Below are positions 1-64,000 of a stretch of 64,000 nucleotides of DNA, piece after piece. Under the pieces are notes generated by a model. It had not been told where the DNA came from. It worked only from the letters and a program-made list of their open reading frames with translations, and ran no database searches. The stretch's first letter is position 1, and the number at the start of each line of letters is the position of its first letter. The stretch covers positions 7,951-71,950 of the forward strand of contig CAYGCZ010000001.1 in NCBI GenBank assembly GCA_964348495.1, read 5' to 3'. The translations under genes were made by a program, and so were the position numbers. Source of the DNA: an uncultured Candidatus Saccharibacteria bacterium. Its GTDB lineage: Bacteria; Patescibacteriota; Minisyncoccia; Phycocordibacterales; UBA2135.

Positions 1-71
1 AATCACTAAACCCCAACCTTCCAACACCACCATCGTTTGACATTTTCGGACGCTTTGGTACCATAGCCCCT

Positions 72-458
72 ATGTTAAAGATACGATTTCAGCGGTTTGG
101 ACGCCGCAATCAGCCGACCTTCCGTATGGTTTTGGTCGACTCTCATGCCGGCCCCAAGAGCGGCAACTTTGTTGAGCTTCTCGGCTCATACGATCCGAAG
201 ACCAAGCACACGACCCTGAAGGGCGAGCGTGCTCTCTACTGGATAGAAAAAGGCGCACAGGTCTCCGAGACGGCGCATAACTTCCTCGTCAAGAACCGCG
301 TGCTTCGCGCAGGCAAGATCAGCGTCGCTTCAAAAAAGAACGTGAAGTCGCCCGAGGAGATTGCCGCCCAAAAAGCGGCCGAAGAGGCAAAGAACGCCCC
401 CGCTCCCGTGGTAGAAGCTCCCGTCGAGGAACCTGCACAAGAGCCCGTCGCGGCATAA
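72..458 (+). CDS. rpsP: 30S ribosomal protein S16
   Basis: 128-aa ORF. The N-terminus MLKIRFQRFGRRNQPTFRMVLVDSHAGPKSGNFVELLGSYDP matches the conserved S16 core. The tail is Ala/Glu/Pro-rich. Confidence 0.92.
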   Translation: MLKIRFQRFGRRNQPTFRMVLVDSHAGPKSGNFVELLGSYDPKTKHTTLKGERALYWIEKGAQVSETAHNFLVKNRVLRAGKISVASKKNVKSPEEIAAQKAAEEAKNAPAPVVEAPVEEPAQEPVAA

Positions 459-476
459 CCTCACTATCGATTTTTC

Positions 477-505
477 AAAAACGCCCCGCTCGGGGCGTTT
501 TTTAT
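477..505 (+). terminator. rho-independent terminator after rpsP
   Basis: GC stem aacgccccg/cggggcgtt with a 2-nt loop, followed by tttttt. Confidence 0.7.
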
Positions 506-527
506 GCGCACCCCCCTGTGGACAACA

Positions 528-555
528 TTGACAAACGCTTTGAAATATGTATACT
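528..555 (+). promoter_or_regulatory. sigma70-like promoter for the KH/trmD unit
   Basis: TTGACA at 528-533, a 16-nt spacer, then TATACT at 550-555 preceded by TG. Confidence 0.5.
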
Positions 556-633
556 TTACGGTAAGCAGTACAAGGTCATTCTGCTGGTTAGAAGTTAAGC
601 TTGATTCTCAGGGCCATTGGCTCTGAAAGGTAT

Positions 634-942
634 ATGGAAAAAGATAAGGAATTTCTGGAGTACGTGGTAAAGTCGATCGTGGACAATCCGGACGCCGTCA
701 AAGTAACGCGCACGGTCGATGAAATGGGAGTCCTCTTGGCGCTCGATGTGAGCGCACCCGATATGCGCACCGTCATTGGTCGCAGTGGGGCAACCGCCAA
801 AGCGATCCGCACCTTGCTTCGCATCGTAGGATTGAAGAACAGCTCCCGCGTTAATCTCAAGATCAACGAACCGGAGGGCGGCAAGCGTTCAATGCTTGGC
901 GCACAGGATGTTGATCAGGCCATGGAAGACCTCAAACTCTAA
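634..942 (+). CDS. KH-domain RNA-binding protein (UPF0109/YlqC-like)
   Basis: The ORF 601..942 has an internal ATG at 634 preceded by aaagg. Sequence MEKDKEFLEYVVKSIVDNPDAVKV...IGRSGATAKAIRTLL is the KH GxxG signature. It sits between rpsP and trmD, as is typical. Confidence 0.75.
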   Translation: MEKDKEFLEYVVKSIVDNPDAVKVTRTVDEMGVLLALDVSAPDMRTVIGRSGATAKAIRTLLRIVGLKNSSRVNLKINEPEGGKRSMLGAQDVDQAMEDLKL

Positions 943-957
943 TCGGTCAGATCTGTC

Positions 958-993
958 TCACAACGCCCCGGCACTCGTGTCGGGGCGTTGTGT
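958..993 (+). terminator. GC-rich hairpin without U-tract (possible attenuator or terminator)
   Basis: cacaacgccccg ... cggggcgttgtg stem with a 10-nt loop and no following T-run. Confidence 0.3.
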
Positions 994-1003
994 ATAGAAG
1001 CTC

Positions 1004-1690
1004 ATGCCTCGCAAACCAAAAACCACCTTCCACATCGTCTCTCTCTTTCCCGAGGCGTGTTCGTCGTATATGGATGCCTCCATCGTGGGGCGGGCGCAGG
1101 AGGCGGGGAAGATCGCCGTGCGCTACTACAACCCCCGCGACTTCACCATAGACAAGCATCGCATCACCGACCTGAAGCCCTACGGTGGCGGCCCGGGCAT
1201 GGTCATGAAGGCCGAGCCGATCGTGAAGGCGGTGGATAAGGCGCGCGGCAAAAAGAAAAAGGTAAAGGTCATCATCTTCTCGCCGAGCGGGCGACAGTTT
1301 GATAACGCCTACGCGCGCAAGCTCGCGCGCTCGTACACCGACATCATTATGATCGCGGGGCGCTATGAGGGTGTTGACGAGCGCGTCGCAACGATAACCA
1401 AAGCTGAGAAGATCTCCGTCGGCCCGTATGTGCTCACGGGAGGGGAGTTGCCGGCGATGATCGTCGCCGATGCCGTTTCGCGCCAGGTACCCAACGTCCT
1501 TGGCCGTGCCGAGTCGCTTGAAGAGGATCGTGTCGCCTCACCCGAGGTCTACACGCGGCCGCCGGAGTTTACCTACAAAAAGAAAAAGTACAAAGTACCT
1601 CCCGTGCTTCTTGCCGGTGATCACAAGAAGATAGAGGCATGGCGGAAGGGGAAGCTGGTCACGGGGGATGAGTCGCCCGATAGTGTGTGA
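1004..1690 (+). CDS. trmD: tRNA (guanine37-N1)-methyltransferase
   Basis: 228 aa. FHIVSLFPE...YGGGPGMVMKAEPI...GRYEGVDERV...VLTGGELPAM matches TrmD SPOUT-fold motifs. Confidence 0.92.
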   Translation: MPRKPKTTFHIVSLFPEACSSYMDASIVGRAQEAGKIAVRYYNPRDFTIDKHRITDLKPYGGGPGMVMKAEPIVKAVDKARGKKKKVKVIIFSPSGRQFDNAYARKLARSYTDIIMIAGRYEGVDERVATITKAEKISVGPYVLTGGELPAMIVADAVSRQVPNVLGRAESLEEDRVASPEVYTRPPEFTYKKKKYKVPPVLLAGDHKKIEAWRKGKLVTGDESPDSV

Positions 1691-1703
1691 TACGATAGAC
1701 AGT

Positions 1704-1967
1704 ATGAACGACGATAAAAAATTTGACGCTCTCACCGAGAGTATCGAGGCTTTGGCACAGATGGTTGGGCGCGGCTTCGAACAAGTCGATAAGCGTTTCG
1801 AACAAGTCGATAAGCGTTTCGAACAAGTGGATACACGTTTTGATGAGTTGGAACAGCGTCTTAGTTCGAAGATCGACGGCCTCTCTCGTCGTATGGATAG
1901 CGAGCTGGATAAGCGCGTAGCGATCCAAAGCGACATCCGCATCTTGAAAGAACGGGTGGGTGTATAA
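1704..1967 (+). CDS. small coiled-coil protein with triple RFEQVDK heptad repeat
   Basis: The ORF 1668..1967 overlaps the trmD 3' end; the likely start is the ATG at 1704. It contains (RFEQVDK)x3 followed by further heptad-like sequence. Confidence 0.4.
   Translation: MNDDKKFDALTESIEALAQMVGRGFEQVDKRFEQVDKRFEQVDTRFDELEQRLSSKIDGLSRRMDSELDKRVAIQSDIRILKERVGV
1776..1838 (+). repeat. 3 x 21-bp tandem repeat (ttcgaacaagtcgataagcgt)
   Basis: Units 1 and 2 are identical; unit 3 has 4 substitutions. The repeat encodes the RFEQVDK repeats. Confidence 0.9.
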
Positions 1968-2036
1968 GTCATTTGGGCGTACGCACAGACGATCAAAGAC
2001 ATCTATCGAAAGCAAGAAAAGCTGGGGATAAGGCAT

Positions 2037-2064
2037 TTGACAAAAAAATGGATTTGTATATACT
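2037..2064 (+). promoter_or_regulatory. sigma70-like promoter upstream of repeat A and rpoB
   Basis: TTGACA at 2037-2042, a 16-nt spacer, then TATACT at 2059-2064. Confidence 0.4.
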
Positions 2065-2275
2065 TATGGTACATACGTTCGATTGTGTTACGATGGCGTG
2101 TCCAAATTATAAGTGAGGGAGCGCTTCGGGCGGGGCTCGGAGTGCATTAAAAAAAGGAGCGATCAGGCACTATTTCTCTTTTTCCGATACGCGTTACGGG
2201 CAACAATCGAACGATTCTCATGCGCGAGGGTTTTCCCTCGCGCCGCGTCATGTCTATGGCGCGCGTCTCGTTCGT

Positions 2276-2442
2276 AGAGCCTGTTCAAGATCTCGCGGTA
2301 CTCGGTCTGAAAATACAGGTTTTTAGGCGAAACATGAGTCGGAGCACTCGTCGTACTAGTAGTACGACGAGTGCGAGACGAAATTTTGTAGCCAAAAACC
2401 TCGTAGTTTCAGGCTGGGGGAAGATCTTGAACATGCTCTTAG
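2276..2442. repeat. Repeat family A copy 1: ~167-bp element with 17-bp terminal inverted repeats and an internal palindrome (MITE-like or structured ncRNA)
   Basis: About 90% identical to 18756..18922. The ends gagcctgttcaagatct and agatcttgaaca(t/g)gctc are inverted. Internal near-palindrome actcgtcgtactagtagtacgacgagt, plus aggtttttaggc ... gccaaaaacct. Confidence 0.85.
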
Positions 2443-2503
2443 CCCGCATCCGTATCGGAGGCGGTTTTTTAGTTTTTGTTCGACGTGTTTCATTCAGCGA
2501 CGC

Positions 2504-5500
2504 ATGAAAAAGAAATATTTTAAACGCTATCGGGATCCGCGCATCGGCATTCCCAACTTGGTGGAGGCGCAACTTGAGTCCTACCAAGAGCTTCAGAAGA
2601 GCGGGATCAGCTCTCTCTTGAAAGAGTTCTCTCCGATCAGAGACTATTCCGAGAAGAAGTTCGACATGGAGTTCACCAAGTTTGAGCTCGGTGAGGCAAA
2701 GCGTGACGAATTCTACGCCAAGGATCACAAGCTGACCTACGAAGCCCCGCTTCGCGTAACGGTCAAGCTCAAAAACAAGACTCTCGGCACCGAGAACGAG
2801 CAAGAGATCTTTCTTGCTGATTTTCCGTTGATGACGGATCACGGCACCTTTATCATCAATGGCAACGAGCGCGTCATCGTCTCACAGCTCGTCCGTTCGT
2901 TCGGCGTCTCTTTTACGAGCATGCCCCTGAAGGGCAAGATCTATTTCGGTGCCAAGATCATCCCTTCGCGCGGCGCGTGGATCGAGTTTGAGTCGGAGCC
3001 GGACGGCTCTATCGCCGTGCGCATCGACAAGAAGCGTAAATTCCCCATCTCCTCACTCTTGCGCATCTTTGCCTCCGAGCAGAATATTTTCCCTAAACAG
3101 GATGGGTCGGTCGATGAAGCTCTTATGGCCGTCTTCGCCGACGACGAGCATGCGACGGCCGCCCTCAAAGCATCGTTTGCCAAGGACACCGCCAAGACCA
3201 CCAACGACTCCTATATTGAAGTATACAAACGCCTCCGCGACGGCACGCTCGCGACCGCCGATCATGCGCGCGACTTCCTCGCGACGCTTTTTAGCGCCGA
3301 GCGCTACGACCTTTCGCGTATCGGCCGCTACCGCTTCACACAGATGTTTGGCGAGGAGCACAAAGCGGGCGACACTGACAAGCTCTCCTTCTACGACATT
3401 ACGGCGGTCGTCTCGCACATCGCAAAGCTCAATAATACGCCCAATGCCGAGGCCGACGACATCGACCACCTCGGCGTACGCCGCGTGCGCTTTGCCGGTG
3501 AGATGCTTCACAACCGCTTGCGGGTGGGTATGACGCGCATCAAGCGCAACGTCCAGGACCGCATGTCGACGGTTGATCCGGAGACGACCCTGCCGATGCA
3601 GCTTTTGAACCCGCGCCCCCTCCAAACATCACTCAAAGAGTTCTTCAACACAAGTTCGCTTTCGCAGTACATGAACCAGAAGAACCCGCTCGACGAGCTT
3701 GAGCACCTGCGGACGCTCTCGGCTCTCGGCCCCGGCGGCCTCACCCGCGAGCGCGCGGGCTTTGAGGTGCGCGACGTGCATCCTTCCCACTACGGCAAGG
3801 TCTGCCCCATCCACACGCCCGAAGGCCAGAGCATCGGCCTCGTCTTGCGCCTCTCCATCTTCGCCCGCATCAACGACTTGGGCATCTTGGAGACGCCCTA
3901 CGCACGCGTCAAGAATGGTGTGATCACGAGCGAGATCATCTACATGGACTCGCTTGCGGAAGAGCGTCACAACATCGCGCATGCCGCGACACCTTCGGAT
4001 GAGAAGGGTAAAATCTCCGTCGACTTCGTCGAGGTCCGCACCAAGGACAAGCGCGGCGAAGTAACCCTTGTACCTGTTGAAGAGGTGGAGTTTATCGACA
4101 TTGCGGCCAATCAGCCCTTCTCGGTGGCGACATCGCTCATTCCCTTCTTGGAGCACGACGACGCGAACCGCGCTCTGATGGGTTCTAACATGCAAAAACA
4201 AGCGGTGCCCTGCATCGTGCCGCATATGCCTCTCGTTGCAACAGGTATGGAGGGACGCGCCGCCGTCGACTCCGGCCGTCTCGTGCTCGCCAAGGAGAGC
4301 GGCGTCGTCGCCGCCATGGACGCTTCGTCCGTTACGGTGAGGAACGACAAGGGCAAGGATATCGAGCACCGCATGGTCAATTTCGCCCGCACCAACGACT
4401 TCTCAGTATTTCACCAGCGTCCGATCGTGGAGATGGGTCAGAAGGTGAAGAAAGGTGAGCCGCTTGCCGATGCCGCCTCGACGGTTGATGGTGAGCTCGC
4501 GCTCGGTCAGAACGTCCTTGTGGCCTTCATGTCATGGGGCGGTTCCAACTACGAGGATGCCATCATCCTTTCGGAACGTCTTGTGCGCGACAGTGTCTTT
4601 TCATCAATCCATCTCGAAGAGATCGAGGTCGCAGTGCGCGATACAAAACTCGGTCCCGAAATGACTACCCCCGATATCCCGAACATCGGCGAGGGCAAGC
4701 TCAAAGACCTCGATGAAAGCGGCATTGTGCGCATCGGTGCCGAGGTCGGCCCCAACGACATTCTCGTGGGCAAGATCACGCCCAAAGGTGAGGCGGAGCT
4801 GACTCCCGAAGAGCGCCTCTTGCGCTCGATCTTCGGCGAGAAGGCGCGCGACGTAAAGGACACCTCAAAGCGTATGGAGCACGGCAAGCGCGGTCGTATC
4901 ATCGGCATCCGCGAGTTCTCGCGCGAGCGCGGCGACAACCTCGAGTCGGGCATCATCAAGCGCATCAACGTGGACATCGCGCAGTTGCGCAACGTCTCGG
5001 TGGGTGACAAGCTCGCCGGACGCCACGGCAACAAGGGTGTCATCTCAAAGAGCCTTCCGATCGAAGAGATGCCCTACACAAAGGAGGGTACTCCGATTGA
5101 CGTCATCTTGACGCCGCTCGGCGTTCCTTCGCGCATGAACTTGGGTCAGATCCTCGAGTTGCACCTCGGTCTTGCGGCCAATACGCTCAAGTACCAAGCC
5201 ATCGTGCCGCCGTTCCTCGGCGCCACGGAGGGCGAGATTCGCGAGGAGCTCAAAGAGGCCGGCTTCAACGAGAACGGCAAGATGACCCTCTACGACGGAC
5301 GCACCGGCGAAAAGTTCGATCAGGATATCGCCGTCGGATACATGTATGTGCTCAAACTGCACCACATGGTCGAGGACAAGATCCACATGCGTTCCATCGG
5401 TCCTTACTCGCTCATTCACCAGCAACCGCTTGGCGGCAAGGCGCAGGGCGGCGGTCAGCGCTTCGGAGAAATGGAGGTCTGGGCACTCGAAGGATACGGC

Positions 5501-5692
5501 GCCGCACATACGTTGCGCGAGATCCTCACCGTCAAATCGGACGACATCACCGGACGTTCCGCAACCTTCGACGCCATCATCAAAAACGAGGCGATGGACG
5601 AGCCGACGATTCCCGAGTCCTTCAAAGTATTGCTTAATAACCTGCGGGCGCTTGCGCTCGATGTCGAGTTGGTAGACAAAAAAACCAACTAA
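2504..5692 (+). CDS. rpoB: DNA-directed RNA polymerase subunit beta
   Basis: 1,062 aa. Hallmark blocks GPGGLTRERAGFEVRDVHPSHYGKVCPIHTPEG, NMQKQAVP and GGQRFGEMEVWALEGYGAA are present. Confidence 0.98.
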   Translation: MKKKYFKRYRDPRIGIPNLVEAQLESYQELQKSGISSLLKEFSPIRDYSEKKFDMEFTKFELGEAKRDEFYAKDHKLTYEAPLRVTVKLKNKTLGTENEQEIFLADFPLMTDHGTFIINGNERVIVSQLVRSFGVSFTSMPLKGKIYFGAKIIPSRGAWIEFESEPDGSIAVRIDKKRKFPISSLLRIFASEQNIFPKQDGSVDEALMAVFADDEHATAALKASFAKDTAKTTNDSYIEVYKRLRDGTLATADHARDFLATLFSAERYDLSRIGRYRFTQMFGEEHKAGDTDKLSFYDITAVVSHIAKLNNTPNAEADDIDHLGVRRVRFAGEMLHNRLRVGMTRIKRNVQDRMSTVDPETTLPMQLLNPRPLQTSLKEFFNTSSLSQYMNQKNPLDELEHLRTLSALGPGGLTRERAGFEVRDVHPSHYGKVCPIHTPEGQSIGLVLRLSIFARINDLGILETPYARVKNGVITSEIIYMDSLAEERHNIAHAATPSDEKGKISVDFVEVRTKDKRGEVTLVPVEEVEFIDIAANQPFSVATSLIPFLEHDDANRALMGSNMQKQAVPCIVPHMPLVATGMEGRAAVDSGRLVLAKESGVVAAMDASSVTVRNDKGKDIEHRMVNFARTNDFSVFHQRPIVEMGQKVKKGEPLADAASTVDGELALGQNVLVAFMSWGGSNYEDAIILSERLVRDSVFSSIHLEEIEVAVRDTKLGPEMTTPDIPNIGEGKLKDLDESGIVRIGAEVGPNDILVGKITPKGEAELTPEERLLRSIFGEKARDVKDTSKRMEHGKRGRIIGIREFSRERGDNLESGIIKRINVDIAQLRNVSVGDKLAGRHGNKGVISKSLPIEEMPYTKEGTPIDVILTPLGVPSRMNLGQILELHLGLAANTLKYQAIVPPFLGATEGEIREELKEAGFNENGKMTLYDGRTGEKFDQDIAVGYMYVLKLHHMVEDKIHMRSIGPYSLIHQQPLGGKAQGGGQRFGEMEVWALEGYGAAHTLREILTVKSDDITGRSATFDAIIKNEAMDEPTIPESFKVLLNNLRALALDVELVDKKTN

Positions 5693-5724
5693 GCCGACAG
5701 CTGGCAGTCATCTGTTCATCACCT

Positions 5725-9381
<3,657 letters not shown>

Positions 9382-9387
9382 TACGGT

Positions 9388-11220
9388 GTGAAGCGGCGGT
9401 TTTCGCAGAGCGAAAACCGCCGCTTCGGCCGGATGTTCCGGTCGCGTCGCGTTAGTTACCCCTTGTTACCTGTGTCTTCACCCGTTGAACAGATCAAAGC
9501 CAAGCTCAACATCGCCGATGTGATCGGTTCGTATGTGAAGCTGGATCGGGCGGGTGCCAATTACAAAGCGTGCTGTCCGTTCCATCGCGAAAAGACCCCC
9601 TCATTCTTCATTTCTCCCGATCGGGGGACATTCCATTGTTTCGGATGCGACAGAGGAGGAGATCTCTTCACCTTCGTCCAAGACATGGAGGGGATCGATT
9701 TTCTCGGTGCTCTGAAAATGCTCGCTGAACGAGCGGGTGTGACTCTGCGAGAATCTCGCCCCGAGGAACGCAAAGAGCGGGATCGTCTTTTTGCCGTCAT
9801 GGACGCGGCGGCGCTCTATTATCGGACGGTGCTTGTTCGTTCTCCCGAGGTAGCCGCCTACCTTTCCGGGCGCGGCCTTACGGCAGAGACGATTGCCGAC
9901 TTTCGGATCGGCTATGCGCCCGACGAGTGGCGTTCCGTCTCGACCTTCCTCGCCGAAAAGGGGTTTTCGGTGGCGGATATGGAAAAGGCGGGACTCGTTA
10001 TCGTCAAAGGTCCAGGTTCGCACTACGATCGCTTTCGTGGCAGGGTTATGTTTCCGATTATGGATACCGCAGGGCGGGTGATCGCCTTTTCGGGGCGGGT
10101 CTTCGGCGACACATCAGCCGATACAGCCAAGTACATCAACAGTCCCGAGACGGAGATCTATCGCAAATCCGCCGTACTCTACGGATTGGACAAAGCAAAG
10201 GGTGCTATCCGATCTCTCGGATGTTGTGTGCTCGTCGAGGGCCAGGTTGATGTGATCATGGCCCATCAGGCGGGCACGAAGCACGCCGTCGCCTCATCGG
10301 GAACCGCTCTGACACCCGAGCATGTTGCCATGATCGGTCGGCTGACCGACACCATCATCATGTCGTTCGACGGCGATGCGGCGGGGATCAGCGCATCCGG
10401 CCGCGCAGTCAATCTTGCCGCCGGACATGGCTTGGACATTCGCCTCGTCGCCTTGCCGCAAGGAGCCGACCCTGCCGATATTGTGCGTGCCGATCCTGAG
10501 CAGTGGCGCGCATCGGTCGCCTCCGCCGTACCGGTCGTGGACTTCTATCTCGCCATCCTGCGCCGCCTCCATGACGACGACCGCGAGTATCGCAAAGCCG
10601 TGGAGCGTACCGCACTGCCGTATATTGCCCACATAAAGAGCAAGATCGACCAGGCGCAGAGCGTTGCCCGGATCGCGCGGGCGCTCGGAGTTACGGAGGA
10701 ACCGGTATGGGAGGAGTTTCGCAAGGTGCTCGCCGCCGGTACTGCTGCGAACACATCACCCCAACAACCCCATCCTGCCAGTGCGGGGATCCCGACACCT
10801 GTCGTATCGCACGCATCGACGAGGATGGCACGACTCGAGGATTTGATCATCGGGCATATTCTCGCGGAAGGGGAATCGTCGTCTCGCGTCTCCGGACTCG
10901 CCGAGGAATTTATGCGAGTAACGGGAACGGCAGTATCTTCGCGCATCGCCCTCAAGGAGGAACATGAACGCGAACGGGTGCGTTTCGAGGCGGAGGCGCA
11001 TTTCGGAACGGGCGAATCGGCTTCCGTTCCCGTTTTCGAGGCGCTTCTTAATCTTGAGGAACAGATCTTGCGTTCAAGACTCGCGGCACTGGGCGACGAG
11101 GTGCGCCGCGCCGAGGCGGATTCGGATACGGAGAAGGTGCGTGTCCTTGTAGAATCCTTTGCCGGCGTGACGGGGGCGATCAGTACCCTCACTGCCCGCA
11201 AAAAAGCACTATCTCAATAA
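9388..11220 (+). CDS. dnaG: DNA primase
   Basis: CHC2 zinc finger [31 protein letters not shown] and a TOPRIM region [16 protein letters not shown]...SFDGDAAG. The true start may be the GTG near 9472, where [14 protein letters not shown] matches typical primase N-termini. Confidence 0.9.
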
Positions 11221-11227
11221 CATTGTT

Positions 11228-12568
11228 ATGACTTCAAAAAAACCAACAGCAAAAAAGATGGTCTCATCCGGTAAGAAGGCGATCGGTTCTCGTGCGAAGG
11301 ATATGCAGAAAAAAAAGCAGGCGGTGCGTCCTGGTATCAAAAAGAAGGGCGCCGCTCCGGCTGTAAAAAAATCGGCAACGAATCGTCTCTCCGCAAAAAC
11401 GTCAGTTCAAAAAGGAGTATCCAAAAATGCCAACGCTGCTCCTGCAAAGAAACCTGCTCCCGCAAAAAAACTCGCCGGTGGCCGTGCGAAACAGGCGAAA
11501 GAGACGATCGAGAAAGTTGATCGTTTGATCGCGAAGGGGCGCGAGCTCGGTTTTGTAACCCAAGATCAACTCCTTACACTCTTCCCAAAAATTGAGGATG
11601 ACATCACTTTTTTGGAGTCGATCTATGATCGTTTGAGCAAAGAGAATATCGCTCTCGTCGAGAGCGGCATGCTCCTTGAACAGGACATTGAGCCTCCGGA
11701 AGGACTTCTCTCTAAAGAACCCTATGGGTCTGAGAAGACTTCATTCGATAACATTCAAATATATCTCAAAGAGATCGGTCGTTACCCGCTCTTGTCGGTC
11801 GGTGAGGAGCGTTCCCTTGCTCAGCGAATCACCAATGGCGATAAGGAGGCGGAGAATCTGCTTGCCAAGGCGAACTTGCGCCTCGTCGTCTCAATCGCCA
11901 AACGCTACGTCGGCAGGAGTCAAGATCTTACCCTTCTCGATCTCATCCAGGAGGGTAACCTCGGTCTCTTCAAGGCGATTGCCAAGTTCGATTGGACCAA
12001 GGGCTACAAGTTTTCGACCTATGCGACGTGGTGGATCCGCCAGTCCATCAGTCGCGCTCTTGCCGATCAGTCGCGTACCATCCGCATCCCCGTACACATG
12101 GTCGAGACGATTGCGAAATACAAGCAAGTCGTACGCCGCCTTGTGCAAGACCTTGGTCGCGATCCGCTCCCCGAGGAGATTGCCGCCGAGATGGGATTAG
12201 ATGTGGAGAAGGTCTATATCATCAAAAATATCGATCAGGATACCGTCTCGCTTGAAAGTTCCGTGGGCGATGATGATGAGAAGTCGACGCTCGGCGACTT
12301 CATCGCCGACGACAAGATGATGTCGCCTTCGCAGGAATCCTCTCTGCGTATCTTGCGCGACCAGATCCAGGAGATCTTGAACGACCTTTCACCCAAAGAG
12401 CGCAAGATACTGGAGATGCGCCACGGTCTCGCCGACGGCGTCGTCCATACACTCGAAGAAGTGGGTAAGGAGTTTGGTGTAACGCGCGAGCGTATTCGCC
12501 AGATTGAGGCGAAGGCTCATGAGAAGATCCGCCACCACGACAAGTCGCGTAAACTGGAGAATTATTGA
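11228..12568 (+). CDS. rpoD: RNA polymerase primary sigma factor (sigma-70 family)
   Basis: Regions 1.2 to 4: [45 protein letters not shown], and region 4 [20 protein letters not shown]. The N-terminus is a Lys/Ala-rich low-complexity segment. dnaG-rpoD synteny. Confidence 0.92.
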
Positions 12569-12587
12569 TCCATGCATAATCTTGAAA

Positions 12588-12626
12588 AGAACCCCGCTGT
12601 ATTTCTGGAAAGGGGTTCTTTTTTCT
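12588..12626 (+). terminator. rho-independent terminator after rpoD
   Basis: Stem agaacccc/ggggttct followed by ttttttc. Confidence 0.55.
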
Positions 12627-12677
12627 TTGGATTCGTGGTATACCTCTTGAAGATACATCTACAACAGGAGAACTGCG

Positions 12678-13463
12678 ATGAGCGAAGAAGGTATAGAGGG
12701 TTATGACACAATCTCCATGTATGTCAATGAGATTCAAGGGAGTTTATTGTCAGCAGAGGAGGCGTCTCGTCTGGGCATCTTGGCATCAGCGGGCGACAAG
12801 GAAGCGCAGGATACGCTGGTGCAGGGGAATTTACGCCTCGTCATATGGATTGCAAAGAGGTGTAGAAACCGAGGCGTGGATCTTGCCGATCTCATTCAAG
12901 AAGGGAATCTGGGGTTGATGCGGGCTACGAAAACATTTGATCCCGAGAAAGGAATGTTCTCCACCTATGCCACATGGTGGATAAGGCAGGCCATGGATCG
13001 GGCAATCATGAACCAAGCGCGTACCATACGCGTACCGGTGAATCTGGCAAAACTGTTCAGAAAGAAAATTCCCCGCGGTTGTTCCTTGAGTGAAGACGAC
13101 AAAAAAAATATGTCTCTGTTTCTCGCAACAGAAACAGAATCGCTCGATACCACCCCTCGCGCCTTTGAGGGTACAAAAAAAGTGGGTGATATCTTGTTTG
13201 ACCATTCCCCCGGTCCCGCCGAATTGGCGGAGATGTCCATAGACCTTTCTCCGTATTTGGAAGTCCTCAAGCCCAAGCAGCGCGAGGTGATCGCCCGCAT
13301 TTATGGCCTGGATGGCCACCATGGTGATTCATTTCGTCAGGTAGGATTGAAAATGAAACTCAGTTGCGAAAGGATTCGTCAAATACACAGTATGGCGATA
13401 AAAAAAATAAGGAAAAGGATGAGAATTAAAGGTTGCGTGGCGGAGGATTTTTTCTCCGCCTAG
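12678..13463 (+). CDS. second sigma-70 family sigma factor lacking region 1.1
   Basis: 261 aa. Region 2 [36 protein letters not shown] and region 4 FRQVGLKMKLSCERIRQIHSMAIKKI. Local GC is lower than in rpoD. Confidence 0.8.
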   Translation: MSEEGIEGYDTISMYVNEIQGSLLSAEEASRLGILASAGDKEAQDTLVQGNLRLVIWIAKRCRNRGVDLADLIQEGNLGLMRATKTFDPEKGMFSTYATWWIRQAMDRAIMNQARTIRVPVNLAKLFRKKIPRGCSLSEDDKKNMSLFLATETESLDTTPRAFEGTKKVGDILFDHSPGPAELAEMSIDLSPYLEVLKPKQREVIARIYGLDGHHGDSFRQVGLKMKLSCERIRQIHSMAIKKIRKRMRIKGCVAEDFFSA

Positions 13464-13542
13464 CGATAAAACTCGGAGAGCCGCCGAACTTTGGCGGCTT
13501 TTTTAAAAAAATATCACCGATCCGTGCTATACTGCTCGCATC

Positions 13543-16500
13543 ATGAAAGAGGGGAAGTTCAACGTACTCTACCGCAAACTCAACGCCGAGCAAAAGGCGG
13601 CGGTGGATGCGATCGACGGGCCGGTGATGGTGATTGCCGGCCCGGGCACCGGCAAGACGCAGATACTCACCCTGCGTATCGCCAACATCTTGCGCACGAC
13701 CGACACCTCACCCGACTCCATCCTCGCCCTTACGTTCACCGAGGCCGCCGCCGCCAATATGAGAAAGCGCCTCGTCGCCACGATCGGCTCGGCGGGGTAT
13801 CAGGTGAACATCTCCACCTTCCACGGCTTTTGCAACAAGATCATCCAAGAGTATGCGGAGCGCTTCCCGCGCATCATTGGCTACAACAACGCCTCGCAGG
13901 TCGATCAGATCGACCTTATTCGCAGCGTTCTTGAATCACGCTCCTTTACCTACCTCAAACCCTTCGGCGATCACTTCTTTCACGTCTCCAATATCGTAGG
14001 CGGCATCCGCGATCTCAAAAAAGAAGGCATTTCGGTCGCGCATTTCAAAGAGATTATCGCGCAGGAAAAAGAGGCGCTTCTCGCGCGCGACGATCTCTAT
14101 CACACAAAAGGTGCGCATAAAGGCAAGATGAAGAGCGAGGCGCAAAAAGAACAAAAGATTCTTGAAAAAAACGAAGAGCTCGCGTATTTTTATGAGGTGT
14201 ATGAGCGCGAACTCGCCGAACGCAAACTCTACGACTTTGAAGACATGCTTCTTGCCGTTATCGGCGAACTTGAACACAACAAGGACTTTCTTTTGGAGCT
14301 CCAAGAAAAGTACCAGTATATTCTTGTTGATGAACACCAAGACACCAACGGTGCTCAAAATAAAATACTCGAACTTCTCGCGAGCTTTTTCCCCAACCCC
14401 AACCTCTTTGTCGTCGGCGATGAAAAACAGGCGATCTTTCGTTTTCAAGGCGCAAGTTTGGCAAACTTTTTGTATTTTAAGGACACCTTCCAAGGCGTGC
14501 GCCTCGTGAGTTTGGTGCACAACTACCGCAGTACGCAGTCCATCCTTGATGCCTCACAAAGTCTGATTGAGCACAACGCAATCAAGCCGCTCTCATCACC
14601 CTTGAGGGCGGCAGGGAAGGGGCCTGCCCGCCCCGCAAACGATAGCGTTGCGGGCGGGAGTCCGATCGATATCTACTCCTTCAACACCGAAGAAGGTGAA
14701 CGGCTTTTCATAACCGAACGTGTCGCCATGCTCATCGCCGAGGGGGTGCCAGCCGACGAGATCGCCGTTCTCTACCGCAACAACAGCGATGCGTTTCCAA
14801 TCGCCGAAGATCTTGAGCGCGCGGGTGTTCCTTTTGTCGTCGAATCCGACCGCGACATCTTGGGTGATGTCGATATTCGCAAGTTCAATACACTCATAAC
14901 GGCCATCGGCACCTTTGGCAACGACGAAGCACTCGTCAAGGCATTTCATATCGACTTTCTCGCCATCAATCCGCTCGTCGTCTATCGCGCGCTTGGTGCG
15001 GCAAAAGAAGCGCGCATGAGTTTGCATGCCTTTCTCGACATAGCCGCCGCGTCAAAAGGAAAGAAAAAAACAAAAGATCCGCTCGTCGCGCTCTATGGCA
15101 AGATACGTGCATGGAAAACACTGAGCCACAACACCGATTTTCTCAATTTCTTCACTACCGTCGCACGCGAATCCGGACTCATCAATCACCTTATCGCGCA
15201 TCCGCACCGTGTCGAAAAGTTGGACAAAATAGGCGCCCTCTACGATGAGATCGCGCATATCGTCGAGCACCACAGCGATTACTCGATTACCGAGTATCTC
15301 TACTACCTCGAAGTACTCGAACGTCATGGTGTGATGATCAAGGCGCGTTCTCGCCGCATGGGGAGTTCCGTGCGCCTCATGACGGCGCACAAGGCAAAAG
15401 GACTCGAGTTTGAACACGTCTTTGTTATCGGTGTCTACGATGGTCATTGGGGCAACAAACGCTCGATGGCGACCTTTCGCCTCCCGACGCGCATCAAAAC
15501 CATCGATACCGAGGGTGAGCGCAACGAAGACGAACGCCGACTTTTCTATATGGCGCTCACGCGCGCCAAGACGCATGTCATCGCCACCTACGCGCGTCAT
15601 GGCGCGGACGGCAAAGAGCGCGTGCCGAGCCAATTCGTGGGTGAGATACATGAGGAGCTTCGTGTTGAACACGACGGCGAAGAGTACGATGCTCGCGTCA
15701 AAAAAGAAGCGCGCTTCATGCCGCGCGCCGAGGGCGAAATCACCGATGTTGCCGCCTTTCTCAAAGAACGTTTCGTAGAGCAAGGCCTCTCACCCACGGC
15801 GCTCAACAACTATCTCACCTGTCCCTGGCGTTATTATTTCAACAGTTTGGTGCGTATTCCGCTCGCGCCCGGCTACCATCAGACGTACGGCATCATCATG
15901 CACAAGGTACTTGAAGAATTCTTCAACGCGCGCTCACCCTTGTATGTCGAAAAGCACGCCGACGCGCCAGGATCGGGGGAGGAGGCCGGTGCCGACTTTA
16001 TGGAAAAGCGTTTTATCTACCATCTCGATCGCCGCCCCATAAACGAGCGTCTCTATGAAGACCTCAAGAAAAAAGGTATCGAGACGTTGCGTGCTTATCA
16101 CGAGGCGGGACATCAAACGTGGAACTACAACACCGTCAACGAATACTATATCAAAGGTATTGAAGTCGGCGGGGTCAAGCTCACCGGTAAATTAGATAAG
16201 CTTGAGCTCGAACTCGATGGCGAGCACGTGCTCGTCGTAGACTACAAAACCAAAAAGCCGCAGAGCCGCAACTGGATAGAGGGTGCGACCGCCTCCGCCG
16301 ACGGCAACTTCAAGCGCCAGCTCGTCTTCTACAAACTCCTTTTGGACGAGATGCCGCATGGCAGGTATGTCATGCGCGCGGGCGCGATAGACTTTGTAGA
16401 ACCCGACGAAAAAGGCCGTTTCAAGCGCGAGGTTTTTGAGATAACCGACGAAGAAGTAATCGCTCTCAAAACCGAAATCGCCCGCGTCGCCGAGGAGATC

Positions 16501-16581
16501 AGCACCATGGCCTTTTGGGACACGCGCTGTGGCGACAAAGACTGCGAATATTGCCCCCTGCGCGACATGATGCGGGGGTAG
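13543..16581 (+). CDS. UvrD/PcrA-family helicase fused to a C-terminal PD-(D/E)xK nuclease with Cas4/AddB-type Fe-S cysteine cluster
   Basis: Walker A AGPGTGKTQ, motifs FTEAAAANM, DEHQDTN, TAHKAKGLEF. C-terminus has LTCPW...VVDYKTKKP...C-x5-C-x2-C (WDTRCGDKDCEYCPL). Confidence 0.85.
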   Translation: MKEGKFNVLYRKLNAEQKAAVDAIDGPVMVIAGPGTGKTQILTLRIANILRTTDTSPDSILALTFTEAAAANMRKRLVATIGSAGYQVNISTFHGFCNKIIQEYAERFPRIIGYNNASQVDQIDLIRSVLESRSFTYLKPFGDHFFHVSNIVGGIRDLKKEGISVAHFKEIIAQEKEALLARDDLYHTKGAHKGKMKSEAQKEQKILEKNEELAYFYEVYERELAERKLYDFEDMLLAVIGELEHNKDFLLELQEKYQYILVDEHQDTNGAQNKILELLASFFPNPNLFVVGDEKQAIFRFQGASLANFLYFKDTFQGVRLVSLVHNYRSTQSILDASQSLIEHNAIKPLSSPLRAAGKGPARPANDSVAGGSPIDIYSFNTEEGERLFITERVAMLIAEGVPADEIAVLYRNNSDAFPIAEDLERAGVPFVVESDRDILGDVDIRKFNTLITAIGTFGNDEALVKAFHIDFLAINPLVVYRALGAAKEARMSLHAFLDIAAASKGKKKTKDPLVALYGKIRAWKTLSHNTDFLNFFTTVARESGLINHLIAHPHRVEKLDKIGALYDEIAHIVEHHSDYSITEYLYYLEVLERHGVMIKARSRRMGSSVRLMTAHKAKGLEFEHVFVIGVYDGHWGNKRSMATFRLPTRIKTIDTEGERNEDERRLFYMALTRAKTHVIATYARHGADGKERVPSQFVGEIHEELRVEHDGEEYDARVKKEARFMPRAEGEITDVAAFLKERFVEQGLSPTALNNYLTCPWRYYFNSLVRIPLAPGYHQTYGIIMHKVLEEFFNARSPLYVEKHADAPGSGEEAGADFMEKRFIYHLDRRPINERLYEDLKKKGIETLRAYHEAGHQTWNYNTVNEYYIKGIEVGGVKLTGKLDKLELELDGEHVLVVDYKTKKPQSRNWIEGATASADGNFKRQLVFYKLLLDEMPHGRYVMRAGAIDFVEPDEKGRFKREVFEITDEEVIALKTEIARVAEEISTMAFWDTRCGDKDCEYCPLRDMMRG

Positions 16582-16674
16582 TAATCGATTGTGGGTGAGT
16601 AACTGACTTTTGATATAGGATATGCTATACTCGCCAAAGGTTTTTAAATAGCGACTTGAAGAGGAGAAAAAAGC

Positions 16675-16899
16675 ATGGCTTTTTCTTTTACGTCTAAAGA
16701 GTTGGCGGAAATGCCCTTTCCGCAGGAAAACAAAAAATGTCCCTGTGGTTGCGGGAAGCAACTCATGGGCGACAAAGAAGATCGTCAAGTAATGATGGTC
16801 GACGGAGTTCCACAGGAGGTGAACGCCGATTGCTACTATAAAGGATTAAGCGACCTGATCGACAAGAACCCTGTCGGTCTCCCGACAAAAAGCGAGTAA
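16675..16899 (+). CDS. small Cys-containing hypothetical protein (CPCGCGK motif)
   Basis: 74-aa ORF with an upstream gaggag RBS. No recognisable family. Confidence 0.35.
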   Translation: MAFSFTSKELAEMPFPQENKKCPCGCGKQLMGDKEDRQVMMVDGVPQEVNADCYYKGLSDLIDKNPVGLPTKSE

Positions 16900-17051
16900 C
16901 GCATCTTCCGCCCCCCGCGCCGGCGTTGGTTTCACTACCAACCCGGCGTTTTTGTTTATTTCCAACCACTCAATCACCCACCCATCCATCCATCCACCAA
17001 CATACTTACATACGCACTCACCTACTCACATATTCACATCCGTCACTCCGG

Positions 17052-17085
17052 AACCTAAAATGATGCACGTGCATCATTTTAGGTT
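17052..17085. repeat. perfect 34-bp palindrome aacctaaaatgatgcac|gtgcatcattttaggtt (palindrome family C, copy 1)
   Basis: Exact two-fold symmetry. It is flanked by a CA-rich arm (16962-17040) and a GT-rich arm (17107-17180). Confidence 0.95.
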
Positions 17086-17227
17086 ACCTTGATTTTTGAT
17101 ACGTAGTTGAGCGCGTGTGTATCGAGTGTGCATCGAGTGCGCGTGTGCGTGAGTGAGTATGTGTGGCATGAGAGGGGATTTGATGCTACGATAGACGCAC
17201 GTTTGTTCGGGGGCGAGCGGATGCATC

Positions 17228-17797
17228 ATGAAGATTCGCGATACCGAGATACCCCTTACTCAGATCGTCCTCGCCCTCGCGGCAGTCGGTGGGTTGTTGC
17301 TTATCGTTGCGGTCGTACCCAACGTCTCCCAAATTTTCAAACTCTTCGGCATTGGAAAAAGAAAAAAGAGCTATACTCCCAAGCAGTACAGCCGTGCCGT
17401 CAAATCATTGGAGCGGCAAGGGTATGTTGCCATTCGGCGTACCGGCCGCGACGAGCGGATTCATATTACGCCCGAAGGTCGTATGGCTTTCGAGCTGTAT
17501 AGGGCACGTCATCTCGACACCGCCCGCCCTAAAAAGTGGGATGGCAAATGGCGTGTGATTATTTTTGATATTGATCGAAAGCGGAGTTTTTTACGCAATA
17601 GGCTTCGTAATACGCTACAAGGTGTAGGTTTTGTGTATGTACAACATAGCGTATGGGCGTTTCCCTATCCTTGCGAATGGCTGGTGCAATTGATAAAAGT
17701 TGATTGCGAGGTGGGTACAGAAGTGCTCTTCCTTACCGTTGAAGCACTAGAAGGTGATGAACGACTACGTCAACATTTTCGTTTGCCACATAAATAA
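17228..17797 (+). CDS. PaaX-like protein: N-terminal TM helix, winged-helix domain and C-terminal Cas2-like (PaaX_C-type) domain
   Basis: TM segment IVLALAAVGGLLLIVAVV. wHTH YSRAVKSLERQGYVAIRRTGRDERIHITPEGR. WDGKWRVIIFDIDRKRSFLRNRLRNTLQGVGFVYVQHSVWAFPY resembles the Cas2/PaaX C-terminal core. Confidence 0.55.
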   Translation: MKIRDTEIPLTQIVLALAAVGGLLLIVAVVPNVSQIFKLFGIGKRKKSYTPKQYSRAVKSLERQGYVAIRRTGRDERIHITPEGRMAFELYRARHLDTARPKKWDGKWRVIIFDIDRKRSFLRNRLRNTLQGVGFVYVQHSVWAFPYPCEWLVQLIKVDCEVGTEVLFLTVEALEGDERLRQHFRLPHK

Positions 17798-17841
17798 CAC
17801 AGAACCTAAAATGATGCACGTGCATCATTTTAGGTTCTGTG
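17798..17841. repeat. perfect 44-bp palindrome (family C, copy 2; same core as 17052-17085, extended by cacag/ctgtg)
   Basis: cacagaacctaaaatgatgcac|gtgcatcattttaggttctgtg. It overlaps the stop codon of the PaaX-like gene. Confidence 0.95.
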
Positions 17842-17910
17842 GTTTTTGTTTTTTTGGTGAACGGTGTTTTGTCGGATAGTTTTTTTGATGGGCGGTATTT
17901 TTTTGACATT

Positions 17911-17935
17911 AAAAAACCTCCGGGGTTGCCGGAGG
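17911..17935 (-). terminator. terminator of the minus-strand CDF gene
   Basis: cctccgg/ccggagg stem preceded on the plus strand by aaaaaa, which is a T-tract on the minus strand. Confidence 0.5.
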
Positions 17936-17960
17936 TCGGGAAGGGCTACTGGTTATCCGT

Positions 17961-18551
17961 TCATGCATGGTGGTGATCTGCCTCCTTTCCTTGGATGGTT
18001 GTGTAGGTTATCCAGAGGGTGAGTAGGATCATATATACCGAAATCCAGAATGATAGATATGCATCCCACTGTGCGCCACCGGCGTATACGATGATAGCCG
18101 AGGCGAGTACAGCAAATGAAATGAGGACATCGCACAGAAGGTGCGCGTTTACGATGGTCTTGAGCGATCCGCCGTGCATGGGATGAATTATAAGGAACTG
18201 TCCGGCATTTCCTCCCAAACCGATCAGTGCGCCCACGCTCATGAGCAGAGGGTCGACGGGTATCGATCCTGCGTCAATGCGGTGCATCGCCTCGGCGTTT
18301 ACACGCAGTGCGCCGTAGGCGAGGAGGAGTATGCCGGCAATCACGACGGCGCGCCGCAGGGATGCTTTGTTGAGGATCATTGCCGCGAAGGCACCTCCCG
18401 TAACGAGTATGTCGGTAGACATATGCCACGCGTCGCCGGCGAGGGCATTGCTGGCGGAGCAATGTACGAGGATCCATTGCATACAAAGCGCAAGAGATCC
18501 AATACCAAGTGCGAAACCATATCTTCGCGCATCGTGCGTATGAGTGTGCAT
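17961..18551 (-). CDS. cation diffusion facilitator (CDF) family transporter, membrane domain only
   Basis: HMSTDILVTGGAFAAMIL and HAEAM...D metal-site motifs, 5-6 TM segments and a His-rich end (DHHHA). At 196 aa it lacks the usual cytoplasmic C-terminal domain. Confidence 0.65.
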   Translation of the reverse strand: MHTHTHDARRYGFALGIGSLALCMQWILVHCSASNALAGDAWHMSTDILVTGGAFAAMILNKASLRRAVVIAGILLLAYGALRVNAEAMHRIDAGSIPVDPLLMSVGALIGLGGNAGQFLIIHPMHGGSLKTIVNAHLLCDVLISFAVLASAIIVYAGGAQWDAYLSFWISVYMILLTLWITYTTIQGKEADHHHA

Positions 18552-18570
18552 GACACACCTCCGTTTGGGT

Positions 18571-18693
18571 TTATTAGCGACGTAGAGCGAGTGAAATGAG
18601 AAAACGAAGCGAAGCGGAGTTTTCTCATTTCCGAGCCGAGGAGCTAATATGGGTTCAATACCTCGGGGCTCTGCCCCGAGGGACTATATTGCA
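18571..18693. repeat. Repeat family B copy 1 (~123 bp)
   Basis: About 85% identical to 55824..55947. It has internal IR atgagaaaac...gttttctcat and a perfect hairpin cctcggggc-tct-gccccgagg. Confidence 0.85.
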
Positions 18694-18755
18694 GTGAAAG
18701 AACTATATGCAGACAACCATATTTTTTTCCTATGCGCAAGACATGTTTGGGGTTA

Positions 18756-18922
18756 AGAGCCTGTTCAAGATCTCGCGGTACCCAACGTGAACATACAGGT
18801 TTTTAGGCGAAACATGAGTCGGAGCACGAGTCGTACTAGTAGTACGACGAGTGTGAGACGAAATTTTGTAGCCAAAAACCTCGTGTTTTCAGGTTGGGGG
18901 AAGATCTTGAACAGGCTCTAAG
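18756..18922. repeat. Repeat family A copy 2 (167 bp, perfect 17-bp TIRs)
   Basis: gagcctgttcaagatct ... agatcttgaacaggctc. Same internal structure as 2276..2442. Confidence 0.85.
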
Positions 18923-18929
18923 AACTATA

Positions 18930-18970
18930 TGAAACGCCCCCCGTTTGCGTAGCAAACGGGGGGCGTTTCA
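18930..18970. terminator. bidirectional intrinsic terminator (19-bp perfect stem)
   Basis: tgaaacgccccccgtttgc-gta-gcaaacggggggcgtttca. It lies immediately 3' of the minus-strand DsbA-like gene. Confidence 0.7.
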
Positions 18971-18981
18971 TATCGTGCGCT

Positions 18982-19746
18982 CTATCGCTTCAGCGCTTCT
19001 TCTATAAAGCGCTTCATGGTTTCGTAGGACTGGGCACCGGCGGGGAGGGGAAGGACGGAGCCGTCTTTGAGAATGATGAAGCCGGTCGGGGTGGCACGGA
19101 CGCCGGCGTCGATGCCGCCTTCGAGCTGTTCTGATATGAGATCGGCGTAACGCTCGCTTGTAAGGCAGGTGTTGAATGCGGTGAGGACGGCGCCTTTAAA
19201 GCCGATATTTTGCGCGATCACGGGAAGTTGGTCGAGCTCCAGGCGGTTGTTGGAGGGAGTAATGGCGAAGATGCCATCTATGTACGACCAGAATGCGTCG
19301 CGGCCGCCGACCTCTGCGGCACACTCTGCGGCGCGGGCCTCAACGCGCGCCTTGGGGTGGATGGTATCAAGCGGGAAGTGGCGGTAGACCCACGCCACCT
19401 TGCCGTCATTGCCGTAGGTCTTGTAGACGTTGAGCATCGTCTCGTGGAAGACCTTGCAGAAGGGGCACTCCAAGTCGGAGTATTCAACGACGGTGAGAGC
19501 GGCCTTCGGGTCGCCGCGGAGATGATCATTGGCCGATAGAGGTGGGAGATTTTGCGCCGTCTCTATGGCTCCCTCGTCGGCGGAGGGTTGCGCTGCGCTG
19601 TGCGGGGATTTGGTGATGAGGATGGCACCGGCGATGATGAGGCCGGCGATGATGATCGCCGTGGGCGTTGTGAGGGTAAACCCTGCGCGCTTGTGAGAAG
19701 TTTCGTGTTCCATATGGTTCCATTGTATCTGAAAGAGGGTTTCCAC
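18982..19746 (-). CDS. DsbA-family thiol:disulfide oxidoreductase, membrane-anchored
   Basis: N-terminal TM segment, CPFC active-site motif, thioredoxin-fold context ...VYRHFPLDTIHP... Confidence 0.8.
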   Translation of the reverse strand: METLFQIQWNHMEHETSHKRAGFTLTTPTAIIIAGLIIAGAILITKSPHSAAQPSADEGAIETAQNLPPLSANDHLRGDPKAALTVVEYSDLECPFCKVFHETMLNVYKTYGNDGKVAWVYRHFPLDTIHPKARVEARAAECAAEVGGRDAFWSYIDGIFAITPSNNRLELDQLPVIAQNIGFKGAVLTAFNTCLTSERYADLISEQLEGGIDAGVRATPTGFIILKDGSVLPLPAGAQSYETMKRFIEEALKR

Positions 19747-19843
19747 AAGGACTTGCTTTTAAATAAAATATGTAGTACTGTGCACGTAATGCTCGATAGG
19801 CGGGCAGTGTTCTTAAGATACATAAACACACGAGGAGTTCACT

Positions 19844-20338
19844 ATGGCTATGGTAAAAGGTAGCAGTCGTGCACGGTTGAATATTTTGCTTGCTGCACAG
19901 AAATTATTTTCGGAGAGAGGGTATGAGGGAGCTTCCACGACAGATATTGCCAATGAGGCCGGGGTAACCCAACCCCTTATTCACTATCACTTTCAGAGCA
20001 AGCAAAAGCTTTTTAAGGAAGTGATTCGGGAAGGACTGGTGATAGTGGGGAAGGTGAAGGAAAATTTTTTCCTTCCCGTTGGAAGGATTCACACGGATGT
20101 GTTGACAATAATTCTCAGGGAGTCTGTTTCCAAAGGAGAAATATGGGGATGGATCGAAGAGTTTTTCGATGGCGGAGTGCCAAACATCTTTTTGGAAAAG
20201 ATGTACGGGAGGTTGATACACGGATGGAAAAACCCTTTTTTTCTTCAAAACGAGTATGAAAAGAGGAATGGAAACCCATTTCAGCCCGATGAGGGGGGCT
20301 GGATTCACTTCGATATCTCAACATTCACTTCACTGTAA
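19844..20338 (+). CDS. TetR-family transcriptional regulator
   Basis: N-terminal HTH RLNILLAAQKLFSERGYEGASTTDIANEAGVTQPLIHYHFQSK. Lower-GC gene. Confidence 0.8.
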   Translation: MAMVKGSSRARLNILLAAQKLFSERGYEGASTTDIANEAGVTQPLIHYHFQSKQKLFKEVIREGLVIVGKVKENFFLPVGRIHTDVLTIILRESVSKGEIWGWIEEFFDGGVPNIFLEKMYGRLIHGWKNPFFLQNEYEKRNGNPFQPDEGGWIHFDISTFTSL

Positions 20339-20354
20339 GTGAATGTTGAGATAT
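20313..20354. promoter_or_regulatory. perfect 17-bp inverted repeat (candidate TetR operator or attenuator) spanning the TetR stop codon
   Basis: atatctcaacattcact-tcactgta-agtgaatgttgagatat, located 77 bp upstream of the ATP-cone nuclease start at 20431. Confidence 0.45.
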
Positions 20355-20430
20355 GCTATTCAAACCGCAAGGATGCGGTTTTTTCGTTGTCCTTTCGCGG
20401 GGAGCGAACGGTGCGGTATACTTTTTGTAT

Positions 20431-21270
20431 ATGGTTGATATCACCAAAGCATCGGGCGAGCGTGAGCCGTTTGATCGTACTAAATTGTGCGACTCGTTGC
20501 GTATGGCGCATGCGCCTGAAGACGTGGTGGCACACGTCTGCGCGTTGGTAGAGCAGGATATCCAGCCGGGCGCCACGACCTCGTACCTCTTTCGCAAGGC
20601 GACACGCCACCTGATGAAAGCCAACCCTGCCGTCGCGGCGCGCTATAATCTCAAACGCGGCATCGCGGAGCTTGGTCCGGCAGGTTTCTTTTTTGAGCAG
20701 TTCCTTGAGGTGATGTTGAAGGAGATGGGATACGAGACGGAACGCAACCGCATCATGAAGGGACGGTGCGTTGAGCATGAGGTGGACGTGGTTGCGCACG
20801 GCAAAGATGAACATTATCTGATTGAAGCGAAATATCACAACAGTCCTCATTTGCGTACGCATGTGGATGTTGTCATGTATGCGGATGCGCGTTTGCAAGA
20901 CATCTCCGAAGAGCCGACGCGCAAGCGCGAGGGGGTGCGCCACGGCATGTGGCTTATCACCAACACTAAATTTACGCATACGGCAATACAATATGCGCAG
21001 TGCCGCGGGCTCACGCTTACCGGATGGCGGTATCCGAAGGATAACGGCTTGGAGGATCTGATCGCCAAACATGTACTCTATCCGGTAACGGCCCTGCCCT
21101 CGGTCAATCCCTATGTTCGCCACATCTTTGCAAAATATGATATGATGCTGGTGCGGGATCTCGCCGTCTACTCGGAGGACGATCTGGTAAAAAAGTTTGA
21201 GATTCATCGTCCGGTCGCGCGCGGGATCATACGCGAAGCCCACGCGCTCATTTATGGCGACGCGGTCTGA
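20431..21270 (+). CDS. ATP-cone domain fused to Mrr-type (PD-(D/E)xK) restriction-endonuclease-like domain
   Basis: ATP-cone VDITKASGEREPFDRTKLCDSLRMA.... Nuclease core HEVDVVAHGKDEHYLIEAKYHNS. The probable start is the ATG at 20431, inside the ORF 20353..21270. Confidence 0.7.
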   Translation: MVDITKASGEREPFDRTKLCDSLRMAHAPEDVVAHVCALVEQDIQPGATTSYLFRKATRHLMKANPAVAARYNLKRGIAELGPAGFFFEQFLEVMLKEMGYETERNRIMKGRCVEHEVDVVAHGKDEHYLIEAKYHNSPHLRTHVDVVMYADARLQDISEEPTRKREGVRHGMWLITNTKFTHTAIQYAQCRGLTLTGWRYPKDNGLEDLIAKHVLYPVTALPSVNPYVRHIFAKYDMMLVRDLAVYSEDDLVKKFEIHRPVARGIIREAHALIYGDAV

Positions 21271-21300
21271 TCTGCGTGTATCATCAACACATCAACATCT

Positions 21301-21915
21301 ATGACCAAACATATTAGTATTTTTATCGGTATCATCGTTCTGGGCCTCGGCATCTTCCTTTTTGCGGCGGGAGGTCGCTCGGCATCAGACGATACGCTTA
21401 CTTCTTCTCCCTCTATGAGTACGACCACGACTCCGGTACAGGTAACCTTGGTGACAAACAAGGGCTCCATCATTCTTGAAATGTTTACCGAACAGATGCC
21501 GAACACGACGGAAAACTTCCTTTCGCTCGCGGCGGCGGGCTTTTACGACGGTACGAAGTTTCATCGGGTCATCGACGGTTTTATGATCCAGGGCGGCGAC
21601 CCGACCTCCAAGGGCGATGATGCCTCGCTCTATGGCCGAGGCGGCCCGGGGTACACGATTCCCGACGAGTTTGCATCGGGGCTTTCAAACATACGAGGAA
21701 CGATCAGCATGGCCAATGCCGGCCCCAATACGGGCGGCAGTCAGTTCTTCATCAGCGTCGCCGACAACACCTTCTTGGATGGCAAGCACCCGGTCTTTGG
21801 CAAGGTGCTTGAGGGAATGGATGTTGTAGACACTATCTCGCATGCCGAGCGCAATCGCAATGATCTGCCTCTCCAGCCGATTGTGATTGAGAAGATGGTG
21901 ATCACGGGGCGGTAG
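21301..21915 (+). CDS. cyclophilin-type peptidyl-prolyl cis-trans isomerase, membrane-anchored or secreted
   Basis: FHRVIDGFMIQGGDPT...GTISMANAGPNTGGSQFFI, with an N-terminal TM or signal segment. Confidence 0.9.
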   Translation: MTKHISIFIGIIVLGLGIFLFAAGGRSASDDTLTSSPSMSTTTTPVQVTLVTNKGSIILEMFTEQMPNTTENFLSLAAAGFYDGTKFHRVIDGFMIQGGDPTSKGDDASLYGRGGPGYTIPDEFASGLSNIRGTISMANAGPNTGGSQFFISVADNTFLDGKHPVFGKVLEGMDVVDTISHAERNRNDLPLQPIVIEKMVITGR

Positions 21916-21967
21916 CTCCACGCAAAAAGGCGCGCACCCAAAGGGTGCGCGCCTTTTTGCGTGGAGG
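21916..21967 (+). terminator. strong intrinsic terminator after the PPIase gene
   Basis: ctccacgcaaaaaggcgcgcaccc-aaa-gggtgcgcgcctttttgcgtggag. Confidence 0.75.
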
Positions 21968-22080
21968 TCGTTCACCTGTGCATAAGCGCACGCCATGGAG
22001 ACTCGCCTTGTGTGCTATGCTATACGGTATAGGTGCGCATGTGCGTGCGCGGGACGCGCAGTTTTCAATGATATTGTTGT

Positions 22081-22500
22081 ATGCCTGTTTCTCAATCACC
22101 ATCTGTCGAAAAAAAGGAAGTGATCGGACCATTGTCACGCATTTTACTCGTAGAGGACGACATGTTCATCGCCCGCGCCTACGTTAGCGGTCTTGGTCAA
22201 AACGGTTTTGAGATACTCCATGCCGCTTCCGGAGAGCAAGCACTCCTCACGCTCGGAAAAGAAAAGATCGATCTGATCTTGCTCGATATCATCATGCCCG
22301 CCATGAACGGTTTTGAGGTATTGAAGGCCATCAAAGAGAACAGGGCGACCAAAAACATCCCCGTCATCGTCCTCTCCAATCTCGGACAAGAGTCCGATAT
22401 CCAAAAAAGTCGCGAACTTGGCGCGATCGACCACCTCGTAAAAGTCGATTATTCAATCGCCGATATTGCACAGAAGTTGCGCTCCCACCTTCATGCATGA
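22081..22500 (+). CDS. stand-alone response-regulator receiver domain (CheY-like)
   Basis: LLVEDD...DLILLDIIMP...VIVLSN...K. Its stop overlaps the pilB start (ATGA). Confidence 0.85.
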   Translation: MPVSQSPSVEKKEVIGPLSRILLVEDDMFIARAYVSGLGQNGFEILHAASGEQALLTLGKEKIDLILLDIIMPAMNGFEVLKAIKENRATKNIPVIVLSNLGQESDIQKSRELGAIDHLVKVDYSIADIAQKLRSHLHA

Positions 22501-24278
22501 CCAACGTCGTTACCATTGAACAACTGCGTGCCGCGTTGGTTCCTCCGGGGCATGTGAGCGAGGAAGATTTTGCGCGTGTCGTTATGAAGGCGCAGAAGCG
22601 CAATGTGCCGGTGGAGTATGTCCTTGTGGAGGATGATCTGGTGAGCGACGAAAACCTCGGCCGACTGATAGCCGAGACGATCGGCATACGTTTTGCCAAT
22701 CTGACCTACGAGAAGGTGGATCGCTCGGTCTTTTTTGCGATGCCGGAGATGGTGGCACGCGTGGCGCATGCCGCCGCAATCAATATGACTCCGGGAGGGG
22801 TGCGCGTCGCCATGCTCTATCCGACCGACATCGAGACGCTTCATCTTTTTGAAAAGCGCTATGGGACGTCGGTTATACCTCATTATGCTACGGCGCGCGC
22901 GCTTGAACGCACCTTTTCACTCTACAGCGGCGACTTGCAAAAGACCTTTGACGAGCTCTTGGCGCGCTTGCGCGATATCAATCTTACGCGCATAGAACGC
23001 GATCGTATGACCGTTGAGATGGTGGACGTGCTCTTGCATTATGGCTACCAAAACAACGCCTCCGACATCCACATCGAGCCCTTCACCAACGATTTACGGG
23101 TGCGTTTCCGCATTGACGGCATCATGCACGACGTACTCACCATTCCCAAAAACAGTCACGAGCTCATCCTGACACGCCTCAAGATACTCGCCAAGATGCG
23201 TACCGACGAGCACCGAGCCGCACAGGACGGCAAATTTCGTTTCTTCGTGCGCGACAGCACTGCCTTTGAAGGGCGCAATCTTATCGCAAGCGGCCATGTC
23301 GCGGCACGCGCAAAAACAGCCCTGCGCAAGAGTTCGGCGGATATCGTCGACGTGCGTGTCTCTATCGTCCCTATCACGGAGGGGGAAAACGTTGTGATGC
23401 GTCTTCTCTCCGCCAAAGGCCGCGAATACGGCCTCTCGACCATCGGCCTTTCACCCCAAGACAGCGCACGCATCCAGCGCGCCATCAAAAAGCCGCATGG
23501 TATGATCCTCGCCGTCGGTCCGACCGGATCGGGAAAGACGACGAGTATGTACGCCGTCTTGAAGCTTCTCAACACGCGAGAGGTACACATCGCCTCGATT
23601 GAGGATCCGGTCGAGTACGCGGTTGAGGGTGTGAGCCAGATCCAAGTAAACCCGCAGACAAATCTCACCTTCGCAAAAGGTCTCCGCGCGATTGTGCGTC
23701 AGGACCCGGATATCATCTTTGTCGGTGAAATTCGCGATGAAGAAACGGCGGGCATCGCAGTGAACTCAGCCATGACGGGACACCTTGTCCTCTCAACCCT
23801 CCACACCAACGATGCGGCGACGACGCTGCCCCGCCTCCTCGACATGGATATCGAGCCCTTCCTCATCGCCTCGACGATCAACGTCATTGTGGCCCAGCGT
23901 CTTGTCCGCAAGATCTGCGCAGGGTGTCGCGAGTCGGTTGTCTTGAACGACGAAGAGAAGCTCGCGCTCCAGTATGAGCCCGAGATCAAAAAGCTTTTCA
24001 TCAAGCTGGGCCAAAAGAACATCGACACTCTGCTTGTCTACAAGGGCAAGGGATGTAAGGCCTGCAACGATACGGGCTATGTCGGACGTATCGGGATCTT
24101 CGAAATCATGGAGGCCGATGAGGAGATCAAACGCCTCATCATCACCCGCGCATCAAGCGGTGAGATTGAAGAGACGGCCAAGAAGGCCGGTATGAGCACG
24201 ATGATGGAAGACGGATTACGCAAGGTCTTTGAGGGCATCACAACTTTGGAGGAGATCTTGCGCGTTACGAAGGCATAA
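22497..24278 (+). CDS. pilB: type IV pilus assembly ATPase PilB/GspE family
   Basis: Walker A GPTGSGKTT, Asp and His boxes, and the tetracysteine C-terminus CAGC...CKAC. Confidence 0.92.
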   Translation: MTNVVTIEQLRAALVPPGHVSEEDFARVVMKAQKRNVPVEYVLVEDDLVSDENLGRLIAETIGIRFANLTYEKVDRSVFFAMPEMVARVAHAAAINMTPGGVRVAMLYPTDIETLHLFEKRYGTSVIPHYATARALERTFSLYSGDLQKTFDELLARLRDINLTRIERDRMTVEMVDVLLHYGYQNNASDIHIEPFTNDLRVRFRIDGIMHDVLTIPKNSHELILTRLKILAKMRTDEHRAAQDGKFRFFVRDSTAFEGRNLIASGHVAARAKTALRKSSADIVDVRVSIVPITEGENVVMRLLSAKGREYGLSTIGLSPQDSARIQRAIKKPHGMILAVGPTGSGKTTSMYAVLKLLNTREVHIASIEDPVEYAVEGVSQIQVNPQTNLTFAKGLRAIVRQDPDIIFVGEIRDEETAGIAVNSAMTGHLVLSTLHTNDAATTLPRLLDMDIEPFLIASTINVIVAQRLVRKICAGCRESVVLNDEEKLALQYEPEIKKLFIKLGQKNIDTLLVYKGKGCKACNDTGYVGRIGIFEIMEADEEIKRLIITRASSGEIEETAKKAGMSTMMEDGLRKVFEGITTLEEILRVTKA

Positions 24279-24311
24279 TTACTTTTCGCCGCGAGAGCGG
24301 CATAGCATCAT

Positions 24312-25433
24312 ATGGCACTCGACAGTTCAAGCATGAGACAAGAGCGAGCTACGGCTCCGCAAGGCGGCCTGCTCCTTGCGCGCGTCTTGTATGGCAAGGT
24401 TACCCTCACCCAAAAGGCGCTTTTCGCCAAACATATGGCGGTCATGTTGCGTTCGGGTCTCACTATCACTGAGGCGTTACACACCGCGATCGACACCTCA
24501 AGCGGGCGTTTGAAGCAGATCATGAAAGAGGTCGAGCAATCGGTACAAGCGGGCAAGCCGCTCTCAACCGCACTTGCCGGTTATCAGGACGTCTTCTCAG
24601 ACCTCTTCGTCAATGTCGTCTATGTCGGCGAGGCCTCCGGAACTCTCGTGGAGAATCTTGAGAATCTCGCCGTCCAGATCGAGAAAGAGCGTGATCTGCG
24701 CGCAAAATTGCTTGGTGCCATGATCTACCCGATCATTGTCTTTTCGGCGACTTTCATTTTGAGCTTGGTGCTCGCCTTCGTCGTCCTGCCAAAATTGATT
24801 CCGCTCTTTCAGGGGCTGAAAGTTCAGTTGCCTCTCTCCACGCGTATTTTAATCGCGATGGCGGGCTTCATAGAGAATCATGTTTTTCTGATCGTCGGTT
24901 CGGTCTTTGGTACCCTTGCCGGTCTCACCTTTTTGGTCCGTCAACGCTTTGTGCGCCCGATTACGCACTATGTTTTGCTCAAGATACCGCTTATCGGCCC
25001 GGTGGTGCACGATGTCAATCTGGTGCTCTTTGCTCGCACCTTGCGCATGCTTCTTACAAGCGGTCTCAACATTGATGAGACGATTGAGATCGCCCACAAC
25101 GCCGTCAGCAACCACTATTATCAGCAGGCATTGCGCGATGTGAGCCGCGCTATCCGTACCGGTACCAAACTCTCCCAGAATCTTGCCCGTTACAACGACC
25201 TCTTTCCGCCGCTCGTCTCGCGCATGGTGCGCGTGGGTGAGGAGTCGGGACAGCTTGAGGAGACGCTTTCGTATCTTGAGAGTTTCTATGAAAAGGAGGT
25301 GGATAATTCCACCAAGACACTCTCCATTGCCATCGAGCCCGTCTTGCTCCTTGTCTTGGGCCTCGGCGTCGGCTTCTTGGCACTCTCGATTATCACGCCG
25401 ATCTACAGCATTACGGGTAGTATCGGCAAATAA
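24312..25433 (+). CDS. pilC: type IV pilus / T2SS platform protein PilC/GspF family
   Basis: Two GspF-like repeats with 3 TM segments. Confidence 0.88.
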   Translation: MALDSSSMRQERATAPQGGLLLARVLYGKVTLTQKALFAKHMAVMLRSGLTITEALHTAIDTSSGRLKQIMKEVEQSVQAGKPLSTALAGYQDVFSDLFVNVVYVGEASGTLVENLENLAVQIEKERDLRAKLLGAMIYPIIVFSATFILSLVLAFVVLPKLIPLFQGLKVQLPLSTRILIAMAGFIENHVFLIVGSVFGTLAGLTFLVRQRFVRPITHYVLLKIPLIGPVVHDVNLVLFARTLRMLLTSGLNIDETIEIAHNAVSNHYYQQALRDVSRAIRTGTKLSQNLARYNDLFPPLVSRMVRVGEESGQLEETLSYLESFYEKEVDNSTKTLSIAIEPVLLLVLGLGVGFLALSIITPIYSITGSIGK

Positions 25434-25440
25434 TAGCTCT

Positions 25441-25989
25441 ATGTATCAGATATCATATATCATATATCAGATATCGAAACAGGCGGGCCTGCCCGCCGCG
25501 CCTGCGCTCGGTCGTTCCTTGCGCTCCAGGGCGGGTTTTACCTTCATTGAACTCCTGATCGTGATCGGCGTTTCTCTGATTGTCTACGGCATGTCGCTTT
25601 CAGTATCGGTCCGCACTCAACCATCAATACAGGTAAGCGAATCGGCGGCGCATATCGTTCAGACGATTCGCATCGCCAAGAACGCAAGCCATGCGCGCTT
25701 TCACGGCGCGGCGCACGGGGTTTTCTTCGAAAATAATGCGACGAACAATGATCGCTATATCGCCTATCAAGGTGCCACCTACGCAACGCGCGATACGGCC
25801 TACGACAGTATCACCACACTGGATGCAGGGTTGTCGCTCTCAAGTACGTTCCCGTCGAGCGGCGATATTAATTTTTCAAAAGGGCTTGGCGTGCCGAGTG
25901 CCACGGGGACGGTATCGCTTATGCATGCTGTAACAGGTGAGACGAAGACCATAACCGTCAACGGCATTGGCGCGGTCAACAGTGATTAA
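25441..25989 (+). CDS. pseudopilin or minor pilin with prepilin-type N-terminal cleavage/methylation motif
   Basis: SRAG|FTFIELLIVIGVSLIVYG. The start was chosen at ATG 25441, within the longer ORF 25183..25989 that overlaps pilC. Confidence 0.7.
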   Translation: MYQISYIIYQISKQAGLPAAPALGRSLRSRAGFTFIELLIVIGVSLIVYGMSLSVSVRTQPSIQVSESAAHIVQTIRIAKNASHARFHGAAHGVFFENNATNNDRYIAYQGATYATRDTAYDSITTLDAGLSLSSTFPSSGDINFSKGLGVPSATGTVSLMHAVTGETKTITVNGIGAVNSD

Positions 25990-25990
25990 C

Positions 25991-28900
25991 ATGCAGAAGT
26001 ATACGCTTCGAAGAGGTCAGACGTTGCTGGAGGCGATCATCGCGATTGCGCTTTTCGCTTTGTTGGTGAGTGCGATGGTCTCAATCGGTACGGGTGGATT
26101 TGTCGGTATTGATCGCGGCGGTGATCAGACGGAGGCCGAGTCGCTCGCCCAGGAGGGATTGGAGGCGGTACGCGCCATTCGCGACGACGCATGGCGCCGG
26201 CTCGCCTTCTCCACGAGCTCGGTCGCCGTCTCCGCCGGCGGATGGATCTTCAGCGGGGAGGGGACGACGGAAACGGTCGGCGACTTCACCCGCACCATCT
26301 CTCTGCGCGATGTCTGCCGCGACGGGTCAAACAACCTTACCGCCTGCCCGGGATCCTTTGTTGATCTGCATACCAAAGAGATCGTCGTAACGGTAACCTG
26401 GCAGACCAGTACCGGTATTGTGAACAGTATAGAGCGTTCAATGTACCTCTCCAATTGGCAATCGCGCGATTGGACGCAGACCGATTGGTCGGGCGGCTCC
26501 GGCTTCACGACATGGTCTGATGCTACGCCCACCAGGTACAACCTCAACGACGGCGGCATCGACCATGCGACGGCGGGGCAATTCTCTATCGCGTCCGTTC
26601 CGTCGGGAGGGAGTATCGGCCGATGGATCCCCGGTGGCGGTACATCGGTTACCCATACTTCAGCATCACACTTTAATGCAGGGACGTTCGCGAGTACGAC
26701 AGTATCCGGCAGTGGTAATGCGGCTCTTGTTCAGCTTGCCACGCAAGTCCAATGGTCAACGTTTATCCCCACCTCCGAGAGCGGCGATCCGCGCGGATTG
26801 AACGACCTTGAATTCGGCTCCGACCTCGTCGTCTCCGAGTTCGGCTATGCTGTCGGTAAGAATGGAACCATCATGAAGTGGGATGGTGCATCATGGGGAG
26901 CACAGACGAGCGGCACTACTCAGGAGTTGCACGGCGTTTCTATCATGGACAGCGCGGACGTATGGGCTGTGGGCGATAACGGTACGATCATGCATTGGAA
27001 CGGTTTCAGCTGGTCGAGCGTGCAGTCGGCGTCGGTCAAGAGCCTGCTGGATGTCTTCTTGACTTCGGAGACTGATGGATGGATCGTCGGTGCAGGTGGC
27101 GATATTCAGCGGTGGAATGGCGCCATCTGGACAGCATTTATCTCACCGACGAGCCGCAACATGTACAGCTTGGATTTTGTGACCGTCAACGATGGCTGGT
27201 CCGTCGGTGCCAACGGCGAGATTATGCGCTGGAACGGTACGAGCTGGAGCGTTGTCGTCTCTCCCACGACTCAAGCACTCAACGACGTGCACCTCTACGA
27301 TGCTTCCAACGGATGGGCGGTAGGCAACAATGGCGCGATTCTGCGCTGGAATGGCACCATCTGGACATCGCAGACCGCCCCCGACAATACTGAGCTTTTC
27401 GGTGTCTATGCCGTCTCTGCGACGGAGGCGTGGGCGACGGGCAATAGCGGTACGCTCATTCACACCACTAATAGTGGCGCTACCTGGTCGCTCGTATCGG
27501 TCGCTACGAGCGACCCTCTGCGCGATATTTATATGATCAGTGCCTCCAATGGCCAGTTCGTCGGCGGTTCTCCGACCGTCCCCACCATTTTCCAATACGA
27601 CGGGGTGAATTGGACCGATATTTCAGGCGTCCTCAACAACGACGCCATTTACGACATATCAATGATCAGTTCAAGTGATGGTTGGGCTTCCGGCAACGCA
27701 GGACTCATTCTTCATTGGAATGGCAACGACTGGCTCTCGGTAACATCACCGACCAACAGCGACCTCCAGACTATCGACATGGTCGATGCTTCCAACGGTT
27801 TTGCCGCCGGACAAAATGGCAAGATTGTTCATTACAACGGCTCATCGTGGTCGTTGCAGACCTCGGGGGTGAGCGCAACCCTCTTGGGTTCATCTGCAGT
27901 AAGCGCCTCGACGGCATGGATCGTCGGCAACTCGGGCACGATCCTCAAGACGATAAATAGCGGCTCGACATGGTCTGCTCAGACGAGCCCTGTCGGTTCA
28001 AGTTTGCGGAGCGTCTATGCGGTGGATACCTCCAACGCATGGGCAGTCGGTGCGGCCGGCGTTATCTTGAGTACGAGCAATGGCGGTACGACATGGACAC
28101 AACGGACGAGCGGGACAACAAACACTCTCAACGGTGTGCATTTCGTGGACACATCCAACGGATGGGCGGTAGGTAATAACGGTACAATACGCAAGACCAA
28201 TAATGCCGGCGTTACTTGGACGACCGTAACGAGCGGCACGACCAACGACCTGCTTGCGGTGTACTTTACGAGCATCTCCGACGGTTGGGCAGTCGGTGTC
28301 AACAGCGTTCTTTTGCACTGGAACGGCGTCTCGTGGACGACGGTAACGTCGCCCGTTTCCGAAGATATGCATACGGTCGCGATGGTCAACGGCTCCGATG
28401 TCTGGGCCGCGGGTCAATCATCGGTCTTCATTCACTATGGCTTGTCATATTATCTTTCGGGTACCTTCACCTCCTCCGTTATAGACAGCGGGGATGTCTC
28501 GGCGAGCTGGGACTTCATCAAGTGGACGGAGAATATCAACGCCGGATGGACGGATATCACCGTGGATACGCGGACGGGTAATACCTCCACACCGGATGCT
28601 ACTTGGTCCGCCTTCGTCGGCGGGTATACCGATCCGCTTGGCGATCCGATCATCTCACCCGACAGCCGCTACATCCAATATCGTGTCAGTTTTACTACCA
28701 TTGATAGTCAACAGACATCAACCTTGAGCGACCTCACTATCGACTATAACAACCCCACAACACAAGATCTCTACGGCGTGGAGATGCTCTCGGCATCGTC
28801 GGGCTTCGCGAGTGGCGGCGCACGGACGGTCTTTGAATACGACGGCGTCGCGTGGAGCGAGCAAACGAGCGGCGCGGCGGTCATCATGCGCGATGTTGAT

Positions 28901-29929
28901 TTTGTTACCAGTTCTACGGGATGGGCCGTAGGTGACGGGGGTGTTATTATAAAAACGACCAACGGCGGTTCAAGCTTCAGCACGCAGACGAGCGGTACGG
29001 CGCTCAATTTGAACGGCGTCGCGTTTGTCGACGCAAACAACGGCTGGGCTGTCGGCAATACAGGGGCGATCCGCGCGACAGTAAACGGCGGCAGTACGTG
29101 GTCGGGGCAGACGAGTGGCACGACAGCGAACTTGCAAGACGTTTTCTTTGTCAGTACGACTGAGGGCTGGGCCGTTGGCGCGGCGGGTACGATCTTGCAT
29201 ACGGTAAACGGCGGCAGTACGTGGTCTTCCCAGACGAGCGGCACGACCAATGGATTGAACGACCTCTTTTTTACCGGCAGTACGACCGGATGGACCGTCG
29301 GCAACGGTGGCGTAATACGTCAAACGACCAACGGCGGCTCGACGTGGGTAGCACGCACCTCGCAGACGACCAACAATCTCTACGGTCTCGGCTTCTTCGG
29401 TACCAACAACGGCTGGGCGGTCGGCGCGGCGGGGACGATCATGCGCTATGCCGGTATTGACTGGGCACTCTTCACCTCGCCGGTAACGGTAGATCTCCAA
29501 GATGTATCATTCAGTACGGCGACCGATGGCTGGGGTGTCGGTGCAGGGGGTCTTTTCATTCACTTCACCATCAATGAAGTGGCGACACCCTACCTCACCT
29601 CCGGCGTGCTTACCTCATCGGGCTTTGACATGGGCGATACCCAAGCGGCTGTCAATACGCTCGACTGGGATGAGCTTATTCCCTCGTGTTCGCCCGTGTG
29701 CACCGTGCGCTTTCAGCTCTCCACCGCTCCCGACAGCGGGGGAGTACCCGGGACATTTAGCTCGTGGTACGGAGCGGCCGGTATCAATACCTACTTCACC
29801 CATGCGACGAGTGGGGTAGCGGTGCCGACCTCCCTGCCGACAAACCGCTGGGTGCGCTATCGCACACTCCTCGATAGCGACGGCAGTGCGACGCCGACCG
29901 TCTATGAGATGCGGCTTAATTATCAATGA
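25991..29929 (+). CDS. giant pilin-like protein: prepilin-type N-terminus followed by ~20 Ycf48/BNR-like beta-propeller repeats (putative pilus tip adhesin)
   Basis: RRG|QTLLEAIIAIALFALLV. Repeats of the form TxNGGxTWxxQTSGTTxxLxxVxFVDxxNGWAVGxxGTI are numerous. Confidence 0.75.
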   Translation: MQKYTLRRGQTLLEAIIAIALFALLVSAMVSIGTGGFVGIDRGGDQTEAESLAQEGLEAVRAIRDDAWRRLAFSTSSVAVSAGGWIFSGEGTTETVGDFTRTISLRDVCRDGSNNLTACPGSFVDLHTKEIVVTVTWQTSTGIVNSIERSMYLSNWQSRDWTQTDWSGGSGFTTWSDATPTRYNLNDGGIDHATAGQFSIASVPSGGSIGRWIPGGGTSVTHTSASHFNAGTFASTTVSGSGNAALVQLATQVQWSTFIPTSESGDPRGLNDLEFGSDLVVSEFGYAVGKNGTIMKWDGASWGAQTSGTTQELHGVSIMDSADVWAVGDNGTIMHWNGFSWSSVQSASVKSLLDVFLTSETDGWIVGAGGDIQRWNGAIWTAFISPTSRNMYSLDFVTVNDGWSVGANGEIMRWNGTSWSVVVSPTTQALNDVHLYDASNGWAVGNNGAILRWNGTIWTSQTAPDNTELFGVYAVSATEAWATGNSGTLIHTTNSGATWSLVSVATSDPLRDIYMISASNGQFVGGSPTVPTIFQYDGVNWTDISGVLNNDAIYDISMISSSDGWASGNAGLILHWNGNDWLSVTSPTNSDLQTIDMVDASNGFAAGQNGKIVHYNGSSWSLQTSGVSATLLGSSAVSASTAWIVGNSGTILKTINSGSTWSAQTSPVGSSLRSVYAVDTSNAWAVGAAGVILSTSNGGTTWTQRTSGTTNTLNGVHFVDTSNGWAVGNNGTIRKTNNAGVTWTTVTSGTTNDLLAVYFTSISDGWAVGVNSVLLHWNGVSWTTVTSPVSEDMHTVAMVNGSDVWAAGQSSVFIHYGLSYYLSGTFTSSVIDSGDVSASWDFIKWTENINAGWTDITVDTRTGNTSTPDATWSAFVGGYTDPLGDPIISPDSRYIQYRVSFTTIDSQQTSTLSDLTIDYNNPTTQDLYGVEMLSASSGFASGGARTVFEYDGVAWSEQTSGAAVIMRDVDFVTSSTGWAVGDGGVIIKTTNGGSSFSTQTSGTALNLNGVAFVDANNGWAVGNTGAIRATVNGGSTWSGQTSGTTANLQDVFFVSTTEGWAVGAAGTILHTVNGGSTWSSQTSGTTNGLNDLFFTGSTTGWTVGNGGVIRQTTNGGSTWVARTSQTTNNLYGLGFFGTNNGWAVGAAGTIMRYAGIDWALFTSPVTVDLQDVSFSTATDGWGVGAGGLFIHFTINEVATPYLTSGVLTSSGFDMGDTQAAVNTLDWDELIPSCSPVCTVRFQLSTAPDSGGVPGTFSSWYGAAGINTYFTHATSGVAVPTSLPTNRWVRYRTLLDSDGSATPTVYEMRLNYQ

Positions 29930-29994
29930 ATATGAAGTATCCAGTAAGAAGCATAGAGCGCGGATCAGTCGTATATCGCCGTGCGTGCGCCGAT

Positions 29995-30495
29995 ATGCGG
30001 GGCGTAACGCTCATGGAGTTTCTCGTCTACATCGCCATCATAAGCGGCGTCGCTTTGGCATTCGTTACTTTTTCACTCGCGATCCTCAATACCAAGAGTA
30101 AGACGTATGTGGTCCAAGAAGTCTATGCCAACGAGCGTATCGCATTGGACATCATGACGCGCAAGATACGCGCGGCGACGAGCATCATGATCTCCTCCTC
30201 AACCTTCGACATCGATCCGGGGGTGTTGGTCTTCCATACCGATGCCTCCTCAACCGACCCCACGATCATCGACCTCTCGGCGGACAATGGCTCATTGCGC
30301 ATCACCGAAGGGACATCCTCGCCGGTCTTGATCACAAGCGACCAGGTCTATGTTACCAACCTGCAATTCACCAATCTGACCGCCTCCTCAACCTATGAGA
30401 ACGTACGCATAGAGCTGACCATGGCATATGCCTCGTCATCGCTGCTCACGACGGCACAGGTGAGCGCGCGCACGGCGGTCAGTCTGCGCAATTAA
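29995..30495 (+). CDS. pseudopilin or minor pilin
   Basis: MRG|VTLMEFLVYIAIISGVALAF prepilin-type motif. Confidence 0.65.
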   Translation: MRGVTLMEFLVYIAIISGVALAFVTFSLAILNTKSKTYVVQEVYANERIALDIMTRKIRAATSIMISSSTFDIDPGVLVFHTDASSTDPTIIDLSADNGSLRITEGTSSPVLITSDQVYVTNLQFTNLTASSTYENVRIELTMAYASSSLLTTAQVSARTAVSLRN

Positions 30496-30500
30496 TACGT

Positions 30501-30911
30501 ATGCATTCATCACGCTATCATCGCATCACATCGGGCTTCATGGCACTGCTCGCCGTCGTTATTATCGGCGCGGCGTCTCTGCTTGTGGTTTTGAACGCCT
30601 CCACACTCGGGCTGGGCGATCTTGATTTCGGGTATACCTCGCAAAAGGGTGCTGAAGCCCTCGCGCTCGCTGATGGATGCATGGAAGAAACCTTTCGCCG
30701 TATTCGGCTCTACCCGAGCTATGGGGTTGGATCAGGCACCATTACTTTGTCTCTTGCCTCCGGTTCTTGTACAATTGACGTAAGCGGCGTCAATCCGGCG
30801 CGCACCGTCGTCGTTACCGGCATCGTCGGTGAGTATCAGAAAAAATTGGAAGCCAATCTGACACTCTCCGGATCGACGATCACTCTCGTCTCGTGGAAGG
30901 AGCGCGAGTAA
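30501..30911 (+). CDS. pilus-associated PilX-like minor pilin (no Glu at +5)
   Basis: SGFMALLAVVIIGAASLLVVL hydrophobic N-terminus followed by a small beta-rich domain. Confidence 0.45.
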   Translation: MHSSRYHRITSGFMALLAVVIIGAASLLVVLNASTLGLGDLDFGYTSQKGAEALALADGCMEETFRRIRLYPSYGVGSGTITLSLASGSCTIDVSGVNPARTVVVTGIVGEYQKKLEANLTLSGSTITLVSWKERE

Positions 30912-30944
30912 TCGCGCACAGCACTCCAACCCCCCACTTCGCTC

Positions 30945-32138
30945 ATGAGTCCTCTTGGCACCATCTCACAACTCTTCTCGCAACCCGGTACAAGCGGTGT
31001 TGGTCTTGAAATATCCGACACATCGGTCAAGATCGCTTCATTGCGCATCAATCGCAGTCGTTTCGCCGTCTCGGGGGTGGGGGGTGCTCCTTTGGAGCTC
31101 GGCACCGTCGTGAAAGGCAAGATTAAAGATAGGGAGCGTTTGGGTCAAGCACTTCGCCTCGCCGCTTCATCGGCGCAACCTACGCCAGTCGCCTTGCAGT
31201 CGCTCATTTTCGCGGTGCCCGAATATCTCGTCTATACCTATTCGTTCTTCCTGACGCGCCAGGCATTCGAAGATACCGTCAAGAGCAAGAAGCTTGAGAC
31301 ATTGATCCGCAATGCCGCAGAGCGTTATATTCCCATCGGGTCAAAAGATCTGCTTATTACGCATCGTATAACGCGTCGCAGGGATCAGACCGTGCAGATC
31401 TTCGTCGTCGGTACGGAACGCAGCGCCCTTCTTGAGTGGGATGCATTCTTTAAAAGTATCGGCATCGTATCGGTCATTTTCGATATTCCCGCTTTTGCAA
31501 CTTTTCGGGTGCTTTTTGCCGAATCTCAAAAGAACGGCGCGTGTATCATCGACATCGGCGATACGGTAACCACCGTTTTTCTTTTCAATGCCGACGGACT
31601 GGTGCATTCGTATCTCCTTGTTCGTGGTGGCGAAACCATCACGACAGCACTTATGTCGAAACTTTCGATATCGCATAATGACGCCGAAGAGATAAAGCGT
31701 ATCGTCGGGCTCTCCGATCCTGCACATGCCGCGTATCCGATACTTGTCGAGCAGGTACAACCGATTCTTGCTGATGTCGCGCGAACCCTCCTCTTTTTCC
31801 AAAAGAATTCCGGCCTCTCCATACCCGAGGCAATATCCATCGGCGGAACGAGTGTCATGCCCGGCTATGCGGAGTATGCATCGTCGGCGGTCGGTATTCC
31901 GGTACGCATCGGGGGTATTCCTCATGAATCGGACGCAAAAGCGGGCGGTATTGACGGGTATATGCAGGTGATCGGAATGGCTATGCGTGCTCTGGACAAA
32001 CGCTGGGAGCGAACCGATCCGGCGTTCACTTCCGCTCAATTGATCGTCAAAGAAGATGAACATAGCGAGGGCGCAGCATCGACTGAAACTCCGGAATCGA
32101 CGTTTGTCCGTTTGAGGAAGCAAATCTTCAAGATATGA
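30945..32138 (+). CDS. pilM: type IV pilus assembly protein PilM (actin-like ATPase fold)
   Basis: VGLEISDTSVKIASL... N-terminal actin-fold motif and the expected size. No pilN or pilO follows. Confidence 0.6.
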   Translation: MSPLGTISQLFSQPGTSGVGLEISDTSVKIASLRINRSRFAVSGVGGAPLELGTVVKGKIKDRERLGQALRLAASSAQPTPVALQSLIFAVPEYLVYTYSFFLTRQAFEDTVKSKKLETLIRNAAERYIPIGSKDLLITHRITRRRDQTVQIFVVGTERSALLEWDAFFKSIGIVSVIFDIPAFATFRVLFAESQKNGACIIDIGDTVTTVFLFNADGLVHSYLLVRGGETITTALMSKLSISHNDAEEIKRIVGLSDPAHAAYPILVEQVQPILADVARTLLFFQKNSGLSIPEAISIGGTSVMPGYAEYASSAVGIPVRIGGIPHESDAKAGGIDGYMQVIGMAMRALDKRWERTDPAFTSAQLIVKEDEHSEGAASTETPESTFVRLRKQIFKI

Positions 32139-32188
32139 TATAGGTATGCACGGCGTCTCGTCTGTGCTGTGAGTATTGGAGTATTGCA

Positions 32189-32719
32189 ATGAGTTTTCAC
32201 TATCTTCAAAAATCGACAAGCTCAAAACTGCATACGCAGAAAGGTTTCACCTTGCTGGAGCTCTTGCTCGTGGTGGCAATCATCGCCATTCTCGCCTCGG
32301 TTATCTTTGTTGTTCTCGATCCGCCCACTCGTTTCAAGAATACACGCGATTCAGCGCGATTTACCGATGTAAGAGCTATAAGCAACGCCATTAAGCTTGA
32401 TCAGTTGGACAACGGCGGCGATTATCTCCATGCGATAGCTTCCATAACCGCCGATACCCCGTACATTATAAGCAATGCAACCACTACCGCAGGATGTATT
32501 GTAACCTGCGATGTAACGATCACCGCCGGCGACCATTGCGTAAATCTGACCGGTTTGGTTACTTCAGGCCATCTTGGTCAGATACCGATAAGCCCCGAAG
32601 GTACGGGGACGTGGACTTCAGCCGTAACCGGATACTACGTCCAGCGTAACACCAACGGCTCCATCTCGGTGGGCGCCTGTGAGTCAGAGAATATTTCAAC
32701 GATTGTTACTATCCAGTAA
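32189..32719 (+). CDS. type IV pilin (major pilin candidate 1)
   Basis: KG|FTLLELLLVVAIIAILASV class III signal with C-terminal Cys pair. Confidence 0.8.
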   Translation: MSFHYLQKSTSSKLHTQKGFTLLELLLVVAIIAILASVIFVVLDPPTRFKNTRDSARFTDVRAISNAIKLDQLDNGGDYLHAIASITADTPYIISNATTTAGCIVTCDVTITAGDHCVNLTGLVTSGHLGQIPISPEGTGTWTSAVTGYYVQRNTNGSISVGACESENISTIVTIQ

Positions 32720-32862
32720 TCCACATGTTTCCCGCGCATGCTCGTGGAAGTGCTCTCTCAGGTCTAGTATACTGAAAGCAGTCATGCTGGGGGTGAGCAT
32801 GTATCTCCCCGTCTTTCGTGTATAGGCCCGACGCGCATGAGTTTAATCATCTAGCAGTATTT

Positions 32863-33369
32863 ATGGAACACAAGCAGTACCGCACTAAACGAGGTTTTAC
32901 CCTCATTGAACTCCTGATCGTCATCGCGATTATCGCCATTCTTGCGGCCGTCGCCTTCGTCGCTCTCGATCCGCTCACGCGTTTTCGCGATGCACGCGAC
33001 TCTGCGCGATGGGCAGATATCACCGCGATCATCAACGCCATAAAAATCGATCAAGTCGATCATCGCGGTCAGTACATCTACAGCATCGCCAACGCAACCA
33101 CGAGCTGGACATTCCTTATTTCCGCCGCGACAACCACTTCAGGGTGCAATGTTACCTGTGACCAGGCAATCGCCACCTCCAGTTCGTGCCTCAACCTAAA
33201 CGATCTCGTAACGCGCGGATATCTTGGAGAACTGCCCGTCAGTCCTGACGGCGACCAGACATGGACTTCCACGCTCACCGGGTATTACATTCAAAAAAAT
33301 GCAACCGGCAACATCAAGATTGGATCTTGTGAGTCGGAAAATTCGAGCAGTGTCTCCGTCATACACTAG
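32863..33369 (+). CDS. type IV pilin paralog 2
   Basis: RG|FTLIELLIVIAIIAILAAV. Similar domain to 32189..32719, including DSARWADITAI and SCESENSS. Confidence 0.8.
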   Translation: MEHKQYRTKRGFTLIELLIVIAIIAILAAVAFVALDPLTRFRDARDSARWADITAIINAIKIDQVDHRGQYIYSIANATTSWTFLISAATTTSGCNVTCDQAIATSSSCLNLNDLVTRGYLGELPVSPDGDQTWTSTLTGYYIQKNATGNIKIGSCESENSSSVSVIH

Positions 33370-33459
33370 CAGTGTATTCAACATTAAGCCCCTCTGCCAA
33401 AAATCCGCACGAGTGTGCGGATTTTTTGAAGAGCATGCGACGTTTGCTATACTGTCTCT

Positions 33460-34008
33460 ATGCCGAACGAAGAAGAACATACGCTTGAACATGTCGTGCG
33501 GGAGGCATCTCACGGACAGCAGAGGGATGTCGGGGCGGATTTTCGGCGTCGAACACGCCTTTTTGTCGGTGTCATCCTGTTCATCATTATGGTATGTATC
33601 CTCTCGGTGAACCCGCTTCGCAAACTGCGCGAGGGACGCGATTCAGCTCGATGGGTTGATGTGACGGCACTTGTGAATGCCGTGCAGATCGATCAGGTCG
33701 AGCATCGTGGTGCATATTTGGAACCTATTGGTGCAATCGAAAATGGCGTGCCGCATATGATCATTCAAGGTGATGAAGCATCGGGTTGCGCCATGCACAC
33801 ATGCGACTCATTCATTCTTGCAGATGCCGCTTGTGTCAATTTGGAGGGATTGGTACGAGGTGGCTATTTTGCTTCATTGCCGATAAGTCCCGGCGACGGA
33901 TGGTCCAAGGAAGCGACCGGCTATTATTTGATCAAGAATATGGCGGGTACCATTACCATCGGCGCATGTGAATCGGAAGTGGGCGATGAGATTGTTATTA
34001 CCAAATGA
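33460..34008 (+). CDS. pilin paralog 3 with degenerate prepilin signal (possible pseudo-pilin or decaying copy)
   Basis: Conserved body GRDSARWVDVTALVNAVQIDQVEHRG...GACESE, but the N-terminus RTRLFVGVILFIIMVCILS lacks the G-F-T-L-x-E motif. Confidence 0.5.
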   Translation: MPNEEEHTLEHVVREASHGQQRDVGADFRRRTRLFVGVILFIIMVCILSVNPLRKLREGRDSARWVDVTALVNAVQIDQVEHRGAYLEPIGAIENGVPHMIIQGDEASGCAMHTCDSFILADAACVNLEGLVRGGYFASLPISPGDGWSKEATGYYLIKNMAGTITIGACESEVGDEIVITK

Positions 34009-34149
34009 TATTTCCTGCGAGTTTTCCACAAGGACAGGATGAGGATTACGTTCCTTGTAGAAATAGTGTCCGCTATGTATACTGTAAGGACTCATTCGTA
34101 GGTAGGGCTTTTAGATGACCTGTTCTGACGATCGAGATAATAAATACGT

Positions 34150-34446
34150 ATGGATACACAAAAACGCCAGAAGTTCCAAGGGAATTGGACATGCAGCGGC
34201 TGCGGTGCCGCTATTACAGAGCTTCCGTTCGAACCCCGCAATACGGACAACCTTATGTGCTACGATTGCCACGGCAAGCGTTTAGGCGCAGAGCGTGGTG
34301 ATCGTCCGGCACGTCGGAATGATCAGACGTTCGAGGGTAATTGGAATTGCAGCTCATGCGGCGCATCAATCAACAAATTGCCTTTCCAGCCCCGCGATAC
34401 CAGCAACCTCAAGTGTCTCGGTTGCTTCAAGCAGAATCGCGGCTAG
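34150..34446 (+). CDS. tandem zinc-ribbon protein (2 x F-x-G-N-W-x-C-S-x-C-G-A-x-I-x-x-L-P-F-x-P-R-x-T-x-N-L-x-C-x-x-C)
   Basis: Internal duplication with four CxxC pairs. Unknown function. Confidence 0.5.
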   Translation: MDTQKRQKFQGNWTCSGCGAAITELPFEPRNTDNLMCYDCHGKRLGAERGDRPARRNDQTFEGNWNCSSCGASINKLPFQPRDTSNLKCLGCFKQNRG

Positions 34447-34465
34447 TTTATATCGCATAGCTCGT

Positions 34466-34497
34466 AACACAAAAGCGCCATAAGGCGCTTTTGTGTT
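34466..34497. terminator. bidirectional terminator
   Basis: aacacaaaagcgcc-ataa-ggcgcttttgtgtt between convergent genes. Confidence 0.7.
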
Positions 34498-35569
34498 AAC
34501 GAATATTTGTTTCCAATTTTGGTAACGTATCAACAGGTACGGCTTTGAAGGTGATGCGTCCGAGCGTCTGCCCGCGCTCGGTGGCCACCTCTACGCGCCA
34601 CAGTCCCGGCTCCATGTTGTTCTTGATGCTGTACCCGCGGTAGCCATCGTCGCGTCCTCCTGAAATAGAGAAAGGTATGACACTCGTCGGCACCCATACA
34701 CCCGCGACTTCGTCATATACGAGCCATGTGTGGGTGATCGTACCCGTGATCTTCGTGGGGGCGAAGACCGAGCTGAAGGCGTAGAGTGGCCTTCCCGGGA
34801 CATACTGCACCCTAAGGCCGGTGATGCGGGCATGCCATGGGTGGTGTTCGCCCGTTACGATGAAATCGCCATCGGATGCACGCAAGGCACTCTGATAGAT
34901 GCCGAGGTCCTTTAATGAGAGGGGAATAGGGGGAATGATATTGGTGAAGTAGAGGAGGTTGAAGACCATGTAGATACTTATCAAGGTTACCGCGGTCATG
35001 CCGTAGGGTTGGCGGACGCCTCGCGGGGTGCATGCCTTGATGACGGCAATGACGAGGCGAATAAAGATCAAGCTCACAATGCCGCTTACAATAAAGATAC
35101 CGGGGCCGATCATCCCCACGATGATAGGAATAAAGAATATAAAGAATGAAAAGACCGAGACGAACAAGATACCGATCTGGAATACCATTTGTCGGTAGCG
35201 GTGCTTGATGTACTCGTTGCCGAAGAAGAGGATGATGAGGATAATATAGAATGGCCAATTGGCGAGGATCGTACCGCTCTTGGAATAGAAGATGATGTAA
35301 CCTGAAAAAAGACCGCCGAAGGCGTACTGCATGAAGTACACCATGATCTGTCTGAAGCGTCCCGTTGGAAAGGCGTTCAAGAGGATAATAGAAGTCGTGG
35401 CGATGCCGAGATAGGCGAAGAGGATGACGTGTGAGAACCAGACATCAATCCGTGTGAGGGTGAGGTTATCTACGATAAAACCGGCGAGCAGTGCCGCCAC
35501 CGTAAGGTGCCGTTCATTCTTGACGGCGAAACCCTTCAGCGTAGTGAGTGCCGATGAGAACATCCTCAT
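34496..35569 (-). CDS. polytopic membrane protein with C-terminal soluble beta-rich domain (unknown function)
   Basis: About 8 predicted TM segments, then a ~130-aa hydrophilic C-terminal domain. Confidence 0.5.
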   Translation of the reverse strand: MRMFSSALTTLKGFAVKNERHLTVAALLAGFIVDNLTLTRIDVWFSHVILFAYLGIATTSIILLNAFPTGRFRQIMVYFMQYAFGGLFSGYIIFYSKSGTILANWPFYIILIILFFGNEYIKHRYRQMVFQIGILFVSVFSFFIFFIPIIVGMIGPGIFIVSGIVSLIFIRLVIAVIKACTPRGVRQPYGMTAVTLISIYMVFNLLYFTNIIPPIPLSLKDLGIYQSALRASDGDFIVTGEHHPWHARITGLRVQYVPGRPLYAFSSVFAPTKITGTITHTWLVYDEVAGVWVPTSVIPFSISGGRDDGYRGYSIKNNMEPGLWRVEVATERGQTLGRITFKAVPVDTLPKLETNIR

Positions 35570-35651
35570 TCCATGCAGTGTAGCATGGAACGTACGTATC
35601 GTTGGAGTGCATAATTTGACAAATGCAACTAAGTTGCATTACTATGAACAG

Positions 35652-36077
35652 ATGACCGCCGCATCGCATCTCCTTACACCCTTGAAACAAAAAGGGTATC
35701 GCGCCAGTAAAACACGCACCGCCCTCGTCGATGCGCTTATTGCACACGGCAGTCCTTTGGCCGCCGCCGCCCTGCATACTGCCTTGCGTAAGCGGGGTGT
35801 CATCGCCGATAAGACGACGGTCTATCGTGAGATCGGGGTGCTAGTCCAAGAAAAGATCGCTCGCGAAGTTCATTTTTCCGACAACAAGCGGCGTTACGAG
35901 ATCGCCGACGAGCATCACCACCACGTCATCTGCATTGATTGCGATACCGTCGAGGATGTCATACTTCCCGACGACATGGCGCACGAAGAGCACGTCATAA
36001 GCAAAAAGACCAATTTTACTATCATGCATCATACTGTCGAGTTCTACGGACGGTGCGGCGCATGCACATCCCGCTAA
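35652..36077 (+). CDS. zur: Fur-family metalloregulator, probably Zur
   Basis: HHHHVICIDCDTVEDV...C..C. Lies directly upstream of znuACB. The start was taken at ATG 35652 inside the longer ORF. Confidence 0.8.
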   Translation: MTAASHLLTPLKQKGYRASKTRTALVDALIAHGSPLAAAALHTALRKRGVIADKTTVYREIGVLVQEKIAREVHFSDNKRRYEIADEHHHHVICIDCDTVEDVILPDDMAHEEHVISKKTNFTIMHHTVEFYGRCGACTSR

Positions 36078-36090
36078 CTTTCATCTCATC

Positions 36091-37029
36091 ATGACCATTC
36101 GCCCATCTGTATTCATCGGCACCCTCTTCGTGCTCGGCGCCGCCGCGCTCTTTGCTTCGCTTGCCCACCTCGGCCCTGTGCGCACCGATGATCAGCGGGT
36201 GGGTATTCATGCGACCGCCAGTTTTTATCCGCTCTTTTATCTTGCGCGCGAAATAGCGGGCGAGCGGGCGAGCGTATCGTTCATTGTGCCACCCGGCGCC
36301 GAGCCGCACGACTATGAGCTCACACCACAGGATATGATACGTTTGCAAACGAGCGATATCGTCATTCTGCAAGGCGCAGGGCTTGAGCCGTGGCAAAACG
36401 ATGTCGAGCATGCGCTCAATGATCATCGTACGACAATCGTCATAGCCGGCGAAGCCAGTGCCAATCGCATATTTGAAGACGAAGATGGTAATAACGTTAC
36501 TGATCCGCACACATGGCTTTCTCCTAAGCGCGCCCACACGTTGGTCGATGCGATTCTTGCCGGCTTTGTGAAGGCCGATCCTGCATTCGCCGATGCATAT
36601 CGCGCGAACGCGGCCGATCTCACGGCGCGCCTCGCCGCTCTCGATGCCGAGTACGCAGCAACCCTTGCATCGTGCCGCCGCTACGAGATCGTTACTTCGC
36701 ACAGCGCCTTTGGCTACCTGGCGGCCGACTATGGTTTGGAGCAGGTATCCATAGCGGGGCTTTCGCCCGAGGAGGAGCCCTCTCCCAAGGCTCTCGCGGA
36801 GGTCGCGCGTTTCGCGCGGGCTCATGGCGTAACCCACATCTTCTTTGAAACATTGGTCGCCCCCGATCTTGCCGAGACGATTGCCCGCGAAGTGGGTGCA
36901 CAGACCCTGGTCTTAAATCCGATCGAAGGGCTGACTCATGCCGAACTTGCCGCGGGCAAGGATTATATGACCGCGATGCGCAGTAACCTTGCGCATCTCT
37001 CAACAGCACTTTCATGCACGATTCAATAA
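36091..37029 (+). CDS. znuA: zinc/manganese ABC transporter substrate-binding protein (TroA/ZnuA family)
   Basis: HDYELTPQD...DPHTWLSP motifs. Confidence 0.88.
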   Translation: MTIRPSVFIGTLFVLGAAALFASLAHLGPVRTDDQRVGIHATASFYPLFYLAREIAGERASVSFIVPPGAEPHDYELTPQDMIRLQTSDIVILQGAGLEPWQNDVEHALNDHRTTIVIAGEASANRIFEDEDGNNVTDPHTWLSPKRAHTLVDAILAGFVKADPAFADAYRANAADLTARLAALDAEYAATLASCRRYEIVTSHSAFGYLAADYGLEQVSIAGLSPEEEPSPKALAEVARFARAHGVTHIFFETLVAPDLAETIAREVGAQTLVLNPIEGLTHAELAAGKDYMTAMRSNLAHLSTALSCTIQ

Positions 37030-37796
37030 TACCCAACAATGCGGAAATTGTTCTGGAACTCGACCGCATCTCTTATGCCTACGGTGCCGATGAGGTGGTC
37101 CATGATATTTCTTTTTCTGTGTATCGGGGCGACTACCTCGGCATTGTCGGCCCCAACGGTGCCGGCAAGACGACCTTGCTCAAAATCGTGCTGGGGCTTA
37201 TCAAGCCCGACAAAGGGACCATTCGATTCTTCGGCGTACCGCAGGAGCGCTTTAATGCATGGCACAAGATAGGATACGTCGCGCAGAAGGCGACCTCATT
37301 CGACTCTTCGTTTCCCGCCACGGTCGGCGAGGTGGTGCTGATGGGCACTTATCCGCGACGCGGTATCATGCGCCGGACTACGCGCGAGGATCGGACGGCG
37401 GCCGATTTCGCTCTCTCTCGCGTCGGCATGGAGGAATACAAAGACCGCTTGATCGGCGACCTCTCCGGCGGCCAGCAACAGCAAGTCTTCATTGCGCGAG
37501 CGCTCGCCGGCAAGCCGGAGATACTCTTTTTGGATGAGCCGACCGTAGGTGTTGATCAGCAGTCGCGCGAAGAGTTCTACGCCCTCTTGCGCCGGTTGAA
37601 TACAGAGTTTTCACTGACCCTTGTTCTCGTCTCGCACGATATCGACGTCGTCGCGCGCGAGGCCAACTGCATCGCCTGCGTTGATCGCGGGCTCGTCTGT
37701 CACGGCACCCCCGAGCAATTTCTCGCCGATACCAGCCTGCGCGGGCGCTTTGGCGACGTGAAGATCATGACCCATACCCATAATCACTCCGCATGA
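37014..37796 (+). CDS. znuC: metal ABC transporter ATP-binding protein
   Basis: GPNGAGKTT, LSGGQQQ, LDEPT. Confidence 0.9.
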   Translation: MHDSIIPNNAEIVLELDRISYAYGADEVVHDISFSVYRGDYLGIVGPNGAGKTTLLKIVLGLIKPDKGTIRFFGVPQERFNAWHKIGYVAQKATSFDSSFPATVGEVVLMGTYPRRGIMRRTTREDRTAADFALSRVGMEEYKDRLIGDLSGGQQQQVFIARALAGKPEILFLDEPTVGVDQQSREEFYALLRRLNTEFSLTLVLVSHDIDVVAREANCIACVDRGLVCHGTPEQFLADTSLRGRFGDVKIMTHTHNHSA

Positions 37797-38596
37797 ACTT
37801 TTTAGATATTTTTTCCTACGCCTTCATGATACGCTCGCTTGAAGCGGGTGTCGTGGTCGCCGTCATCGCACCGCTCATCGGCATCTTCTTGGTCTTGCGG
37901 CGCTACTCGCTCATCGCCGATACGCTCGCCCACGTCTCACTCGCGGGTATCGCGCTTGGCGCACTCCTTGGTGTAAACCCCATCCTGACGGCCGTCGGCG
38001 TAACCGCCGTATCATCCCTCGGCATGGAGCAATTACGCCTTTCAAAGCGAGTCTACGGAGAATCCGCGCTTGCGCTCTTTCTCTCCGGCAGTCTTGCATT
38101 TGCCGTCGTACTCATCGGCTTTGCGCGGGGCATTTCTGCCAACCTGTCGAACTACCTGTTTGGGAGTATTGTAACGGTGACGAACGAAGACGTAATCCTG
38201 ATCGGCGCCCTCGCCGCCATTATCATTACCGTGCTCGCTCTCTACTACAAGGAATTAGTCTATATCAGTTTTGACGAAGAGGCGGCGCGCGTCGGCGGCA
38301 TACCCACGCGGGCGATGAACACCGTCTTTTTGCTCCTTGCCGCCCTCACCGTTGCACTCGCCATCCCCATCGTCGGCGTGCTCCTCATCTCGGCGCTTAT
38401 CACCATCCCTGTCGTAACGGCGCTCCTGGTGCGCAAGAGTTTCTTACAGACTCTGATCTACGCAGAGGCGATCTCCGTCGGCTCGGTCGTCTCCGGCATC
38501 ATCACTTCCTTTTATATGGGCACCGCCGCCGGCGGTACGATCGTCCTCATTATGCTCGCCGTCTTCTGCCTCGTCTTTTTTACACGGCGGGCATAA
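37793..38596 (+). CDS. znuB: metal ABC transporter permease
   Basis: ABC-3 family permease with 8 TM segments; overlaps the znuC stop. Confidence 0.88.
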   Translation: MNFLDIFSYAFMIRSLEAGVVVAVIAPLIGIFLVLRRYSLIADTLAHVSLAGIALGALLGVNPILTAVGVTAVSSLGMEQLRLSKRVYGESALALFLSGSLAFAVVLIGFARGISANLSNYLFGSIVTVTNEDVILIGALAAIIITVLALYYKELVYISFDEEAARVGGIPTRAMNTVFLLLAALTVALAIPIVGVLLISALITIPVVTALLVRKSFLQTLIYAEAISVGSVVSGIITSFYMGTAAGGTIVLIMLAVFCLVFFTRRA

Positions 38597-38657
38597 TACC
38601 CGGAACGCAAAGCATCTTCTGCACCAACGTCTATGTCAAATTATCAACATATTTTGC

Positions 38658-39395
38658 TTGATTTTTTTACAAATTTCGTATACACTTGCTCGTATGAGCA
38701 TGTATATACGAAAAATTAAAGAACTGCGTACAGAAAAAGGTCTGAGTCAAGCACAGGTTGCGGGGGCCATTGGCGTATCACGCCCAACTTACACCGCCAT
38801 TGAGGCAGGCAAACAAAAACTTGATCTTGATGAGGCGCAGAAGCTCGCCAGTCTCTTGGGTATTGATGTTTCAATGCTCGTCTCAGGTACTGTTCCCGAC
38901 ATGGAAAAGTACAAACAGATGATCCTTGCCTACCTGCGTATGGATCTCTCATCAAAAAAAGATGGTAAGGTTCCCAAGACAAAACTGGCAAAGCTCCTCT
39001 ATCTAGCTGACTTCGCATGGTTCTACGAGCATTTGGAAAGTATGAGTGGTATGCAGTATCGCAAAATTAATTATGGCCCGGTTCCCGATCTCTTTTTTCG
39101 CGCGCTTGATGAGATGGAGGAGGGGGGTAAGATCATTGTCGATCGAAAGCCAGATGATAACGGTCGTCCGATGTTTTTGATCAGTGAGGCGGATAGTAAT
39201 AGGAATGAACAAACCCGCCTCCTTTCCAAAGAGGAACAGAAGCTCATGATCACTATCGCCAAAAAGTGGAAAGATAAAAAAACAATCGATATCGTTAACT
39301 TTACGCACAACCAGTTACCCTACGCGCTATGCAGGGGGGATGAGTTGATACCGTATGAGCTGATCACGCAAGAGGATCCTGATAAGGTGTATTGA
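38658..39395 (+). CDS. HTH (XRE-family) fused to Panacea/DUF4065 (SocA-like) antitoxin domain
   Basis: HTH LSQAQVAGAIGVSRPTYTAIEAGK. DUF4065-like KLAKLLYLADFAWFYEH...YRKINYGPVPD. A more likely start is ATG 38694 or 38700. The region is AT-rich. Confidence 0.7.
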   Translation: MIFLQISYTLARMSMYIRKIKELRTEKGLSQAQVAGAIGVSRPTYTAIEAGKQKLDLDEAQKLASLLGIDVSMLVSGTVPDMEKYKQMILAYLRMDLSSKKDGKVPKTKLAKLLYLADFAWFYEHLESMSGMQYRKINYGPVPDLFFRALDEMEEGGKIIVDRKPDDNGRPMFLISEADSNRNEQTRLLSKEEQKLMITIAKKWKDKKTIDIVNFTHNQLPYALCRGDELIPYELITQEDPDKVY

Positions 39396-39799
39396 TTATG
39401 GAAGGGAATTATTCGGTGCGGATTGAACATTTTGCAGAGGGTCATTTTATCAAGAGCTTTCGCAAAAAATATCATGCGGCATGGGAGGTGACATGGCGCG
39501 CCATTGATGCACAGTTGGCTCGTATTGACGCGTTGTTGGAGACGGAAAAAGCAGATCACATCGTCGGTGATGATGCGATAAAGATTATAAAAACACAATT
39601 CAAAATCGCCGGTACGCAAGAATCGACCAAAAGTTCAGGTAATCGTTGTATTGTGGCATGGCACACAGATGAACGATATGTGGTTGTGTTGTTGGTGTAT
39701 GGAAAGACGGATTTAAGCGGAAAACATGAGACGGCAGAATGGCAAGGAATCGTGAAAAAGAATTATCCTCAGTATAGGCGACTGTTTAACGGGTGCTAA
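39392..39799 (+). CDS. unknown 135-aa protein translationally coupled to the Panacea gene (candidate toxin)
   Basis: ATGA overlap with the upstream gene. No confident family; the C-terminal beta-rich segment CIVAWHTDERYVVVLLVYGKTD is faintly RelE/ParE-like. Confidence 0.4.
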   Translation: MIMEGNYSVRIEHFAEGHFIKSFRKKYHAAWEVTWRAIDAQLARIDALLETEKADHIVGDDAIKIIKTQFKIAGTQESTKSSGNRCIVAWHTDERYVVVLLVYGKTDLSGKHETAEWQGIVKKNYPQYRRLFNGC

Positions 39800-39844
39800 T
39801 GCCGCACACTTTCGTCTGGTCCCATAATCCCTTATACTGTCAGC

Positions 39845-41338
39845 ATGGCAATAACCTTCTATAACTCCCTAACGCGGCGGGAGGAAACATTCTCACCTCT
39901 TACGGAGGGTGCTCCCGTTGGCGTCTATGCCTGCGGGCCGACGGTCTACAGCGATGTAACCATCGGCAATTGGCGCACGTATTTTCTCACCGATGCCGTG
40001 GTGCGTATTCTGCGTGCTGGCGGGTACTCCGACCACTTCATCACCAACATCACCGACGTAGGGCACCTCACGGGCGACAACCTCGGCGATGCCGATACGG
40101 GGGAGGACCGGTTGGAAAAGGCGGCGCGCGAACATCAGGAGACGGCGAGGGATATCGCCAATCGTTACTTTGAGCGTTTTAAGGAGGAACGGCGTCTACT
40201 CAATTTAATTGATCCAAATGAGTTTACCCGTGCTGCGGATGATATTTATATCAAGGCACAAAAACAGCTCATTGAAACCCTCTACAAAAATGAATATGTA
40301 TACCTCACTTCCGATGGACTATATTTTGATGTTGCTAAATATGAATCAAAGTATTCCGATTATAGTGTCCTTTCAGGTGCGCGAGCGGAGGCCTCGCATG
40401 TTGCGCGTATAGATGAGAACCCGGAAAAGAAGGATTACCGTGACTTCGCTTTGTGGAAGTTCAGCCCCAATGACGTACAGCGTGAGATGGAATGGGAATC
40501 GCCGCTTAAGGAGGAACTGAATATAGTAAAGAAAGGATTCCCTGGCTGGCACCTTGAGTGCTCGGCGATGAGTATGAAGCACTTGGGCGAGCAATTTGAT
40601 ATTCACATCGGCGGTGAGGATTTGCGACAGACACATCACCCCAATGAGATAGCCCAGTCGCAGGCGGCGACGGGCAAGACCCCTTTTGTGAAGTATTGGC
40701 TCCACAGCGCCTTCCTTTTGGTTGATGGCGGCAAGATGGGCAAGAGCTTGGGCAACGCCTACACCCTCACCGACATTCAAGAGCGTGGCATAGACCCGAT
40801 GGCCTTGCGCTATCTCTTTTCGCAGACGCACTATCGAAAGCAACTTAATTTTACATGGGAGGCGTTGCGTGCGGCTGAGACGGCGTTGCATAGATTGTAT
40901 GCACACGTTGCCGAACTATATAGTACGGTGGGTGACTCCCGTCATTCAGTAGAAGCGGGATCTGATTCGTACGGATATTTTATTGATGCGGTATGTGGTG
41001 ATGTAAATATCTCCGCCGGTCTGGCGGAGTTGAGCATCCTTTTAGGGTACTCAGACACTCAGATGGGTGCAGCTCAAAAACTCAAAACGGTACTTAAGAT
41101 GGACGAAGTACTCGGTTTCAATATCAAAGAACGCATGAAGACGTTTCTACCAATCCCACTCGATGATCTCCCAGACGATATTTGCGATAGTATACACAAG
41201 CGTGCGACGGCTCGCGCCGAGAAACGCTGGAGCGATGCCGATGCCCTGCGCGATGATCTCGCTGTGCGCGGGTATAGTGTAAGCGATACGAACGAGGGGC
41301 AGGAAGTACGTCGCCGTGTGGACAACACTATGGCGTGA
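39845..41338 (+). CDS. cysS: cysteine--tRNA ligase
   Basis: CGPTVY...HIGN-type motif, KMGKS, and zinc-binding Cys/His residues. Confidence 0.93.
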   Translation: MAITFYNSLTRREETFSPLTEGAPVGVYACGPTVYSDVTIGNWRTYFLTDAVVRILRAGGYSDHFITNITDVGHLTGDNLGDADTGEDRLEKAAREHQETARDIANRYFERFKEERRLLNLIDPNEFTRAADDIYIKAQKQLIETLYKNEYVYLTSDGLYFDVAKYESKYSDYSVLSGARAEASHVARIDENPEKKDYRDFALWKFSPNDVQREMEWESPLKEELNIVKKGFPGWHLECSAMSMKHLGEQFDIHIGGEDLRQTHHPNEIAQSQAATGKTPFVKYWLHSAFLLVDGGKMGKSLGNAYTLTDIQERGIDPMALRYLFSQTHYRKQLNFTWEALRAAETALHRLYAHVAELYSTVGDSRHSVEAGSDSYGYFIDAVCGDVNISAGLAELSILLGYSDTQMGAAQKLKTVLKMDEVLGFNIKERMKTFLPIPLDDLPDDICDSIHKRATARAEKRWSDADALRDDLAVRGYSVSDTNEGQEVRRRVDNTMA

Positions 41339-41373
41339 TGAGGCGTGCCATACGATAATGGAGGAGGGGGTGT

Positions 41374-41634
41374 TTGTACATAGTTATGAAAACATTACAT
41401 ATCGTCGCGTTCTTGTTGGTCATCGTCGGAGGTCTTAACTGGCTTGCCGTCGGTCTCTTCGGGTGGGACATCGGAGCATTTTTAGGCGGTCAGGGTGCGC
41501 TTATACCGCGCATCATCTACATCGCCGTTGGTGTCTCCGCGATCTACCTGATCATTACCCACAAGAGCACCTGCAAAGGTTGCATGGCGATGGGCGACAA
41601 GCCTTCCATGCCCATGATGAAGCAGGGGATGTAA
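41374..41634 (+). CDS. DUF378-family small membrane protein
   Basis: Two TM segments with GLNWLAVGLFGWD. Confidence 0.7.
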   Translation: MYIVMKTLHIVAFLLVIVGGLNWLAVGLFGWDIGAFLGGQGALIPRIIYIAVGVSAIYLIITHKSTCKGCMAMGDKPSMPMMKQGM

Positions 41635-41649
41635 CCCATCCTGCGACCA

Positions 41650-41683
41650 ACAAAAGCACGCGCCCTATGGGCGCGTGCTTTTG
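41650..41683 (+). terminator. intrinsic terminator
   Basis: acaaaagcacgcgccc-tat-gggcgcgtgcttttgt. Confidence 0.65.
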
Positions 41684-41698
41684 TGCTACCATGGCAGG

Positions 41699-42553
41699 AT
41701 GCGTGATCGGTATTTTGTGATACATAAGGAAGTGGGCGAGACGCCGCTTATGACGGTGGAGCGTTTGCGCGCGGAACGAGGTATCGCGCCCCACGTTAAA
41801 CTCGCCTACGCCGGCCGGCTTGACCCGATGGCGAGCGGGGCGTTGCTCGTACTTACGGGTGATGAATGCAAGCGGCAAAAGGCCTATCACGGCCTCGACA
41901 AAGAGTACGAGTTTGAAGTCCTGCTTGGCGTTTCATCGGACACGGGCGATGTATTGGGATTGGCAGAATACGATCAGATACAGGAACCTACAATCATGCA
42001 CGTGCATGATTGTAGGTTCCCTTTTTCTTCGCGTATGCTTATGAGTGCGGCGCGTTCGTTTCTTGGCACGCACACCTTTCCCTACCCCGCCTTTTCATCA
42101 AAGACCGTCGGCGGGGTGCAGTTGCACCGGCTTGCGGCGGAGGGGCGGTTGAACAAGGCGGAACTGCCCGTACGAGAGGCGACCGTCTATCGGTTGCGCC
42201 TCATTGGGGTGCATACGATCGGCAAGGACGCTCTGCATGCCGCCATCCTCAAAAAGATTGGTACCCTGCCGCAAGTAACCGATGAAGAAAAAGCATGGGG
42301 CAGGGACTTTCGCCGCGAAGAGATCATCGCGCGATGGCGCGATATCTTCGCGAAGATACCCGATGGCGCCTCGTTTCAGATCGCCCGTTTCTCGTGCATT
42401 TGTTCTTCCGGAACCTACATGCGCACCCTCGCCGAAAAGATCGCCGAGCATCTCTCGACGCGCGGCCTCGCCTTCTCCATCCACCGCACAAAGATCGGCC
42501 GCTACATCCCTGTTCTCAGTAAGTGGGGCGTATGGGTACGTCTCTATTGTTAG
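41699..42553 (+). CDS. truB: tRNA pseudouridine(55) synthase-like protein
   Basis: GRLDPMASG, KRQKAYHGLDKEYEFEVLLGVSSDTGD, CSSGTYMRTLAEKIAEHL. Contains the in-frame palindrome 41983..42020. Confidence 0.8.
   Translation: MRDRYFVIHKEVGETPLMTVERLRAERGIAPHVKLAYAGRLDPMASGALLVLTGDECKRQKAYHGLDKEYEFEVLLGVSSDTGDVLGLAEYDQIQEPTIMHVHDCRFPFSSRMLMSAARSFLGTHTFPYPAFSSKTVGGVQLHRLAAEGRLNKAELPVREATVYRLRLIGVHTIGKDALHAAILKKIGTLPQVTDEEKAWGRDFRREEIIARWRDIFAKIPDGASFQIARFSCICSSGTYMRTLAEKIAEHLSTRGLAFSIHRTKIGRYIPVLSKWGVWVRLYC
41983..42020. repeat. perfect 38-bp palindrome (family C variant) inside the truB coding sequence
   Basis: ggaacctacaatcatgcac|gtgcatgattgtaggttcc. It shares the atgcacgtgcat core and aacct/aggtt ends with 17052 and 17798. 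Confidence 0.9.
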
Positions 42554-42560
42554 TTGGGTT

Positions 42561-42623
42561 ATAGGAACTTTTTTAGGTAACTCGGCAAATCAGATTTGCC
42601 GAGTTACCTAAAAAAGTTCCTAT
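42561..42623. repeat. perfect 63-bp palindrome (30-bp arms, 3-nt centre)
   Basis: ataggaacttttttaggtaactcggcaaat-cag-atttgccgagttacctaaaaaagttcctat. The arms are an exact reverse complement. Confidence 0.95.
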
Positions 42624-42645
42624 ACTTCAATAATCCCCACACACC

Positions 42646-42685
42646 AAACAAAAAACAGCATCTCGCGATGCTGTTTTTTGTTTGC
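42646..42685. terminator. bidirectional terminator between truB and cspA
   Basis: caaacaaaaaacagcatc-tcgcga-gatgctgttttttgtttg. Confidence 0.7.
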
Positions 42686-42688
42686 GCA

Positions 42689-42892
42689 TTATATGCGGCT
42701 GATGTTTGATGCCTGGGGACCCTTCTGACCCTGCGTTACCTCGAACTCGAGCGTATCGCCCTCGTTGAGATCATCGAAGGCAACATTCTGGAGGTCGTTC
42801 GCATGGAAGAAGAGGTCTTTCTCGTTGCCCTCAATCTTGATAAAGCCGAAGCCACCATCCTTCTTGAGGCGAGCAATAATACCTTTTTGCAT
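42689..42892 (-). CDS. cspA: cold-shock protein
   Basis: KKDGGFGFIKIEGNEKDLFFH RNP motifs. The gap up to the next gene at 43015 would be a long 5' UTR. Confidence 0.92.
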   Translation of the reverse strand: MQKGIIARLKKDGGFGFIKIEGNEKDLFFHANDLQNVAFDDLNEGDTLEFEVTQGQKGPQASNISRI

Positions 42893-43014
42893 GTGCGTAG
42901 AACTAACTACTAGTAAAACTCAAATACGATACAAAAGTCCAACTCGACGAGGTTCTCCTTTGGTACATTTGATTACGGTAAGTGTATCATATTGACATTG
43001 CTTTGTCAACATTT

Positions 43015-44331
43015 TTAACGAACAAAGGTCAACGCTTTTCCACGGTGTACACCGCGACCGGTGCGGCCGATGCGGTGCACATAATCTTCGTAGGTGGCGG
43101 GAAGGTCGTAGTTGATGACGTGCGATACGTTGTCTACGTGGATACCGCGCGCCGCGACGTCGGTCGCTACGAGCACCTTCACCTCGCTCTCTTTGAAGCG
43201 TTTGAGCGCGCGCTGGCGCTGGGGGTGAGATTTGTTGCCGTGAATCGAATCGGCTGTGATGCCGTGGCGGTTGAGCTCGACGCTCAATTTCTCCACGCTG
43301 TGCTTCATGGCGCCAAAAACGATGACACGCGTGAAATCTTCGCGTACTAGAAGTGATGCCAATACGGCGAGTTTGTCGCCGTCGCCGTGGCGTACCACGT
43401 CCTGCTCAATGTTTGCGGTGATCTCTTTCTTCTTGACCGAGACGGTGATCGGCTCGCGCAAGAAATCGTGGATGAGTTTCTCGATATTGGGCGACATCGT
43501 CGCAGAGAAGAAGAGCGTCTCGCGTTCTTTGGGCGTATCCTTGAGGATTTGCTTTATGTCATGGATGAAACCCATGTCCAACATGCGGTCCGCCTCGTCC
43601 AAGATAACGGTCGTGAAAGTGCCGGGGTTGATGCACCGGCGATTGATGAGATCGAGGATGCGCCCCGGGGTGCCGATGATGAAGTGATTGAGACGCTTCA
43701 ACTGCATGATTTGCGGGCGGATTCCCGTGCCGCCCACGCAGACGGTGGAGAAGACCTTCATGCCGCGTGCAAGTTTGCGAAGCTCTTGTTCAACCTGGAT
43801 GGCGAGCTCGCGCGTCGGGGCGAGGATGAGTGTCCGGCGTTCTCGGTTTTGTACCGTGGCGTTGATGATGGGTATCAAGAAAGCCGCCGTCTTGCCGGTG
43901 CCGGTGTTGGAAAGACCTACGACATCGCGCCCTTTGAGAATAAGGGGGATGATCTGGTCTTGAATGGCCGTGGGAGCAGTAATACCCGCCTCGCGGATGT
44001 TGGTGAGAAGCGTACGGTCGATACCGAATGTCTCAAAGGCGTGGACGGGCGTATAGATCGCCTCCGGCTCGTGTGTAGCCGGATTGCGATTTATGTAGCG
44101 CGAGACATCGAAGGTGCTTATTTTGCGACCGGGTCGTGATCCGCGGCCAAACGAGGAGCGGCGATCGCCATGTGAAAAGCGGTTACCCCCGCCGCTTCGC
44201 GGACGCGAGGGGGATGAACTGGATGAGCCATGCCCGCGCGATGGTGCGCCACGGCGGCTGGCAGAAGGACGCCCCCCTGAACTTGAATAAGAAGAGGCGC
44301 GCCGATCCTGTCGGTGTGATGATGAATGCAT
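43015..44331 (-). CDS. DEAD-box ATP-dependent RNA helicase with N-terminal Arg/Ser/Gly-rich extension
   Basis: Q-motif F..PT.IQ, GTGKTAAF, DEAD, SAT, HRIGRTGR. The N-terminal ~80 aa are RS/RG-rich and the C-terminus is short. Confidence 0.88.
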   Translation of the reverse strand: MHSSSHRQDRRASSYSSSGGRPSASRRGAPSRGHGSSSSSPSRPRSGGGNRFSHGDRRSSFGRGSRPGRKISTFDVSRYINRNPATHEPEAIYTPVHAFETFGIDRTLLTNIREAGITAPTAIQDQIIPLILKGRDVVGLSNTGTGKTAAFLIPIINATVQNRERRTLILAPTRELAIQVEQELRKLARGMKVFSTVCVGGTGIRPQIMQLKRLNHFIIGTPGRILDLINRRCINPGTFTTVILDEADRMLDMGFIHDIKQILKDTPKERETLFFSATMSPNIEKLIHDFLREPITVSVKKKEITANIEQDVVRHGDGDKLAVLASLLVREDFTRVIVFGAMKHSVEKLSVELNRHGITADSIHGNKSHPQRQRALKRFKESEVKVLVATDVAARGIHVDNVSHVINYDLPATYEDYVHRIGRTGRGVHRGKALTFVR

Positions 44332-44534
44332 GTATATATAATTGTATGATACGGCACGAGAGCGCGAAGTATATGCGCAATGAGAAACGTGCCGGGGCTG
44401 TGCGGGTGATAATGCGAGAACTCGTCAAACGAATTCTCACGACCCAAGAGCCCCACACGGGAGAGAGTTACAGTCTTCCTGTAAATACTCTCGTTCTTAA
44501 GATACGAGCATGATACTATATTCGATATAATTTG

Positions 44535-46199
44535 TCAAACAAGACCGCGCACCCCATCTTTTGCCTTCATGCCGGAAAGGGGAATGGAGATGAAAAAGAC
44601 CGTGCCGCGATGTTCGGTCGATTCGAACCAAATACGCCCACCGGATTGTTCCATGATCGCTTTGACGATATAGAGCCCGAGGCCCGACCCGTCCGGATCG
44701 ATCAATCGCGCGTTGTCGGCGCGAAACATCTTGGTAAATATCTTGCCTTGTTGTGCAAGAGGGATGCCATGCCCGGTGTCGCTCACTTGTATAATAAGTG
44801 AGGTATCTTCTCGTCGCGTTTCAACGGAGATCGAGCCGCCGGCATTGGTGTATTTGATCGCGTTAGAAAGGAGATTTTGGATCACGGCACGCACAAGTTG
44901 ATGATCCAGAAGGACCTCCGGTATCACCCCGTAGGACTTTGTCAGTGTCAGATGTTTATTCTCCATGATGCCGGCAACCTCGCGTAAGGTCTCTTCGATA
45001 AGTTCGTTGACTTGAAGCGGTTTGGGAACGATGGCGAGCGTGCCCAGCTCAATATGCATCGCATTCAACATCGCATTGACAAGGTGTAATAATTGGCGGT
45101 TGCTTGTGGTGATGCGCGAAAGTCCCTCTACGACAGGTTGAGGCAGGACACTGCCCGGATATTGCTCCAAGAGCATCGAACTGTATCCTCCGATGATGGT
45201 AATGGGCGTGCGGAGTTGGTGGGTGGCAAGCGCAATAAACTCTTCGCGCGCTTTTTTGAGTTCATATTCTTTGGAGATGTCGCGAAAGACGATAATGACT
45301 CCCATGAGTCTGCCGGTAGGGTTGAAGATGGGTGCCGCACTGTCGCCAAGGGGGATCTCCACGCCCGACTTGGTGGTAAGCAGGGTGTTGTTATTCATGT
45401 AGGTTACCCGCCTCAAGTCCATCGCTTCTTTGATAAACCCCATGTTCTCCGCGCGGTCTTCGGCGCGTATCAACTTCATGATATTGCGGAACGGTTTACC
45501 AAGCACCTCGTCCTTATCCCATCCGGTAATGCGCGTCGCACTGCGGTTCCAGACGGTGATCGTCCACTCGGGATTGATGACGACCACGCCGTCGCCGATA
45601 CTTTCAATGATCTGGTTTAAGTTGTGAAACTCGCGGTCGCGCAAGGTCGTCATGCGACGAACGGTCTCAGTCGCACCTCTCAGGAGGACATAGATGTTCT
45701 GCAAGGTCTCTTGATCGAACGATCCTTCATCGGGGGTGGAGAGGTTGATGAGTACAGCAAGTGTTCCGGGTATGATCAGGGGAACATTGACATGTGAACG
45801 AGGGGATGCTTCGAGCGCAAGGGCGGTAGTGCCGGTTGTGCGTATATCAAGACGGAAATCGCTCTTCAGCCATTGCTGAAGGATGGTTTCGCGCACGCTT
45901 GGCAGGGTTGAAAGACCCAGAAAGAGATCTTCTTTGATTGTTGCTATATACACTTCTCCAATCGTGTCAGTAGCGGGAACGCGGATGTAGAGTAAGTCGG
46001 CGGGGATGGAGGGATCAAGCGGCGCTATGGCATAACTGACGATAATGCGCGGGAAAAGTTTTTGAATCGCGGTCGTCACATGTTCCATCACCTCAGTCAT
46101 ATCAAGACTGCCGCTCAAGGCCTGGTAGAGGTTTTTAATCGCTTCAAGTTCGGCAACTTTGCGTTCAAGTTCAAGGGATGATCTGGTGATCGTGTTCAT
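44535..46199 (-). CDS. cytoplasmic sensor histidine kinase (GAF-like/PAS + HisKA + HATPase)
   Basis: H-box ATHQLRTPITIIGGY, G-boxes DTGHGIP and GSGLGL, and a PAS segment with WNRSATRITGW. Confidence 0.85.
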   Translation of the reverse strand: MNTITRSSLELERKVAELEAIKNLYQALSGSLDMTEVMEHVTTAIQKLFPRIIVSYAIAPLDPSIPADLLYIRVPATDTIGEVYIATIKEDLFLGLSTLPSVRETILQQWLKSDFRLDIRTTGTTALALEASPRSHVNVPLIIPGTLAVLINLSTPDEGSFDQETLQNIYVLLRGATETVRRMTTLRDREFHNLNQIIESIGDGVVVINPEWTITVWNRSATRITGWDKDEVLGKPFRNIMKLIRAEDRAENMGFIKEAMDLRRVTYMNNNTLLTTKSGVEIPLGDSAAPIFNPTGRLMGVIIVFRDISKEYELKKAREEFIALATHQLRTPITIIGGYSSMLLEQYPGSVLPQPVVEGLSRITTSNRQLLHLVNAMLNAMHIELGTLAIVPKPLQVNELIEETLREVAGIMENKHLTLTKSYGVIPEVLLDHQLVRAVIQNLLSNAIKYTNAGGSISVETRREDTSLIIQVSDTGHGIPLAQQGKIFTKMFRADNARLIDPDGSGLGLYIVKAIMEQSGGRIWFESTEHRGTVFFISIPLSGMKAKDGVRGLV

Positions 46200-46259
46200 A
46201 GGAGTAGGCGGGTGTCGTCTTCATCTCTGTGTCCGTAGAGTGTTCAGCAGACGCATCGT

Positions 46260-46838
46260 TTACCGAGGGAGGACGATAACGCCACCGAGTGATTGTATTT
46301 CATGGATCAGCTCGGTATTGGCGGATGATTGTGAGACAAGTGAGACAATCCCCGTCGCTCCGTGTTTCCTCAGAAGAGCGTGAATTTTCTTGATGAATGT
46401 CTTGGTCAGATCAAGGGCATTGTAAAGCAGGATGACGGTGAGCGAGTCGAGGAAGACGAATTTTTTTGAAGGATCGCCCTCAAGATGCTTTTTGAGTTCG
46501 TCGAATATCTGATCCAGTGCGAGTGGTCCGGAGACGTAGGTAACGCCAGACGTTTGCGACTCTCCGATGCCATACATGTGGGCGATACCATCGATGAATT
46601 TTATAGAGCCGACCTGTACACCTTCGCGCGCCATCGTGGCGGCTATTTCGCCATAATCTTTGGTTAAGGTGATATAGATGCCCATGTAGCCGAGGTCTTG
46701 CATGGTCTTGACCGATAGGATGTTTTCGGAGGTCGCGTTCTCAAGCGTACCTTTCAATACAATAAGCGAACCGGTCGCCGCCTCAGTGAGATGTTGCGAA
46801 AGTTCACGCGAGGGAGGGGTATGCGTTTCTATGGTCAT
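46260..46838 (-). CDS. KaiC-like (RecA-superfamily) single-domain protein with degenerate Walker A
   Basis: GSLIVLKGT replaces GxxxxGKT. The rest aligns with a KaiC/RadA-type domain, e.g. FVFLDSLT. Confidence 0.45.
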   Translation of the reverse strand: MTIETHTPPSRELSQHLTEAATGSLIVLKGTLENATSENILSVKTMQDLGYMGIYITLTKDYGEIAATMAREGVQVGSIKFIDGIAHMYGIGESQTSGVTYVSGPLALDQIFDELKKHLEGDPSKKFVFLDSLTVILLYNALDLTKTFIKKIHALLRKHGATGIVSLVSQSSANTELIHEIQSLGGVIVLPR

Positions 46839-46883
46839 AAGGGTGATAATAAAACAGAAAGACGATGTTGGACGTAGTGGCGA

Positions 46884-48587
46884 CTATTGTTCAAGCACTT
46901 TTCGAAGCTGATCAACATATTCTTTGTTGCGACGGGCGGAAATAATACCCTGATCGCCAAACTCCTGGATGAGTTTTTGAATCCTGCTCGGTGAGAGGCC
47001 TTTGCGCTGTTCTTCTTTGAATATTTTTTCTCCCAATGGCCCCCATATTTCGGTGAGAAGGTCGCGGAGTTGTTCTTCGATGGTTTTACTCACTTTGCGT
47101 ACCTCTCCTCCAAGTGCGCCTTCATAACCGCTAAACGAGGTGAGTACCTGCAGACCCTTCTCGGTAAAGATGAACTCGCGCAGTTTTTTGTCGTGAGCGG
47201 AGGCGCGAATCTTCAAGAGCAGAACGCCATGTTTGATTTCGGATTGCACTTCGATGAAACGCAGAAGAACGATCGTATCGTAGAAGGTTGAAAGATGCGC
47301 CTCAGTGATCTCGCCTGCGCCGAGGATACCCGATGTGGCGGCGGTGAAATATGATGTGGTACCTTTGTTTTTGCAGTAATTGATGAGGCGCGATGAAAAA
47401 TCGGGAAGACTTTCGGGGGTAAAGACATGTTCCAATGCCGACAGTGAATCTACAACAATACGATCAGCGTCAGATGCTTCCAGTGCTCGGGTGATGGATT
47501 GCAGGTGTTCTTCCATGTAACGCTCCTCGGGATAGGCGCAGATAATCTGCAAAAGACCCTCTTTTTCAAAGCGGGCGAAGTCCCAACCGAATGAGCGTGC
47601 CGTGTGCATCAATTGATCACGCGACTCCTCAAAAGAGACGAGTAAGGCGCGTTCGCCCCGCTTCAAGCCGGAAGCAAGAAAATGAAGACCCATGATGGTC
47701 TTACCCGTACCCGAGGCGCCGCTTACGAGAATCGTCGATCCCTTAAGATAGCCGCCACCCGTCATGGCGTCTAAACCTTCAGGACCTGTGGATATCCGCT
47801 CTTCCGAGATGGGGTAGGATAATTCGCGCTCCAAACGAGGGAAGATGGCGATGCCGGTACGACTGATGCGAAAAGCAGCAGGTGATTGCTCGTAATCAGT
47901 GCCGCGCATCTTCACAACTTCAAGTTGGTGGCTTGAAGCACTTCTTGTTTTTACGAAGGATAGGCGGATGATGCCATCGGAGATGAACTCTTCTGTCCCG
48001 AAAACGCTCAACTCGGCTCCGGGTGTTTCGCTCGTGAGGATGATGTTGACATCCTGTTGGGAGAGGGCGGTGCCGATCTGGAAGATGAAGTCGCGGACCT
48101 TGCTCCTGTCCTTCAAATGGTAGGCAATCGCAGTAACGGAATCCAAAACAACGCGTTTTGCTCCCGACTGGGCGACCATATTTTTTATGGTCTCCACAAT
48201 ACGCCCTATATCCTCAAACGAGAACTCATCTTTGGTGATGTCGAGACCCTGCATGATGCCACGCAGGTCGGTGAAGTACACCTGCAGAGGCCCCACGGCG
48301 GTAGGATCGAAGAATGCTAGTTTTTTGGCGTTGCGTATCGCCTTGGCGACCGGCTCCGTAAGTGAGATATAAATACCCGGCTCGTGATATTGTTGATAAC
48401 CCTCAAAGAGCCATTGTGTCGCCAAAATAGTCTTGCCGGTGCCGGACTGTCCCGACAGGAGGACGGCAGATCCGATAGGAATTCCGCCATGGAGGAGATG
48501 ATCAAGTTCAATAATGCCGGTTTGTTGTTGACCGCGCGTCGTATCGCTCACCCCCGTCGCAGTATGCAAGGTCATGTTGTGGGTCAT
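46884..48587 (-). CDS. kaiC: KaiC-family double RecA-domain ATPase
   Basis: Two domains with Walker A LLSGQSGTGKT and VSGASGTGKT, and Walker B VVLDSVT and IVVDSLS. Confidence 0.8.
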   Translation of the reverse strand: MTHNMTLHTATGVSDTTRGQQQTGIIELDHLLHGGIPIGSAVLLSGQSGTGKTILATQWLFEGYQQYHEPGIYISLTEPVAKAIRNAKKLAFFDPTAVGPLQVYFTDLRGIMQGLDITKDEFSFEDIGRIVETIKNMVAQSGAKRVVLDSVTAIAYHLKDRSKVRDFIFQIGTALSQQDVNIILTSETPGAELSVFGTEEFISDGIIRLSFVKTRSASSHQLEVVKMRGTDYEQSPAAFRISRTGIAIFPRLERELSYPISEERISTGPEGLDAMTGGGYLKGSTILVSGASGTGKTIMGLHFLASGLKRGERALLVSFEESRDQLMHTARSFGWDFARFEKEGLLQIICAYPEERYMEEHLQSITRALEASDADRIVVDSLSALEHVFTPESLPDFSSRLINYCKNKGTTSYFTAATSGILGAGEITEAHLSTFYDTIVLLRFIEVQSEIKHGVLLLKIRASAHDKKLREFIFTEKGLQVLTSFSGYEGALGGEVRKVSKTIEEQLRDLLTEIWGPLGEKIFKEEQRKGLSPSRIQKLIQEFGDQGIISARRNKEYVDQLRKVLEQ

Positions 48588-48595
48588 GGGATGGA

Positions 48596-49549
48596 TCAGT
48601 TATTGGTGAATTGATACTTTTTAAGGATCTGTTCGACAGCCGTGAGTTTCTTGGAGCCGAGGGCGATAAAGATGTACCCGCCTGCCTGCACGGCGAGAAA
48701 GAGGTAGATAATGCCCAAAATAGTTCCTAACCCAAAACCAAGAAGGCGCGAACCCAGTGAGAGAAGTATTTGCAAAATAATACCGCCCAGGATTACGAGG
48801 AAGATACCGGTTATGAAGCGTGCCGTTGCCGCTTTATAGACGATACCCGTCACATTTTTAAGGTAGCGGGTGAAGTGCGCGAGCGAAAGAAAGCCGAGGA
48901 GTAAGGAGAGGAAGAAGGGGATGATAATCGTTGCGATGATGATCGGGTCCGAGAGGGAGTAGGTCGCGGGCGTAGAAGCGTTGAGTGCCATCTCACGGTT
49001 GGGGTTGGTAAAGACGAGCCATGCGTAGGTGCCGCTTACCATGAGTGCTCCTGCGAGGGGAGTGAGTGTTTCACCAAAACTCAATCCATCGGCGCGCACT
49101 TTGTGAGCCATACCTTGCGCTCCCGTAAAGAAGTAACTGAATGAGACGAGTGGAATGAGAATATAGGCGTAGTTGATGAGTATGGTGATCATCGGCACCA
49201 GATCGCTTTCGCGCACCTGGAGGAGCTGGCGCGTGGAACTCAAAAAGGTTGTTATCAAGAGGCCCGCGGCGAGAATGAAGATACCCGTCGCAACGCGCCG
49301 AAGTGCATGGCGTTCGTCAAGGTCGGCGAGCGCGGCTGTGTAGGTTCGCAGTGCCAAGCCGCCATAGAAGGCGACGAGCCAGATGAAGAGGTAGGGGAGG
49401 GCGATAGAGAGGCGCAAGAGCATCACCTGAAACGTGCTCAATGAGCCGGTCAGTGGGTTGGGCGTATTTGGCTGAAGGACCGTGAGGAGCAGGTATCCGC
49501 TCCAGAGCACGATAATTGCTCCGTATATAAAAAGATCTTTCTTCATCAT
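48596..49549 (-). CDS. polytopic membrane protein (unknown), first gene of the KaiC operon
   Basis: About 8 TM segments; 8 bp upstream of kaiC. Confidence 0.5.
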   Translation of the reverse strand: MMKKDLFIYGAIIVLWSGYLLLTVLQPNTPNPLTGSLSTFQVMLLRLSIALPYLFIWLVAFYGGLALRTYTAALADLDERHALRRVATGIFILAAGLLITTFLSSTRQLLQVRESDLVPMITILINYAYILIPLVSFSYFFTGAQGMAHKVRADGLSFGETLTPLAGALMVSGTYAWLVFTNPNREMALNASTPATYSLSDPIIIATIIIPFFLSLLLGFLSLAHFTRYLKNVTGIVYKAATARFITGIFLVILGGIILQILLSLGSRLLGFGLGTILGIIYLFLAVQAGGYIFIALGSKKLTAVEQILKKYQFTNN

Positions 49550-49789
49550 AAAATATACATAGATGTACCCCCGTTCTCTTTATTATAGACAATGCACGGG
49601 ACAACTTCTACAACATGTTGTGTATAAGTGGCGTCCTGATTATCGCCACACACCCGTTTGGGGCATGCCTCGCAAGGCAGTACGTCGAAAGGGTTGTAGA
49701 GCGGTTTCTGTTATAGTGATAGATATTCAAAAATCATTGAAATATAAAGGGTTTTTAGGTACAAAACATTGACAAATCTGTAAAATGTA

Positions 49790-49818
49790 TTGACATTTGT
49801 ACCAAAAGATGCTATCAT
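49790..49818 (+). promoter_or_regulatory. sigma70-like promoter
   Basis: TTGACA at 49790-49795, a 17-nt spacer, then TATCAT at 49813-49818. A second TTGACA sits at 49769. Confidence 0.5.
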
Positions 49819-49843
49819 TTCAGCATAAGGTTAGATTGATTTT

Positions 49844-50404
49844 ATGATGAATATCCTTACTATGGCCCTTTCGGGCTTGTTTATTTTACCGGGAGCGAAC
49901 GCCGCGATGGCTGACTTGCCTCCGACGGCCCCCATTGTGGAGCCGGCGGCAAAGCAGACGCACTCGGTAAAACTCACCGCATATAATGCCGTTCCCGAGC
50001 AGACGGACGGCGACCCTGATGTTACGGCATCGGGCGCCCGTTCTAATCCGGAGGTGATCGTCGCGCGTTCGCGCGACCTCGCCGAGGAGCTGCCATTTGG
50101 TACGGTGATCGCGCTTGAGGCGCCGGTCAATGATACCTCGTGCGGCTTTACCGTCGTCGAACACTTGATCGGATATCGCGTGATCGCCGATACGATGCAT
50201 TCTCGCAAGAAACAGCAGATCGACGTGATGTTTGATCTCGGCGATACGGTCTCCGTCGGTACGAAAGAGACCAATCCCGCGATTGCTATGGGTATCTGCC
50301 AAGTAACCGCCCGCGTTGTCGGTAAGATCGATGTCAAAGAAATCCCCGAGACACAAATCCAACTTACCTACATGGTTGAAGGTATCACTATTGCGCGTCG
50401 CTAA
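49844..50404 (+). CDS. 3D-domain (MltA-like) secreted protein
   Basis: Signal peptide, then TAYNAVPEQTDGDPDVTASG...GTVIAL...D motifs. Confidence 0.65.
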   Translation: MMNILTMALSGLFILPGANAAMADLPPTAPIVEPAAKQTHSVKLTAYNAVPEQTDGDPDVTASGARSNPEVIVARSRDLAEELPFGTVIALEAPVNDTSCGFTVVEHLIGYRVIADTMHSRKKQQIDVMFDLGDTVSVGTKETNPAIAMGICQVTARVVGKIDVKEIPETQIQLTYMVEGITIARR

Positions 50405-50502
50405 TCTCCAGTCTTCAAAACAAAAACGCCCATTTCGGGCGTTTTTGTTTTTGGGCAGTCGTAGACGGGGATGATGGTGGCGTTTTTGCAGTATTCGTTT
50501 TG

Positions 50503-51195
50503 CTACAGATATATCAGCACGATGGCCAAGAGCATCATGCCAAAATCTTCAATCAACGTAACGGTGGTGAGAGGGACTGTAAGGAAGGTGCCGAGGCAGA
50601 CGCATTGGAATGGTTCGCGCTTCACGAGTTTCGTCGCAACACCCGCACCGCTTACCGCCATGACCGCCGCCTCCGTCCATAGAAGTGCAGGAGAGGTAAA
50701 ACCGAGGAGCATGAGGAGGCCGAAGGCGAGCTCAATGAACGGATAGGCGTACCCATACGCGAAGAATCGCTTGGCGATAAGGTCGTACTGGGCATAGCCC
50801 TCCGCGAATCCTTTGAGGTCGATGAGTTTGAAGCCCGCAAAGACGATGAAAAAGCCGACCATGAAGTACTCGATCCATAGAGCGAGCGAGAAGTCCGCCG
50901 GCGGTTGCGCGTAAAAGCTTGCGATGGTGGCAATGACGCAGATAGAGCCGATGATCGCAATGAGAGGAAGATAGTTTTTCCATGTGATCGTGCCTAGGCC
51001 GCGGTCTTTGGACACGGGGCGCGTGGGTTGCACCGAACCCTCTTCCACCAAGCGCATACCGCAGATCGGGCATGCGCCGGGGGCGGACTGTCGAATCTCC
51101 GGATGCATGGGGCAGGTGTACATAGGTAATTGAGGAAAAAAGGTTAGCTGGTAGGTCACATGATCGTTTGTCGGGGAAAGGGGGAGTTTCTTCAC
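50503..51195 (-). CDS. membrane protein with N-terminal CPMHPE-type heavy-metal-binding zinc ribbon and MauE/DoxX-like TM domain
   Basis: YTCPMHPEI...CPICGM, followed by 4 TM segments. Confidence 0.6.
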   Translation of the reverse strand: MKKLPLSPTNDHVTYQLTFFPQLPMYTCPMHPEIRQSAPGACPICGMRLVEEGSVQPTRPVSKDRGLGTITWKNYLPLIAIIGSICVIATIASFYAQPPADFSLALWIEYFMVGFFIVFAGFKLIDLKGFAEGYAQYDLIAKRFFAYGYAYPFIELAFGLLMLLGFTSPALLWTEAAVMAVSGAGVATKLVKREPFQCVCLGTFLTVPLTTVTLIEDFGMMLLAIVLIYL

Positions 51196-51207
51196 AGACC
51201 TTCTGGA

Positions 51208-52140
51208 TCAACCCTCATAGGCCTTTTGTAACGCGGCAAGATCAAACTTCTTCATTGCAAGGAATGCTTTTGTAACGCGCGCCATGCGCTCTTTGTCGCC
51301 GCTTTTCATCATCTCGTCCATGGCACGGGGTACGATTTGCCACGAGACGCCATAGGCGTCTTTGAGCCAGCCACACTGTTCGGCCTCGGGGACGGCGGAG
51401 AGTTTTTGCCAATAGTAGTCTATCTCCGCCTGATCCTCGCAGTAGACCATGAGTGAGATCGCCTCGTTGAAGGCGAAGGCGTGTTTGTGCGCGCTCTCCA
51501 TCGCGGCGAACCATTGCCCCGCGAGCGTAAAGTCGGTGAACATGATATTGCCTTCTTTGTCGGGCTCCATGTCTTTGGGGTAATGGGCGATAGTTCCTCG
51601 TTGCGCGTCCTTAAATACCGAGAGGTAGAAGTTCGTCGCCTCCTCGGCCTTGCCGCACACGTCGCCGACAAACATGAGCGAAGGGGTGATGAACGGCCGC
51701 TTCTCACCTGTAGGGTCGGTGAGCATCAGTTGCCATGAGACGCCGTACTTGTCTTGTATCCAGCCATAGTGCTTGCTGAAGGGGTACGCTTGCAGGGGCA
51801 TGAGCGCGGTGCCGCCTTCGGAGAGTGTTGCCCACAGGGCATCCAAGTGTCCTCGCGCGTTTTCATCGTGCGAAGGGTCGAAGTTGAGGATGAACGACAC
51901 CGACGGGTTGATCTTGAAGAGCGGGCCGGCACTGATGGCGGCATAACGGTAGCCCGCGAGTTCAAAGACGACCGTCTCCACGGTGCCGGAGGGGGTGTCG
52001 TAGAGTGTGTTCTTGTTCACGATATGCGAGGCGCCTTGGGTGAGGGTTGAGGGGAGATTGGAAAACGCCGCGACATAGAACTCGGCCGCCTCGACGGCCT
52101 CTTTATTGAACCACAGGTGGGGAACTATTTTTTGTATCAT
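51208..52140 (-). CDS. tandem PhnB-like/VOC-fold (3-demethylubiquinone methyltransferase-like domain) protein
   Basis: Two repeats each starting HLWF/HYP...AEEA(T)EFY. Confidence 0.65.
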   Translation of the reverse strand: MIQKIVPHLWFNKEAVEAAEFYVAAFSNLPSTLTQGASHIVNKNTLYDTPSGTVETVVFELAGYRYAAISAGPLFKINPSVSFILNFDPSHDENARGHLDALWATLSEGGTALMPLQAYPFSKHYGWIQDKYGVSWQLMLTDPTGEKRPFITPSLMFVGDVCGKAEEATNFYLSVFKDAQRGTIAHYPKDMEPDKEGNIMFTDFTLAGQWFAAMESAHKHAFAFNEAISLMVYCEDQAEIDYYWQKLSAVPEAEQCGWLKDAYGVSWQIVPRAMDEMMKSGDKERMARVTKAFLAMKKFDLAALQKAYEG

Positions 52141-52306
52141 ATGTGCTCATTATACCCCTCTTGTCATTATGGTGTATGTGGGTAATGAAAAGAATCGTCA
52201 TGGAAGACGGGCCGGCGGGCGCATGCGCCCGCCGGTGTGTTGCGGCCTTTAGCAAAATAGCACACGCAGTAAAAAAGCCGATGCAAACCCAGCGGCTTTT
52301 TGGGTT

Positions 52307-52612
52307 CTATAGTTTTTTGGCGAGTTTCTGCACCGCGCCCTTCCACTTCTCTCCATCGGTTGTATCTATCTCCGCAAAAACGGCGAAGGGGAACTTCTTC
52401 AGGATCCACTTTCCACCATCTTTGTTGACCCATCGGTAGTGATGGGGCGTACGGCGGATCATCTCGCGCACTTTCACCGCAGCACCTTTGGATTGCTCGC
52501 TCCCTTTCCAAGAGGATGATGCGCCGCCGAAGAAGTCGTCGGCACTGTCGCGGTAGTCGGCTGTCAGGGCAATTATATATGGCAGGAGATTTTCAATCAA
52601 TGCTGCTATCAC
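52307..52612 (-). CDS. small hypothetical protein (DUF1801/YdhG-like?)
   Basis: 101 aa with no strong motif. A hairpin and T-tract lie 3' of it. Confidence 0.35.
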   Translation of the reverse strand: MIAALIENLLPYIIALTADYRDSADDFFGGASSSWKGSEQSKGAAVKVREMIRRTPHHYRWVNKDGGKWILKKFPFAVFAEIDTTDGEKWKGAVQKLAKKL

Positions 52613-52755
52613 GGGGACACCTCGCTTTTTTTAGGTTCTGGCTAACACTAACATGAGATAGGTAACACAGTACTGCCATAAGTATAGCAAACTATTTTTC
52701 AGAGAGTGGGGGTGGTGTAGATATCCGGGGATGGCGAGGTGACGGTGCGAATGTC

Positions 52756-52764
52756 TGCTATACT
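52756..52764 (+). promoter_or_regulatory. extended -10 promoter (TGcTATACT) 6 nt before the ATG, giving a leaderless mRNA
   Basis: tctgctatactgtcggtATG. The identical arrangement is found at 54240-54248. Confidence 0.45.
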
Positions 52765-52770
52765 GTCGGT

Positions 52771-53484
52771 ATGAACACATATAACAACAAGTACATCATT
52801 GCGGGGGTTGTTATTGTTTTTATTACCGTTGCGGGGATCTTATCGGTGCGCGGTGAACAAAAGGCGCCCGTTGCTCTGTCACCGGAGCGGGTATACACCG
52901 ATACAGAATATGACTACCACATTACCTATCCTGCAGATTGGCAGGTGAGCACCACGACACTCTTGATCAATTCTGGTGAGGCGGTTGTCGTGTTTCCTGC
53001 GGAACTCGTCGCCTTTCCAGAATGTCAGCAGAGGTTTGAAAAACTGCTTGAAAATCATAAGCAATACAATCCTATCGTTTCGGAAGCAAGCATCTACGAC
53101 AGCGCCCGTGCCGAATCGTGCAGTATTGGCATTACAACGTACAAAAATCCTCAGCATCTCTCAATCAAGGATTTCTTGCAAGATGGTTTTATGCGCGGTA
53201 CGGCATATCAGCAAGCCGATCTTGACCTCATTGCCACACTCACCACGGAGAAGACCGGCAGAGGTGAGGAAGTACTCTCCGATACGGCGTTCTATCTCCA
53301 CGGCTTTGGCGGAGGATATGATGGCGAGGTCGTCCCGGGCGTTATTGTGGGAAAACAGCAATTTATTATTGCGCATAATGATACGATTCTTTTTGTGCAC
53401 AACTCTATCAACCCCACCGATGCAACACTTCCCGGCAGTCACGATATTTTTGAAAAACTAATCAAAAGTATCACCTTCAATTAA
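52771..53484 (+). CDS. membrane-anchored secreted protein, paralog A (YNNKYIIAGVVIVFI N-terminus)
   Basis: N-terminal signal-anchor shared with 54255..54824, followed by YDYHITYPADW. Confidence 0.55.
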   Translation: MNTYNNKYIIAGVVIVFITVAGILSVRGEQKAPVALSPERVYTDTEYDYHITYPADWQVSTTTLLINSGEAVVVFPAELVAFPECQQRFEKLLENHKQYNPIVSEASIYDSARAESCSIGITTYKNPQHLSIKDFLQDGFMRGTAYQQADLDLIATLTTEKTGRGEEVLSDTAFYLHGFGGGYDGEVVPGVIVGKQQFIIAHNDTILFVHNSINPTDATLPGSHDIFEKLIKSITFN

Positions 53485-53519
53485 AAAAAGCCCGCGATAC
53501 TCGCGGGCTTTTACTGGTG

Positions 53520-54071
53520 TCACCAATAGTAATTCAGGTTTGAAGGATCAAGGAAGTACTCGGGGTAGGCAGGATCTCCTCCGCATGAAGTATTTTCAGG
53601 AAGTCGACCCCTGTTGGCGATATTGGAGTAAGAAGTATTTCGCACTCCAAAATGAAGATGGGATCCTCCACTATGGTTGTTCACCTCTCCTATCTTTTGT
53701 CCCATGGATACCGATTGTCCGTAACTCACGACTGGTTTGATGTGATGATAGGTGCTCGTCCATGAACTGTGTGAGACGGTAACAAAGTTTCTCTCGTCAG
53801 AGGGATTGTTGTTGTATATCACAACAACCGCTATTGTCCCCGCGTATGCGCTTTCCACTTTTGTGCCGATGGGTGCGGATATATCAATCGCTGTATGAAG
53901 CTGGCGATTGCTTCCGCAATACTGGTTTTGCCAGTGTTCTCCCGGGACGGAGGTAATGATCCATGTATCGGGTAGGCCTGGCAACGGCCATTCTAGGGTG
54001 GGGATAGCCATACACACACTGCTGATAACGGCACATCCTAGAAACAAACATGCTTTTTTGAACAGTTTCAT
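53520..54071 (-). CDS. M23-family metallopeptidase (secreted), copy 1
   Basis: Signal peptide, HTAID (HxxxD) and GSHLHFGV (HxH) motifs. Confidence 0.75.
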   Translation of the reverse strand: MKLFKKACLFLGCAVISSVCMAIPTLEWPLPGLPDTWIITSVPGEHWQNQYCGSNRQLHTAIDISAPIGTKVESAYAGTIAVVVIYNNNPSDERNFVTVSHSSWTSTYHHIKPVVSYGQSVSMGQKIGEVNNHSGGSHLHFGVRNTSYSNIANRGRLPENTSCGGDPAYPEYFLDPSNLNYYW

Positions 54072-54178
54072 CTCACACCTCCTCGGTGTTTTTGGTTAAA
54101 GAACAAGAAAGAACACAACAACAAAAAACGGGGGCCATGTGCCGCGCAGAGCGCAGTACACAACCCCCGTTAGTGTTG
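54072..54178 (-). promoter_or_regulatory. conserved ~107-nt 5' leader with stem-loop, shared by both M23 genes
   Basis: Near-identical to 55441-55550. On the mRNA strand there is an aacggggg...cccccgtt stem, then ccaaaaacaccgaggaggtgtgagATG. Confidence 0.55.
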
Positions 54179-54239
54179 GGGGGTACTGTAGCATGAGCTA
54201 GAAATTTTTGCAAAGTTGAGATAAAAAAGTGTGGCAATC

Positions 54240-54248
54240 TGCTATACT
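54240..54248 (+). promoter_or_regulatory. extended -10 promoter, leaderless arrangement
   Basis: tctgctatactggcgatATG. Confidence 0.45.
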
Positions 54249-54254
54249 GGCGAT

Positions 54255-54824
54255 ATGAAAAAATATAACAACAAGTACATCATCGCTGGGGTTGTTATTG
54301 TTTTTATTGTCGTGGCAGGCGTGTTGCTCGCGCGTGGCGGGGGTGATGAAGGAGTATGGAAAGCACATTCTGAAATAGTTGACGCCACCCATACAAAATA
54401 TATCAACGAAACCCTTGGTTTTTCATTGGTATATCCCTCTGATGTATATCTGGATGATGATGCGCGCCGTCGATCGGTCATCGTCACGACGCTCGCTCCT
54501 GATGATTCGTTGCGGAGAACCGATGCGTTCATCCTGAATTCTCTGCATATCGCACTGCATTCAGAAACAGACTATGCGACATTCGTGCGAGACTATCAAA
54601 CTCGCTCAAGAGAAAAGGATACCTACCCTGACATGATTCTTACGGAAACGCATGTTGCAACATTTCCTGCGGTCCGTGTCAGTTATACAGATCCGTTTTC
54701 CGGTAGTCCCGCACTCCTTTTTATAGTCAATGGAGTACAAGGGGTTTTTACCGTGAGTTATTTTGTCGATGCTGACAACGCCGAAATATATGAAAAGATA
54801 CTCGATGACATGATCCGCCTCTAA
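54255..54824 (+). CDS. membrane-anchored secreted protein, paralog B
   Basis: MKKYNNKYIIAGVVIVFIVVAGVLL...GFSLVYPSDVY. The ATG at 54255 lies inside the ORF 54231..54824. Confidence 0.55.
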   Translation: MKKYNNKYIIAGVVIVFIVVAGVLLARGGGDEGVWKAHSEIVDATHTKYINETLGFSLVYPSDVYLDDDARRRSVIVTTLAPDDSLRRTDAFILNSLHIALHSETDYATFVRDYQTRSREKDTYPDMILTETHVATFPAVRVSYTDPFSGSPALLFIVNGVQGVFTVSYFVDADNAEIYEKILDDMIRL

Positions 54825-54879
54825 TTTTTGAGAGACACTAAAAAACGGCTCTGCGTAGTGCAGGGCCGTTTGCGCTCCA

Positions 54880-55440
54880 TTAATTAGGATTGTTTTCGTA
54901 TTGAAGCGACATCGGATTTATAAAAGAACTCGGGAATGCGGGATAACCACCACAAGCAGTTTGTGGTAATGCTCCTACATTGGAGGCGTTTGAATATGCC
55001 GCCTCTCGGACACCAAAATGAAAATGAGTGCCACTTGCAAGGTATCCCACATACCCAATGAGTGATCCTTTATTCACCCACGTATTTGCTGATACAGCCG
55101 GGTTAATGTGCCAATAGACCGTCGTCAATAAGAAGGTGTGTGTCGGTGCATGGTCTATCGTTACAAAACCGACCCATGTTGAGTTGGTCTGTGCCACTTT
55201 TACCCATCCGTCATATGCGGCATATACCGGCTCACCAACGTATGACTCAACATCAACGCCCGTATGTTTTTTAACAAGTCCGTTGCAGTATCCCTCATAC
55301 CAATTACTACCAAAGGAGTAGCCGGTAACAGTCCTATTTTTGATATTTCCTGAAACCGGCGACTCTAGCGTCCATGCCGATGCAATGGTTGTGGAAAATA
55401 CAAGGACAAGAGCGACAACAATTTTTGAAAGAACATTCAT
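54880..55440 (-). CDS. M23-family metallopeptidase (secreted), copy 2
   Basis: HTGVD and GTHFHFGV motifs, with the C-terminal ACGGYPAFP resembling copy 1. Confidence 0.75.
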   Translation of the reverse strand: MNVLSKIVVALVLVFSTTIASAWTLESPVSGNIKNRTVTGYSFGSNWYEGYCNGLVKKHTGVDVESYVGEPVYAAYDGWVKVAQTNSTWVGFVTIDHAPTHTFLLTTVYWHINPAVSANTWVNKGSLIGYVGYLASGTHFHFGVREAAYSNASNVGALPQTACGGYPAFPSSFINPMSLQYENNPN

Positions 55441-55550
55441 CTCACACCCCCTCGGTGTTTTTGGCTAAAGAACAAGAAAGAACACAACAACAAAAACGGG
55501 GGCCGTGTACTCCGCGCCGAAGCGTTTCGTACACAACCCCCGTTAGTGTT
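55441..55550 (-). promoter_or_regulatory. second copy of the conserved M23 5' leader
   Basis: See 54072-54178. Confidence 0.55.
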
Positions 55551-55602
55551 GAGACTAGAGTAACATAGGGGAGGGGTGGGTGCAATGCTCTGTATGGTAA
55601 AT

Positions 55603-55631
55603 TTGCAAAAATAAACACCATGTGCTAGTAT
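55603..55631 (+). promoter_or_regulatory. sigma70-like promoter of the small peptide gene
   Basis: TTGCAA, a 17-nt spacer, then TAGTAT. Confidence 0.45.
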
Positions 55632-55699
55632 CATGATTACCTTTAGGATGGGCCTAAGGGGGTACCTTTCAACCCGATGAACAACAAGAGGAGAACTTT

Positions 55700-55783
55700 A
55701 TGTTTATTCATCAAAACGGCGGCTGTGACGGCGACGGTAGTTGCGGAGACGGCCAATCAGGCGGTACCGGCTGCGGTCATTAG
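55700..55783 (+). CDS. 27-aa Cys/Gly/Asp-rich peptide MFIHQNGGCDGDGSCGDGQSGGTGCGH
   Basis: GAGGAG RBS 7 nt upstream, a promoter upstream, and a perfect terminator immediately downstream. Not in the ORF track because it is under 60 aa. Confidence 0.5.
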   Translation: MFIHQNGGCDGDGSCGDGQSGGTGCGH

Positions 55784-55795
55784 AACAGGCGCACA

Positions 55796-55829
55796 GGCCA
55801 CCATCAAGAAGATGGTGGCCTTTTTTATT
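55796..55829 (+). terminator. intrinsic terminator
   Basis: ggccaccatc-aagaa-gatggtggcc followed by ttttttatt. Confidence 0.8.
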
Positions 55830-55947
55830 AGCAGCATAGAGCGAGTGAGATGAGAAAACGAAGCGAAACTGAGTTTTCTCATTTCCGAGCCGAGGAGCTA
55901 CTATAGGTTCACTACCGCGCGGCTCTGCCCCGAGGGACTATATTACA
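55824..55947. repeat. Repeat family B copy 2
   Basis: About 85% identical to 18571..18693. The terminal hairpin is degenerate in this copy. Confidence 0.85.
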
Positions 55948-55973
55948 TATGAACCTAAGGTATACTTATATAC

Positions 55974-57779
55974 ATGGAACAGCACTACACTATTGAAGAC
56001 TTTTTATACGTACATTCTGCCGGAGGCGGTTCTTTTAGTCCCGACGGTTCACATATTGCATACCTAAGCAATGAGACAGGGACATGGCAAGTTTTTCTTA
56101 TCCCGACAGTAGGTGGTGATTCCGAGCAGCTTACCCATTTTCAGGATCCTGTATCATTCGTGCGCTTCTCTCCCACTGAGAACATTTGTATATTTGGAAA
56201 AGCTGAGAATGGTAGTGAACAGACACAACTCTTTCTTTTTGACCTTAAGACGCGAAAAAGTACACAGATAACTACAGCACCAAACATGCAACATCGTTTT
56301 GGTGGATGGTCACCAGATGGGAAATATATCTGCTTTGCATCAAACGAAAGAAATGGCGTAGATTTCGATGTGTATACCTTGGAGATTGCAACGAAAAAAA
56401 AGATATGTGTCTTCACTATGGGTGGCAGATGCTTTGCGGAAGGCTTTTCTCCGCGCGGTACATACCTTGTTGTGCGAAAAGTGCATGCCCACGCCAACAC
56501 AGATCAATATCTCTGCAACCTCGCAACAGGCATAATCACCAATCTCACTCCTCACGACGGCGATGTCGTACATGAGGGATCTTTTTGGCTTCCGGACGAA
56601 TCAGGTTTCTTTCGTCTGGAGAATACAGACAGGGAGTTCGTCGGCCTTGCGCAGTACTCGATACGTGAACGATGCTCGCGATATGTACTTACTCCAGATT
56701 GGGATGTTGAGGATGTTGCAGTAGATAAACATGGCAAAAAGATAGCGGTTGGAATAAATAACAACGGCTCCCGCGAAGTAACGCTCTACGCCATAGGCAC
56801 ATACGATACGCCTGCCTGCACGTTGTCGGATAACGCACTCTATCAAATACAATTTTCTCAAGATGGCTCACACATAGCATACAATAAGGGCGGCGCACGG
56901 CATGCTCTTGACCTCTGGGTGCTTAACATCGTCAACGAAACACAGTGCCAACTTACACACAGTAATCAGGGTGTTCCTGCGAAAATAATGATTGAGCCGG
57001 AAATGATACACACTACATCATTCGACGGGCGCTCTATTCCCGCGTACCTCTATAAACCAAAAAGACGGAAGAGTGAAAAACAACTCCCCGTCGTTATGTT
57101 TATCCATGGCGGTCCGGATGAGCAATTCAGACCACTCTACCACCCTATCTTGCAGTACTTGGTTTATAGCGGGTATGCGGTTGTTGCTCCAAATATACGT
57201 GGAAGTGCGGGGTATGGTAAGACCTACATGACACTTGATAATAAAGAAAAGCGCATGGATTCTGTAAAAGACATTGTCGCCGTGCGTGATTATATAGCGA
57301 ATGATTCTGACTTAGATGAAGATACCATTGCGCTCTATGGGATAAGCTATGGTGGCTTCATGGTCTTGGCATCCATGGCTTTTTATCCAAAGTTATGGGC
57401 GGCGGGAATTTCTATCGCCGGCATATCCAACTTTGTTACATACATGGAACATACCGCCCCCTATCGACGCATGTTGCGTGAAGCTGAATACGGCTCTTTG
57501 GAGCACGACAAAAAACTCTTGGAAGCACTCTCGCCCATTCACTCAATTCAAAACATACAGGCCCCTTTATTACTTATCCACGGCGCGAACGATCCGCGTG
57601 TCCCACTTGCAGAAGCAGAACAGGTTTTGAAAGTACTAAGGAGTGAAAAAAAAGAGGTTGACCTGCTCGTGTATGACGATGAAGGGCATGGTCTTGCAAA
57701 ACGTAAGAACAAGCTTGATGCCTACCCTAAAATGATTACGTTTCTTAACAAGGCGATAGGGTTATCTGACAGGCTCTAA
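55974..57779 (+). CDS. S9-family serine peptidase (prolyl oligopeptidase / acylaminoacyl-peptidase type) with N-terminal beta-propeller
   Basis: GISYGGFMV nucleophile elbow, with D and H in HGANDPRVP...DDEGHG. Confidence 0.88.
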   Translation: MEQHYTIEDFLYVHSAGGGSFSPDGSHIAYLSNETGTWQVFLIPTVGGDSEQLTHFQDPVSFVRFSPTENICIFGKAENGSEQTQLFLFDLKTRKSTQITTAPNMQHRFGGWSPDGKYICFASNERNGVDFDVYTLEIATKKKICVFTMGGRCFAEGFSPRGTYLVVRKVHAHANTDQYLCNLATGIITNLTPHDGDVVHEGSFWLPDESGFFRLENTDREFVGLAQYSIRERCSRYVLTPDWDVEDVAVDKHGKKIAVGINNNGSREVTLYAIGTYDTPACTLSDNALYQIQFSQDGSHIAYNKGGARHALDLWVLNIVNETQCQLTHSNQGVPAKIMIEPEMIHTTSFDGRSIPAYLYKPKRRKSEKQLPVVMFIHGGPDEQFRPLYHPILQYLVYSGYAVVAPNIRGSAGYGKTYMTLDNKEKRMDSVKDIVAVRDYIANDSDLDEDTIALYGISYGGFMVLASMAFYPKLWAAGISIAGISNFVTYMEHTAPYRRMLREAEYGSLEHDKKLLEALSPIHSIQNIQAPLLLIHGANDPRVPLAEAEQVLKVLRSEKKEVDLLVYDDEGHGLAKRKNKLDAYPKMITFLNKAIGLSDRL

Positions 57780-57798
57780 AGCAGAGGATGGTCATATA

Positions 57799-58593
57799 GT
57801 GCATAATAAAGACATGCGGGCGTTTCTTGTTGAGTTCTGGAGTTTCTTTGTCGCCAATCTGCGGGCGACGTATTTTGGCGTCTTTCTCCTCGCCATATTC
57901 TTGGCGACTGAGTTTGTTACCGTGCCGTTTATAAGCCGCTACGACCTCATTTTTCTTTCCGCGGTCGCTTTCCAGATTGTGGCTTTGGTGTTTCGGTTTG
58001 AACGGTTGCGAGAGTTTTTTGTGATCATCATCTTCCACTTCTTGGCGACGATCATGGAACTGTTCAAAACACATCCCGCAATCGGCTCATGGACCTATCC
58101 GGGGGTGGGGGAAGCGGTCTTCGTCATCGGCACTGTGCCGCTCTTCGCCGGTTTCCTCTACTCCGCGGTCGGAAGTTTTATCTCGCGCGCCTTTGTCTTT
58201 CTCAAACTCTCCTATGAGCGCTTTCCCGCGTATAGCCACGTATGGGTGCTTGCGACACTTATCTATCTCAATTTTTTCACGCACCATTTTTTCTACGACA
58301 TACGGTACCTCTTGTTTGCATACATCGCCGTCATCTTTTGGCGTACGACGGTACATTTTCAGGTATCTGCAAAGCGGCGCAGTATGCCCTTTTTGGCAGC
58401 CGCTTTTTTCACCGCGCTGTTTGTCTGGGTCGCGGAGAATGTGAGCACCTTCACGCATATCTGGCTCTATCCAAGCCAGCTTTCCGGCTGGCACCTCGTC
58501 TCCCCGGAAAAAATCGGCTCATGGTTCCTCTTACTCATCTTGAGCTTTGCGCTCGTGTCGCTCATATACAGGGATACGTTGAAAAGGGGGTAG
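57799..58593 (+). CDS. DUF817-like polytopic membrane protein
   Basis: About 8 TM segments. Its last 28 codons lie within the 88-bp direct repeat. Confidence 0.55.
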   Translation: MHNKDMRAFLVEFWSFFVANLRATYFGVFLLAIFLATEFVTVPFISRYDLIFLSAVAFQIVALVFRFERLREFFVIIIFHFLATIMELFKTHPAIGSWTYPGVGEAVFVIGTVPLFAGFLYSAVGSFISRAFVFLKLSYERFPAYSHVWVLATLIYLNFFTHHFFYDIRYLLFAYIAVIFWRTTVHFQVSAKRRSMPFLAAAFFTALFVWVAENVSTFTHIWLYPSQLSGWHLVSPEKIGSWFLLLILSFALVSLIYRDTLKRG

Positions 58594-58600
58594 GGGGGTG
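58513..58600 (+). repeat. 88-bp direct repeat, left copy (3' end of the DUF817 gene)
   Basis: About 94% identical to 61250..61337. Confidence 0.9.
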
Positions 58601-58662
58601 GCGCGCACTGTAGAGAGATGGATAAAAAAAGATCGCCTTGAGGAAGGCGATCGTATGTAATC

Positions 58663-59739
58663 TTATACACAAAGGAGGCGGCGTAGCGAGGTAATCGACA
58701 TAGTATCGATATTCTTAACGACAGTATCGCGCATCTTCGGAAAAATACTTCCATGCAGCGCGAACTCCTTTCGTCCTGACAGCGCCGACCACAACAAGGC
58801 GTTTGTGATGCGTACAGAACCAAAACGTTCAACAGACTGCCCTATGGTTACCACACCATGAATGGGGATGAAAGATACTTTTGGAAGGCAGTAGATATGT
58901 GTCGGCACAGGTACTTCGATGAGTGCTGAGACGGCCGAGAGTATTGCCGCTTGATGAAGTATCGACGTGCCGACCACGAGGTGTGTGAGGATGTATTTTT
59001 TTTCAGAAAGCCATTTTGAAAAAAACCACCACACCAAATCATTGTCGATATTCCAATCATATCCGCCAAGTCGCACACTATGTCTTCGGGGGGTACTGCG
59101 CGAAATCAAAAGTCTTGCTCCTGCGAGTTTTTTCATCTTCGCCTCAAATTCTCGCGCGGCCCATGAAGGGAATACTTTTGGCGTGGAGGGTTTCGGCAAT
59201 GGCGCTGTAACAAGCACCTGTTTGCGAATTTTTATGATACGCGTATGGCAACACATCGAGTATCCCTCATGTACGAGCGTCTTGGAACCGTACAAATCGA
59301 TACCATCAAAGTATTCGATCATACCGCATGAACATCGACGAATATTGCGAGTTTCTACGCCGATCAAATTCTTCTTAAAGAGGGTTTGCAACAAAGTACT
59401 CATGGAGTTGTGGTCGATAGTTTCATCGTTCCATCGGACATTCGGTTGTATACCAAGAATATCCAACGTACTCTCCATGAGATGAATAGTCGATACATCC
59501 GCACTCTTTCCAAGGGTGTTTAATGCCGCTATCGTCTGCATATTCTCTGTCATACCGAGATGGTAAACAAAGGAAAATAAGCTGTAGAACCCGGGCTTTT
59601 TTGCATGGGATGGAGATACGGGAAGCGTGGTTGCCACTGGAATCATCGGAATGTCTCCTTTGTGATTGTCGTCTGTGGACGATGGTAGCACATGGTAGAC
59701 GCTACGGGAAGTACAACAAGGAACCTCAACCAATCTCAC
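58663..59739 (-). CDS. hypothetical protein with C-x-C...CC cluster (unknown family)
   Basis: 358 aa. 14-nt overlap with the upstream NTase gene. It has HLGM...KMKKL, which faintly echoes class-I aaRS HIGH/KMSKS motifs, but this is not trusted. Confidence 0.4.
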   Translation of the reverse strand: MRLVEVPCCTSRSVYHVLPSSTDDNHKGDIPMIPVATTLPVSPSHAKKPGFYSLFSFVYHLGMTENMQTIAALNTLGKSADVSTIHLMESTLDILGIQPNVRWNDETIDHNSMSTLLQTLFKKNLIGVETRNIRRCSCGMIEYFDGIDLYGSKTLVHEGYSMCCHTRIIKIRKQVLVTAPLPKPSTPKVFPSWAAREFEAKMKKLAGARLLISRSTPRRHSVRLGGYDWNIDNDLVWWFFSKWLSEKKYILTHLVVGTSILHQAAILSAVSALIEVPVPTHIYCLPKVSFIPIHGVVTIGQSVERFGSVRITNALLWSALSGRKEFALHGSIFPKMRDTVVKNIDTMSITSLRRLLCV

Positions 59740-61243
59740 TAAGTAATGCGCGGAGACGCGGTCGCACGAGTCTGCGATCTTTGTGAAGTGAGAGGTGTCC
59801 TGTGGGAATCTCCTCCAGACGGATTCCCGTGGAGGCGCAGAATGTCGTTGTTGTATCGGGCGGTATGGTTTTGTCGTAGGTACCCGTTACAATGGAATAT
59901 TTCTTCGCGTTGATTGATTTGTCATCCATGAACCTGGAAAGATCGAGCCACTTGCCGGTTAGTAATTTTTCCCAATCGGTGGTGGTGCAACGATATGCCA
60001 TAGGGAAGGTTGTCTCAAGGTACGCAAAGAGAGTTTCCACTTTTGGTACGTCAGACATTCTCAGGGGAGGTGAGAGGGCGATAACGTGCGCTATTGCCTC
60101 ATCAAAACCGGCACAGAGTGCAACCAGTCCGCCAAAACTTGCTCCAATGACCACAACCTTGTCGTACGCGGCCATGTTTGTGTCGTGAAGAGCAATACCA
60201 TCTTTGAGCCCATGCGCCAAATCTATAACATCGCGTGTCGGATCGTGATCAAGAAACACCCCTGCCGACTCCCATGTTCCTGTAAGTCGTGGAAAAAATG
60301 CGGCATACCCCCACGAGGCGAGGACGGCAAGAAATTCCGAGAGCTCCGGTTTGCGCGGCAACCCGTCCAAGACGATTATTGCCGTTGATGTCGGTTTCTC
60401 GGGGAGGAGGTATTCACAAACAATACCCTTATAGGTCATCCGCGACGGAGAGCGGCTCGTGCCGGGAAGCATTGATTGTGCTGAAAAAAGCGCGACCGTA
60501 TATATTTTTTCATACAGCGCCATAAAGATCGCGATATCATCGGGCGTTCTTTCGGTAAGGATGCGCCAATCTTCCTCATTGAGTACGTCGGGAAAACATC
60601 GTCTGAATACTTTTGATATATCTGAAGTGTTTGCGGTTATTTTTGACAGGTCTTCTCCGATAAGGAGCAGCAGATCAAGCATTACTCGTTCTATGTGTTT
60701 TGCATGATATTCGGGATTTCGATCTTTATTATGTCTCCCACCGCCCAGATACTCTTGTCGCGCTTGAAAGACATATCGTTGTATGCGATTGATCAAACTG
60801 GTAATCACCACGTCTTCACGCGGAGCGTCTTTTGCAAAAGGATTTTTGCCGTAGAGGGGGGTTGCCTCAGCAAGAATATGTATAAAAAACGCACCGTGAG
60901 CATCAAGCGAAAACAAGTCGGGAAAAGAAGATTCTTCAGGATAGAACAGCTGTAGGTCAAGTGTTTGCTCGGAGTATTTTTGTTGTATTGTTTGAAGATC
61001 GGAGAGGTCGTCTAGGGGAGAGGTTTTCTCCTTGATCAATACAACCATATCCAGGTCCCAAAATGTCTCATTAACCCGGGAGCTTCCATAGAGCAATACC
61101 GCGTCGAGGCGAGCACCAAACAACGTCACTATTTCTCGTGATATTTCTTCCGCGATTGTTGGAATTGGGGGCTTGGTAAGCATAGTACGTATGGTACAGT
61201 AAACCCGTTTGTTTTTAAACATTTGATAGATTGCACCAGCCAA
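59726..61243 (-). CDS. Pol-beta-type nucleotidyltransferase domain fused to alpha/beta-hydrolase domain
   Basis: NTase motif LLYGSSRVNETFWDLDMVV (GS...DxD). Hydrolase motifs VVIGASFGG (GxSxG), later Asp, and C-terminal GHLSLH. Confidence 0.7.
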   Translation of the reverse strand: MAGAIYQMFKNKRVYCTIRTMLTKPPIPTIAEEISREIVTLFGARLDAVLLYGSSRVNETFWDLDMVVLIKEKTSPLDDLSDLQTIQQKYSEQTLDLQLFYPEESSFPDLFSLDAHGAFFIHILAEATPLYGKNPFAKDAPREDVVITSLINRIQRYVFQARQEYLGGGRHNKDRNPEYHAKHIERVMLDLLLLIGEDLSKITANTSDISKVFRRCFPDVLNEEDWRILTERTPDDIAIFMALYEKIYTVALFSAQSMLPGTSRSPSRMTYKGIVCEYLLPEKPTSTAIIVLDGLPRKPELSEFLAVLASWGYAAFFPRLTGTWESAGVFLDHDPTRDVIDLAHGLKDGIALHDTNMAAYDKVVVIGASFGGLVALCAGFDEAIAHVIALSPPLRMSDVPKVETLFAYLETTFPMAYRCTTTDWEKLLTGKWLDLSRFMDDKSINAKKYSIVTGTYDKTIPPDTTTTFCASTGIRLEEIPTGHLSLHKDRRLVRPRLRALLSEIG

Positions 61244-61249
61244 GTCAAG

Positions 61250-61337
61250 ATCGGCTCATGGTTCCTCTTACTCATCTTGAGCTTTGCGCTCGTGTCGCTC
61301 ATATATAGGGATACGTTGCGGAGGGGGTAGGGGGGTG
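61250..61337 (+). repeat. 88-bp direct repeat, right copy (orphan duplicate of the DUF817 3' end)
   Basis: Encodes ...IGSWFLLLILSFALVSLIYRDTLRRG* with no upstream gene body. Confidence 0.9.
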
Positions 61338-61358
61338 AATCCTGTCATAGAGTGGCGA

Positions 61359-61829
61359 CTAATTCAGCATCCAAATGGAATAATTGAGATATGCAGCAAA
61401 ACTGACCCAGAGAATATAGGGTACGAGAAGCCATGCGGCAGGTTTTGAGATTTTTGCAAAGGCGATGATCGTGGCGAGGATAGCGAGCCAGAGGAATACG
61501 ATCTCAATAAGCGCACCGACGGGGGAGTGGAGACCAAAAAAGATGATTGACCACAGCGTGTTCAAAACCAACTGACCGAGAAAAATACCGAGTGCAATTT
61601 TTTCATCTCTGCGATCGAGCCCCTTCTTCCAAACGAGGAATGCCGCAATGCCCATAAGCGCAAAGAGTGTCGTCCAGACCGGCCCAAACACCCACGCCGG
61701 AGGATTGAGGATCGGCTTAACTAATGTTGCATACCAACCGGCAATAGACGGCGCGGTAAACACCGAGCCGATGATGCCGGCCAGCTCGGAGACTACAATG
61801 GCGATGATAAGTTTAACTGTAGTGTGCAT
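61359..61829 (-). CDS. tspO: TspO/MBR (tryptophan-rich sensory protein) family
   Basis: WYATLVKPILNPPAWVFGPVWTTLFALMGIAAFLVW with 5 TM segments. The start was taken at ATG 61829. Confidence 0.88.
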   Translation of the reverse strand: MHTTVKLIIAIVVSELAGIIGSVFTAPSIAGWYATLVKPILNPPAWVFGPVWTTLFALMGIAAFLVWKKGLDRRDEKIALGIFLGQLVLNTLWSIIFFGLHSPVGALIEIVFLWLAILATIIAFAKISKPAAWLLVPYILWVSFAAYLNYSIWMLN

Positions 61830-61948
61830 ATAAATAGATACCTTTTTTACTATAAAAAAGTATATCATTTTTTAGTATTCAAAAGTTCATGAGGTCAACT
61901 CAAAACGCATGATAAAACGTGGAGTACAACTTAATAATTGAATAAGAA

Positions 61949-62668
61949 TTATTGCTGATGTTTTTTCCATGATTCAATCTTACTATTGAGGGTTTCAAGA
62001 ATACTATCAAAAATAATATCGGGGGCTTGTGAGGCGTCTATACTGACTATTCTTTCTGTTATTTCAAGTGGTAATCTCTTGCGAGCATTATAAAAAATAT
62101 CATATGAATCTTCTATTAATTTCCTTCTGAATTCAAGTTTAGGATCGGCAGGATCAAGTCTTCCCAATATAACTTCTTTTTCTGCGGTTAATTCAAAAAT
62201 AACATCGGGCAAAATATCGTCGAGGATAATCTTTTCTCCACGCTGGATAGGATAAAGATCTGAAATTAAAAGTATGTCATTAGCTGGATTATCTCTATCT
62301 ATTACAAATGATGCTCTTGATAAAAGAGACCGATCCAGAAGTGCGACTTGCTTATTAAGTACCCGTGCTTTCATTCGCCACTCCTTCATCTCTGTAACAA
62401 GTTTATATGCAGCCTCATGCCATTCTTCTGTGGTGCCTTGCTTACGAATTTTTTTGGCGTTCTCTTGCCACCAGATGTCAAATGGATCACCGTCGTGTGA
62501 ACCAGTGCCTTCTCGAGTACCATCTCCGCGTAACTCAACAAAATCAACATCGAGTTCTTTGAAAACTTTTTTTAGAAGATCTATCTGTGTTCCCTTTCCG
62601 ACACGATTAATACCTTCAAATGCTATGGTAGAAAGATCATTTGATTGATTCCTGAAACTTTCTTTCAT
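61949..62668 (-). CDS. thymidylate-kinase-like (dNMP kinase fold) protein with atypical P-loop
   Basis: AFEGINRVGKGTQ, versus the Tmk consensus IEGIDGAGKST. The gene is AT-rich. Confidence 0.55.
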   Translation of the reverse strand: MKESFRNQSNDLSTIAFEGINRVGKGTQIDLLKKVFKELDVDFVELRGDGTREGTGSHDGDPFDIWWQENAKKIRKQGTTEEWHEAAYKLVTEMKEWRMKARVLNKQVALLDRSLLSRASFVIDRDNPANDILLISDLYPIQRGEKIILDDILPDVIFELTAEKEVILGRLDPADPKLEFRRKLIEDSYDIFYNARKRLPLEITERIVSIDASQAPDIIFDSILETLNSKIESWKKHQQ

Positions 62669-63059
62669 AAGCGTTTTTTATTACATCGGAGGTCTTTGGT
62701 GTGAATTCCATATTTTCCATATTTTCTATAGTCATCCACGAAACTTCCTCCGTATCTTCTAAAGCTTTCGGTTCTCCTGATTCATAATCTGCAGTATAGA
62801 CGATGTAGACCATTCCATATATTTCTTTTTCTTTTATATTATTCTGAATCACGCAAAAGTTTTTTATTTTTATGCCAACCTCTTCCATAACTTCACGCTC
62901 TAACGCAGACTCTAGGTTCTGATCGCTCATATCTACCGTTCCGCCGGGAATACCCCATAATCCAGGAAAAACATCTTCCTTCATTGATCTTTTAACAATA
63001 AGCACCTTATCGTTATTGAAAATTACTACTGATACGTTAACTTTGAAAAATTTTGCCAT
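62637..63059 (-). CDS. NUDIX hydrolase
   Basis: Nudix box GGTVDMSDQNLESALEREVMEEVGI. It overlaps the Tmk-like gene by 32 nt. The start was taken at ATG 63059. Confidence 0.85.
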   Translation of the reverse strand: MAKFFKVNVSVVIFNNDKVLIVKRSMKEDVFPGLWGIPGGTVDMSDQNLESALEREVMEEVGIKIKNFCVIQNNIKEKEIYGMVYIVYTADYESGEPKALEDTEEVSWMTIENMENMEFTPKTSDVIKNAYERKFQESIK

Positions 63060-63063
63060 ACGC

Positions 63064-64000
63064 TTATATTTTAAATGTCTGTTCATTTTCTTCTATTGAA
63101 GATAGAAACATACTTGAAATTATTTTAGTGGTTAATAATTGATTCTCGATAAGAGTATTGCTTTGAGTATCATTTGCAAGGAATTTCTTGAAAATAATAT
63201 ATCGGGAAGTCTCATTCTGACCGAGATATTGAGGTAGGTCGGCATGATACTTATGATATATTTCTTGAACAAAGTTCCTAGTATCGAAAGATTTACCTCC
63301 AATCAACTTATTATTTCTAAAGAGGTTAATCTCTTGATGTTCTATGCCACCTACATCATATTTCGAATGTTCATCAACCCTTGCTGATTGATATGAGTGA
63401 AGCTGAATATTGAATAGCGGACCGATATGTAAATTAATATACTCATGCCTAAGACGACCATTCCCTTTATAGGTGTCCTTAGGAAGATCATACCATGCAC
63501 GACCAGAGAAACCAGACTGGAGCAGGTCTAGGTGTCCGAAAGAAACCACGTTCTCTCTATTGATTGGATATTCGCCATTTCTCAAGAAAAAACGTGTATA
63601 CGAGTCAACTTCGCCCATGTACATATTGGAGGGTTCATCAGTATCCTTTTCGAATAATCGCTTAAAAAGTTCCTTGCCTCCTATCTGCCTATAGTGAGTC
63701 TGTGGTTTTATGAGCTCTGTCCTATTGGAGAGATAAAGCATGGGTAGAATTACTTTATTTGTTTCTATTATCCATGCGACAATATCAATAAAATGATATC
63801 CAGAGTGCATGATTTTCCCATAACCATATTTATAAGGGTGATTCTCTCGAGAAAGATACTCTTCAGGCATATTCCACTGACCATCAGAGTGATGAATGTT
63901 AAAGAATGTGATTGGTATACCGTACTCCTTCACAATCTTAAGAGCTTCTTCGAAGATAAAAATATACGCTGGATGTTCTCGTCGTTGGGCTAAAACATAA
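63064..64000 (-). CDS. hypothetical protein, 5'-truncated by the window edge
   Basis: The reading frame stays open to position 64000; the GTG at 63933 is only an internal candidate start. No family was recognised. The region is AT-rich. Confidence 0.4.
   Translation of the reverse strand, partial: YVLAQRREHPAYIFIFEEALKIVKEYGIPITFFNIHHSDGQWNMPEEYLSRENHPYKYGYGKIMHSGYHFIDIVAWIIETNKVILPMLYLSNRTELIKPQTHYRQIGGKELFKRLFEKDTDEPSNMYMGEVDSYTRFFLRNGEYPINRENVVSFGHLDLLQSGFSGRAWYDLPKDTYKGNGRLRHEYINLHIGPLFNIQLHSYQSARVDEHSKYDVGGIEHQEINLFRNNKLIGGKSFDTRNFVQEIYHKYHADLPQYLGQNETSRYIIFKKFLANDTQSNTLIENQLLTTKIISSMFLSSIEENEQTFKI

Follow-up and report, generated by a model that had tools for sequence, protein, structure and literature searches.

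Insertion sequences (ISs) of the IS1031 group of the IS5 family measure about 850-1050 bp in the ISfinder tables and, among the small non-coding repeats of bacteria, Correia elements duplicate TA. The IS1031 group inserts at TNA and generates exclusively a 3-bp repeat; its member ISLrh of Lacticaseibacillus rhamnosus is 857 bp long with the 17-bp inverted repeat GAACCTGTCTAGTATCT (PMC12016507), and another member, ISCaa8, is 893 bp long (PMC3196728). In the IS427 group, 2-bp repeats are given for 12 of the 13 listed elements and the ORFs are mostly frameshifted (PMC3281130). For hairpin-forming bacterial MITEs, the transcripts are predicted to be very stable stem-loops, and 5' UTR sites have been described at which altered expression is possible (PMC10969869, PMC2649163); QMITE2 has 7-9-bp direct repeats (PMC10969869). 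Genomes of Patescibacteria (CPR) are small and have few repeats, and we found no description of MITEs in this phylum in the open-access literature.

We analysed a repeat that occurs twice in a stretch of 64,000 nucleotides (the window), which RpoB homologues assign to Patescibacteria/Parcubacteria (Paceibacterota). Exact look-ups with rpoB, rpoC and the CDF protein matched no record, and the identical RpoB came from a homology search. We are highly confident that it is a non-autonomous MITE of the IS5/IS1031 type, with 17-bp ends and insertion at TNA, which would be moved in trans by a DDE transposase. The element resembles Correia/CREE (Neisseria), ERIC, RUP and QMITE2 in being small, non-coding, intergenic, bounded by terminal inverted repeats (TIRs) and associated with a target duplication, but those elements have other sequences and other parent transposases, whereas the window element has 3-bp TNA flanks and ends of the IS5/IS1031 lineage. 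PIF/Harbinger transposases are related to IS5 and produce a 3-bp duplication, TWA (TAA/TTA); the corresponding Tourist-like MITEs are short elements whose TIRs are conserved while their interiors vary, and their transposition requires a second protein that is Myb-like. Their likeness to the window element is an analogy only, since their hosts are eukaryotic and their TIR sequence is different.

A first-pass annotation of the window had marked two copies of a 167-bp repeat at 2276-2442 and 18756-18922, and the repeat search finds a two-member family at these places. The repeat is real at the given positions, but the element proper is 162 bp and non-coding, and the surplus bases are similar TNA flanks. 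Copy 1 (2277-2438) and copy 2 (18757-18918) are both on the plus strand and are identical at 149 of 162 positions (92%). The annotation of perfect 17-bp TIRs holds for both ends of copy 2 (18757-18773, plus; 18902-18918, minus) and for the left end of copy 1 (GAGCCTGTTCAAGATCT, 2277-2293, plus, no mismatch), but the right end of copy 1 (GAGCATGTTCAAGATCT, 2422-2438, minus) has one mismatch. Allowing up to 3 mismatches, the window has four matches to GAGCCTGTTCAAGATCT or its reverse complement, where 0.11 would be expected. The suggested check for target-site duplications gave a perfect TAA pair around copy 2 (18754-18756 and 18919-18921), with 3-bp TNA repeats family-wide. Copy 1 has GTA on its left (2274-2276) and TTA, a TNA trinucleotide, on its right (2439-2441); two of the three bases are equal, and the pair is a decayed 3-bp target-site duplication.

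No third copy or fragment was detected in the 64-kb window, and no further copy in 7.5 kb of adjacent sequence on L121, a contig of a near-identical strain (ENA ERZ27247830 k141_680302) that is 99.85% identical to the window over 15.7 kb and has copy 1, without any difference, at the corresponding position. JGI metagenome contigs gave no match to the interior 20-mer AGGTTTTTAGGCGAAACATG. One reading frame stays open across the element for 54 codons, and its peptide had no homologue among 5.8 billion proteins. A tblastn search with the transposase of the 887-bp IS described below detected no cognate transposase in the window or in L121.

The exact TIR 17-mer was scanned across one genome per GTDB species (596 Gb), giving at least 120 loci. 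By our own arithmetic about 70 chance matches are expected for an exact 17-mer in 596 Gb, so the raw count is uninformative; the arrangement of the matches, not their number, is decisive. Among the matches listed, about 60 loci have an inverted second TIR (up to 3 mismatches) within 1.2 kb, with at least 65 TIR pairs, and the pairs are of two kinds: short elements, which span 50-270 bp and in many cases 141-175 bp, and an element of 887 bp. The hosts of the short elements among these matches are Gammaproteobacteria, Burkholderiales, Clostridia, Flavobacteriales, Coxiellaceae, Chlamydiales and a Saccharibacteria MAG, the last with a 162-bp MITE between TAA and TAA (L052). Perfect 3-bp repeats flank 35 of the 52 distinct short elements among the matches listed, and 34 of these 35 repeats are TNA; the distinct full-length copies listed have a perfect 3-bp TNA duplication in every case (7/7). 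The interiors of the other short elements resemble the window copies only over about 20 nt at the ends and are therefore lineage-specific, as is usual for MITEs. The 17-mer is a handy probe, with the same ends across many bacterial phyla and wholly different interiors between them.

The 887-bp element is present in at least 12 copies in one gammaproteobacterial MAG (WLWT01) among the matches listed. It ends with the identical 17-mer on one side and a 16/17 match on the other, and it contains a single ORF of 266-277 aa with matches to DDE_Tnp_1 (PF01609, 7.7e-25) and DUF4096 (7.3e-21) in Pfam and to the NCBIfam model NF033580, 'IS5 family transposase' (234.7 bits, cutoff 110). Plasmid sequences found by blastn carry the generic label 'IS5 family transposase' as well as the names ISStma16 and ISAba37. 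On a Candidatus Wirthbacteria MAG contig (L105), an exact TIR is followed by a transposase N-terminus, 63% identical to that of the 887-bp element and running off the contig end. The MITE-like, possibly mobile element put forward by the first-pass annotation is borne out by this TIR, common to a transposase-bearing IS5-family element and to many short non-coding elements, and by the 3-bp TNA duplication that these carry and that is intact in copy 2.

The ends of the window element and the 3-bp TNA signature fit the IS1031 group of the IS5 family, an assignment that draws on the duplication pattern, the element size and the TIR similarity. The window TIR and the ISLrh TIR share 13 of 17 bases, and both start with GA(G/A)CCTGT; the 887-bp partner is in the size range of the group, has a DDE_Tnp_1/DUF4096 transposase and makes a 3-bp TNA duplication. 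ISLrh differs from the partner by a -1 frameshift, the partner having a single ORF. Two other parents were considered: both IS630/mariner, with TA duplication, and the sister IS427 group, with mostly 2-bp duplication and frameshifted ORFs, were rejected on account of the 3-bp TNA duplication and the single-ORF partner. The window element itself, at 162 bp and without coding capacity, counts as a derivative rather than an IS. Its interior folds back on itself almost perfectly and has no kinship with the interior of the 887-bp IS, in which the inverted repeat spans only about 17-18 bp.

We infer the following route for the window copies. A DDE transposase encoded elsewhere would recognise both 17-bp TIRs (GAGCCTGTTCAAGATCT) and excise or copy the 162-bp element, which would insert at a TNA trinucleotide; repair of the 3-nt staggered cut would duplicate the trinucleotide. 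The element carries no gene itself, and its interior, a near-palindrome specific to the lineage, forms a single long hairpin. An 8% divergence separates the two copies, one base of the duplication and one of the TIRs have decayed in copy 1, and no transposase is encoded nearby, all of which points to old insertions that may be immobile.

Only two copies are seen, 16.5 kb apart and in the same orientation, and they could be read as the product of simple copying, local or segmental, of a palindromic stretch between genes, involving no transposition. The first-pass annotation had named this situation, with two copies only and no homologues, as the one that would speak against its reading. We give this explanation practically no weight. 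In the pairwise alignment the likeness of the copies ends sharply at the TIR ends and TNA flanks, copy 2 has its perfect TAA/TAA, and the same TIR is found on a transposase-bearing IS and on dozens of short TNA-duplicated elements in many phyla; homologues do exist elsewhere, one of them on an unrelated contig (L130, below).

The first-pass annotation had also described a nested palindrome and a second inverted pair (AGGTTTTTAGGC and GCCAAAAACCT), both of which were found. The central palindrome is at 2345-2374 in copy 1, where it forms the tip of the long hairpin, and at 18824-18853 in copy 2. The single long hairpin was recovered by folding, with a fold energy of about -85 kcal/mol and z values of about -10 to -12 against shuffles (-86.7 kcal/mol and z = -10.2 for copy 1; -86.3 kcal/mol and z = -11.9 for copy 2). 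The short elements with the same TIR have a mean fold strength of -0.55 kcal/mol per nt, and the window copies have -0.52. Strong folding is a trait of the family and not an adaptation to a locus, because equally strong hairpins are usual in elements that have the same TIR and unrelated interiors. The difference between the plus-strand fold (-86 kcal/mol) and the minus-strand fold (-71 kcal/mol) was considered as a signal, through G-U pairs, of a plus-strand RNA and rejected: there are only 2-3 G-U pairs per copy, and the two strands of other short elements often differ by 10-30 kcal/mol, with either strand being the more stable.

REP/BIME elements are imperfect palindromes of 20-40 nt, lack TIRs and target duplications, and are associated with RAYT (IS200/IS605-like) transposases. 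The palindromic build of the window element, and the presence of other perfect palindromes in the window (at 17051, 17802, 41984 and 42560), could also suit a palindromic protein-binding site, operator-like or bound by a nucleoid protein, or a REP/BIME element with a RAYT transposase. This reading, of which the binding site had been offered by the first-pass annotation, gained no support and we consider it highly improbable. At 162 bp the element is too long for an operator and far exceeds a REP unit, its TIRs and 3-bp duplications are shared with a DDE IS5-family element and not with an IS200/IS605-type RAYT, and the genes flanking copy 1 and those flanking copy 2 have no functional link.

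A second scan, of metagenome sequence with a 19-mer (TIR plus subterminal bases), gave 13 loci, of which one is a true interior homologue. In the remaining 12 loci the rest of the TIR and the interior are missing, and they look like chance or unrelated matches. The homologue, at 1111-1268 on metagenome contig L130, is 75% identical to the window element over 154 nt, has the TIR variant GTAACTGTTCAAGATCT at both ends and is flanked by TAA and TGA; the contig has no coding similarity to the window. The same contig carries at 7537-7609 a 73-bp relative with the TIRs GAGCCTGTCTAAAGTCT and GAGCCTGTCTGAAGTCT and TAA/TAA flanks, adjoining a terminator hairpin. This relative shows that the family also yields very short derivatives, with TIR variants nearer to that of ISLrh. 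Copy 1, copy 2 and the 73-bp relative hinted at a preference of the family for sites next to hairpins or terminators, but the preference is not family-wide, the 45-nt insertion flanks having a mean of -10.1 kcal/mol against -11.1 kcal/mol for controls taken 200 nt away.

In the alignment of three sequences (the two window copies and the L130 homologue), 94.7% of the pair cells are paired, and the asymmetric internal loops of the window copies are conserved in the homologue. Between the window and L130, 12 of 64 pairs have changed on both sides, where shuffles gave 4.4 +/- 1.6 such pairs and slid controls 0-1. These compensated pairs indicate that the hairpin has been maintained since the window and L130 lineages split. 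Template-switch correction of quasi-palindromes is a known mutational process that can compensate pairs without selection. The upkeep of the hairpin, seen in a comparison of two lineages, could reflect either selection on the fold or template-switch correction.

Copy 1 had been placed by the first-pass annotation between a sigma-70-like promoter and rpoB, and the site (TTGACA-16-TATACT, 2037-2064, plus) does match at 11 of 12 positions, with rpoB (1062 aa, plus) at 2504-5692. A small hairpin, CCGC.TCCG...CGGA.GCGG, with a T-rich run (2444-2480, plus) begins two bases past the TTA flank of the copy. In L122 and L123, relatives with RpoB identities of 79% and 82%, the region upstream of rpoB contains neither a TIR nor an element homologue, and trmD and rpoB are separated by 225 nt in L122 compared with 814 nt in the window. 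These differences are consistent with an insertion in the window lineage, although the intergenic DNA has diverged too far for an exact empty site to be defined. A promoter directed outward from the right end of the element, with TTGAAC as -35, was considered and rejected: by eye there is no convincing -10 at the right spacing in either copy, and the promoter scan reports only the site at 2037-2064.

The rpoB leaders of the three Paceibacterota (window 2037-2100 and 2444-2503; L122 3833-4033; L123 455-862) have a common layout, with a strong sigma-70-like promoter, a CGATTG(A/T)GT(A/T)(G/A)CG box about 20 nt past the -10 and, 25-35 nt ahead of the ATG, a hairpin that leads into a T-rich run; Rfam gave no match to it. 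This layout may represent a conserved leader or attenuator. Because the promoter-like site, the box and the hairpin with T-run are positionally conserved in L122 and L123, copy 1 most likely lies inside the rpoBC leader. Having landed between the promoter-like site and the start codon, it would be transcribed if this promoter is used, and the 5' UTR of the rpoBC mRNA would then carry a hairpin of about -85 kcal/mol. The rpoBC-leader copy could in this way be a natural experiment on how far an essential operon tolerates a very stable 5'-UTR hairpin.

Upstream of this promoter, the window has tandem 21-bp repeats (1755-1859) that encode FEQVDKR heptads within a 99-aa coiled-coil-like ORF (1668-1967); the ORF lies between trmD and the rpoB promoter and is missing from the shorter trmD-rpoB spacer of L122. 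The rpoB leader of L123 folds back on itself at about 653-813, over some 170 nt (-73.6 kcal/mol, z = -10); this structure, a curious further case of a long hairpin in the rpoB leader of a different species, has no sequence kinship to the window MITE and is single-copy in the sequences compared.

A MITE could in principle have taken on the role of a structured RNA, cis-acting or an sRNA, its hairpin being selected, for instance, for RNase III processing or as a determinant of the stability or translation of rpoBC. The position of copy 1 between a positionally conserved promoter-like site and rpoB, the very stable fold (z about -10), the pairing and compensation preserved against the L130 homologue, and the L123 leader's own foldback, unrelated and about 170 nt long, are all in keeping with this reading, and Correia transcripts are cleaved by RNase III (PMC2649163, PMC10969869). 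We nevertheless hold it to be unlikely. Scanned with Rfam covariance models at gathering thresholds, the whole window had 0 matches, and in E-value mode both loci gave chance-level scores only (nrdJ, 19.6 bits against 40.3; PyrG_leader, 25.7 against 65). The element is missing from the L122 rpoB leader, its two copies are oppositely oriented relative to their neighbouring genes, the few G-U pairs leave no strand signal, equally strong hairpins are usual among the unrelated-interior elements with the same TIR, and the compensation comes from two lineages only and could also be produced by template-switch correction.

The structured sRNA listed as one option by the first-pass annotation is disfavoured on the same grounds, namely the Rfam result, the absence from the rpoB leaders of relatives and the orientation of the copies, and annotators should be warned against an sRNA or riboswitch call here, the repeat being explained as a MITE. 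There is perhaps a small chance that selection on the folded RNA or ssDNA keeps the hairpin and that the rpoBC-leader copy now acts as a processing or stability element; if so, the unrelated foldback of L123 would hint at convergence in rpoB leaders.

The preferred reading, a MITE of the IS5/IS1031 type, describes an ordinary class of mobile element in an under-studied phylum, and only the rpoBC-leader position and the compensated hairpin are unusual. The window provides a clean example of such a MITE in Paceibacterota, and MAGs of Saccharibacteria and Wirthbacteria hold relatives, which shows that the IS5/IS1031-type transposon lineage reaches the CPR.

Copy 2 is located, as had been annotated, between a CDF gene (Cation_efflux, 17961-18551, minus) and a DsbA-like gene (Thioredoxin_4/DSBA, 18982-19746, minus). 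A terminator-like hairpin with a 20-bp stem (18929-18971, minus) stands downstream of the DsbA-like gene, 7 nt from the right TAA flank, and copy 2 thus lies between this hairpin and the upstream region of the CDF gene, on the strand opposite to both neighbours. The 12-nt direct repeat AAGAACTATATG occurs at 18698-18709 and 18919-18930, that is, 47 nt upstream of copy 2 and then directly after it, where it overlaps the TAA duplication; a repeat of this length at this spacing is too long for chance.

A second repeat family, of 124 nt, is present at 18570-18693 and 55824-55947 (90% identical). The first of these copies precedes MITE copy 2 by 63 nt and lies 18 nt upstream of the point where the CDF gene starts. 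The 124-nt repeat contains a hairpin, GAAATGAGAAAAC…GTTTTCTCATTTC, and another that is GC-rich, and neither TIRs nor a target duplication are obvious.

The window also contains a perfect 35-36-nt palindrome, GAACCTAAAATGATGCACGTGCATCATTTTAGGTTC, in three places (17051-17085, 17802-17837 and 41984-42020), two of which bracket an ORF for a PaaX_M/MarR-like regulator (17228-17797). This palindrome may serve as an operator or a terminator, or it may be REP-like. Another perfect palindrome, at 42560-42624, is 65 nt long, its 32-nt arms being separated by a single nucleotide. Coding sequence at 26900-29550 contains a long series of diverged repeats, each about 123 bp (41 aa), and these repeats have an NGWAVG-type motif resembling beta-propeller or BNR/YCF48-like repeats.

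Follow-up and report, generated by a model that had tools for sequence, protein, structure and literature searches.

The window analysed here is a 64,000-nt stretch of the 82,391-bp contig CAYGCZ010000001.1 (GCA_964348495.1, positions 7,951 to 71,950, forward strand) from an uncultured Candidatus Saccharibacteria bacterium. A preliminary description had drawn attention to an exact 34-bp palindrome, AACCTAAAATGATGCACGTGCATCATTTTAGGTT, and we confirmed that it is perfect at 17052-17085 (copy P1, arms AACCTAAAATGATGCAC and GTGCATCATTTTAGGTT). The palindrome was found three times in the window, against zero occurrences expected by chance. Copy P2 is a perfect 44-bp palindrome (17798-17841), and copy 3, a perfect 38-bp palindrome with arms GGAACCTACAATCATGCAC and GTGCATGATTGTAGGTTCC, lies at 41983-42020; the preliminary description had overlooked this recurrence. 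P1 and P2 enclose a plus-strand gene (17228-17797) encoding a 189-aa PaaX-like protein. P2 consists of a P1-type 36-bp core extended by CACA/TGTG, begins directly behind the stop codon of this gene and is followed by GTTTTTGTTTTTTT. The palindrome is laid out as outer half-sites GAACCT/AGGTTC, a linker and a central ATGCACGTGCAT, and copy 3 differs from P1 and P2 at two arm positions, both mirrored in the opposite arm. A search of its 20-mer core against 185,579 species genomes, a collection in which neither the source genome nor any near relative is represented, returned eight chance matches, none of them with the flanking arms.

The intergenic region upstream of the gene has its left edge at an intrinsic-terminator-like hairpin (16918-16964, plus strand; CGCCGGCGTTGG...CCAACCCGGCG followed by a T-run), which ends an upstream 74-aa ORF (16675-16899). 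This hairpin was read from the sequence, as its bulged stem had been missed by the terminator scan. There follows a C/A-rich, nearly G-free tract (16961-17045, plus strand), a decayed 4/8-nt-period repeat (CCAC/CCAT/ACAT/ACTC) in which TRF reported period-8 arrays at 16978-16998 and 17016-17039; 70-nt windows with at most five G cover 16929-17064. The C/A richness noted earlier is genuine, the 70-nt window from 16961 (C+A = 56/70, one G) being the maximum of the 64 kb. A promoter-like TTCACA-17 nt-TAAAAT (17033-17061, plus strand, 10/12 matches in a consensus scan that as a whole showed no enrichment over shuffles) is a candidate only, and its possible -10 hexamer TAAAAT falls in the left arm of P1. 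Between P1 and the start codon lies a tract with an 11-nt period repeat, GTGTGCATCGA (17100-17180, plus strand), which is G/T-rich as previously stated but more mildly so (49/70 at 17100) and is probably the 5' leader of the 189-aa gene. The (C-G)/(C+G) value of the P1-to-start spacer is -0.41. Rfam searches at gathering and permissive thresholds gave only sub-threshold matches to generic hairpins, no Rfam family matched the 17100-17180 tract, and a tRNA scan found no tRNA.

The 189-aa protein combines a hydrophobic N-terminal segment (residues 13-31, Kyte-Doolittle maximum 2.83), a winged helix and a Cas2-like PaaX_M domain. It matched Pfam PF20803 (PaaX_M) above the cut-off with an E value of 8.4e-16, alongside winged-helix matches, and the NCBIfam PaaX and Cas2 matches were both below the cut-off. 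The PaaX equivalog TIGR02277 reached 34.6 bits, far short of its 264.55-bit cut-off, and aligned over profile positions 40-138 of 279 only. With the AlphaFold model (pLDDT 80.5) as query, the best Foldseek match in the PDB was E. coli PaaX 8a39 (E 1.9e-7, TMq 0.58), followed by the PaaX-like structure 3l09. The protein has the winged helix and the Cas2-like middle domain expected of the PaaX family and lacks its C-terminal helical effector (phenylacetyl-CoA) domain, the chain ending about 85 residues past the start of the Cas2-like domain. Pfam, NCBIfam and fold searches revealed no HUH/Y1 (IS200-like) transposase, DDE or recombinase signature. TTHA0973/PaaR is a TetR-type functional analogue of PaaX that is unrelated by descent, and it was left out of the comparison. 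Exact-sequence look-ups of the proteins encoded in the window gave no record.

This protein belongs to a large Patescibacteria family; a library clustered at 50% identity yielded at least 1,271 representatives of it at E ≤ 1e-30. Among viral contigs, phage records and plasmids, no member was detected save one weak Streptomyces match. We compared the window with six metagenome loci carrying palindrome pairs and with loci retrieved through the protein (L061, L063, L065, L067 to L072). Each of the 16 family genes that were examined (13 contigs) had matching inverted repeats of 30-48 bp upstream and downstream, and the sequence of these repeats varied among lineages as well as among three paralogues on one contig. 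When the two 150-nt flanks of each gene were matched to each other, 10 of 13 family genes scored 20-48; 182 control ORFs from the same loci scored 9.2 ± 1.6, with a maximum of 17 and none at 18 or above. The window gene scored 8.5 with 150-nt flanks because P1 lies 143-176 nt upstream, and it reached 36 with 260-nt flanks. In most loci, 0-40 nt separate the upstream repeat from the start codon, and the repeat touches the ATG in L069 and in the three copies of L071 (L071a-c). A -10-like hexamer was present in its left arm in the window and in L063, and sigma-70 promoter scans of the upstream repeats at four other loci were not above shuffles, so the argument that the site overlaps a promoter leans mainly on its distance from the start codon.

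The unit also varies in location and in content. L071 carries cassettes between pgk and a HIT gene and between rpsG and fusA, and these are absent in L069. Paralogues are 57-65% identical, three of them being found in L071. In L050, the palindrome pair surrounds a PIN-domain (VapC-like) gene instead of a PaaX-like gene.

A symmetry profile was built from 26 sites on 10 contigs (the pairs around 13 of the 16 genes). Counted outwards from the centre, positions 1-5 had a self-complementarity of 0.85-1.00, positions 6-9 of 0.65-0.73 and positions 10-17 of 0.85-0.96; beyond position 19 it did not exceed 0.38. The profile describes a central core and two outer half-sites about 28-30 bp apart, for a total of roughly 36-38 bp. 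Since a hairpin would put no constraint on its central 3-4 nt, such a symmetric centre does not resemble a hairpin loop.

Copy 3 lies in frame within truB, which public record P0121 places at 41750-42553 (the ORF at its longest begins at 41675), and encodes ..EPTIMHVHDCRFP.. in the protein. A TruB alignment placed an 11-residue insertion, IMHVHDCRFPF (41993-42025, 33 nt), at copy 3; it is missing in 13 of 14 homologues, and the segment is an insertion relative to T. maritima TruB as well. Record P0241 was discarded as an insertion-free TruB, being the same sequence with another start codon. A related palindrome lies in frame within a glycosyltransferase ORF of L052 and is read in the same M-H-V-H frame, which is the sole stop-free frame of the canonical palindrome. 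Both cases are in-frame insertions of the kind by which MITEs and Rickettsia palindromic elements are recognised. Solo palindromes were also intergenic in several metagenome contigs and at L068:701-738, the latter with mirrored changes. Two of three solo copies (copy 3 and L068:701-738) have altered inner positions and a preserved outer arm; the third, at murD in L067, keeps its outermost 6 nt and the central GCG-AC-CGC. The density of solo copies elsewhere was at most one per 20-kb locus, with three palindromes per 64 kb in the window.

We consider it reasonably probable, from the sequence comparisons above, that P1 and P2 are cognate operators of an autoregulated PaaX-like repressor encoded between them. 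The operator of E. coli PaaX, the repressor of the phenylacetate catabolon, is TGATTC-N27-GAATCA and 39 bp long, and PaaX blocks RNA polymerase and represses its own Px promoter (PMC9493321). The 189-aa protein shares with E. coli PaaX the succession of a winged helix and a Cas2-like dimerisation domain, and the sites, which measure 34-44 bp and whose conserved outer half-sites are separated by about 28-30 bp, have the PaaX-type geometry of two inverted half-sites some three helical turns apart at the gene's own presumed promoter. The truncated repressor, with its putative N-terminal hydrophobic anchor, would contact both GAACCT and AGGTTC as a dimer, the half-site centres being about 30 bp apart. 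Its binding at P1, the proposed upstream operator, which overlaps the candidate -10 hexamer, would shut the gene's own promoter. P2 would serve as the gene's terminator when transcribed and may in addition be a second operator or an insulator. The unit of site, gene and site is a conserved, self-contained cassette found at varied places in Patescibacteria genomes, with copies of the palindrome that occasionally land elsewhere, including in frame within truB. Several observations argue for an operator: two of the three palindromes in the window enclose a gene with a PaaX-like product, matching repeats surround all 16 family genes examined while control ORFs stay below 18, the upstream repeat is close to the start codon, the central core and outer half-sites recall the PaaX operator, the outer arm is kept in two of three solo copies while inner positions change, and P2 forms a strong hairpin followed by a U-run.

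Other features fit an operator less well. An autorepressor needs one operator, and the second copy that invariably follows the stop codon is left over; this copy, and the lack of paa genes nearby, distinguish the arrangement from the PaaX system. PaaX itself has about 305-316 residues, whereas the protein described here has 189, with no C-terminal ligand-binding domain and with a hydrophobic N-terminal segment that PaaX lacks. Unlike in the PaaX operator, the entire site is self-complementary beyond the half-sites, including the inner 24 bp, which are perfect in the window and for which a half-site model has no need. The mirrored changes of copy 3 are explained less well by drift of a binding site than by maintenance of a hairpin or palindrome, or by descent from a different symmetric master. 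The copies in truB and in the L052 glycosyltransferase ORF show that the palindrome is copied to new places, as ordinary operators are not, and in L050 the pair surrounds a PIN-domain gene instead. The promoter scans stayed at the level of shuffles, and P1 is 142 nt away from the start codon on its upstream side, far beyond the distance seen in most relatives.

Some of these features would be expected if the palindromes were selfish hairpins of the REPtron or MITE type, with the enclosed protein mobilising or controlling them as RAYT does for REP/REPIN, an explanation that we regard as unlikely, although more probable than the other alternatives. The in-frame copies in truB and L052, the solo intergenic copies in several metagenome contigs and at L068:701-738, the presence or absence of gene and repeats at syntenic sites (L071 versus L069) and the L050 pair around a PIN-domain gene all speak for mobility. 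In-frame insertion is a hallmark of Rickettsia palindromic elements, in which a palindrome inserted in frame in a housekeeping gene likewise contributes a short peptide to a variable loop (PMC10969869). Those elements measure about 100-150 bp, however, whereas the palindrome described here is 34-44 bp, has one intragenic copy in the window and is tied to the gene of a DNA-binding protein. MITEs, with terminal inverted repeats and a target-site duplication, run to about 50-500 bp. Similarly, REPtrons place a small gene between palindromic repeats that are also found elsewhere in the genome and whose sequence is specific to the gene copy, but they encode an HUH/Y1 transposase and number tens to hundreds of repeats per genome, compared with a few copies per tens of kb here. 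The left-end hairpin of IS200 blocks read-in transcription and overlaps the expression signals of its gene. The present unit resembles IS200/IS605 in its size of about 0.7 kb, its one small gene, its hairpin-forming ends and an upstream hairpin placed where it could block read-in; it differs in having no TnpA and no conserved target motif that we could find, and in its old paralogues as opposed to near-identical copies. The three L071 paralogues are only 63-65% identical, so no recent burst has taken place, and copy number is low in the sequence covered, with contigs of 111 kb and 120 kb yielding one matching locus each. The protein shows a repressor-like fold and none of the HUH/Y1, DDE or recombinase signatures, phage and viral collections contained no copies, and no target-site duplication could be defined in the absence of a close insertion-free relative at the DNA level. 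Finally, the centre is the most symmetric part of the site, unlike the loop of a hairpin and unlike REPtron repeats.

The preliminary description had likewise hinted at recombination or transposon-end structures. This hint holds insofar as a palindrome pair surrounds a small gene and the unit behaves as a portable cassette, but not as regards the enzyme, since no recognisable transposase or recombinase is encoded.

Less probable still is that the palindromes are plain terminators or insulators, acting solely as RNA hairpins that halt transcription on either side of the gene, without being recognised by a specific protein. P2 does have the makings of an intrinsic terminator, its RNA hairpin (-34.2 kcal/mol, z = -8.5) being a stable stem-loop at the gene end with a U-run behind it. 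P1, with a hairpin of -24 kcal/mol, is weaker in this respect, as its T-run begins 7 nt past the stem; a T5 run nevertheless lies at most 14 nt downstream of both P1 and copy 3. T-tails are found on the inner side of the repeats in L065a, L068 and P1, as if to block read-in in the manner of the IS200 left-end hairpin. However, the stems are 35% G+C in a window of 53% G+C, where the stems of the evident terminators are rich in G+C and their loops are of 3 nt, and the repeats of the L013 type have no T-run. A terminator would not require identical sequence on both sides of the gene, a sequence specific to each paralogue or a perfectly symmetric centre, and one copy lies within the essential coding region of truB.

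We hold it to be very improbable that the palindromes are sites of site-specific recombination, a crossover pair by which the enclosed gene is inverted or excised as with hix/hin or the pdif sites of Acinetobacter plasmids. The Hin segment itself encodes the protein of about 190 aa that binds its sites. The segment considered here is comparable, with some 0.7 kb, a DNA-binding protein of about 190 aa and short near-palindromic sites around a small module, as in hix and pdif modules. Palindromes that are otherwise perfect lose their symmetry at the central dinucleotide (AC/GT or CC/GG) in L061, L063, L065a, L065b and L067, where one copy carries this dinucleotide inverted relative to the other, and in L050 both copies together with 15 nt on one side form direct repeats around the PIN-domain gene. 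In contrast to Hin and pdif modules, no serine or tyrosine recombinase domain was present and the orientation of the two sites was not conserved: six cases were inverted, the four of the L069/L071 clade were direct, and the remainder had no defined orientation. The five related contigs L013, L015, L021, L045 and L057 all have the same gene orientation relative to the flanks, with no inversion polymorphism.

Returning to the operator reading, we tentatively propose, as a possibility well short of the operator assignment itself, that these units, each made of a gene for a membrane-anchored mini-PaaX and its own palindromic sites of about 38 bp, are previously undescribed portable, self-regulating cassettes of Patescibacteria, with a repressor-type protein as their sole dedicated factor. 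A literature search, mostly outside subscription journals, found no description of the site-gene-site arrangement. If the proposal is correct, cassettes insert inside conserved operons as well as in the stretches separating them, and their palindromes give rise to further copies, some of them in frame in essential genes, and can pick up different cargo, toxin-antitoxin genes for instance. The genomes of Patescibacteria (the candidate phyla radiation) are tiny, and few regulators can be recognised in them. The pair formed by the protein and its site would offer a directly testable candidate for protein-DNA recognition in organisms that cannot be cultured, and candidate target sites of each paralogue can be read from sequence alone. 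The cassette between rpsG and fusA, seen in one genome, and the in-frame palindrome of truB suggest how small regulatory or selfish modules could reshape streamlined genomes.

The C/A-rich and G/T-rich tracts beside P1 had been described as approximate reverse complements that, with the palindrome, could extrude as a cruciform of about 220 bp. Without gaps, the best inverted repeat between them covers 28 nt at 75%. Folded as DNA, 16962-17180 had a minimum free energy of -37.5 kcal/mol, compared with -35.7 ± 3.3 kcal/mol for arm-wise dinucleotide shuffles that kept the palindrome (z = -0.55; 142 of 500 folded as well) and -35.7 ± 3.6 kcal/mol for arm-wise 4-mer block shuffles (z = -0.51; 92 of 300), so folding of the arms gains nothing over composition-matched sequence. 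A plain shuffle of the whole 221-nt region gave z = -3.7, but it scrambles the palindrome and mixes both compositions and was for that reason not accepted as evidence on the arms; the palindrome itself and the composition of the arms account for this value. Gapped local alignment of the left arm with the reverse complement of the right scored 17, against 10.9 ± 1.9 for shuffles, a marginal similarity reached by 6/1000 dinucleotide, 19/1000 4-mer block and 40/1000 8-mer block shuffles. This similarity may reflect no more than the make-up of both tracts as decayed 4-nt-period repeats of complementary motifs. No further copy of either arm was detected, either in the window or among the loci retrieved. 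The tracts pair no better than shuffled sequence and recur nowhere searched, which largely undoes the case for arms. A GC-skew switch near the locus, another feature suggested at the outset, was not seen in any lasting form; the cumulative skew only dips to a shallow minimum at around 15-17 kb, the genes on both sides are on the plus strand, and there is neither a dnaA gene nor clustering of DnaA boxes. A cruciform of palindrome and complementary arms at a replication origin or recombination hotspot is hardly credible, since the complementary and, for the window, extreme composition of the tracts, their marginal collinear similarity and the shallow skew minimum are outweighed by a fold energy within the range of shuffles, arms with no second copy, co-directional genes with no persistent skew switch, dnaA or DnaA-box cluster, and an outer pattern of skew (C>G on the left side of the cassette, G>C on its right) shared by only some relatives.

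That pattern was patchy across the cassettes, with eight loci for, four against and one neutral, and was not significant. It was present in the window, L013, L057, L063 and L065b, less marked in L068 and L070, and missing or reversed in L065a, L067, L069 and L071a-c; skewed flanks were dropped as a feature of the family. We take the C/A- and G/T-rich tracts to be strand-skewed, low-complexity spacers next to the sites and not pairing arms. To the right of P2, a T/G-rich, C-poor tract (17842-17917, plus strand) is the most G+T-rich stretch of the window, with G+T of at least 58/70 across 17825-17910 (maximum 60/70 at 17833) and C of at most 5/70 across 17820-17917. The G+T-rich extreme of the window, which the preliminary description had passed over, adjoins the second copy of the palindrome.

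The 34-bp palindrome AACCTAAAATGATGCACGTGCATCATTTTAGGTT (P1, 17052-17085) is perfect, as the preliminary description claimed, and its 24-nt core was found again at 17808-17831. There it sits in the middle of a perfect palindrome of 44 bp (P2, 17798-17841), followed by GTTTTTGTTTTTTT. A third copy, a perfect 38-bp palindrome at 41983-42020, differs from the others by two changes in the arms, each mirrored in the opposite arm. P1 and P2 bracket an ORF (17228-17797, plus strand), the first base of P2 being the base directly 3' of its stop codon, and the locus reads C/A-rich tract, P1, G/T-rich leader, gene, P2, T/G-rich tract. A T5 run lies at most 14 nt downstream, on the plus strand, of all three copies. 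The P2 RNA hairpin (-34.2 kcal/mol) is followed by U-runs and makes a convincing terminator in the window. A promoter-like site was also seen at 17783-17812 (TTGCCA-18 nt-TAAAAT, 10/12 consensus matches), whose -10 hexamer falls within the left arm of P2. This counterpart of the candidate promoter at P1 is directed into the T/G-rich tract, toward a convergent cation-efflux gene (17961-18551, minus strand).

The 189-residue product of the bracketed ORF matched the Cas2-like Pfam domain PaaX_M (8e-16) and several winged-helix models, while its NCBIfam PaaX and Cas2 matches were both sub-threshold. Residues 13-31 are strongly hydrophobic. An AlphaFold model from 32 family sequences (pLDDT 80.5) had E. 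coli PaaX (8a39, E 1.9e-7) as its top solved-structure match, followed by the PaaX-like 3l09 and then by MarR/PadR-type winged helices and Cas2 proteins. Domain matches, hydrophobic segment and fold match thus indicate a truncated PaaX, predicted to keep the DNA-binding and dimerisation domains, to lack the C-terminal effector domain and to carry an extra membrane-type anchor. All source-named homologues came from Patescibacteria/Paceibacterota MAGs. Of 1.84 billion cluster representatives searched with a profile, 1,271 matched at E <= 1e-30, and the count rose to 3,775 at E <= 1e-10; a length of 180-200 residues was typical.

Bracketing by matching repeats was the shared architecture of all 16 genes examined from this family, which is large, uncharacterised and found in Patescibacteria. 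Scanning metagenomes with the palindrome core AATNATGCACGTGCATNATT turned up numerous ATCACAAAATTATGCAC/GTGCATAATTTTGTGAT copies and variants, including pairs 755-822 bp apart in seven contigs. The enclosed gene was a homologue of the window protein (about 30-33% identity) in six of them. Since these contigs had been selected by the core itself, a second set was retrieved by protein alone (L061, L063, L065 with two genes, L067, L068, L069, L070, L071 with three, and L072). Every one of these genes had a matching 30-48 bp inverted repeat upstream and downstream. These repeats are unrelated in sequence to the window palindrome, e.g., TGCATAATAAGGTAACG-AC-CGTTACCTTATTATGCA in L063, AATTACGAAATTTACGCG-AC-CGCGTAAATTTCGTAATT in L065, ATACATAATAACAATGCTA/TAGCATTGTTATTATGTAT in L068 and TACGTTATA-N20-TATAACGTA in L071, where each of the three paralogues (63-65% identical) has its own repeat variant. 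As a control, the same loci supplied 182 other ORFs (at least 100 residues), whose upstream/downstream match score was 9.2 +/- 1.6 with a maximum of 17, none reaching 18, whereas 10 of the 13 family genes scored with 150-nt flanks reached 20-48. The window gene scored 8.5 with these flanks, because P1 lies 143-176 nt upstream, and 36 with 260-nt flanks. We found no description of a palindrome-bracketed mini-PaaX arrangement in the searchable literature.

Two further observations concern individual loci. The seventh pair contig, L050, has its ATCACAAAATTATGCAC/GTGCATAATTTTGTGAT palindromes (486-521 and 1309-1342) around a PIN-domain (VapC-like) gene with a small ORF upstream of it; the copies share 15 nt more on one side, making them direct repeats of about 50 nt. 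In L061 (9987-10026), the called start codon of the family protein P0002 falls inside the upstream inverted repeat, so translation probably begins further downstream; genes of the PaaX_M family may often be called overlong at the 5' end.

The best-supported reading makes the palindrome a cognate operator, one of a pair around a mini-PaaX repressor gene, and we infer binding from site symmetry, the known PaaX operator, solo copies, start-codon distance and -10-like hexamers. For 26 sites superposed at their centres (from both sides of 13 of the 16 genes, on 10 contigs), self-complementarity was 0.85-1.00 at distances 1-5 from the centre, 0.65-0.73 at 6-9, 0.85-0.96 at 10-17 and at most 0.38 beyond 19. 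The most symmetric part is therefore the centre, whereas a hairpin would leave the central 3-4 nt free. The pattern is that of a putative duplex site spanning 36-38 bp, in which outer half-sites about 28 bp from each other flank a central core. E. coli PaaX binds the 39-bp TGATTC-N27-GAATCA and represses its own promoter by RNA polymerase exclusion (PMC9493321). Solo copies kept the outer arm with inner positions altered in two of three cases (the third window copy and L068:701-738), and in the one in murD of L067 the central GCG-AC-CGC was retained together with the outermost 6 nt. In most loci the distance from upstream repeat to start codon is 0-40 nt, and in the L069/L071 clade the repeat directly adjoins the ATG. 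The left arm of this repeat includes a -10-like hexamer in the window and L063; promoter scans at upstream repeats gave no enrichment over shuffles.

The operator model leaves the downstream site unexplained: an autorepressor does not need a second copy, yet a repeat right after the stop codon was universal among the family genes examined. Downstream repeats of the L013 type have no T-run. Several loci have their T-tails on the inward-facing side of the repeats, as though to block transcripts entering the unit. Relative to each other, the two repeats of a pair are inverted at six genes, direct at four and of undefined orientation at the rest, which fits a symmetric binder and disfavours a role in recombination, for which orientation matters.

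Ranked second after the operator, and improbable in our view, is a mobile palindrome with a protein that handles it; that the whole site-gene-site unit is a portable cassette is a wider idea, still doubtful but less so. Sequence comparisons do give signs that cassette and palindrome may be portable. L069 and L071 are syntenic relatives, and two cassettes of L071 are additional: one separates pgk from the HIT gene, which overlap in L069, and the other separates rpsG from fusA, which are 38 nt apart in L069. In the window, the third copy coincides with an 11-residue insertion in the truB product (IMHVHDCRFPF, 41993-42025) that is absent from 13 of 14 aligned homologues (48-56% identity), and the segment is also extra relative to T. 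maritima TruB. It is read as M-H-V-H, the sole stop-free frame of the canonical palindrome, a frame also used by a copy within a glycosyltransferase ORF in L052. The murD gene of L067 contains a 40-bp palindrome (4846-4885, TTACTTGAATTTTTAAGCG-AC-CGCTTAAAAATTCAAGTAA) related to the repeats flanking the PaaX_M gene there; it encodes LLEFLSDRLKIQV and adds no residues compared with the solved MurD 3lk7. Such intragenic palindromes resemble Rickettsia palindromic elements (PMC10969869), and the gene-between-palindromes layout resembles REPtrons and IS200. Recent mobility is disfavoured, however: the window protein has no transposase or recombinase fold, palindrome copies are few, the paralogues are of old divergence, and nothing was found in phage, viral and plasmid collections.

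Within the L071 str operon, the rpsG-fusA interval holds a PaaX_M cassette and a 91-aa gene, and the fusA-tuf interval a HigB-like toxin gene and a 68-aa gene (inserted modules at 16623-17197 and 13008-13993); L069 has neither insertion.

For the tracts of about 75 bp beside P1, the described composition was borne out, but not their description as approximate reverse complements able to pair. The 70 nt from 16961 include 56 C+A and one G, the C+A maximum of the 64 kb, and directly right of P2 comes the window's most G+T-rich stretch (17825-17910). Tandem Repeats Finder resolved the tract left of P1 into decayed period-8 repeats and detected a period-11 repeat in the G/T-rich tract right of P1. 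The best ungapped arm-to-arm inverted repeat was 28 nt at 75%. Folded as DNA, the whole region reached -37.5 kcal/mol (z = -3.7 against plain shuffles, a null that breaks the palindrome and blends both arm compositions). With the palindrome fixed and the arms shuffled separately, the mean was -35.7 +/- 3.3 kcal/mol, with folding equally good in 142 of 500 shuffles; four-base block shuffles agreed (z = -0.51). Aligned with gaps, the left arm matched the reverse complement of the right marginally better than shuffles did (reached by 6/1000, 19/1000 or 40/1000, depending on the null), as expected, even without common descent, if both arms are decayed repeats of complementary 4-nt motifs. Neither arm had further copies in the window or any fetched locus. 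Pairing no better than shuffled sequence and absence elsewhere were what the preliminary description itself had set against the ~220-bp cruciform, which we reject. A replication origin was dismissed as well: the GC-skew sign change near 17 kb did not persist, genes on both sides are co-directional, and DnaA-box-like 9-mers (TTATCCACA, at most 1 mismatch; 26 in the window versus 10.2 +/- 3.0 in shuffles, possibly through codon or composition effects) were spread over the window with no cluster at the palindrome or elsewhere.

The leader matched no known RNA family. Read as RNA toward P1 from either direction, the tracts give a G-poor unstructured run, followed by the hairpin and a G/U-rich run; speculatively, this order would suit an insulator or a Rho loading site. 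Equally, they may be slippage-prone filler. Across relatives, C>G to the left and G>C to the right of the cassette held in 8 cases, with 4 against and 1 neutral.

Two points can be added on the truB region. At 41975-42030, the third copy is followed by CCCTTTTTCTTC and as RNA resembles an intrinsic terminator (-30.3 kcal/mol) within the coding region. Right after the truB stop lies a 65-bp perfect palindrome (42560-42624; 32-nt arms, 1-nt centre, TATAGGAACTTTTTTAGGTAACTCGGCAAATC-G-...), whose AT-rich stem is unlike a terminator and which may be a further protein-binding palindrome. It is distinct from a classical G+C-rich bidirectional terminator at about 42647-42685, beyond which lies a convergent 67-aa gene.

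Follow-up and report, generated by a model that had tools for sequence, protein, structure and literature searches.

The PaaX-like gene of the window (the whole 64,000-nt stretch of DNA analysed here) belongs to a gene family that, in the Patescibacteria, is normally flanked by its own palindromes. Comparison of the sequences of related loci shows that this bracket, made up of a 5′ copy and of a 3′ copy that abuts the stop codon, is the normal state of the family; across the loci compared, bracketing by a locus-specific palindrome pair is a conserved architecture. Because the same arrangement recurs at dozens of related genes, with a different palindrome for each, the palindrome is most likely the predicted site of the very protein that is encoded beside it. 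Tentatively, we read the three palindromes of the window as cognate DNA sites (~36–44 bp, dyad-symmetric) of the winged helix-turn-helix (wHTH) and Cas2-like protein encoded between copies 1 and 2. The Patescibacteria (candidate phyla radiation, CPR) have almost no characterised regulators or cis elements, and literature searches on PaaX, Cas2 and Patescibacteria/CPR yielded nothing on a palindrome-gene-palindrome architecture.

Palindromes and gene of the window

The features considered here are the following.

~16989–17170, no strand: longer imperfect hairpin with copy 1 at its tip (DNA fold; boundaries soft)
17052–17085, no strand: upstream copy (copy 1), perfect 34-bp palindrome, AACCTAAAATGATGCAC/GTGCATCATTTTAGGTT (slash at the centre)
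17228–17797, + strand: PaaX-like gene, 189-aa product (Pfam, fold model)
17798–17841, no strand: downstream copy (copy 2), perfect 44-bp palindrome, CACAGAACCT...AGGTTCTGTG
17842–17857, + strand: T-rich tract GTTTTTGTTTTTTTGG, directly 3′ of copy 2
41699–42553, + strand: truB (tRNA pseudouridine-55 synthase), host of copy 3, ORF intact through the insertion
41983–42020, no strand: truB copy (copy 3), perfect 38-bp palindrome, GGAACCTACAATCATGCAC/GTGCATGATTGTAGGTTCC

All three palindromes are perfect and have a loop length of zero, and copies 1 and 2 lie on either side of the PaaX-like gene; in these respects the original prediction, which had described two exact palindromes bracketing the gene and a variant in truB, holds. 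It had also placed the 44-bp copy across the stop codon of the gene. In fact, the first base of copy 2 is the base directly 3′ of the TAA (17795–17797), which the palindrome abuts, and only a 93% extension (17792–17847) reaches into the stop codon. The unit common to the three copies is 36 nt long (GAACCT...AGGTTC). In copy 1 this unit occupies 17051–17086, with a single mismatch at its final base (17086 A). Copy 3 differs from copies 1 and 2 by two changes per arm, 7 and 11 nt from the centre, both of which are compensated in the opposite arm; it is identical to them at positions 1–6, 8–10 and 12–18. The core ATGCACGTGCAT occurs three times, as compared with 0.21 expected, a count reached in 0/100 shuffles, and the 18-nt half-site with at most two mismatches occurs six times, as compared with 0.06 expected.

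Successive copies are separated by 712 bp and then by ~24 kb, a spacing on which we rejected a CRISPR array (at least three regular repeats with spacers of 25–70 bp). No further palindrome of this type was found in the window or in an extra 8 kb upstream, which came from two ENA contigs of the same genome retrieved through exact protein matches; three other window proteins had no such match on record. Over the resulting 72 kb, two of the three copies flank the PaaX-like gene. The same DNA is found in independent public assembly records, one of which (L002) is 100% identical across 20.9 kb, and every palindrome is internal to its contig, with none at a contig end. Public scans with the pattern AACCTN6ATGCACGTGCATN6AGGTT gave 0 matches among genomes sampled one per species, 0 in viral contigs, and one in metagenome contigs, on a high-GC soil contig (L001). 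This contig is a diverged 4-kb inverted duplication with the motif in its centre, and the match is probably unrelated.

The 189-aa protein contains a hydrophobic helix (residues ~13–31), a wHTH (~51–95) and a Cas2-like ferredoxin-fold domain (108–183) of the PaaX_M type, in which the Asp of the Cas2-type motif 'IIFDI' is kept. PaaX_M (PF20803) matches residues 102–178 with 58.3 bits (cut-off 24), and winged-helix Pfam models match as well; PaaX_C gives no match in Pfam, the protein stopping at residue 189. Its best profile match is PaaX, and the NCBIfam model for PaaX, TIGR02277, scores 34.6 bits, far under its cut-off of 264.55. Foldseek, run with an AlphaFold model of pLDDT 78, places the E. 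coli repressor PaaX 8A39 first among PDB entries (E = 5.8e-7, TM 0.56), followed by PaaX-like regulators and Cas2 proteins. Scans with Pfam, NCBIfam and PADLOC found no transposase or recombinase domain, and defence-system models gave only weak Cas2 and CARF-wHTH matches. The closest homologue anywhere is 38% identical. The PaaX-like gene is the only one in 72 kb of this genome, and the window contains no second PaaX_M paralogue as a possible owner of the truB variant. Its neighbours encode a UvrD/PD-(D/E)XK helicase, a 74-aa ORF, a cation-efflux protein and a DsbA-like protein; no paa genes are nearby.

The ATG of the PaaX-like gene follows 143 nt after the end of copy 1. A –10-like TAAAAT, with TTCACA 17 nt upstream of it, lies inside the left arm of copy 1 and faces inward; it is the sole promoter-like match, and the match count of the region is no higher than expected by chance. 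Copy 1 also forms the tip of the 16989–17170 hairpin, whose left CA-rich flank pairs with its right GT-rich flank (DNA fold z = –3.56, equalled in 0/200 shuffles). The outer ends of this hairpin resemble the CCCACATAC...GTATGTGGG ends of the gene family. On the sense strand, copy 2 and the T-rich tract together constitute an intrinsic-terminator-like unit, copy 2 folding as RNA with –47.1 kcal/mol (z = –7.8). Copies 1 and 3 likewise have a T5 run no more than 13 nt away, and all three copies are flagged as terminator-like on the + strand, with stems of 15–20 pairs and then a T run. Since a T5 run within 13 nt is found at 2.1% of positions, its presence at all three copies by chance has p ~1e-5. 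Rfam at the gathering threshold matched only tRNAs in the window and 15 related loci, and a tRNA scan of the window found none.

These T runs and stems, and the lack of any other terminator for the PaaX-like gene in the window, would be in line with palindromes that need no specific protein partner and act purely via transcription or RNA. As hairpin terminators or insulators, such palindromes would close the gene off on either side, the truB copy being an accidental intragenic hairpin. We consider this improbable in view of the related loci described below; moreover, termination within truB would do harm. All three copies do have the hairpin and T tract of an intrinsic terminator, but the position of copy 3 within the truB ORF and the conserved centre and outer blocks of the homologous sites are at odds with a pure one.

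Palindrome pairs in related genomes

The gene family is widespread, with 525 confirmed loci in a scan of one genome per species, and occurs in hundreds of species. For comparison we used 82 homologous genes in 80 loci from Patescibacteria MAGs. A palindrome (score of at least 9) is present at 64 of the 82 genes. The downstream palindromes are ~40 bp long and mostly start between –14 and +60 nt from the stop codon. At 43–45 of the 64, a second palindrome with the same inner 14 nt in its arms lies just 5′ of the gene. The arms vary from locus to locus, yet remain complementary, and the centre is semi-conserved as CGNNCG, CTATAG or CAYRTG. Upstream and downstream copies are 0.72–0.93 identical within ±20 nt, and identity drops to background (0.25–0.35) beyond; extended direct repeats or remnants of tandem duplication around the palindromes were rejected for this reason. 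A genome can contain several divergent paralogues (e.g. the loci L051, L059 and L064), each with its own palindrome.

Palindromes with a signature centre number 96 in 589 kb of these loci; 89 of them adjoin family genes, in a total of ~32 kb, and five of the remaining seven repeat the local palindrome at a distance of no more than 0.9 kb. Solo copies far from a family gene are absent from these 589 kb, the truB copy of the window being the exception. This distribution contradicts the alternative against which the original prediction had been set, namely ubiquitous REP-like terminators with no bias toward the gene. REP/RAYT elements were also rejected on the grounds that Pfam identifies only PaaX_M and a winged helix in the protein and that there are three copies in 72 kb. 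No conserved partner gene was found in the 80 loci: the biggest neighbour cluster comprises 5 of ~150 neighbours, and the orientations of the neighbours are mixed. In one locus (L072), three palindrome copies also bracket a second small gene.

Both base pairing and copy-to-copy identity are high at positions 2–5 and 11–18, counted from the centre, and relaxed at positions 6–10, in upstream and downstream copies alike. In 103 aligned sites, 87.3% of cells are paired, as compared with 48.6% in shuffles, a percentage that is inflated because the sites were picked as the best palindromes. The covariation score of these sites is 0.888 versus 0.206 (0/500 shuffles), and slid-partner controls give 35–45% paired. 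In the downstream copies, G·T-type and A·C-type mismatches number 35 and 36, respectively, and transversions make up the majority of mismatches. The central GT/AC dinucleotide has one orientation in ~11 loci and the opposite in ~9. Judged from these alignments, the constraint pattern and the kinds of mismatch fit a site that is read as double-stranded DNA better than one that acts as a hairpin in RNA, and an RNA-hairpin reading was rejected for want of a G·U signature.

The same data count against terminators or insulators that lack a protein partner. Mismatches compatible with G·U are not in excess, and stem stability alone fails to explain a conserved centre hexamer and outer block with relaxed positions 6–10 between them. 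Nor do terminators need a locus-specific sequence common to both copies. Downstream copies in the family lack a T tract, and in the high-GC relatives L064 and L067 a separate canonical terminator lies 3′ of the palindrome. In class-A relatives, finally, transcripts would begin at the outer end of the upstream palindrome and would not include this copy as a hairpin.

In relatives, a –10 box with a leaderless ATG either overlaps the upstream copy or directly adjoins it. Distances from the palindrome centre to the ATG peak sharply at 17 nt, the value found in 13 of 46 loci. Loci of this 17-nt class have TAnnnT at +6 to +11 of the gene-proximal arm and the ATG at +18 to +20; in a second class (35–52 nt), a TATAAT-like hexamer followed by 6 nt and the ATG stands between the palindrome and the start. 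Copy 1 of the window lacks this outward-facing –10 and ATG geometry. Partial Mantel tests, which are liberal for related sequences, indicate that the outer block of the site tracks the wHTH domain (r = 0.136, p ~0.001) and the inner block the Cas2-like domain (r = 0.166, p ~0.001). Between the inner block and the wHTH domain there is no such correlation (p = 0.54), nor is there any between the middle block and either domain. These correlations suggest that the site blocks covary weakly with the protein domains.

Operator, mobile module or other element

If the palindromes are operators, a symmetric dimer of the encoded protein would bind double-stranded DNA, with its Cas2-like core over the semi-conserved centre (positions 1–5) and its two winged helices over the outer blocks (positions 11–18), leaving positions 6–10 mostly free of contacts. 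Protein bound to the upstream copy would occlude its own promoter, resulting in negative autoregulation. For the downstream copy we infer the role of a second operator, which could act by looping, as a roadblock or as an insulator; given the T tract after each copy in this genome, it might double as a hairpin terminator. The truB copy would be a secondary event, in which a copy of the 36-nt site entered a surface loop of TruB that tolerates it; translation of this copy adds 12 residues to the protein.

The original prediction had offered two explanations, operator sites for autoregulation and a small mobile or recombination unit. The former gains from the promoter overlap, the constraint pattern and the covariation seen in relatives, and loses from the distance between the window copy and the ATG. 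From these comparisons, the prediction is supported in part, operators being the better supported of its two explanations. Several observations sit uneasily with operators. A second operator right at the 3′ end of the gene is an unusual need for a simple repressor, and perfect complementarity of 17–22 bp per arm is more than a wHTH dimer needs. The perfection of the arms may owe something to correction from one arm as template for the other, or to a hairpin or cruciform function. The way in which the 36-nt copy entered truB is unexplained by the operator model.

The hydrophobic helix raises a further problem, one of predicted topology. A hydrophobic 19-mer is present at the N-terminus of 63 of 65 family proteins, and the flank N-terminal to it is the more basic one in 56 of 65 (5.5 versus 3.0 K+R). 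By the positive-inside rule, this predicts an N-in/C-out orientation, in which case the DNA-binding domains would be extracytoplasmic. The charges of the window protein, exceptionally, predict C-in.

It has to be asked, then, whether the protein might be anchored at the cell surface as a sequence-specific receptor for DNA or as a nuclease, built like ComEA/NucA with an N-terminal anchor ahead of DNA-binding and nuclease-like domains. The palindromes would then be tags that resemble DNA uptake sequences and mark its own gene on both sides, so that extracellular DNA carrying them is preferentially bound and taken up. Apart from the predicted C-out topology of the family, such a role would be in keeping with the cognate sites on both flanks of the gene, the variable genomic contexts, the absence of a recombinase and the conserved Cas2-type Asp. 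In addition, Patescibacteria are thought to depend on DNA uptake, and the DNA uptake sequences of Neisseria often occur as inverted pairs at gene ends. We nevertheless find this very improbable. Each module has 2–3 sites, whereas known uptake sequences number hundreds to thousands per genome. Basic residues are found C-terminal to the helix as well (3.0 K+R in 15 residues), an argument against export, and the charges of the window protein itself point the other way. An upstream copy so closely tied to the –10 box and ATG suggests that the site acts in cis within the cell, and there is no experimental precedent for such a receptor.

It is also possible, if unlikely, that the palindromes delimit a very small module that is mobile or selfish and whose protein recognises and perhaps nicks its own sites and thereby copies or moves them or the cassette. 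The truB solo copy would then be a product of the protein's own activity. Within truB, the inner 36 nt of copy 3 (41984–42019) make up 12 codons, EPTIMHVHDCRF, in frame, and the insertion point is a variable loop of TruB, which is 44 aa long in the window and 32–34 aa in 100 of 106 homologues. Compared with these homologues, the truB copy is a genuine insertion of ~36 nt. This insertion favours mobility, as do the locus-specific site on both flanks of the gene, the retention of the Cas2-type active-site Asp (D114 of 'IIFDI', invariant across the family and lost in E. coli PaaX), the divergent paralogues with their individual palindromes, the mixed orientations and lack of conservation of neighbour genes, the N-terminal helix with its likeness to a membrane anchor, and the bracketed second gene of L072. 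The helicase and DsbA-like genes, which are separated by 2.4 kb including the module in the window, are adjacent in two relatives with no module between them.

For the mobile unit of the original prediction, the truB insertion and the absence of the module from two relatives thus speak in favour, and the following observations against. There is no known transposase or recombinase domain and no target-site duplication: the longest string common to the two flanks averages 4.83, compared with 4.57 ± 0.18 for shuffled pairs, and is 2 at the module of the window. On these two counts the module departs from an insertion sequence or transposon. Few copies are solo (7 of 96 in 589 kb), and almost none are dispersed. 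With one gene copy in 72 kb and a nearest homologue of 38% identity, recent multiplication is not indicated. Neighbours common to some related genomes imply vertical inheritance there, and the fixed placement of the sites relative to the –10 box and ATG speaks for an integrated role in regulation.

A further possibility is a new kind of minimal selfish module, whose protein is anchored in the membrane, binds DNA sequence-specifically, has a Cas2-like domain competent as a nuclease, and acts on its own flanking palindromes. Such a protein may nick or copy the palindromes, the truB insert being a product, or may bind tagged extracellular DNA at the cell surface and so promote the uptake of its own gene. 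We hold this to be doubtful, at the level of the partnerless terminators considered above. If it were true, a Cas2-like fold would be working with repeats of ~36–40 bp in the absence of Cas1.

Finally, the palindromes could be sites of a host site-specific recombinase, in the manner of Xer/dif or integron attC, and the gene a cassette between such sites. Two inverted arms around a 6-bp centre do resemble the core site of a recombinase, a site lies on each side of the gene, and the cassette-like runs of L072, with three sites, fit such a scheme. To this we attach hardly any credence. Paralogues of one genome have different arms and could not be served by a single host recombinase, and the mostly symmetric centres would leave direction undefined. 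Neighbour clustering revealed no integrase adjoining the 80 modules, and the palindromes are perfect, without the extrahelical bases or the RYYYAAC/GTTRRRY boxes of attC. Integron attC sites were rejected on the perfect palindromes, on flanks that misfit the core-site consensus and on the missing integrase; Xer/dif failed on its defining features.

Should the preferred reading of the palindromes as operators be correct, the dozens of natural protein-site pairs already matched by position would provide a ready data set on how wHTH and Cas2-like domains read DNA, as well as a set of mutually orthogonal repressor-operator pairs. They would also be evidence for leaderless, palindrome-embedded promoters in the Patescibacteria. 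If, instead, the protein cuts or moves its sites, it would represent a Cas2-like protein acting on palindromic repeats without Cas1, with a bearing on the origin of CRISPR adaptation modules and of small mobile elements. The in-frame copy in truB shows that such sites are able to enter essential genes.

Comparison with known systems

The best structural match, E. coli PaaX (8A39), has the same domain order as the window protein, an N-terminal winged helix and then a Cas2-like middle domain, and PaaX binds dyad-symmetric DNA near promoters. The window protein differs from PaaX in being only 189 aa long, in lacking PaaX_C, and in having an N-terminal hydrophobic helix and the Cas2 active-site Asp. 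Its sites also differ, being ~40 bp long and lying on both flanks of its own gene, with no paa genes nearby.

In REP/REPIN-RAYT systems, a single gene is reportedly flanked by its own cognate palindromic repeats. As with those systems, different gene-and-repeat pairs can coexist in one genome, and the repeats are ~35 bp long. Unlike RAYT, the window gene does not encode an HUH Y1 transposase, and unlike REP, its repeats are neither dispersed in high copy number nor provided with a conserved GTAG head. REP sequences are imperfect hairpins, whereas the palindromes of the window are perfect, with zero loop.

In IS200/IS605, IS10, IS911 and other insertion sequences, the terminal inverted repeats carry the transposase promoter or operator. 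The module shares with such elements a small gene between two copies of the would-be site of its product and, at ~0.7–0.8 kb, is near the unit length of IS200. As in an insertion sequence, the 5′ copy would overlap the promoter, so that binding would autoregulate expression. The module is unlike an insertion sequence in lacking a transposase fold, target-site duplication and identical multicopy elements, and each of its ends is itself a full palindrome.

The window copies resemble intrinsic (Rho-independent) terminators in that each forms a strong hairpin with a T run behind it on the + strand, although one of them lies inside an ORF. The family sites of other genomes differ from terminators in lacking the T tract, in their conserved centre and outer sequence with a relaxed middle, and in the matched second copy at the 5′ end of the gene. 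The truB copy recalls the Rickettsia palindromic elements, which are said to be inserted in frame in protein-coding genes: in both cases a palindromic element lies in frame in a housekeeping gene and adds residues to a tolerant loop. Rickettsia elements are 100–150 nt long and occupy dozens of genes; by contrast, the truB element measures 36–38 bp, is the one intragenic copy in 72 kb and is part of a family of sites linked to a regulator-type gene.

A final parallel is offered by the C-protein/C-box control units of restriction-modification systems, the subject of PMC2632904. C-boxes lie upstream only, unlike the two-sided sites of the present family, and C-proteins have neither a Cas2-like domain nor a hydrophobic N-terminus and reportedly always accompany restriction-modification genes. 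Yet C-proteins are small HTH regulators with family-specific palindromic operators at their own, sometimes leaderless, promoters, and their specificity co-diversifies across homologues, as it may in the family described here.

Palindromes of the window

Three palindromes and one gene form the feature under study, and their positions are as follows.

17052-17085: copy 1, perfect palindrome without a loop, 34 bp
17228-17797, + strand: PaaX-like gene (189 aa), bracketed by copies 1 and 2
17798-17841: copy 2, perfect palindrome without a loop, 44 bp
41983-42020: copy 3, perfect palindrome without a loop, 38 bp, inside truB

The original prediction, that palindromes flank the PaaX-like gene and that a variant lies within truB, holds: all three are perfect and share a 36-nt unit, GAACCT-N6-ATGCACGTGCAT-N6-AGGTTC, with a single mismatch in copy 1, at the last base. 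Copy 3 departs from the other two at two positions in each arm, every change being compensated in the opposite arm. Within the window, the 12-nt core occurs three times (0.21 expected) and the 18-nt half-site six times (0.06 expected). Copy 2, said to overlap the stop codon, does adjoin the TAA but begins on the base directly 3′ of it. No further family members were seen in the window or in 8 kb of additional upstream sequence from the same genome. The palindrome region is identical across independent public assembly records, which excludes a contig-end artefact. Only one public match to the palindrome pattern was found, in a soil metagenome contig (L001, Ga0137405_1359810). There, a near-palindrome at 1996-2029, GGAACCTTGGCTGATGCACGTGCATCACCCAAGGTT, lies precisely midway along a 4-kb high-GC contig made up of a diverged inverted duplication of enoyl-CoA-hydratase-like genes; its connection with the window palindrome is probably coincidental, though odd.

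It is conceivable that such elements act purely as terminators or insulators. All three copies, the truB copy included, were flagged as terminator-like, and each is followed on the + strand by a run of five T residues at most 13 nt downstream; since the background for such runs is 2.1% of positions, the probability of three in three is about 1e-5. Against this, a T tract is found nowhere else in the family, and two high-GC relatives (L064 and L067) carry a separate canonical terminator beyond the palindrome. Terminator function is therefore a local addition rather than a defining property, and the pure terminator or insulator reading is quite unlikely.

The window holds other notable sequences. 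A 42-bp palindrome with 18-nt arms and a 6-nt loop (20313-20354) overlaps the stop of a TetR-type gene (19844-20338) and extends as far as the ATG of the following ORF (20353); it may be a further operator or terminator, exactly between two genes. A perfect 31-bp palindrome, GCACTCGTCGTACTA G TAGTACGACGAGTGC, lies at 2344-2374, 130 nt upstream of rpoB, and recurs in a second assembly (L003). At the right end, 62001-64000 has a G+C content of 36%, versus about 46-58% elsewhere; it carries minus-strand genes, a NUDIX gene among them, and is possibly of foreign origin. For this small-genome bacterium, ARAGORN found no tRNA gene, and no Rfam family reached its gathering score, in the 64-kb window.

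The bracket as a trait of the gene family

Using a profile of 30 homologues to scan one genome per species, we confirmed 525 loci and fetched 80. The 110 nt after each stop codon, when read through, contain a long palindrome at nearly every gene; by score, a downstream palindrome is present at 64 of 82 genes, starting mostly between −14 and +60 nt from the stop. The arms vary from locus to locus, and the centre hexamer is drawn from a small set (CGGTCG/CGACCG, CGGCCG, CGATCG, CTATAG or CAYRTG); the window centre, CACGTG, is of the CAYRTG type, like those of loci L039 and L005. A second palindrome with the same inner 14 nt of arm lies shortly before the gene at 43-45 of these 64 loci. Differences between the two copies (e.g. 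at L039, L018 and L083) leave each of them palindromic. Identity between copies is 0.72-0.93 within ±20 nt of the centre and falls to background beyond, so the repeated unit is the ~40-bp palindrome alone.

In 589 kb of these loci, 89 of 96 palindromes with signature centres fall within the ~32 kb adjoining family genes, and five of the other seven are additional local copies no more than 0.9 kb away; the 93 ordinary hairpins elsewhere have different centres. The association with the gene extends far more widely than the window alone could show. Searches of Rfam and the literature found no description of cognate palindromes bracketing a wHTH plus Cas2-like gene. Judged from these comparisons, this arrangement is a conserved architecture across Patescibacteria. 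As a separate observation, the longest contig is under 1.5 kb for ~39% of PaaX_M homologues, versus ~9% for TruB homologues. The long perfect palindromes flanking PaaX_M genes are probably points at which assemblies break, and MAGs may therefore under-represent the family.

Proposed recognition of the sites, and the promoter

Across 103 sites aligned without gaps, 87.3% of cells are paired, versus 48.6% in shuffles and 35-45% in slid-partner controls; the 87.3% is inflated because sites were chosen as the best palindromes. Pair-type diversity at every position is not inflated by that choice, and the covariation score (0.888 versus 0.206) was matched in none of 500 shuffles. Counting outward from the centre, positions 2-5 and 11-18 pair well and agree closely between copies, and positions 6-10 are relaxed on both counts; upstream and downstream copies alike show this. 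Mismatches in downstream copies are predominantly of transversion type, with 35 of G·T type and 36 of A·C type, a spectrum with no sign of selection for sense-strand RNA pairing. The asymmetric central dinucleotide (GT or AC) is oriented the same way at ~11 loci and the opposite way at ~9, and no Rfam family matches the sites. Recognition of double-stranded DNA by a symmetric protein fits all this better than an RNA hairpin.

Upstream copies show a sharp mode of 17 nt from centre to ATG (13 of 46 loci). In this class, the gene-proximal arm reads centre, 5 nt, TAnnnT (mostly TATAAT-like), 6 nt and ATG, and the hexamer is a predicted −10 box at the spacing suited to a leaderless mRNA. In a second class (35-52 nt), the stretch between palindrome and start reads TATAAT-like hexamer, 6 nt and ATG. 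A factor bound to the palindrome would therefore lie over the core promoter or directly beside it. In downstream copies, the −10 hexamer and ATG are often lost, with the inner and outer blocks retained. The window is atypical, with 143 nt from the end of copy 1 to the ATG, and its sole promoter-like match, with an inward-facing TAAAAT, is not above chance. Copy 1 forms the apex of a longer imperfect hairpin, and the outer ends of this hairpin are similar to the CCCACATAC...GTATGTGGG ends seen in the family. The CA-rich tract to its left (CCACCCATCCATCCATCCACC..., 16960-17051) and the GT-rich tract to its right (GTGTGTATCGAGTGTGCATCGAGTGCGCGTGTGCGTGAGTGAGTATGTGTGG, 17086-17170) pair in this ~180-nt hairpin (z = −3.56), which has the look of an older and larger palindrome centred on the perfect unit.

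Protein-site covariation was assessed over 64 loci by partial Mantel tests, a liberal method. With the Cas2-like region controlled for, the outer block (11-18) follows the wHTH region (r = 0.136, p about 0.001); with the wHTH controlled for, the inner block (1-5) follows the Cas2-like domain (r = 0.166, p about 0.001). The inner block shows no such link to the wHTH (p = 0.54), nor does the middle block to either domain. Though the effects are weak, the pattern matches a model that places a Cas2-like dimer over the dyad and winged helices on the outer blocks. Recognition of the ~40-bp dyad site by the protein, with autoregulation of the gene through the 5′ copy, is the best-supported mechanism, and we favour it tentatively.

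Possible mobility and the nature of the protein

Copy 3 lies within truB, and the ORF reads through it. The TruB loop between the D(T/S)GDVLG and FSSK motifs is 32-34 aa long in 100 of 106 homologues and 44 aa in the window protein, where the added residues correspond to EPTIMHVHDCRF, which is the 36-nt unit translated as 12 codons. The truB copy is therefore an insertion: a housekeeping gene received a pre-formed palindrome, by copying, in a loop that tolerates it. Nearby, starting 7 nt past the truB stop, lies a perfect 65-bp palindrome (TATAGGAACTTTTTTAGGTAACTCGGCAAATC A ...; 42560-42624; arms of 32 nt, loop of 1 nt) that occurs only once in the window, and a separate canonical bidirectional terminator follows at 42645-42684.

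Such an insertion is what a mobile or selfish module might leave. Genomes also carry multiple divergent paralogues, each with its own palindrome, and the genes have no conserved neighbour and mixed neighbour orientation. At locus L072, three copies of one palindrome (3906-3950, 4803-4848 and 5382-5429; central dinucleotides gt, ac and gt) also enclose a second small gene: the first two lie on either side of the PaaX_M gene plus 270 nt, and the last two flank an opposite-strand 99-aa ORF (4928-5227). Also in favour of mobility, two relatives (L089 and L090) lack the segment with the module, their helicase (57% identical) and DsbA-like genes being direct neighbours; in the window, 2.4 kb (16582-18981) separates the two genes and comprises a 74-aa ORF, the PaaX-like gene and a cation-efflux gene. 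Some related genomes, however, share neighbours. Moreover, no transposase or recombinase domain, target-site duplication or near-identical gene copies were found, and dispersed solo copies are almost nil. We therefore consider mobility unlikely. That the palindromes mark DNA for uptake is very improbable, and that they are sites for a host recombinase is less probable still.

A hydrophobic N-terminal helix occurs in 63 of 65 family proteins (residues ~9-45; 13-31 in the window protein), ending in a nearly invariant A-P-N and preceded in most members by a K/R-rich tail. Such a membrane-anchor-like helix is unexpected in a winged-helix DNA-binding protein. The flank before it is more basic than the flank after it in 56 of 65 proteins, which by the positive-inside rule predicts exported DNA-binding domains; the flank after it is likewise basic, and the charges of the window protein predict the opposite orientation. 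If the domains lie outside the cell, autoregulation fails and a reading as a surface DNA receptor or nuclease gains weight.

The window derives from a Paceibacterota/Patescibacteria MAG whose closest available relatives are distant (TruB 56%, helicase 66% and PaaX-like protein 38% identical). The PaaX-like protein matches Pfam PaaX_M, the Cas2-like middle domain of PaaX (58.3 bits), and winged-helix models; NCBIfam matches to PaaX and Cas2 are all sub-threshold. Its AlphaFold model (pLDDT 78) has a winged helix at ~51-95 and a ferredoxin-like domain at 108-183. Among PDB entries, the model is closest to PaaX, the E. coli repressor (8A39, E = 5.8e-7), and next to PaaX-like regulators and Cas2 proteins. 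Unlike PaaX, the family retains the Cas2-type Asp of strand 1 ('IIFDI', with D114 invariant).

Follow-up and report, generated by a model that had tools for sequence, protein, structure and literature searches.

Evidence for a structured repeat family dispersed across Patescibacteria and for its probable mobility

Introduction

Patescibacteria, the bacteria of the CPR, have very small genomes and are usually thought to be poor in repetitive DNA. What is to be made, then, of a non-coding sequence of some 120 nt that occurs twice, in two separate intergenic spacers, on a single contig from this branch? The stretch of DNA under analysis, called the window throughout, comprises 64,000 nt of contig CAYGCZ010000001.1. 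A pair of similar sequences could be a chance duplication, a regulatory leader, a structured RNA or a mobile element, and the question is taken up here through the copies themselves, their relatives in other genomes, their fold and their surroundings.

Two copies in the window and one beyond its end

A repeat search of the window finds one two-copy family here, at 18570-18693 and 55824-55947 (copies 1 and 2). The copies are 124 nt long and 90% identical without gaps, and lie in direct orientation, in register at an offset of 37254. The initial annotation had recognized a two-copy element of about 123 bp with both copies in plus orientation, all of which is borne out; its identity figure of about 85% was too low. 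The two are homologous from TTTATT through TATATT, with unrelated flanks on either side. A covariance model built on the left domain (R1) detects exactly these two copies in the window and nothing further, with scores of 90.3 bits for copy 1, which is in the training set of the model, and 80.4 bits for copy 2.

The top strand of copy 1 has a strong predicted fold relative to shuffled sequences (z = -5.5 as RNA and z = -5.45 as DNA), and that of copy 2 is weak (z = -1.9 for RNA, -1.25 for DNA). The minimum-energy DNA fold of copy 1 is exactly the architecture of the family, and the DNA and RNA folds both give helix P1, the internal loop, hairpin P2 and hairpin H4 (Table 1). An internal inverted repeat had been described earlier as 10 bp long; it is present but measures 13 bp, with GAAATGAGAAAAC (18593-18605) facing GTTTTCTCATTTC (18619-18631) across a 13-nt loop. 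The perfect hairpin with a 9-bp stem that had been read in copy 1 (cctcggggc-tct-gccccgagg) was found again at 18661-18681. Copy 2 carries three changes in the 5' strand of the internal loop and a mismatch in P1 (GCTACTA), so that it resembles a dead copy, and it is probably inactive.

Table 1. Features of the two window copies and of the terminator upstream of copy 2 (window coordinates)
Feature	Position	Strand	Details and basis
Copy 1, short form with one right-domain hairpin	18572-18690	+	left TATT + 115-nt element 18576-18690
P1 5' strand TATTAGC, copy 1	18572-18578	+	pairs with 18643-18649
TATT, presumed target or left cleavage motif	18572-18575	+	within P1 5' strand
Conserved internal loop, 5' strand, GACGTAGAGCGAGt	18579-18592	+	~87-99% conservation per position in 114 copies
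P2 hairpin, 13-bp stem and 13-nt loop with GCGAAGC	18593-18631	+	family-wide covariation
Conserved internal loop, 3' strand, CGAGCCGAGGA	18632-18642	+	same in every retrieved copy; part of both search patterns
P1 3' strand GCTAATA	18643-18649	+	AATA complementary to left TATT and right-end TATT
Right domain: TGGGTTCAATA, H4, then GACTATATT	18650-18690	+	H2/H4 covariation; homology end in three copies
Hairpin H4, CCTCGGGGC-TCT-GCCCCGAGG	18661-18681	+	perfect 9-bp stem in copy 1
Copy 2, degenerate short form	55826-55944	+	left TATT + element 55830-55944
Copy 2 hairpin ccgcgcggc-tct-gccccgagg, chimeric (H2 5' arm + H4 3' arm)	55915-55935	+	alignment with L137:7936-8107
Intrinsic terminator of small upstream gene	55795-55821	+	copy 2 in its T-tail (TTTTTTATT/AGC)

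This genome carries one more copy, the third, a long form of 172 nt that lies about 650 nt beyond the end of the window in the opposite orientation (L137:7936-8107). Its neighbours are an excisionase-like HTH gene and several ORFs without a family match, and a defence-like cluster with an SNF2/PLD protein and an MmeI-like methyltransferase is close by. In the alignment of all three copies, copies 1 and 2 are each short of 52 nt of the long form, at different junctions. The junction in copy 1 falls within a repeated (A/T)TACC, and that in copy 2 falls inside the repeated GGCTCTGCC loop, such that the 5' arm of H2 is fused to the 3' arm of H4. On this alignment, copies 1 and 2 are best read as independent 52-nt deletion derivatives of the long form. 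The hairpin of copy 2, earlier called decayed, is indeed imperfect, but the imperfection is that of an H2/H4 chimera from the 52-nt deletion and not of decay by point mutation. All three copies of this genome cease to be homologous after TATATT. In an independent assembly of this organism, contigs break off within copies 2 and 3, as expected of a repeat.

Other repeats in the window

Several further repeats were observed in the window. One of them, here called family A to set it apart from the present family (family B), has two copies of 167 nt (2276-2442 and 18756-18922) that are 92% identical. Given its terminal inverted repeats of about 20 bp (AGAGCCTGTTCAAGATCT...AGATCTTGAACAGGCTCT) and its long internal palindrome, family A is a classical TIR-MITE. 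One of its copies lies 65 nt from family B copy 1 in the same spacer, and the two families are unrelated. A perfect 36-nt palindrome, GAACCTAAAATGATGCACGTGCATCATTTTAGGTTC, stands on both sides of a gene for a PaaX-like regulator (17228-17797), at 17050-17085 and 17802-17837, and could be an operator or a terminator; a third copy, 89% similar, is found 24 kb away at 41984-42020. Another perfect palindrome has arms of 32 nt each with one base between them (42560-42624; TATAGGAACTTTTTTAGGTAACTCGGCAAATC and its complement). A 91-nt repeat at 58510-58600 and 61247-61337, 95% identical, spans gene ends and the G-rich sequence downstream, and its third copy (L137:7790-7880) is in reverse orientation and adjoins the third family B element. 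Finally, a gene pair is duplicated in tandem, comprising an M23 peptidase gene (53520-54071 and 54880-55440) and a neighbouring gene of about 190-240 aa, and the ends of this duplication are 88-94% identical (52754-52835 / 54238-54319 and 54067-54133 / 55436-55502).

Architecture and covariation of the family

The typical element reads, in order, (t)TTTATT / AGC, GACGTAGAGCGAGn, the P2 hairpin, CGAGCCGAGGA, GCTAATA, the right domain and TATT, and is found directly 3' of a T-rich TTTATT that is often the tail of a terminator. Helix P1, TATTAGC/GCTAATA, is paired in 98% of 107 distinct copies and has compensatory TATAAGC/GCTTATA variants. The internal loop is purine-rich and nearly invariant on both strands (GACGTAGAGCGAGn and CGAGCCGAGGA). 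The 5' strand of the loop is conserved (Table 1) and was absent from the pattern used to search metagenomes. The 3' strand of the loop and the 3' strand of P1 were fixed by the search patterns, and therefore their invariance is not independent evidence.

Hairpin P2 is conserved as a structure. All 12 of its modelled pairs are changed on both sides across the family, with 96.7% pairing, and some copies have P2 stems of wholly unrelated sequence (L082, L072 and L050, for instance). The predicted stem reaches up to about 30 bp, with a median of 11, and loops of the GCGAAGC type recur. Over the model alignment, 97.2% of cells are paired, and double changes occur in 16 of 19 pairs, as compared to 9.6 +/- 1.1 pairs in shuffled controls and 6-9 in controls with slid partners. 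Fitting of the alignment to the covariance model inflates the pairing somewhat, but model fitting alone cannot yield the 263 doubly changed cells.

The right domain consists of zero to three GC-rich hairpins closed by helix P3 and ends in TATT. Compensated variants of P3 were found (AGTCC/GGACT, AGGTT/AACCT, AGGGT/ACCCT and AGGAG/CTCCT); this evidence is descriptive, since complementarity was itself the criterion for placing the end points. Covariation is also seen in hairpins H2 and H4, where 7 of 13 pairs carry compensatory changes across 21 long-form right domains, and the middle module is often GAGCGAAGCGAG. Minimal elements are almost without a right domain, such as that of L028 (GCTAATATAGGCCTATATT). 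By a crude automated search for the ends, elements measure about 78-390 nt, with a median of about 153. The central GCTAATA(TAGxx) is complementary both to the left junction (TATT/AGC) and to the right end (xxCTATATT), and the junction of tandem arrays, ...GGACTATATT/AGC, is the exact complement of GCTAATATAGTCC.

Two departures from the usual core were observed. A second, rarer core type (L004:640-730, L025:8700-8790 and L077 at ~1770-1840) has the same P1 or a covarying one, but its loops are rich in pyrimidines (CACTCGGAC / GCTCCTCGCTyGG) and form rough complements of the purine-rich loops of the usual core; at all three loci it lies directly 3' of a normal unit with a minimal right domain. 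In L075:1580-1760 and L065:12526-12700, an insertion of about 90 nt sits inside the conserved 3' strand of the loop, between CGAGCCGAGG and AGCTAATA, which shows nested rearrangement of the family.

Distribution across genomes and metagenomes

An exact search for the core 22-mer, over one genome for each of 185,579 species, matched 11 genome contigs. All 11 are from MAGs labelled CPR or DPANN; by the depositors' own labels, ten are Patescibacteria (Yonathbacteria, Paceibacterota, Minisyncoccia and "Saccharibacteria") and one is a Woesearchaeota. One contig labelled "Saccharibacteria" (L001) matches a Yonathbacteria contig at 85% identity along 4.6 kb, so the fine taxonomy is unreliable. The window organism is itself, as judged from its sequence, a patescibacterium; the best non-self matches of its S9 peptidase are proteins of about 60% identity from Minisyncoccota, Parcubacteria and Kaiserbacteria. 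In metagenomes, the core 19-mer was matched exactly in at least 120 contigs. With the covariance model, 100 metagenome loci yielded 114 copies, and 22 additional sources contributed about 25, among them the third copy of this genome. Scores lie between 101 and 36 bits and trace a spectrum of decay. The many genomes that carry the family range in GC content from 34 to 52%.

No match to the core was found in viral contigs (two scans) or in phages and plasmids (BLAST), and the family is essentially confined to Patescibacteria. Rfam 15 gave no match at the gathering threshold in the window, only tRNAs at that threshold in 20 element-bearing loci, and only chance-level matches at E<=10 in the region of copy 1. 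Complements of the conserved loops elsewhere in the window were found only as chance-level matches with two mismatches. Full-text literature searches, both with the core sequences and on repeats, MITEs or REPs of CPR, returned nothing on the family, which is apparently undescribed so far. With at least three copies in the genome under study, over 130 in other contigs and the doubly changed pairs described above, the finding of the initial annotation, for which further copies in the genome and its relatives and a comparison with Rfam had been proposed as checks, stands. It is very probable that the element belongs to a structured, dispersed repeat family that extends CPR-wide.

Gene context and orientation

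Copy 1 lies in the spacer of 430 nt that separates a DsbA-like gene (18982-19746) from a gene with a weak match to the Cation_efflux family (17961-18551). Both genes are on the minus strand, antisense to the copy, whose left end falls about 20 nt from the start of the second. The right end of copy 2 is 29 nt before the start of the S9 peptidase gene (55974). The strong terminator in whose tail copy 2 sits (Table 1) is that of a 27-codon ORF (55700-55783; MFIHQNGGCDGDGSCGDGQSGGTGCGH), which is preceded by a good ribosome-binding site and could encode a small Cys/Gly-rich peptide. Further copies were found directly behind a hairpin and T-run, for example in L001, L007, L023, L028 and L035. A strong hairpin is present just upstream of 22% of copies, as compared to 12% of control TTTATT sites. 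Upstream positions -1 and -2 are T in 80-85% of copies, giving tTTTATT as the target consensus.

Orientation with respect to neighbouring genes is near-random. For about 115 copies, the upstream gene has the same orientation in 64 cases and the opposite in 51, and the downstream gene in 66 and 50, respectively. Only 8 of 139 copies lie inside a predicted ORF, and the remainder are intergenic. No gene family is enriched next to the element among its loci, and no transposase was found there; the most frequent neighbour clusters are ordinary housekeeping genes (EF-G, L10, L7/L12, S12, Dus, pilins and response regulators). A sigma-70-like promoter was found at neither window copy, and no conserved promoter-like sequence precedes the copies. 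The orientation counts and the lack of an enriched gene family support the argument, made at the outset from the two window copies, against a cis-regulatory leader, and a riboswitch or a 3'-UTR element is rejected on the same grounds. In three genomes, sense copies stand directly upstream of rplJ, the gene for L10 (L064:329-454, L104:4315-4413 and L050:2127-2271), which reflects either an insertion hot spot or a retained copy.

Evidence for and against mobility

Several properties of the family are those of an element that moves. Head-to-tail arrays share a common TATT (five copies in L107, three in L123, and others in L086, L075, L112 and L043), near-identical copies with unrelated flanks are found in one population (L027, L124, L127a and L127b), and nested and composite forms occur. 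An all-versus-all megablast of the loci returned no pair of filled and empty sites; the S9 peptidase has no relative above about 60% identity with which to look for an empty site, and exact-protein look-ups led to the same genome only. Insertion is therefore deduced and not observed. Queries with the TnpA proteins of IS200 and IS608 were run against about 1 Mb of element-bearing loci and the window; phmmer gave nothing at E<=10, and the best E-value by tblastn was 0.25. No full-length autonomous or ORF-bearing version was seen among about 150 copies. For non-tandem copy pairs within 10 kb, our own count is of about 6 in the same and about 5 in opposite orientation.

At an orthologous locus in two genomes that are about 85% identical, the element is identical at 90 of 90 positions, and the flanks within 200 nt are 93-96% identical. 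Together with the copies before rplJ, this gives a hint of selection acting on the locus or of a hot spot for insertion. Taken as a whole, the family probably is, or once was, mobile.

DNA or RNA as the folded strand

In the stems, G-T pairs outnumber A-C pairs by 40 to 17, which identifies one strand as the structured strand. The loops of P2 are T/A-rich, and neither GNRA nor UUCG loops were seen among them. The sequence GCGAAGC forms an unusually stable DNA hairpin. Random orientation, the lack of a conserved promoter, the T/A-rich loops, the GCGAAGC motifs and the position of copy 2 behind a terminator favour single-stranded DNA. An RNA or a function at the level of the locus is favoured by the invariant junction with its free stems, by the orthologous locus and by the sense copies before rplJ. 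On balance, the element is more likely to be handled as DNA than as RNA.

Interpretation

The explanation preferred here, with moderate confidence, is that of a non-autonomous mobile repeat, REP/BIME- or MITE-like, whose active form is a folded single strand and whose insertion site follows TTTATT. In short, a trans-acting enzyme would recognize, excise and insert the element as a folded single strand, and insertion would take place 3' of TTTATT. The internal AATA would be the guide that aligns the sites of cleavage and joining, such that TATT-3' ends are brought to the 5'-AGC end. Such a mechanism would be formally like the transposition of IS200/IS605 (HUH Y1), which relies on pairing between the cleavage sites and internal guide tetranucleotides. 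The mobilizing enzyme may be HUH-like, although this is less likely than not, and a strict IS200/IS605 reading has against it that about 1 Mb yielded no TnpA homologue, that none of the copies seen was autonomous and that nearby copies lack an orientation bias. It is somewhat unlikely that the family represents a new, CPR-specific kind of element, be it a guide-bearing single-strand mobile element or a catalytic or guide RNA. Were it so, a single guide, GCTAATATAGxx, would pair both with the target or left junction and with the right end of the element, and the invariant purine-rich loop would be the core for recognition or catalysis, whether for an enzyme or for the nucleic acid itself.

The main rival, judged unlikely, is a structured non-coding RNA motif copied around CPR genomes, which would bind protein or be catalytic, possibly cleaving itself at TATT/AGC; the conserved internal loop would be its functional core, and P2 would be a structural spacer. 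About 25 nearly invariant loop nucleotides lie between freely covarying stems, and invariant junction nucleotides with free stems are a pattern typical of functional RNAs. The excess of G-U over A-C pairs on one strand, the sharp conservation at the orthologous locus and the sense copies immediately upstream of genes such as rplJ also agree with an RNA. However, Rfam offers no match at the gathering threshold in the window or in the 20 loci and nothing relevant at E<=10, orientation is random with respect to transcription, and no promoter is conserved upstream or present at the window copies. In addition, the T/A-rich loops lack GNRA or UNCG forms, copy 2 lies directly behind a strong terminator, and copies decay and suffer deletion, as copy 2 did. 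Random orientation also speaks against a host-domesticated REP-like element with a putative cis role at the DNA or mRNA level, in that a strand-specific RNA role cannot be general. Domestication, which is compatible with a mobile origin, is quite unlikely as the explanation of the family; the element might reinforce terminators, stabilize mRNA 3' ends, insulate operons or lend its -10-like ends (TATATT / TAATAA) to adjacent genes. It would account for the many copies in terminator T-tails, with the excess of upstream hairpins given above, for the placement of both window copies with one end 20-30 nt from a start codon, for the nearly exclusive intergenic location and for conservation at the orthologous locus, yet no sigma-70-like promoter was detected at the window copies and no T-run follows hairpin H4.

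Two other readings fare worse. A classical MITE, derived from an insertion sequence with a DDE transposase and moving as double-stranded DNA with terminal inverted repeats and target-site duplication, is very unlikely. The element is small, non-coding, multi-copy and intergenic, and the TATT at both ends can be read as a 4-bp duplication, but the right-end TATT is within an internal helix and not in the flank, and the flanking motif is always identical. Moreover, its ends, (TATT)AGCGACG... and ...CTATATT, are not inverted repeats: AGCGACGTAGAG... at the left stands against ...GGGACTATATT at the right, and the left end AGCGACGTAGAGCG is not the reverse complement of the right end. The TIR-MITE of this genome is family A, beside copy 1, from which family B differs. 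Of the initial proposal of a dispersed MITE- or sRNA-type repeat, dispersal is thus upheld by the copies in this genome and elsewhere; a classical MITE, for want of terminal inverted repeats, is not. A unit of a guide-RNA array, TIGR-Tas or CRISPR-like, or a chance or segmental duplication is extremely unlikely. TIGR systems are present in CPR; in one type the tandem units are stem-loops with a pair of short single-stranded segments (PMC12045711), which the tandem copies at some loci recall. TIGR arrays, however, have variable spacers and an adjoining gene for a Tas protein with a Nop domain (PMC12045711), whereas here both loop strands are invariant across genomes, the copies are mostly solitary and scattered, and no protein family is associated or recurs as a neighbour. 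Chance duplication is ruled out by 90% identity over 124 nt and by the presence of the core in more than 130 unrelated contigs, and the same external copies exclude a local duplication.

Other candidates were considered and rejected. The copies are not the TR/VR pair of a diversity-generating retroelement, given that their differences are not adenine-specific and that they do not lie in the 3' end of a gene. Inspection gave no match to group I/II intron fragments, to a K-turn register or to loop B of the hairpin ribozyme.

Significance

The family would mark an unrecognized system of mobile elements, or a structured nucleic-acid motif, in a huge uncultured branch of the bacteria. It explains contig breaks in CPR assemblies, and GACGTAGAGCGAG...CCGAGCCGAGGAGCTAATA provides a simple sequence tag by which CPR contigs can be recognized. 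The combination of an invariant loop, a free hairpin and a defined junction, TATT/AGC, makes the element a tractable substrate for finding the enzyme that recognizes it.

Comparison with known systems

The REP/BIME elements of Proteobacteria, which are associated with RAYT/TnpA_REP, are also short, intergenic and multi-copy, with structure in a single strand, and they too are mosaic and modular, form tandem clusters and often lie beside terminators. REPs have GTAG 5' of the hairpin, and in this family GTAG occurs 5' of the hairpin as well, within GACGTAGAG of the conserved 5' strand of the loop. In contrast, the REP palindrome is conserved in sequence and specific to a species, whereas here the hairpin is free and the unpaired strands are invariant across genomes. 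No RAYT or Y1 transposase was found with this family by the IS200/IS608 TnpA queries of about 1 Mb of loci and the window, and REPs have neither TATT ends nor an architecture of two domains.

Elements of the IS200/IS605 group and their non-autonomous derivatives (PATEs) share with this family the lack of terminal inverted repeats, the subterminal hairpins near both ends, insertion 3' of a fixed short motif at the left junction and a fixed motif at the right end. IS200/IS605 elements resemble it further in an internal tetranucleotide complementary to the cleavage motifs, in strand-specific structure and in head-to-tail junctions. The geometry is similar as well: about 17 nt separate the foot of the hairpin from the left junction and 9 nt separate it from the right end, and the corresponding distances in IS608 are 19 and 10. 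Unlike IS200/IS605, which have one guide per end, this family has one central guide for both ends, and its hairpin sequence is not conserved. Neither TnpA, TnpB nor an autonomous partner was seen in about 1 Mb of loci with about 150 copies, and the near-equal orientations in the small set of nearby copy pairs counted here fit poorly with the strong replication-strand bias known for IS200/IS605.

The BOX elements of Streptococcus pneumoniae (boxA-boxB(n)-boxC) are likewise modular, in that the number of internal modules varies, and they too lie dispersed in intergenic DNA and have a stable secondary structure. Their sequences are unrelated to those of this family, their ends are inverted relative to each other, and they are limited to one genus, whereas this family spans many CPR lineages. 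The attC sites of integrons offer a last parallel, in that they are recognized as a folded single strand, as is presumed here, and carry conserved short boxes around a hairpin of variable length that is conserved in structure and free in sequence. The present copies differ from attC sites in having no cassettes, integrase or R/L box consensus (GTTRRRY), and they are scattered rather than gathered in a cassette array.
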